The notes below the pieces were generated by a model that saw only the letters and a list, made by a program, of their open reading frames with translations, was not told the DNA's origin and made no database searches. This document shows positions 1-12,473 of a stretch of 12,473 bases of DNA, piece by piece. A program made the translations under genes and the position numbers. Source of the DNA: Candidatus Iainarchaeum sp. GTDB lineage: Archaea; Iainarchaeota; Iainarchaeia; Iainarchaeales; 0-14-0-20-30-16. Within the stretch, counting starts at the first letter, position 1, and each line of letters begins with the position of its first letter. Location: contig CAIWXP010000061.1 in NCBI GenBank assembly GCA_903916665.1, positions 1 through 12,473 of the forward strand. Reading direction: 5' to 3'.

Positions 1-559
1 CATCAAAAAGAATAGTAATATCTCCATCTTTTCCCTTTCCATGCAAAACATTATTTTCGTGTGCAATAAATTCTTCTGGTAATTTATTTTTTCGCATATA
101 GTTTAGATAATACTGTATATTGCTTTCCTGTTTTATTTTATCTTTTATTCTATACATATCCAAATTTATAAAAATACCATTTGGTTTTAAACAAGTATAA
201 ATCTTTTTCAAAATTCGTTTTTTATCTGGATTCTTTAGATGATGCATTGTGAAGGACATTATAATACATTCTGATTTTGGAAGATCAATTTTCATAACAT
301 CTTTATTTATTGCTTTGAAATCATATTTAATTAATTTCTTTTTTGCAATTGATAAATATCTTTTATCTAAATCATAACCAATTATTTTTATTTTCTTATT
401 CTTAATAAAAATTACTTTATCTAAATTTGCAGTTCCACAACCTAAATCAATTATTCTTTTTATTTCACTAGGAATTAGTTTTGTAGTATCCTTTAACATA
501 CCCTCATATTTAGGATAACACCTACCAATTAAATAATCATAATTACCCAAAGATTTCAT
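1..559 (-). CDS. Class I SAM-dependent methyltransferase. Partial: the C-terminal part runs off the left edge of the window.
   Basis: This ORF is not in the supplied track because it is open at the window edge. My reverse-complement translation from ATG (557-559) has no stops through position 1: MKSLGNYDYLIGRCYPKYEGMLKDTTKLIPSEIKRIIDLGCGTANLDKVIFIKNKKIKIIGYDLDKRYLSIAKKKL...CIIMSFTMHHLKNPDKKRILKKIYTCLKPNGIFINLD... It shows motif I (DLGCGTA), an acidic residue after beta-2 (GYDLD) and a post-motif LKPNGIF, which is a typical Rossmann-fold MTase layout. It starts 4 nt after the stop of the upstream rSAM gene. Confidence 0.75.
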   Translation of the reverse strand, partial: MKSLGNYDYLIGRCYPKYEGMLKDTTKLIPSEIKRIIDLGCGTANLDKVIFIKNKKIKIIGYDLDKRYLSIAKKKLIKYDFKAINKDVMKIDLPKSECIIMSFTMHHLKNPDKKRILKKIYTCLKPNGIFINLDMYRIKDKIKQESNIQYYLNYMRKNKLPEEFIAHENNVLHGKGKDGDITILFD

Positions 560-563
560 AGTC

Positions 564-1538
564 TCACAGTTTGTATCCTAGGCAACCGCCATTGCAGGAA
601 AGATTTTCCCTTAAATTGCAATTCTTACAACAATCAAAAGATGGTTTTAATATTATTTTATTCATTTCTTTTCTTATTTGTTTTTCTATCTTTAAAAATT
701 CTAAAACACTATTAAATTTTCTATATTTTATTAAATCTCTTGCTGGCGGACACAATGCAATACCGTTATTATAAATTGTGAATTCCATACCACATTTAGA
801 TCTTAACCCCCCAAGTTTACTATATTTCTTTAATTGCTCTTTTGTGAATGCACAGGGAAATATTGCTCTTTCTGCGAGCATTTTTGTATTTGGATATTTT
901 ATTTTAAACTCTTTTATAAAATCTATAATATTATTGGCCATTTTTCTCATTGATTCTGGCGTAAAATAACTTAAATCTTTTAAACCAAAAACCTTTGTAT
1001 TGAAAGAATATTTTAACATTACTTTTGATTTATTAGTTTCTTTTAATTTATCATAAAAATCAAATATTAATTTCTTTTCAATTAAAGAGTTGCTTGAAAA
1101 GTTTACTCTCAAATCTAAAACTTTTTTCGCATCAATCAATTTATTTACTTTTTTCATGAATTCTTTATCTTTATTTAATATGTTTAATTTTGAAAAATCA
1201 ATATGTAACACAATATATTTAATGGATTTATCAAATAATTTATCAATATGAATTCCAGAAGTATAAACTAATAATTTCATTTTATATTTTTTGCAAATAT
1301 TTAATAATTCATCATAATGGGCGTATTCTGTTGGTTCTGAGCCAATTAGACCCACTCTATTTATGCCTGCTTTTTTTAGTATTTTAATATATTTTTCAAA
1401 CTCAAAAATAGAAAATTCTAAATTAGATTTATTATTTTTAATATATGCTCTTTCATAACAATATTTACAACCAATACTACACGGGCCTTCTTTTATTTGA
1501 AATAAAATCCATTCATCATTAGTTAATAATTTAGACAT
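564..1538 (-). CDS. Radical SAM enzyme with a Cys-rich SPASM/twitch-like C-terminal domain
   Basis: The ORF is 324 aa. It has an N-terminal CxxxCxxC motif (GPCSIGCKYCYE, aa 20-27) and a GGEP-like LIGSEPTEY. The last ~100 aa contain 8 Cys, including CGMEFTIYNNGIALCPP and CCKNCNLRENLSCNGGC (Cx2Cx7Cx3C). This resembles the SPASM auxiliary Fe-S motif (canonical Cx2Cx5Cx3C). The exact subfamily is not identifiable by eye. Confidence 0.85.
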   Translation of the reverse strand: MSKLLTNDEWILFQIKEGPCSIGCKYCYERAYIKNNKSNLEFSIFEFEKYIKILKKAGINRVGLIGSEPTEYAHYDELLNICKKYKMKLLVYTSGIHIDKLFDKSIKYIVLHIDFSKLNILNKDKEFMKKVNKLIDAKKVLDLRVNFSSNSLIEKKLIFDFYDKLKETNKSKVMLKYSFNTKVFGLKDLSYFTPESMRKMANNIIDFIKEFKIKYPNTKMLAERAIFPCAFTKEQLKKYSKLGGLRSKCGMEFTIYNNGIALCPPARDLIKYRKFNSVLEFLKIEKQIRKEMNKIILKPSFDCCKNCNLRENLSCNGGCLGYKL

Positions 1539-1590
1539 ATGTGATTACCTTATCATAATAAGAATATAAAATATATAAATGCTTACTAAA

Positions 1591-1628
1591 ATAAAAAAAT
1601 AGAAAAAGAATAGAAGCTATAAGCTTCT
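1591..1628 (-). terminator. Hairpin plus T-tract: candidate transcription terminator of the dnaG unit
   Basis: There is a perfect 7-bp inverted repeat agaagct-ata-agcttct at 1612-1628. On the minus strand it is followed by a T-rich run (attctttttctattttttt, the complement of 1591-1611). It lies downstream of the second dnaG-tail copy, not directly after the dnaG stop. Confidence 0.4.
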
Positions 1629-1643
1629 CATTCCTGTGTGTAA

Positions 1644-1670
1644 TTATGCATCATACTCGTGAACGTCAAA
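1644..1670 (-). repeat. Duplicated, synonymously diverged copy of the dnaG 3' coding terminus (encodes FDVHEYDA-stop)
   Basis: The reverse complement of 1644-1670 is ttt gac gtt cac gag tat gat gca taa (F D V H E Y D A *). The true dnaG end, the reverse complement of 1717-1743, is att gat gtc cat gaa tac gac gca tag (I D V H E Y D A *). Over the last 8 codons 17 of 24 nt are identical, and all 7 differences are third-position transitions. Confidence 0.7.
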
Positions 1671-1716
1671 GCATCTGAATGGCACGCGTATGCGGGACTT
1701 CTGAGGTATCGATGTC

Positions 1717-3372
1717 CTATGCGTCGTATTCATGGACATCAATTCCTTTTACTTTGTCCATCTTACCTTTTCTTGATCCTACAACAGCTAATATGCCTCT
1801 GCTCTTTGATAGTTCAACTAATCTCTTAGTTATTATTCCATCAAACAAAAGGTATGCGCCATTCTTTTGATCTTTAACCTGTTTCAAAATATCTTTAACT
1901 TTTGATTCTTCAGTTAATTTTCCATCCTTGTCAAAGAATCTTGCACTGAATGTATTTTTTAATTCATTCATGTTCTTTTTAACATCAACAGGATATCCTT
2001 TGAATTGGTCTTCTCTTTCAGGTAATTTAAATGTACTTTGTCTTGCAGCCGATTCTTTTCTTGGTTCTTCATGTTTATTTTCAAAAACAACTTCTGTTTT
2101 TATGTGCGAAGGAACATTAGAAATAATATCATTTACTTCTTCTGCAATAATATTTTGTTCTTTTAATTCTTGTCTAATATCTGGTTTATACTCTGGCTTT
2201 GGAGCATATTTTGGAAATTTGTTAAACTCTTCTCTTCTATTATCTAAGGGTCTTGGAGACGATCTTGGGCTATCATGATAGCTTGGTCTTGGACTTGAGC
2301 TAATTGATGTGCTGTGATAACCATTTCCGTTGCTATTGCTTGGGCCATTGCTGTGATATGAAGGTCTAGCAGAGTAATTATTATTGGGAGCAGAAGAACT
2401 ACTATGAGTTGAGTAACTGCTTACTGTGTTACTTGATCTTGAAATGCCCGAATCTGTGTTCTTTTCATGAACTTCAATATCTAGAGTGTTGAATAGGTCA
2501 TCATCATTAGATTCCCAGTATTTTTCTCCTAAGTCTATTTCGCCAGACTGCTTGTTAGTTTGAGCAACAGGTATTCTTTTACTTAAAGCAGCCAAAATCT
2601 GTTTCTTGGTTAATTCTTCCACTTCTAAACCCATTGGTGCTCTTGCAATAAAGTCAATTTCAGCAATTTGCAATAGTTTCTTTAAATCTAAAACTCCACC
2701 TCTGTCACCATCTAGAAAAGCAACAGTTGTTTTTCTTTTAGTTAAATCAACAATACTTTGAGGTATCTTTGAACCCCCCATAGCAATTGCGTTCTTGATA
2801 TTGTATTTTAATAAATTCAAAACATCTGCTCTTCCTTCAACTAGGATTATTTCTTCACTTTCTTCCACTGTTGGGCCGGCAGCCAATTTATCGGGACCAA
2901 AGGCAATAACCTTGGCAGTTTGAATATCAAATCTTACTTCATTTGTTATTTCTGTACTATCAGGTATTTCTTCATTCAAAATGTTTGCCAATAGTTCCTT
3001 TGCTCTGTTAACAATTTGCTTTCTCTTTGCGCCTCTAGTATCTTCAATACCTTCAGTTTTAAAGAATGCATCACAGGGGCCTACCTTATCAACTACTTCG
3101 ATTGTTGATGCCAATATAGCAGTTTCAACCATATCTGCTCCAGAAGGAATAGTCAAAGTTCCCTTAGTAACTCCTCTTTCAGAAGCTAGTTCTAGTTCAA
3201 TTCTTCCTATTTTACCTGCGCTTTGAAGTTCTCTTATGTCTAAGTCTTCACCAATTAGTCCTTCAGATTGACCGAAGATTGCACCTATAATATCGTGTTT
3301 GTCTACAACACCTTTGATTTCAAAAGATTGTCTAATAATATACTTAGCTTGATTCAAGTATGTTTTTGCCAT
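1717..3372 (-). CDS. dnaG: Archaeal-type DnaG (Toprim-domain primase / exosome-associated protein) with a low-complexity insertion
   Basis: The ORF is 551 aa. The N-terminus (YIIRQSFEIKGVVDKHDIIGAIFGQSEGLIGEDLDIRELQSAGKIGRIELE) is characteristic of archaeal DnaG. Toprim signatures are present: ILVEGRADVLNL (catalytic Glu) and FLDGDRGG (DxD). An AGGAG sits 10 nt upstream of the ATG. The protein is longer than the ~400-450 aa I expect for this family because of an S/N/P/Y/H-rich segment (aa ~305-376). Confidence 0.9.
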   Translation of the reverse strand: MAKTYLNQAKYIIRQSFEIKGVVDKHDIIGAIFGQSEGLIGEDLDIRELQSAGKIGRIELELASERGVTKGTLTIPSGADMVETAILASTIEVVDKVGPCDAFFKTEGIEDTRGAKRKQIVNRAKELLANILNEEIPDSTEITNEVRFDIQTAKVIAFGPDKLAAGPTVEESEEIILVEGRADVLNLLKYNIKNAIAMGGSKIPQSIVDLTKRKTTVAFLDGDRGGVLDLKKLLQIAEIDFIARAPMGLEVEELTKKQILAALSKRIPVAQTNKQSGEIDLGEKYWESNDDDLFNTLDIEVHEKNTDSGISRSSNTVSSYSTHSSSSAPNNNYSARPSYHSNGPSNSNGNGYHSTSISSSPRPSYHDSPRSSPRPLDNRREEFNKFPKYAPKPEYKPDIRQELKEQNIIAEEVNDIISNVPSHIKTEVVFENKHEEPRKESAARQSTFKLPEREDQFKGYPVDVKKNMNELKNTFSARFFDKDGKLTEESKVKDILKQVKDQKNGAYLLFDGIITKRLVELSKSRGILAVVGSRKGKMDKVKGIDVHEYDA

Positions 3373-3390
3373 TAAATATCTACTCCTGGA

Positions 3391-3660
3391 TTACCGAGTA
3401 GGAACAAATAGTGATATTGCCTTCTTGCTCTTTGCAACACGCAACACCTTAAAGTGGTTAGACTCTCCTTGTACTATGTCTGCATCAACATCGAGTTCCT
3501 TCAGGAACTTTAAAAGCCCTTTATTGGCTTTTCCTTCAAATGCCGGCTCTTTAATTTTAAATATAAAGGCCTCTTTATTTTTGTCATAACCTAAAAACTC
3601 ATTCTTACATGAATGAGGCTTAATAAATATCTTAATTGTAAAACTATTTGTCTGTTCCAT
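3391..3660 (-). CDS. DUF167 / YggU (UPF0235)-like small protein
   Basis: The ORF is 89 aa. The pattern IKIFIKPHSCKNEF...FKIKEPAFEGKANKGLLKFLKELDVDADIVQGESNHFKVLRV matches the DUF167 signature (beta strands, then the GKAN motif, then G.xS..K.v.i). It ends 18 nt upstream of the dnaG start, so it is probably co-transcribed with dnaG. Confidence 0.7.
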   Translation of the reverse strand: MEQTNSFTIKIFIKPHSCKNEFLGYDKNKEAFIFKIKEPAFEGKANKGLLKFLKELDVDADIVQGESNHFKVLRVAKSKKAISLFVPTR

Positions 3661-3724
3661 TTTCTTTAATCCTTATAATATAATGTATAAATAGGTTTAT
3701 AAATTATGACTTCAAGATACTTAT
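3661..3724. promoter_or_regulatory. Divergent promoter region with TATA-like boxes for both flanking genes
   Basis: This is a 64-nt AT-rich spacer between divergent starts. TTTATAAA at 3696-3703 lies 21 nt before the plus-strand ATG (3725), and no SD is present, which fits a leaderless mRNA. On the minus strand, TTTATACA lies 23 nt before the ATG at 3660. The calls rest on the motif and spacing only. Confidence 0.4.
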
Positions 3725-4552
3725 ATGATTTTTAAGGATCAAGATTTTGTTGCCCAACTAGCACTTTTTAGAGTCTATTCTTGGACCAGCACAGTTCTAT
3801 TAGCAGTACTTGCTTGTTTGTTGGCAAATAGTGGTAGTTATCTGTGGCCTGCAATTTTATCTTTAATTTTATGGTTTGATTTAAATTATATTTCTGAATT
3901 TATCCAAAAAGATAAAGGAAGAATTACTCATACTTTATTTTTAGTTATTTTAATTGGGTTTAGTATATTTTTCACATTAAATAATTTATTCGCATTGATT
4001 TCTAATTTGATCTTTTTGTTGTTGTGTATAAGTTATGGTGTAAAAAAGATTTGGAAATTTGGCTATGTTTCCTATTTAATTCGAGGAATTCAGCAATCAT
4101 TTCTTTTTTTAACTATTTATTTCTTTTGTCAAGGAATTCTAACTTCAATAAATTGGTATTTTGTAATTATTGTGTTCTCGTTGATTGCGGGAAGAAATTT
4201 AATTGGTGATTTGAGAGATGTTAAACACGATAAACTCACCTTGGCAACCAAATCTATTTTATTGGCAAAAATAATTTCTTTTATCTTACTAATAATAACC
4301 TGCGTTTTTTCATATTTATTTATACAAAATGTTTATTTATTAATTCCAATTATTATAATGTTAATCCTATTACTTTCATTTAATCAATTTAAATTACATA
4401 GAATTTGTGTGATATTAACAACTAGTTATTTTGTTGGTTTATTGATAATATTCACAAATAATTATTTATATTTATTAGCAATACCAATTGATATTATTCT
4501 ATCAATTCTATTTTATAAAAAAGTTTATAGAGAATCTAATAAATATATATAA
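3725..4552 (+). CDS. UbiA-superfamily-like polytopic membrane protein (putative prenyltransferase, divergent)
   Basis: The ORF is 275 aa and very hydrophobic, with ~8 predicted helices by eye. AGRNLIGDLRDVKHDKLTLA (aa 155-174) matches the second Asp-rich motif of UbiA/DGGGP-synthase-type enzymes (D..D...D followed by TL). The position expected for the first motif (NDxxDxxxD) reads NYISEFIQKDKGR (aa 54-66), which is degenerate. Confidence 0.55.
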   Translation: MIFKDQDFVAQLALFRVYSWTSTVLLAVLACLLANSGSYLWPAILSLILWFDLNYISEFIQKDKGRITHTLFLVILIGFSIFFTLNNLFALISNLIFLLLCISYGVKKIWKFGYVSYLIRGIQQSFLFLTIYFFCQGILTSINWYFVIIVFSLIAGRNLIGDLRDVKHDKLTLATKSILLAKIISFILLIITCVFSYLFIQNVYLLIPIIIMLILLLSFNQFKLHRICVILTTSYFVGLLIIFTNNYLYLLAIPIDIILSILFYKKVYRESNKYI

Positions 4553-4585
4553 TGGGAAAAATAAAAAAAAGAGATACTTATTAAT

Positions 4586-4957
4586 TTAATAAATATCTGA
4601 ACCTAATGCAATATCTTTATCTGGCATTAATAGAGAAACTTTTTCTGTCCCATCTTCTAATTTTTGAGACGCAGCTAATAGCATTCCTTGAGAAACAAAA
4701 GGGCCTAATTTTCTTGGTTCTAAATTACTTACAACAATTACATATTTATTTTGTAAATCTTCCTTTGTGTAATATAATTTCAAACCCGCAACCAAAGTTC
4801 TTTTTTCTACTTCACCTAAATCAACGGTTAACTTGAATAATTTATCTTTGCCTGAAATATCCTCGGCCATTAATATTTTGCCTACTTTTAGCTTAATCTT
4901 TGAAAATTGATCGTAATTAATATATTCTAATGTTTGCACACCTTCAACAGCTTCCAT
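4586..4957 (-). CDS. Stand-alone tRNA-binding domain protein (Trbp111 / CsaA / MetRS C-terminal-domain family)
   Basis: The ORF is 123 aa. FSKIKLKVGKILMAEDISGKDKLFKLTVDLGEVEKRTLVAGLKLYYTKEDLQNKYVIVVSNLEPRKLGPFVSQGMLLAA follows the OB-fold tRNA_bind consensus (F.K.dlrVG.I...e......KL..l.VD.G...R.iv.G........L.G..v.vv.NL.P.k..G..S.GMlL.A). A GGTGA Shine-Dalgarno (complement of 4962-4966) lies 4 nt upstream of the ATG. Confidence 0.85.
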   Translation of the reverse strand: MEAVEGVQTLEYINYDQFSKIKLKVGKILMAEDISGKDKLFKLTVDLGEVEKRTLVAGLKLYYTKEDLQNKYVIVVSNLEPRKLGPFVSQGMLLAASQKLEDGTEKVSLLMPDKDIALGSDIY

Positions 4958-5075
4958 AACTTCACCTTATATAATATAACACCAAAATGAATAAAAATCC
5001 CATTTAATGCCAAAATAGACATATATTTATATTATAATCCAGTCAAAATTAATATACTAATTGAAAAGCTCGCTA

Positions 5076-5147
5076 GGGGTTATCGTACAGCGGCTAGTAT
5101 AACAGTCTCCAAAACTGTCTACCAGGGTTCGAGTCCCTGTAACCCCA
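5076..5147 (+). tRNA. tRNA-Trp (anticodon CCA), uninterrupted, no encoded 3' CCA
   Basis: I folded it manually. Acceptor GGGGTTA/TAACCCC (7 perfect bp), U8, D arm GTAC-AGCGGCTA-GTAT, anticodon arm ACAGT-CTCCAAA-ACTGT (anticodon CCA), variable loop CTAC, T arm CAGGG-TTCGAGT-CCCTG, discriminator A. G1:C72 plus A73 is the archaeal/eukaryal tRNA-Trp identity set, not the bacterial G73. It forms a GC-rich island in AT-rich DNA. An AT-rich TTAATATA box sits ~20 nt upstream. Confidence 0.9.
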
Positions 5148-5155
5148 TCTCTACC

Positions 5156-5216
5156 GGTTTCTTTTCAAAAAAGAAACCAGAAGTTTCGCAAAGAAAACCA
5201 AGTGCCATAAAGGCAC
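5156..5216 (+). other. Three consecutive short hairpins immediately 3' of tRNA-Trp (terminator, processing signal or small structured RNA)
   Basis: H1 is ggtttctttt-caa-aaaagaaacc (5156-5178, 10 bp perfect). H2 is gtttc-gcaaa-gaaaac (5183-5198, imperfect). H3 is gtgcc-ataaa-ggcac (5202-5216, 5 bp). H1 and H2 share the GTTTC...GAAACCA unit. Confidence 0.35.
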
Positions 5217-5246
5217 AATAATTAATATTTATTAAATGGTGATTTA

Positions 5247-5960
5247 ATGGTTACAAAGAAAAATGAAAATGTAGAAATAAAAACAGAAAATAAAAAAGAA
5301 GAAAAAATAGAAATGAAACATGTTTATATGGTAGATTATTATATTAAAGACCTATCATTAAATAAATTCTTAGAAACAAATGTTCCAAACAAAATAAATC
5401 CAAATCCAAACGATAATGTTGTTGTATTTAAAGGAGAAAAACCAATTTTAGAAGGAATGGGCAATTTATTTCCTCAAGTGGAAGATACAATTCAAAAATT
5501 AAAAAATAATGAAGAAAAAACTTTGAAATTAACACCCATTGATGCCTACGGTTTAAGAAATAAAGAATTGGTTAAAGTAGTTCCGTTAAATGCATTTAAA
5601 GAAAATAAAATAAACCCATTTGTTGGATTAACTTTTGAAGCAGAAGGAACCTACGGTGTTGTTAAAAGTGTTTCTGGTGGAAGAGTTTTAGTTGATTTTA
5701 ATTCGCCCTATGCGGACCACGAAATTGAAGTTTATGTTCGAAAAATAAAAACTTGTAACGATAAAGAAGCAGTTGAAACTATAGTTCATAATTTCTTTGA
5801 AAAAACAGGTGCAAAATTAAAAAGTTTTGAAAATGAAAAAATTGTTATTGAACTAACTCCTCAAGGCGGAGCAAGTACAGAAATGTACAAACAAATATTT
5901 GAAGGATTCTTTAAGAATTTTGCCAAATATAAAGAACTAGTTCTTGAAGAGAAAAAATAA
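5247..5960 (+). CDS. FKBP-type peptidyl-prolyl cis-trans isomerase (archaeal long-type, with an insert-in-flap region)
   Basis: The ORF is 237 aa. VDYYIKDLSLNKFLETN, KTLKLTPIDAYGLRNKELVKVVPLNAFKE and GGRVLVDFNSPYADHEIEVYVRKI parallel archaeal FKBP/SlyD blocks (VdY.G.l..G.vFDtS; aYG.r...l...vp...F; VDFNHPLAGk.L.f.v.i). GGTGAT at 5238-5243 lies only 3 nt from the ATG. The K/E-rich first 22 aa could be spurious, in which case the start would be Met23 (5313). Confidence 0.8.
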   Translation: MVTKKNENVEIKTENKKEEKIEMKHVYMVDYYIKDLSLNKFLETNVPNKINPNPNDNVVVFKGEKPILEGMGNLFPQVEDTIQKLKNNEEKTLKLTPIDAYGLRNKELVKVVPLNAFKENKINPFVGLTFEAEGTYGVVKSVSGGRVLVDFNSPYADHEIEVYVRKIKTCNDKEAVETIVHNFFEKTGAKLKSFENEKIVIELTPQGGASTEMYKQIFEGFFKNFAKYKELVLEEKK

Positions 5961-5992
5961 AGCTAAAGAATAGCTTTATTAACTCTTTTTTT
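5958..5992 (+). terminator. Hairpin plus T7 run after the FKBP gene
   Basis: A 7-bp stem (taaagct at 5958-5964, agcttta at 5972-5978) has a 7-nt loop and is followed by ttttttt at 5986-5992. The same spacer carries TTTATTAA (5975-5982) ~22 nt before the ligase ATG. With no SD present, lig may be leaderless. Confidence 0.4.
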
Positions 5993-6003
5993 CTTAATTA
6001 TAT

Positions 6004-7773
6004 ATGCAATTCGAAGAGTTTTCTGAAAAGTTAAGCCTATTGGAAACAACTGAATCTAGACTAAAGATTAGAGACTATACCTTCGACTTGTTTTCAAGCC
6101 TAGATCCAGAAGAAAGAAGATTTACTACTTATTTATTACAATCAAGAATATTTCCAGCCTATCAAAACAAAGAATTAAACATAGGCCAAAGCATAATTAT
6201 CCAAGCAATATCAAAAAGTTTTGGACAATCAATAAAAGAAATAGAACAGAAACACATGTCTTTAGGAGATCTTGGACAAACAGCAGAATATTTCTCAAAC
6301 ATAAGAATGCAAAAATCATTATTCTCAAAAAAAATTTCATTAAAAGAAGTCTATGATACTTTAAAAAAATTAGTTGAAATGCAAGGAAAATCAAGTACCG
6401 ACAATAAAATTGGTTTATTAACTTCCCTTTTTAATAATAGTTCTGCAAAAGAAACAAAATATATTACCAAAATAATTTTAAAAAGTTTAAGATTAAACCT
6501 CGGTGTTCAAACTATTATTGAAGCCTGCGCATTAAAAGTAATGAAAGATCAAGGCTATAACTTGCACGATGAAAATATGCAAGAATATAAAAAAATAAAA
6601 GAAATAATTGATATTAAACAAAGTATTTCAAATGATTTGGGTTTAGTTGTTTCGTTGGTTTTTAATTTTGGCATTGATGCATTAGATGCTGTTAAAATGA
6701 TTCCTGGAATACCTATAAAAAGTGCTTTGGGAGAAAGAGAAAAAAGTCCAGAAGCAATTATTGAACGTTTGGGCTATTGTATGGTTGAAGGAAAATACGA
6801 TGGTTTTAGAACCCAATTACATAAATTAGAAAATAAAATAAATATGTATTCAAGAAGAGGAGAAGATTCAACAAATTATTTTCCAGAATTTGTTCCCCTA
6901 TTACAAAAAATTAAACATGATTTTATTTTAGATTGCGAAGCCATAGGTTACGATGTTAAAAGTAAAAAGTTTTTAAGTTTTCAAGAAACAATTAAAAGAA
7001 AAAGAAAATACGATATTAAAGAAGTTTCAGAAAAAATACCAATTAAATTAATGGTATTTGATATATTATATTTAGATGGAAAAGAAACAATGAATTTGCC
7101 TTTGGAAGAAAGAAGAAAATTAGTTGAAAAACTAATTGCAGAAATAAATTGTGAAAATATTCAAACAACAATAGCAATTAAAACAGATAAACCAAGAGAA
7201 TTAAAATCGTTCTTTGATAAATGTTTAGAATTAAGTTTAGAAGGAATAATGGCAAAGGATCTAAAGAAATCCTATGTTCCTGGTTCAAGAGATTTTGGTT
7301 GGATTAAATTAAAGAAAAATTATTTAGAAGGCCAAGCAGATAGTTTTGATGTTTGTATTGTTGGTTATTTTAATGGGCAAGGTAAAAATAATAATTTGCC
7401 TTCTAGTTTACTATGTGCTGTCTATGATGAAGAACACAATGTTTACAATGTAATTGCAAAAGTTGGTTCTGGATTAACTGAAGAACAAATGAATTTTTTT
7501 AAATTAGAATTTGAGAATATAAAAACATCAAAACCAGAAAATGTTAATACTGATTTAAAAGCAGATGAATATGTTGAACCGAAATATGTTATTGAAATTA
7601 TTTGTGATGAAATTACAAAAAGTCCTTTATATAAATTTACAAAAGGATACTCATTTAGATTTCCTAGATTTATTAAAATAAGAGATGATAAAAGTTCTCA
7701 AGACACAACAACTGTTGAAGAAATTGAAGAAATGTACTATTTACAACACAAAAATCAAACACCAATTAGATGA
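6004..7773 (+). CDS. lig: ATP-dependent DNA ligase (archaeal/eukaryal Lig1 type, with an N-terminal DNA-binding domain)
   Basis: The ORF is 589 aa. It has motif I EGKYDGFR (the adenylated Lys), SRRGED, LDCEAIGYD, MVFDILYLDG, EGIMAKD, WIKLKK and an OB-domain tail ending FPRFIKIRDDK. The size and motif order are canonical. Confidence 0.95.
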   Translation: MQFEEFSEKLSLLETTESRLKIRDYTFDLFSSLDPEERRFTTYLLQSRIFPAYQNKELNIGQSIIIQAISKSFGQSIKEIEQKHMSLGDLGQTAEYFSNIRMQKSLFSKKISLKEVYDTLKKLVEMQGKSSTDNKIGLLTSLFNNSSAKETKYITKIILKSLRLNLGVQTIIEACALKVMKDQGYNLHDENMQEYKKIKEIIDIKQSISNDLGLVVSLVFNFGIDALDAVKMIPGIPIKSALGEREKSPEAIIERLGYCMVEGKYDGFRTQLHKLENKINMYSRRGEDSTNYFPEFVPLLQKIKHDFILDCEAIGYDVKSKKFLSFQETIKRKRKYDIKEVSEKIPIKLMVFDILYLDGKETMNLPLEERRKLVEKLIAEINCENIQTTIAIKTDKPRELKSFFDKCLELSLEGIMAKDLKKSYVPGSRDFGWIKLKKNYLEGQADSFDVCIVGYFNGQGKNNNLPSSLLCAVYDEEHNVYNVIAKVGSGLTEEQMNFFKLEFENIKTSKPENVNTDLKADEYVEPKYVIEIICDEITKSPLYKFTKGYSFRFPRFIKIRDDKSSQDTTTVEEIEEMYYLQHKNQTPIR

Positions 7774-8159
7774 TAACTATGAAAGCACATATTAAAAACA
7801 AAGTACCAAAAGGAAAATTTAGAACCTATCATTTAACTCGTGCATTGTCATTACACGAAATTAAAAAAATTCCTTGTAAGACTTTTTCTGTTTCTCCAAG
7901 TACATTAAAAAGATTTTCAAAAAAAGTAAAAGAATTTTTAACCCATAACAAATATCATTTGTTAATAGAAAAACACAAAGGAAAACCTTTAGAAACTGAT
8001 CCAAAGGAAATATTAGAAATAATTAAGGCCTATAGATCTGGACAAAGCTATAGAGCTATTGAAAAGAAATTTAAAATTGCAAAAAGTACTGCACATTATT
8101 TAGTTAAGCATGCAAAGAAAACAAAAATAAAAAAATCAGGAACAATAATTACTGTTTAA
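7770..8159 (+). CDS. Small basic protein with two helix-turn-helix-like segments (putative DNA-binding regulator; resembles the N-terminal DNA-binding module of a transposase)
   Basis: The ORF is 129 aa. Its ATG overlaps the lig TGA (ATGA at 7770-7773); an alternative ATG is at 7779. The candidate HTH segments are FSVSPSTLKRFSKKV and GQSYRAIEKKFKIAKSTAHYLVKH, joined by a KHKGKP linker. Its stop overlaps the stop of the convergent gene (TTAA at 8156-8159). Function is unverified. Confidence 0.55.
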   Translation: MITMKAHIKNKVPKGKFRTYHLTRALSLHEIKKIPCKTFSVSPSTLKRFSKKVKEFLTHNKYHLLIEKHKGKPLETDPKEILEIIKAYRSGQSYRAIEKKFKIAKSTAHYLVKHAKKTKIKKSGTIITV

Positions 8160-9001
8160 GCCCTTAGTTTAGTTCTTCTTAAATCTACAGTTCTTCGAGC
8201 TCTTTCATTTAATGCAGTTCTTCTTTGTTCATTTATTTTAACTACTCTTTGTTCTTCTACTTGTTTTCTTCTCGAAATTAAATCTTTAATAACCCCTTCT
8301 TTAAATTGTTTATCAAATTCTAATCTTAGATCTTTAAATTTCATAAACTTTTCTCTTAATTCGGGTTCTAAACTTTCTTCAACTAAAAAATCTCTATTAT
8401 ATATTCTTATTATTATATCTTTTGGTAAATTTAATATTACTCCTTGTACATAGCTTAACAATCTTAATCTTTTTGCAGTTTCTGGATGTTCTTGAATTAA
8501 TTTTTCCCAATTAATGGTTGGTAAACTATGACTATATAATTGAGATACCAATTCGCCAGGCAAAATAAATAGTTCTTCACAAATATCTTTTATTGCGTAG
8601 GCAGTTACTGCATCAAAATTTTCATTACTAACAATATCTTGAACAGATATATCTACTAATATTTTAAACATTTTTTTTGCTTCTTTATCATTTTCTAAAT
8701 CTTTTTTAGCAGCTTTCATTTTTTCAACAAATTCAGGTTTGGCAGAAAAAGTAGTATATGCAGAGTATCCGTAATCTATCGCTGTTGGACCCCCCATCAA
8801 AAACAAAAGTACCAAATATATCAACGGGCCACTTTGTTTTATTGCTTGAACATATTCCAATGCTCTTGGTTCTGGCAAAACACCTTTTGCAAAAGTCAAG
8901 CTATCTTTTGGTTTATCAGCATCTAGCATTTTTTGAACTATTTTTGGATATCTTAAATCTGGTTGTTTCTTTGCCATAAACATCACACTTTTGGTTGCCA
9001 T
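8156..9001 (-). CDS. Hypothetical protein with one predicted TM helix and a strongly basic C-terminal coiled-coil-like tail
   Basis: The ORF is 281 aa. It has one hydrophobic segment, GPLIYLVLLFLMGGPTAIDYGY. The C-terminus is RRKQVEEQRVVKINEQRRTALNERARRTVDLRRTKLRA. The start is either ATG 9001 (19-nt overlap with the upstream gene) or ATG 8983 (TGATG, 1-nt overlap). I recognise no family. Confidence 0.55.
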   Translation of the reverse strand: MATKSVMFMAKKQPDLRYPKIVQKMLDADKPKDSLTFAKGVLPEPRALEYVQAIKQSGPLIYLVLLFLMGGPTAIDYGYSAYTTFSAKPEFVEKMKAAKKDLENDKEAKKMFKILVDISVQDIVSNENFDAVTAYAIKDICEELFILPGELVSQLYSHSLPTINWEKLIQEHPETAKRLRLLSYVQGVILNLPKDIIIRIYNRDFLVEESLEPELREKFMKFKDLRLEFDKQFKEGVIKDLISRRKQVEEQRVVKINEQRRTALNERARRTVDLRRTKLRA

Positions 9002-9378
9002 TTAAATTTTACTAATTCATCATGTACTTCTTTAAAGTATTTATAATCTTCGCTATTAGAATCTAAAATTCCTATTGCATGTTCCAAATATTTAATTATA
9101 ATAAATCTACCTACAATCTTTGTTCTTAATCTTGTATGATCTAAAAAATATCTTAATTGATAAACCCAATGTTTTGGATCTTCTTCTAATTTTGGTTCAT
9201 TTTCTTCTAACCACATCATTGCTAAATCATCATATCTACCAAAGCTCGCATTGTCAAAACCCTCTGGCAGACCTTCAAATAAACTAATTACATTTCCACC
9301 TAATTTGAATTCTCGCGCTTTTTGATCTGCAATTTTATGTGCAAAATCCAAATGCAACACTCTGGGTTCTTTGGGCAT
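8983..9378 (-). CDS. Hypothetical acidic cytoplasmic protein, translationally coupled to leuS
   Basis: The ORF is 131 aa. Its ATG lies 4 nt after the leuS TGA, and the leuS end supplies an SD-like GAGTGAT 4 nt upstream. It has no TM segment and no motif I recognise. Confidence 0.55.
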   Translation of the reverse strand: MPKEPRVLHLDFAHKIADQKAREFKLGGNVISLFEGLPEGFDNASFGRYDDLAMMWLEENEPKLEEDPKHWVYQLRYFLDHTRLRTKIVGRFIIIKYLEHAIGILDSNSEDYKYFKEVHDELVKFKWQPKV

Positions 9379-9382
9379 TATA

Positions 9383-11860
9383 TCACTCTAAATGTATTGC
9401 GGGTTTATTTGATTTTGCTTTTCCTGCTTTGTTTTCAGGATCATATTTTGCTTTATCATTAACAGCAAATACTTTTATTGTTAGGTTTGTTTTCTTTTCT
9501 ATACTTGAAACATCTTTCAATAATTCTAATTCATTTGGAATTACATAAACAAATGCTTTGCTAATAGAATTATCTCTTTTATCTTGAATAACTTTTAATA
9601 TTTTTCCTAAATCTTCAGATAGGTTTTCAATTGCTTGATCTTCTTTATCAAATTTTAAATTTATTTTTGATTCATTAACTTTATCAAAAGTACTTTGTGA
9701 AATAAAACCTTTGTTACCAAATCTATTCCATAGTTCTTCAGTAATGTGAGGACAAAATACATGTAACATTTGTATATACTTATTTGCAGATTCTTTTGAT
9801 ATTGTTTTTTCATTTTGCATGGTTTCAAATAAAGCTCTTAATTTTATTGTTGAAACATTGTATTTGAAATTTTGAACATCATCAAAAAATTCTTTCAATG
9901 TTTTATTTATTTTATGTTCGAATTTTTCAGAATCTTTTCCAAACCTAATGTTCTCAAAAAATGAATAAACTTTTCCAATAAATTTATGTGAGCTTTGCAT
10001 TCCGCTATCCGTCCAAATAACATCTTTATCTGGAGATGCATTTGAAATCAAATAAAATCTTAATGCATCAGCACCAAATTTTTCTATTGTATCTAAAGGC
10101 TCGATTACATTACCTCTTGATTTTGACATTCGTTCCCCATCAGCTGCTTTAACAATACCTTGAGTAAAATATCTCAAAGCAGGCTCATCAAAATTAATTA
10201 ATCCTAAATCATGTAATACTTTTGTATAAAATCTAATGTAAATTAGGTGCATTGTAATATGTTCTGGCCCACCAATATATTGATCTATTGGACACCAATG
10301 ATTTACTTTGCTAGAATCAAATATTTCCTTTGAATTCTTTGGATCACAGTATCTTAAATAATACCATGAACTGTTTACAAAAGTATCCATTGTGTCTGTT
10401 TCTCTTCTTGCTTTTCCTTTACATTTAGGACAAGTAGTATTAACCCAAGAATCATTTGTTTTTAAAGGATTACCTTGACCAAATTTAACATCTTTTGGAA
10501 GAGTAACAGGTAGATCTTTTGCATTTAATGGAACTATTCCACATTTATCACAATATACTACTGGAATTGGTGTGCCCCAATATCTTTGTCTTGAAATTAA
10601 CCAATCTCTTAATTTATATTGAACTGTTTTTTTACCTAGACTCATATGTTGTAGGTATTCAGTTATTGTATCTATTGCTGCTCTATTATTTAATCCATTG
10701 AACTTTTCTGAATTAACTAATATTCCATTTTCAGTATAGGCTCTTTGCATTGTTTTTGAATCTAAATTATTTTCTTTATTTTGTATTACAACTTTAATAT
10801 TAATACCATATTTTTTTGCAAATTCAAAATCTCTTTGATCATGACTTGGAACGGCCATTACCATTCCTGATGCATAGTCTGCAACAACAAAATTACCTGC
10901 ATAAACTGGAACTTTTTCTTTTGTTAATGGATTAATTGCATAGGCCCCAGTAAATACTCCTTCTTTCTCTAAATTTTCTAACTCTTTCTCTGAAACACTT
11001 TTTAATTTCTTTAAAAACTCTTCAACTTTTGATTTTTGTTCTTTTGTTACCAAATCAAATAACCTATTGTGTTGTGCACTAATTACTAAAAAAGTAACAC
11101 CATACAATGTATCTGGTCTTGTTGTAAACACTTTCCAATCTTCATTGTTAATATTAAAAATAACTTCAGTACCAAAAGATTTTCCAATCCAATTCTTTTG
11201 TAATACTTTTGCTCTTTCTGGCCAATCTAATTTTTCTAATCCTTGTAATAATGGTTCAACATATTTTGTTATATTATAAAACCATTGTTCTAAATGTTTT
11301 ATTTCTATATCAGTATCTTCATGTCTCCAACATTTTCCATTTACAACTTGTTCGTTTGCTAAAACTGATTCACATTTGGGACAATAATTAACTGGTGCTT
11401 TTTTTCTATAGGCTATTCCTTTTTCCAACATTTGCAAAAAGATCCATTGATCCCATTTATAAAATTCAGGATCGCTTGTTTTCAAAGCTCTTGACCAATC
11501 ATAGCTCCAACCCATTGCTTTTTGTTGTTTCATAAAGTTAGCAATTGATTTCTTTGTGTAATCTTCTGGATGAGTATTATTTTTTATTGCTGCATTTTCT
11601 GCAGGCAAACCTAAAGAATCATAGCCAATAGGGTATAACACATTAAATCCTTGCAATCTTTTGAATCTAGTGTAAATATCTCCTAAAGTATAGGTAAATG
11701 CATGCCCCATGTGTAATCCTGCGCCAGAAGGGTAAGGAAACATGTCTAAAACATAGTACTTGGGTTTCTTGCTTTGGTCTGATACTTGAAAGATTTTCTC
11801 CTTTTCCCATGCTTCTTGCCATTTAACATCTATTTCTTTAAAATTCACAAATTCAGCCAT
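9383..11860 (-). CDS. leuS: Leucyl-tRNA synthetase, bacterial-type architecture
   Basis: It has the HIGH region MFPYPSGAGLHMGHAFTYTLGDIYTRFKRLQGFNVLYPIGYDSLGLPAE, Zn motifs CPKCESVLANEQVVNGKCWRH and CPKCKGKARRETDTMDTFVNSSWYY, the CP1 editing-domain entry TTRPDTLYGVTFLVISAQH, and a KMSKS variant GERMSKSRGN. I place the start at ATG 11860 (MAEFVNF..., with a GTGAT SD-like motif 4 nt upstream). I did not use the track's TTG at 11878. That gives 825 aa. Confidence 0.95.
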   Translation of the reverse strand: MAEFVNFKEIDVKWQEAWEKEKIFQVSDQSKKPKYYVLDMFPYPSGAGLHMGHAFTYTLGDIYTRFKRLQGFNVLYPIGYDSLGLPAENAAIKNNTHPEDYTKKSIANFMKQQKAMGWSYDWSRALKTSDPEFYKWDQWIFLQMLEKGIAYRKKAPVNYCPKCESVLANEQVVNGKCWRHEDTDIEIKHLEQWFYNITKYVEPLLQGLEKLDWPERAKVLQKNWIGKSFGTEVIFNINNEDWKVFTTRPDTLYGVTFLVISAQHNRLFDLVTKEQKSKVEEFLKKLKSVSEKELENLEKEGVFTGAYAINPLTKEKVPVYAGNFVVADYASGMVMAVPSHDQRDFEFAKKYGINIKVVIQNKENNLDSKTMQRAYTENGILVNSEKFNGLNNRAAIDTITEYLQHMSLGKKTVQYKLRDWLISRQRYWGTPIPVVYCDKCGIVPLNAKDLPVTLPKDVKFGQGNPLKTNDSWVNTTCPKCKGKARRETDTMDTFVNSSWYYLRYCDPKNSKEIFDSSKVNHWCPIDQYIGGPEHITMHLIYIRFYTKVLHDLGLINFDEPALRYFTQGIVKAADGERMSKSRGNVIEPLDTIEKFGADALRFYLISNASPDKDVIWTDSGMQSSHKFIGKVYSFFENIRFGKDSEKFEHKINKTLKEFFDDVQNFKYNVSTIKLRALFETMQNEKTISKESANKYIQMLHVFCPHITEELWNRFGNKGFISQSTFDKVNESKINLKFDKEDQAIENLSEDLGKILKVIQDKRDNSISKAFVYVIPNELELLKDVSSIEKKTNLTIKVFAVNDKAKYDPENKAGKAKSNKPAIHLE

Positions 11861-11931
11861 AATAATCACGCAATTCAATATAATATGTTAAAATATATAA
11901 GAATTAGGTGAAAAAGGTTTAAAAATAGGGT
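11861..11931 (-). promoter_or_regulatory. leuS upstream region with a TATA-like box and an SD-like motif
   Basis: The minus strand reads ...cttatatattttaacatattatattgaattgcgtgattattATG. TTATATAT (complement of ~11892-11899) lies ~32 nt before the ATG. GTGAT lies 4 nt before the ATG. The evidence is motif-level only. Confidence 0.3.
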
Positions 11932-12473
11932 TTAATCGTAAATCTTTTCTATGATCTTGTCAATAACATTTTCTGGTAATTCTTTGCTTTGCTTTATTGC
12001 CACACGCATATCTTCAGGAGAATATTTATCTTTAAAGGGTTTTAACTTTGCAGTTAAAGTTTCAATCTCGTCTTTATATTTAGTAAAAATATCACTTTGA
12101 ATATTTAATTTCTTTTCCAAGTTAATCTTTTTATCTTCTGGCATTTTATTATCAACAAAATTCTTTGCTTTTTCAAATCCTCTTTGCTCTTGAAGATTTT
12201 GTAATTTTATCTTTCCATCTAATAAAGAAACTCTTTTTTCTAATTCTATTTTTTGTTCTTTAAATACATCTTCAGTGACTTCTTGTTTAAAGAATTTTCT
12301 TTGTAATTCTCCTAAAGTTTGTTTTGCAATTGTCAATTCGTCTTGCAATTCATCAATGCTTTTTCCAACCAATTGTTTTTCAAATTGTTTTTGTTTCTTT
12401 GATATACTTCTCAAAACAATTCCTAAAATTACAAATAATAATAAAATTCCTAAAAATATATAATAAACAAACA
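11932..12473 (-). CDS. Membrane-anchored coiled-coil protein. Partial: the N-terminus runs off the right edge of the window.
   Basis: The track ORF begins at a TTG (12414). The frame stays open upstream to the window edge and encodes a clear hydrophobic helix (FVYYIFLGILLLFVILGIV) directly before RSISKKQ. The rest is a K/E/Q-rich heptad-like sequence (ELQDELTIAKQTLGELQRKFFKQEV...). I recognise no family. Confidence 0.55.
   Translation of the reverse strand, partial: FVYYIFLGILLLFVILGIVLRSISKKQKQFEKQLVGKSIDELQDELTIAKQTLGELQRKFFKQEVTEDVFKEQKIELEKRVSLLDGKIKLQNLQEQRGFEKAKNFVDNKMPEDKKINLEKKLNIQSDIFTKYKDEIETLTAKLKPFKDKYSPEDMRVAIKQSKELPENVIDKIIEKIYD

Follow-up and report, generated by a model that had tools for sequence, protein, structure and literature searches.

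The dnaG gene end in the window

The window, a stretch of archaeal DNA of 12,473 nt, carries a dnaG gene on its minus strand, and the features around the end of this gene are listed in Table 1. Pfam searches with the protein matched Toprim_4 and Toprim_2; it also has a long linker of low complexity, which is disordered, and a C-terminal domain that is folded. Homologues of this archaeal DnaG number more than 7800, and the closest named ones belong to DPANN groups. In the AlphaFold model, the pLDDT was above 90 at approximately residues 460 to 550 (means of 93 to 97 in blocks of 10 residues), and DVHE (residues 545 to 548) forms the last beta strand of the C-terminal domain. A second contig with an identical DnaG is ERZ1426847. 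The genes adjoining the dnaG end are a radical SAM gene and a DUF167 gene, and the sole ARAGORN call in the window is a tRNA-Trp at 5076-5147. In two related loci (L003 and L004) a tRNA-Arg lies beside dnaG, and its last 20 to 21 nt are repeated after the tRNA. The G+C content is 27 to 46% in the dnaG coding sequence versus ~21% in the flanking intergenic DNA.

Table 1. Coordinates of the features at the dnaG gene end of the window
Feature	Position	Strand	Description
dnaG	1717..3372	minus	Archaeal-type DnaG, 551 aa, Toprim domain; from the ORF list
Tail A	1717..1740	minus	Expressed last seven codons and stop; DVHEYDA, TAG
Hairpin 1	1704..1747	minus	5' arm 1747-1731 (K-G-I-D-V-H codons), loop 1730-1722, 3' arm 1721-1704
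Spacer S	1668..1716	minus	49 nt, 51% G+C; over its first ~14-18 nt, reverse complement of the codons before the tail and at its start
Hairpin 2	1652..1692	minus	CAUACgCGUG pairs with CACGaGUAUG of tail B; predicted fold
Tail B	1644..1667	minus	Second DVHEYDA-stop (TAA), 73 nt downstream, +1 frame
Tail remnant C	1617..1633	minus	GAATGAGAAGCTTATAG, the last codons in degenerate form; cf. GAATACGAAGCATAATG in L004
Terminator-like hairpin and T tract	1590..1635	minus	Stem 1628-1612 in the scan; full predicted fold 1635-1606

An earlier note on this DNA claimed that DVHEYDA-stop is encoded twice, and both copies can be read directly from the minus strand: tail A (1740-1717) is gat gtc cat gaa tac gac gca TAG, and tail B (1667-1644) is gac gtt cac gag tat gat gca TAA. 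The seven differences that the note had counted, all of them third-position transitions, were borne out, with six in sense codons, all synonymous, and the seventh being TAG versus TAA; its figure of 8/346104 for a chance restriction to wobble positions is arithmetically correct. The note had also placed tail B in the +1 frame with the reading ...LMSMNTTHRTSIPQKSRIRVPFRCFDVHEYDA up to the stop, which is as stated, and a recount of the interval 1668-1716 returned its values of 49 nt and ~51% G+C. The differences are spread across the whole tail, and the longest run common to both copies is ~6 nt. The degenerate pattern GAYGTNCAYGARTAYGAYGCNTRR gave two matches in the window, exactly at tails A and B, and none in 200 dinucleotide-preserving shuffles. 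In a scan of 219 ORFs from the window and the related loci, dnaG alone repeated its last seven residues after the stop.

The hairpin and T-tract scan agreed with the note that the sole terminator-like hairpin followed by a T tract lies 3' of the distal copy. This terminator is homologous to those located directly 3' of dnaG in L001, L003, L004, L006, L008 and L049, and it is likely to be the 3' end of the dnaG transcript. Furthermore, its 5' arm doubles as the remnant of a third tail, as seen in comparison with L004 and L006. This remnant C matches the last codons at 12 of 15 positions at an offset of +83, and L049 has a 14/15 copy at the same offset. A decayed copy in L005 was marginal, as 14 of 500 and 19 of 500 shuffles scored equally. 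An extra unit in L049, suggested by an apparent swap of the A and B alleles, was dropped, since both loci have the third copy at +83. The cross-identity of A and B between the window and L049 is largely expected because the codons are two-fold degenerate and A is unlike B in each genome.

Double tails in related lineages

The arrangement of tail A, a spacer of 48 to 49 nt and tail B was also found in three (L007, L043 and L049) of the 12 related DPANN-type dnaG loci, which makes four carriers in 13 lineages with the window included; the three relatives come from independent assemblies. L049 was reached by a search with a synthetic fused C-terminus, whose sole match was the DnaG fragment P0121. 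In the other nine loci the tail is single, and a terminator hairpin comes immediately after it. The shared layout is therefore neither an assembly artefact nor a scar private to the window. The distance from A to B is 72 nt in L007 and L043, where B is in frame with dnaG past a TGA and a TAA, respectively, and 73 nt in the window and L049, where B is in the +1 frame; in L049 a TGA also lies inside the extension, three codons ahead of tail B.

Alignment of the dnaG 3' ends of relatives, a check proposed in the earlier note, showed copy B and the spacer to be kept in these 3 of 12 loci, and the argument that the two copies diverged as coding sequence and not as a decaying duplicate became stronger. 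Over the four carriers A and B differ at 18 positions, all third positions, and 17 of the differences are synonymous; had B started as a copy of A and drifted neutrally, this pattern would have a probability of ~1e-6. Amino acid changes of A are mirrored in B, as with H to Y in L043 and with D to N in L007. When the four B copies are compared with one another, the variable columns at codon positions 1, 2 and 3 number 2, 0 and 6 (Fisher p = 0.003). Judged from these comparisons, the A/B pattern does not fit a neutrally drifting B.

The note had also put forward an independent peptide of 29 to 31 aa starting at the ATG at 1739 or 1733 and mimicking the DnaG C-terminus, and the +1 frame is indeed open from 1748 with two ATG codons in the window. 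We consider such a peptide highly improbable. In L007 and L043 the corresponding frame is that of dnaG itself and is closed by its stop; past the stop, L007 has no ATG, GTG or TTG in frame, and L043 has one GTG, at codon 11, which lies downstream of the conserved sequence. L049 has a stop ahead of the tail. An exhaustive search with the 34-aa ORF against 1.84 billion representative proteins returned no match.

The two tails of the window have different affinities. Tail A agrees in codon choice with the tail of L002 at 22 of 24 nt, and tail B is identical to the expressed tail of L049 (21/21 nt), while window A and L049 B agree at 19 of 21 nt. The 3' flank of tail B is homologous to the flank of the real gene end of L001. 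Most likely, on these sequence relationships, tail B is the displaced former gene end, and the native context belongs to B rather than A. The DnaG C-terminal residue in the window is the same as in all single-tail orthologues. Upstream, the window is 0.92 to 0.95 identical to L001 and L004 from -280 to -160 nt before the stop; 3' of -160 it is 0.88 to 0.92 identical to L003, and it is closest to L002 at the very end. The last ~45 codons, including tail A, resemble L002 and L003. By these identities the dnaG 3' ends are recombination mosaics.

The spacer and its hairpins

The spacer starts with the 3' arm of hairpin 1, and this arm holds the TAG stop, with A1718 bulged. Positions 1717-1708 (GGACATCGAT) are the reverse complement of the first codons of the tail (ATTGATGTCC), and a local alignment of 1717-1704 with 1747-1731 set CATAGGACATCGATACCT against CAT-GGACATCAATTCCT. 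The earlier note had seen a third, weaker echo of the tail at 1689-1716; no direct copy lies there, and the inverted copy at 1717-1708 forms the hairpin arm instead. The string CATAGGAC, within 1700-1725, contains an apparent extra base at the dnaG stop of the window. An inverted copy of the adjoining sequence is present in L007, L043 and L049 as well, and hairpin 1 was found in all three and in part in L005. Its predicted folding energy is -18 kcal/mol in the window and ranges from -14 to -18 kcal/mol across the four carriers.

Four base pairs of hairpin 1 are altered on both sides among the lineages. The arms are GUCCAUG and CAU(A)GGAC in the window with the stop UAG, GUUUACG and CGUAAAC in L043 with UAA, GUUCACG and CGUGAAC in L007 with UGA, and GACGUUCA and UGAACGUC in L049 with UGA. 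The type of stop codon (TAG, TAA, TGA and TGA, respectively) differs among carriers because it is set by the paired codon in the hairpin; a perfect complement in the window would give TGG, a sense codon. A GCG ending that is continuous with the arm occurs in L043 and L007 only.

Hairpin 2, a predicted fold, seems specific to the window lineage, as L007 and L043 reproduce only part of it. The next predicted structure in the window starts 24 nt past the stop. The predicted folds were better than those of shuffled sequences (z = -3.8 for the window, -3.2 for L007 and -3.9 for L043). The arm in L007 is able to pair with either A or B, and its minimum-energy fold and centroid disagree. In L043 the region forms a long imperfect predicted hairpin, and the S-R-K-G codons of dnaG recur in reverse complement at the far end of the spacer (TGCCATTTCGAG; only 4 of 2000 shuffles scored equally). 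In the window and L007 the inverted copy was detectable in the first 10 to 18 nt of the spacer and not past the hairpin arm. An origin of the whole spacer as a full-length inverted dnaG copy was supported in L043 only. The spacer of the window is 68 to 78% identical to those of the other three carriers, as opposed to 46 to 63% for the third positions of the adjacent coding sequence in the same pairs, and the G+C content of the spacer is still far from the ~20% of intergenic DNA.

These features could indicate a functional RNA element in the dnaG 3' untranslated region, in which hairpin 1, perhaps with an alternative pairing to tail B, is selected for mRNA stability, 3'-end formation or read-on, and the duplicated tail persists as one arm of a switch. 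The strong hairpin in all four carriers with its four two-sided changes, the folds that beat shuffles, the arm in L007 that pairs with A or B and a spacer conserved above the level of synonymous sites are all consistent with this idea. In addition, the archaeal exosome, by which RNA is degraded from its 3' end, has DnaG as one of its subunits (PMC4227792), and autoregulation of dnaG via the exosome is conceivable. However, a constraint on the RNA leaves the synonymous-only variation of B unexplained, template switching can by itself yield compensatory changes without selection (PMC8794818), nine of the 13 relatives do without the element, and hairpin 2 is lineage-specific, as is the long outer stem. 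Moreover, there is no Rfam match, and the genes 3' of dnaG vary between carriers. On balance we regard an RNA element as unlikely.

Rfam searches of the window and the three carrier loci, at the gathering threshold and at E values up to 10, gave only noise at the site, and ARAGORN called no tRNA or tmRNA there. A C/D-box sRNA or a tRNA fragment was rejected, as no box motifs were seen by eye. An archaeal bulge-helix-bulge intron, which would have two 3-nt bulges on either side of a 4-bp helix at the exon-intron borders, was also rejected on inspection of the folds: the predicted stems run without interruption (over 12 bp in L043), and no more than one base is bulged. The spacer pattern ACATCN{1,3}ATACCTCNGAAGTC had 0 matches in viral contigs and 31 in representative genomes, among which the genome of the window is not included; this is approximately the number expected by chance, and most of the matches have bacterial titles. 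The single match titled as an archaeon (L039) proved to be an unrelated G+C-rich sequence. The thought in the earlier note of a 73-nt unit dispersed as a mobile repeat finds no footing in these searches, with none in viral contigs and a chance level in representative genomes other than its own.

Origin of the second tail

We propose that tail B is a former dnaG 3' end that was stranded in the 3' untranslated region by a template switch and has since been refreshed by recombination, and we give this reading a probability of about one half. The inverted-plus-direct pattern points to a replication template switch. A fold-back at the gene end would have copied the preceding codons backwards, producing the start of the spacer and hairpin 1, and synthesis would then have re-copied the gene end forwards, duplicating the tail. 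The upstream copy A would remain expressed, with its stop supplied by the inverted arm. DnaG could still end in ...YDA-stop because the reverse complement of GT[T] [C/T]AC G is C GT[G/A] AAC, which at the junction reads ...G followed by CG T[G/A]A. The layout would be an old structural variant, present in at least 4 of 13 related lineages, which homologous recombination between lineages may reshuffle and deletion between the direct repeats may remove. Exchange with functional tails would keep B resembling a working gene end, and remnant C would be an older copy that has decayed. The transcript is likely to extend across hairpin 1, the spacer and B as far as the terminator at 1635-1590; tail B in the window, being out of frame, is probably untranslated.

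Several observations support a displaced gene end. Tail B retains the flank and the terminator of the native gene end; conservation of the frame is lacking, with two carriers in frame and two at +1; older copies are degenerate (1633-1617 in the window and possibly the copy in L005); and a single-copy state, as expected before the event, is present in relatives (nine loci). Template switching has been reported to produce, in a single step, stems that are perfect and compensatory changes that span several bases (PMC8794818). Under a model of one copy-back and return, X-T-rc(X)-X2-T, the distal spacer matches rc(dnaG) in L043, while in the window and L007 only the arm does; the spacer length of 48 to 49 nt is approximately that of the proposed template. 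There are also counterpoints to the displaced gene end. Tail B is too intact for a passive relic, and the spacer is more conserved than the adjacent synonymous sites and has not reached the G+C content of intergenic DNA. Refreshment of B by recombination, as proposed, would need crossovers inside a tail of 24 to 30 nt.

The intactness of B may alternatively reflect recoding at the dnaG stop by some ribosomes, to yield DnaG with 24 further residues, an isoform that ends again in the motif of the terminal beta strand; the route would be near-cognate readthrough in L043 and L007 and, in the window, a +1 shift at GCA-UAG-G. The offset of the second unit is exactly 72 nt in L043 and L007, where it is in the dnaG frame and this frame is open. 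The extensions predicted for the three loci are collinear: TSIPQKSRIRVPFRCFDVHEYDA in the window, following one residue of the shifted frame, TSNPQKSRLRVPFRGIDVYEYDA in L043 and TSNTSEVSLRVSFRGIDVHEYNA in L007. Pairwise differences in codons 9 to 24 of the extension at positions 1/2/3 are 6/0/8, 5/0/5 and 3/0/9, and L007 carries a 1-nt insertion with a compensating deletion that keeps its spacer at 48 nt. The constraint on tail B is strong and of the protein type. The tail forms the last beta strand of a confidently modelled domain, and therefore a protein that overran the stop would require a strand of this kind a second time. If hairpin 1 of the window were perfect, TGG would take the place of the stop and the frames would be fused. 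In a softer version, the stop in the hairpin arm is mutationally fragile, so that the extension is translated intermittently over evolution and B serves as a fail-safe C-terminus.

Against recoding, two of the four carriers are out of frame, and L049 in addition has the TGA three codons ahead of tail B; two in frame out of four is the chance level by our own calculation, at one in three for each. The +1 shift at the TAG suggested in the earlier note thus has an open frame in the window but no conserved frame relation, as the offsets are 72/72/73/73. Three different stop codons are used, and base pairing explains their identity. The note had also called for folding to seek a frameshift-stimulating structure; hairpins are present, but the stop lies inside hairpin 1 and not before it, so that the hairpin would be unwound when the ribosome arrives, and the folds of the window, L007 and L043 have no conserved predicted structure 5 to 10 nt downstream of the stop. 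Across the four carriers, neither a conserved stop and context nor a stimulatory structure just downstream was found. The third-position bias of the spacer can be mirrored from the coding arm, since spacer third positions align with complements of dnaG third positions (L043 analysis). The window has C-F in place of G-I, a change suggestive of relaxed constraint, and codons 4 to 8 of the L007 extension are frame-shifted. No DnaG with a fused extension was found among the 120 closest homologues or in the exhaustive protein search. In archaea, demonstrated recoding comprises only Sec or Pyl readthrough and -1 frameshifting (PMC8211752). We hold recoding to be doubtful. Its fullest form is less probable again: that DPANN-type archaea recode the dnaG stop by readthrough or +1 shift according to lineage, making a minor isoform with a 24-residue extension and a second terminal strand, with changes in the stem switching between stop and sense.

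Synonymously diverged duplicates of gene 3' ends are typical of elements that integrate into gene ends. Tails A and B might accordingly be attL/attR-like repeats left by a plasmid or virus that brought its own dnaG 3' end, integrated and was later lost, and the dnaG neighbourhood does gather such repeats, as in the tRNA-Arg copies of L003 and L004. We nevertheless judge this very unlikely. The copies are separated by just 49 nt, with a spacer that is homologous and equally long across four lineages; in the window no integrase or element was found near or between the repeats; the longest shared run of ~6 nt provides no identical core; and the spacer starts as an inverted copy of dnaG itself. 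Viral contigs contained no DnaG C-terminal region, spacer or double-tail pattern. The recombination scar with a diverged gene end that the earlier note offered as one option came closest to the displaced gene end, but B and not A is the native copy, there is no integration scar, and the layout is shared by four lineages.

If tail B is a displaced gene end, the locus would be an unusually clear natural case of one template switch remodelling a gene end without harm to the protein, in which the inverted copy brings a new stop and the old end remains as a dated fossil. The dnaG 3' end in these small archaeal genomes would be a hot spot where old tails stack and lineages exchange sequence. It would also warn that the function commonly read from compensatory base changes, or from divergence that is purely synonymous, need not be there for either to arise or persist. 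Were recoding true, it would represent a new class of archaeal translational recoding, the first near-cognate readthrough or +1 case, in a core protein of replication and RNA decay.

Programmed readthrough and +1 frameshifting at stops are known from Q-beta A1, MuLV gag-pol, prfB, antizyme and Ty3. The dnaG locus is similar in the open conserved frame past the stop in two lineages, in the extension that would carry a functional motif, and in the GCA-UAG-G of the window, which resembles sites where a slow stop allows a +1 shift. However, the frame, stop identity and context are not conserved, and the hairpin includes the stop instead of following it. Translational bypass elements, such as that of phage T4 gene 60 and the G+C-rich 'byp' inserts of Magnusiomyces mitochondria, share with the locus an insert of ~50 nt that is G+C-rich in an A+T-rich genome, a stop in a hairpin and matching codons on both sides. 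These elements interrupt an otherwise incomplete frame, whereas the first stop already closes a complete DnaG and a hop would make no difference to it.

Gene-end duplications of the attL/attR type likewise have two gene ends, with a foreign-looking expressed copy, a displaced native copy and differences at silent sites. The dnaG case differs from them in lacking an element, an integrase, an identical core or a matching viral contig, and in the 49 nt between its copies, which are in part inverted dnaG. In some terminator hairpins the last codons form the 5' arm, as at the single tails of L002, L004 and L009 and at tail B of L043; the arms include GAAUACGA/UCGUAUUC and AAUAUGAGG/CCUCAUAUU, each then followed by a T tract. 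Compared with these, hairpin 1 is in another register (the I-D-V-H codons), and no T tract comes after it.

The dnaG locus differs from template-switch (fold-back or quasipalindrome) mutations in that its inverted copy is coupled to a direct re-copy of the last codons, with the arm giving a new stop and the protein unchanged, and in that the product persists in several diverged lineages with, outside L043, only the first 10 to 18 nt of the spacer demonstrably inverted. It has in common with them a reverse-complement copy of the adjoining sequence, perfect or near-perfect stems and several pairs changed on both sides at once, and in both a single event can account for a complex local rearrangement (PMC8794818).

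The duplicated end of dnaG

A degenerate pattern for the DVHEYDA-stop tail occurred at two sites in the window and at none in 200 shuffles. These sites are the last seven expressed codons of dnaG with their stop (tail A) and a second copy downstream (tail B). The six sense-codon differences between them were third-position transitions, all synonymous, which bears out the recoded copy described in an earlier note. The distance from tail A to tail B is 73 nt, which puts tail B in the +1 frame, and the reading past the dnaG stop was as that note had written it. Its GC-rich spacer was confirmed as well (49 nt, 51% G+C, versus ~21% in flanking intergenic DNA), as was its remark that a terminator-like hairpin followed by a T tract occurs only 3' of tail B. 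The third echo of the tail that it had placed beside the stop proved to be an inverted and not a direct copy: the first codons of the tail, ATTGATGTCC, appear as their reverse complement, GGACATCGAT, at 1717-1708.

We set the window against 12 related dnaG 3' ends, recovered as DNA from independent assemblies. In nine of them a lone tail runs straight into a terminator hairpin and T tract, and the terminator 5' arm is the coding tail itself in L002, L004 and L009. The layout of the window, second copy and homologous spacer included, recurs in the other three (L007, L043 and L049). Four independent assemblies thus carry the layout, which rules out an assembly artefact. The double-tail end is a real, shared, structured 3'-end variant in a DPANN-type clade, and among 219 ORFs in the window and related loci, only dnaG had a post-stop repeat of this kind.

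Features of the dnaG 3' end in the window and related loci
Locus	Feature	Position	Strand	Sequence or reading	Basis
Window	dnaG, archaeal-type DnaG with Toprim domain	1717-3372	minus	551 aa	ORF and domain match
Window	Tail A	1740-1717	minus	gat gtc cat gaa tac gac gca TAG	dnaG end
Window	Tail B	1667-1644	minus	gac gtt cac gag tat gat gca TAA	sequence read
Window	Spacer	1668-1716			
Window	Hairpin 1	1747-1704		GUCCAUG / CAU(A)GGAC, stop UAG	
Window	Tail C, degenerate, forms terminator 5' arm	1633-1617	minus	GAATGAGAAGCTTATAG	tail comparison
Window	Terminator-like hairpin and T tract	1635-1590			
L007	Tail A; spacer; tail B			DVHEYNA, TGA; 48 nt; DVHEYNA, in frame	
L007	Hairpin 1			GUUCACG / CGUGAAC, stop UGA	
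L043	Tail A; spacer; tail B			DVYEYDA, TAA; 48 nt; DVYEYDA, in frame	
L043	Hairpin 1			GUUUACG / CGUAAAC, stop UAA	
L049	Tail A; spacer; tail B			DVHEYDA, TGA; 49 nt; DVHEYEA, +1	
L049	Hairpin 1			GACGUUCA / UGAACGUC, stop UGA	
L049	Third tail copy, nearly intact	about 396-413		GAATATGATGCAGAATAA	
L005	Inverted arm directly after stop; second element ~80 nt on	4522-4625		AACATCAAT; TACCATCCAGATGTTCAATTTGTAGTTTAG	

The closest named DnaG homologues are from DPANN archaea (Diapherotrites/Iainarchaeum and Micrarchaeota), and the ending K-G-I-[DE]-[VA]-x-E-[YF]-[DEN]-A is shared by about a dozen close relatives. In an AlphaFold model with 78 homologues as input, the C-terminal domain had pLDDT >90 over roughly residues 460-550, with DVHE (545-548) as its last beta strand. 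In Sulfolobus, exosome binding requires the DnaG C-terminal domain (PMC4227792). Given this terminal-strand position in a confident model and the role of the domain in exosome binding, the tail is a structural part of the protein and strongly constrained at that level. The linker (window 2020-2470, residues ~300-450) is a low-complexity stretch of ~150 residues with abundant Ser, Asn, Pro and Tyr. The model predicts disorder there (pLDDT <50), and close relatives (proteins of 481-562 aa) differ strongly in linker length and sequence. The 350-aa protein P0008 (ENA contig, 2061 nt) is 100% identical to the window DnaG over its first ~60% and diverges inside the linker, as if the window's dnaG had been assembled there with a frameshift or from a variant strain.

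Probable older gene ends and recombination at the locus

Homology links tail B of the window, together with its flank (GAGTATGATGCATAATTACACAC...), to the true end of the L001 gene and the flank there (GAGTATGATGCTTAATTCCAACAC...); both run into the same terminator. Tail B of L043 has its own terminator arm immediately 3' (GAUGCA...UGCAUC), and in both the window and L049 a third, partial tail follows the first stop at +83 nt. By these alignments, tail B appears to be an old gene end and the dnaG locus a stack of such ends. The free-standing terminator arms (A[AT]ATGAG) of L001, L003 and L008 resemble the tail-embedded hairpin of L009; because of this resemblance and the third tails, older gene ends seem to have been repeatedly recycled into terminators. 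The element TACCATCCAGATGTTCAATTTGTAGTTTAG of L005 could marginally be a decayed spacer end and tail B, with 14/500 and 19/500 shuffles scoring equally.

Over its last 300 nt, dnaG is a mosaic in both the window and L049. The window is 0.92-0.95 identical to L001/L004 from -280 to -160 nt. Next comes a part most like L003 (0.88-0.92), and the extreme end is nearest to L002 (0.87 vs 0.65 for L001), with tail A matching L002 at 22/24 nt. The dnaG end of L049 switches partners among L006-L009-like, L001/L004 (0.97), window and L043 sequences. Tail B of the window equals the expressed tail of L049 (21/21 nt), and tail A of the window matches tail B of L049 at 19/21. Much of this cross-identity is explained by two-state silent sites; even so, both tail kinds appear to circulate as expressed gene ends in the group.

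These mosaic ends support the recombination part of an earlier proposal that the duplication is a recombination or integration scar. Integration is unlikely, because viral contigs contained neither a dnaG C-terminal fragment nor a double tail and no integrase lies near the dnaG end. The spacer was not found in viral contigs, and its pattern gave 31 matches in representative genomes, about the calculated chance number and mostly bacterial by title; the single archaeon-titled match (L039), the only one read, was unrelated G+C-rich sequence. The duplicated region matched no Rfam family or tRNA, and its predicted folds held no bulge-helix-bulge motif.

Downstream of dnaG, the window encodes a 324-aa radical SAM protein (564-1538), L006 (4580-5818) and L049 (483-1721) encode a 412-aa B12-binding radical SAM protein plus a methyltransferase, and other relatives have tRNA-Arg directly after dnaG; the dnaG to tRNA-Arg interval looks to be a variable insertion site. 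In L003 (3246-3460; same sequence in L044) and L004 (3808-4010), tRNA-Arg(GCG) is followed by a ~100-nt hairpin-rich spacer (GAACATTTGCAAAATGTTC; AAGGCC..GGCCTT), homologous between the two lineages, and then by an exact second copy of its last 20-21 nt, an arrangement resembling a miniature insertion or a 3'-end duplication of the att type. A PIN-domain and ribbon-helix-helix (toxin-antitoxin-like) pair lies upstream of DUF167-dnaG in L001 (195-837) and L002 (1872-2511) and is absent in the window. A 129-aa ORF of the window (7770-8159) has a resolvase/transposase-type helix-turn-helix (HTH_7, HTH_SB) without catalytic domain; its start codon lies 4 nt ahead of where an ATP-dependent DNA ligase gene stops.

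Hairpin 1 and the persistence of tail B

In all four carriers of the layout, the spacer starts with sequence that can pair with the I-D-V-[H/Y] codons, and the resulting hairpin 1 (-14 to -18 kcal/mol) holds the stop codon within its 3' arm. By count from the carrier arm sequences, 4/13 pairs are changed on both sides, and the stop codon type tracks the paired codon. Among all tails, only those of L043 and L007 end in GCG, which runs on into the arm. A perfect complement in the window would be GCA TGG ACA, with a sense codon through which dnaG would continue into the B frame; with A1718 bulged, the codon is TAG and tail B is out of frame.

Tail B is more intact than a passive relic should be. 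In the four carriers together, 18/18 differences between the tails are at third positions and 17/18 are synonymous, with a probability of ~1e-6 under neutral drift of B from a copy of A. Variable columns among the B copies number 2, 0 and 6 at codon positions 1, 2 and 3 (Fisher p = 0.003), and B amino acids follow A (Y in L043, N in L007). Spacer identity between carriers was 68-78%, and that at synonymous positions of the adjacent gene 46-63%. Tail B could have been repeatedly refreshed from functional tails by inter-lineage recombination, gene conversion, or cycles of repeat deletion and re-acquisition.

Alternatively, recoding at the dnaG stop would have tail B translated, now or intermittently in the past. 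The frame is open into tail B in L043 and L007, but two of four carriers out of frame is the chance expectation, and L049 has an internal stop (TGA three codons upstream of tail B). The predicted extensions (TSIPQKSRIRVPFRCFDVHEYDA, TSNPQKSRLRVPFRGIDVYEYDA and TSNTSEVSLRVSFRGIDVHEYNA) are collinear, L007 has a compensated frameshift, and second-position changes are absent in extension codons 9-24; however, G-I is replaced by C-F in the window, and the third positions of the spacer are in register with the complements of those of dnaG, which would let the coding arm pass on a mirrored, coding-like pattern. The three different stop codons have their identity dictated by base pairing, and hairpin 1 includes the stop instead of following it and thus could not act on a terminating ribosome. 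Neither the 120 closest homologues nor an exhaustive search contained a DnaG with the fused extension, and in archaea only Sec/Pyl redefinition and -1 frameshifting have been demonstrated (PMC8211752). We consider such recoding unlikely, and tail B of the window is probably untranslated. The independent small peptide suggested earlier was not conserved, its ORF lacking a start codon in L007 and containing a stop in L049.

A proposed template-switch account of the duplication

A replication template switch would yield a stretch, its reverse complement and then the re-copied end of the stretch, and the arrangement at the dnaG end is exactly this expected footprint. The S-R-K-G codons of dnaG recur as their reverse complement at the distal spacer end of L043 (TGCCATTTCGAG; only 4/2000 shuffles scored equally), and the region folds as a long imperfect hairpin. 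In the window and L007, inverted sequence is detectable only in the first 10-18 nt of the spacer, so that an origin by inversion over the full length is unproven. After the switch, the inverted arm would provide a working stop codon, the original gene end (tail B) and an older end (tail C) would be left in the 3' UTR, and tail B would be kept fresh by recombination. We put the probability of this account at about one half. A role of hairpin 1 as a regulatory RNA is compatible with it and seems to us slightly less likely than recoding at the stop; covariation in the hairpin is by itself no proof of function, because template switching makes such changes, being a documented source of perfect stems and multi-base compensatory changes (PMC8794818).
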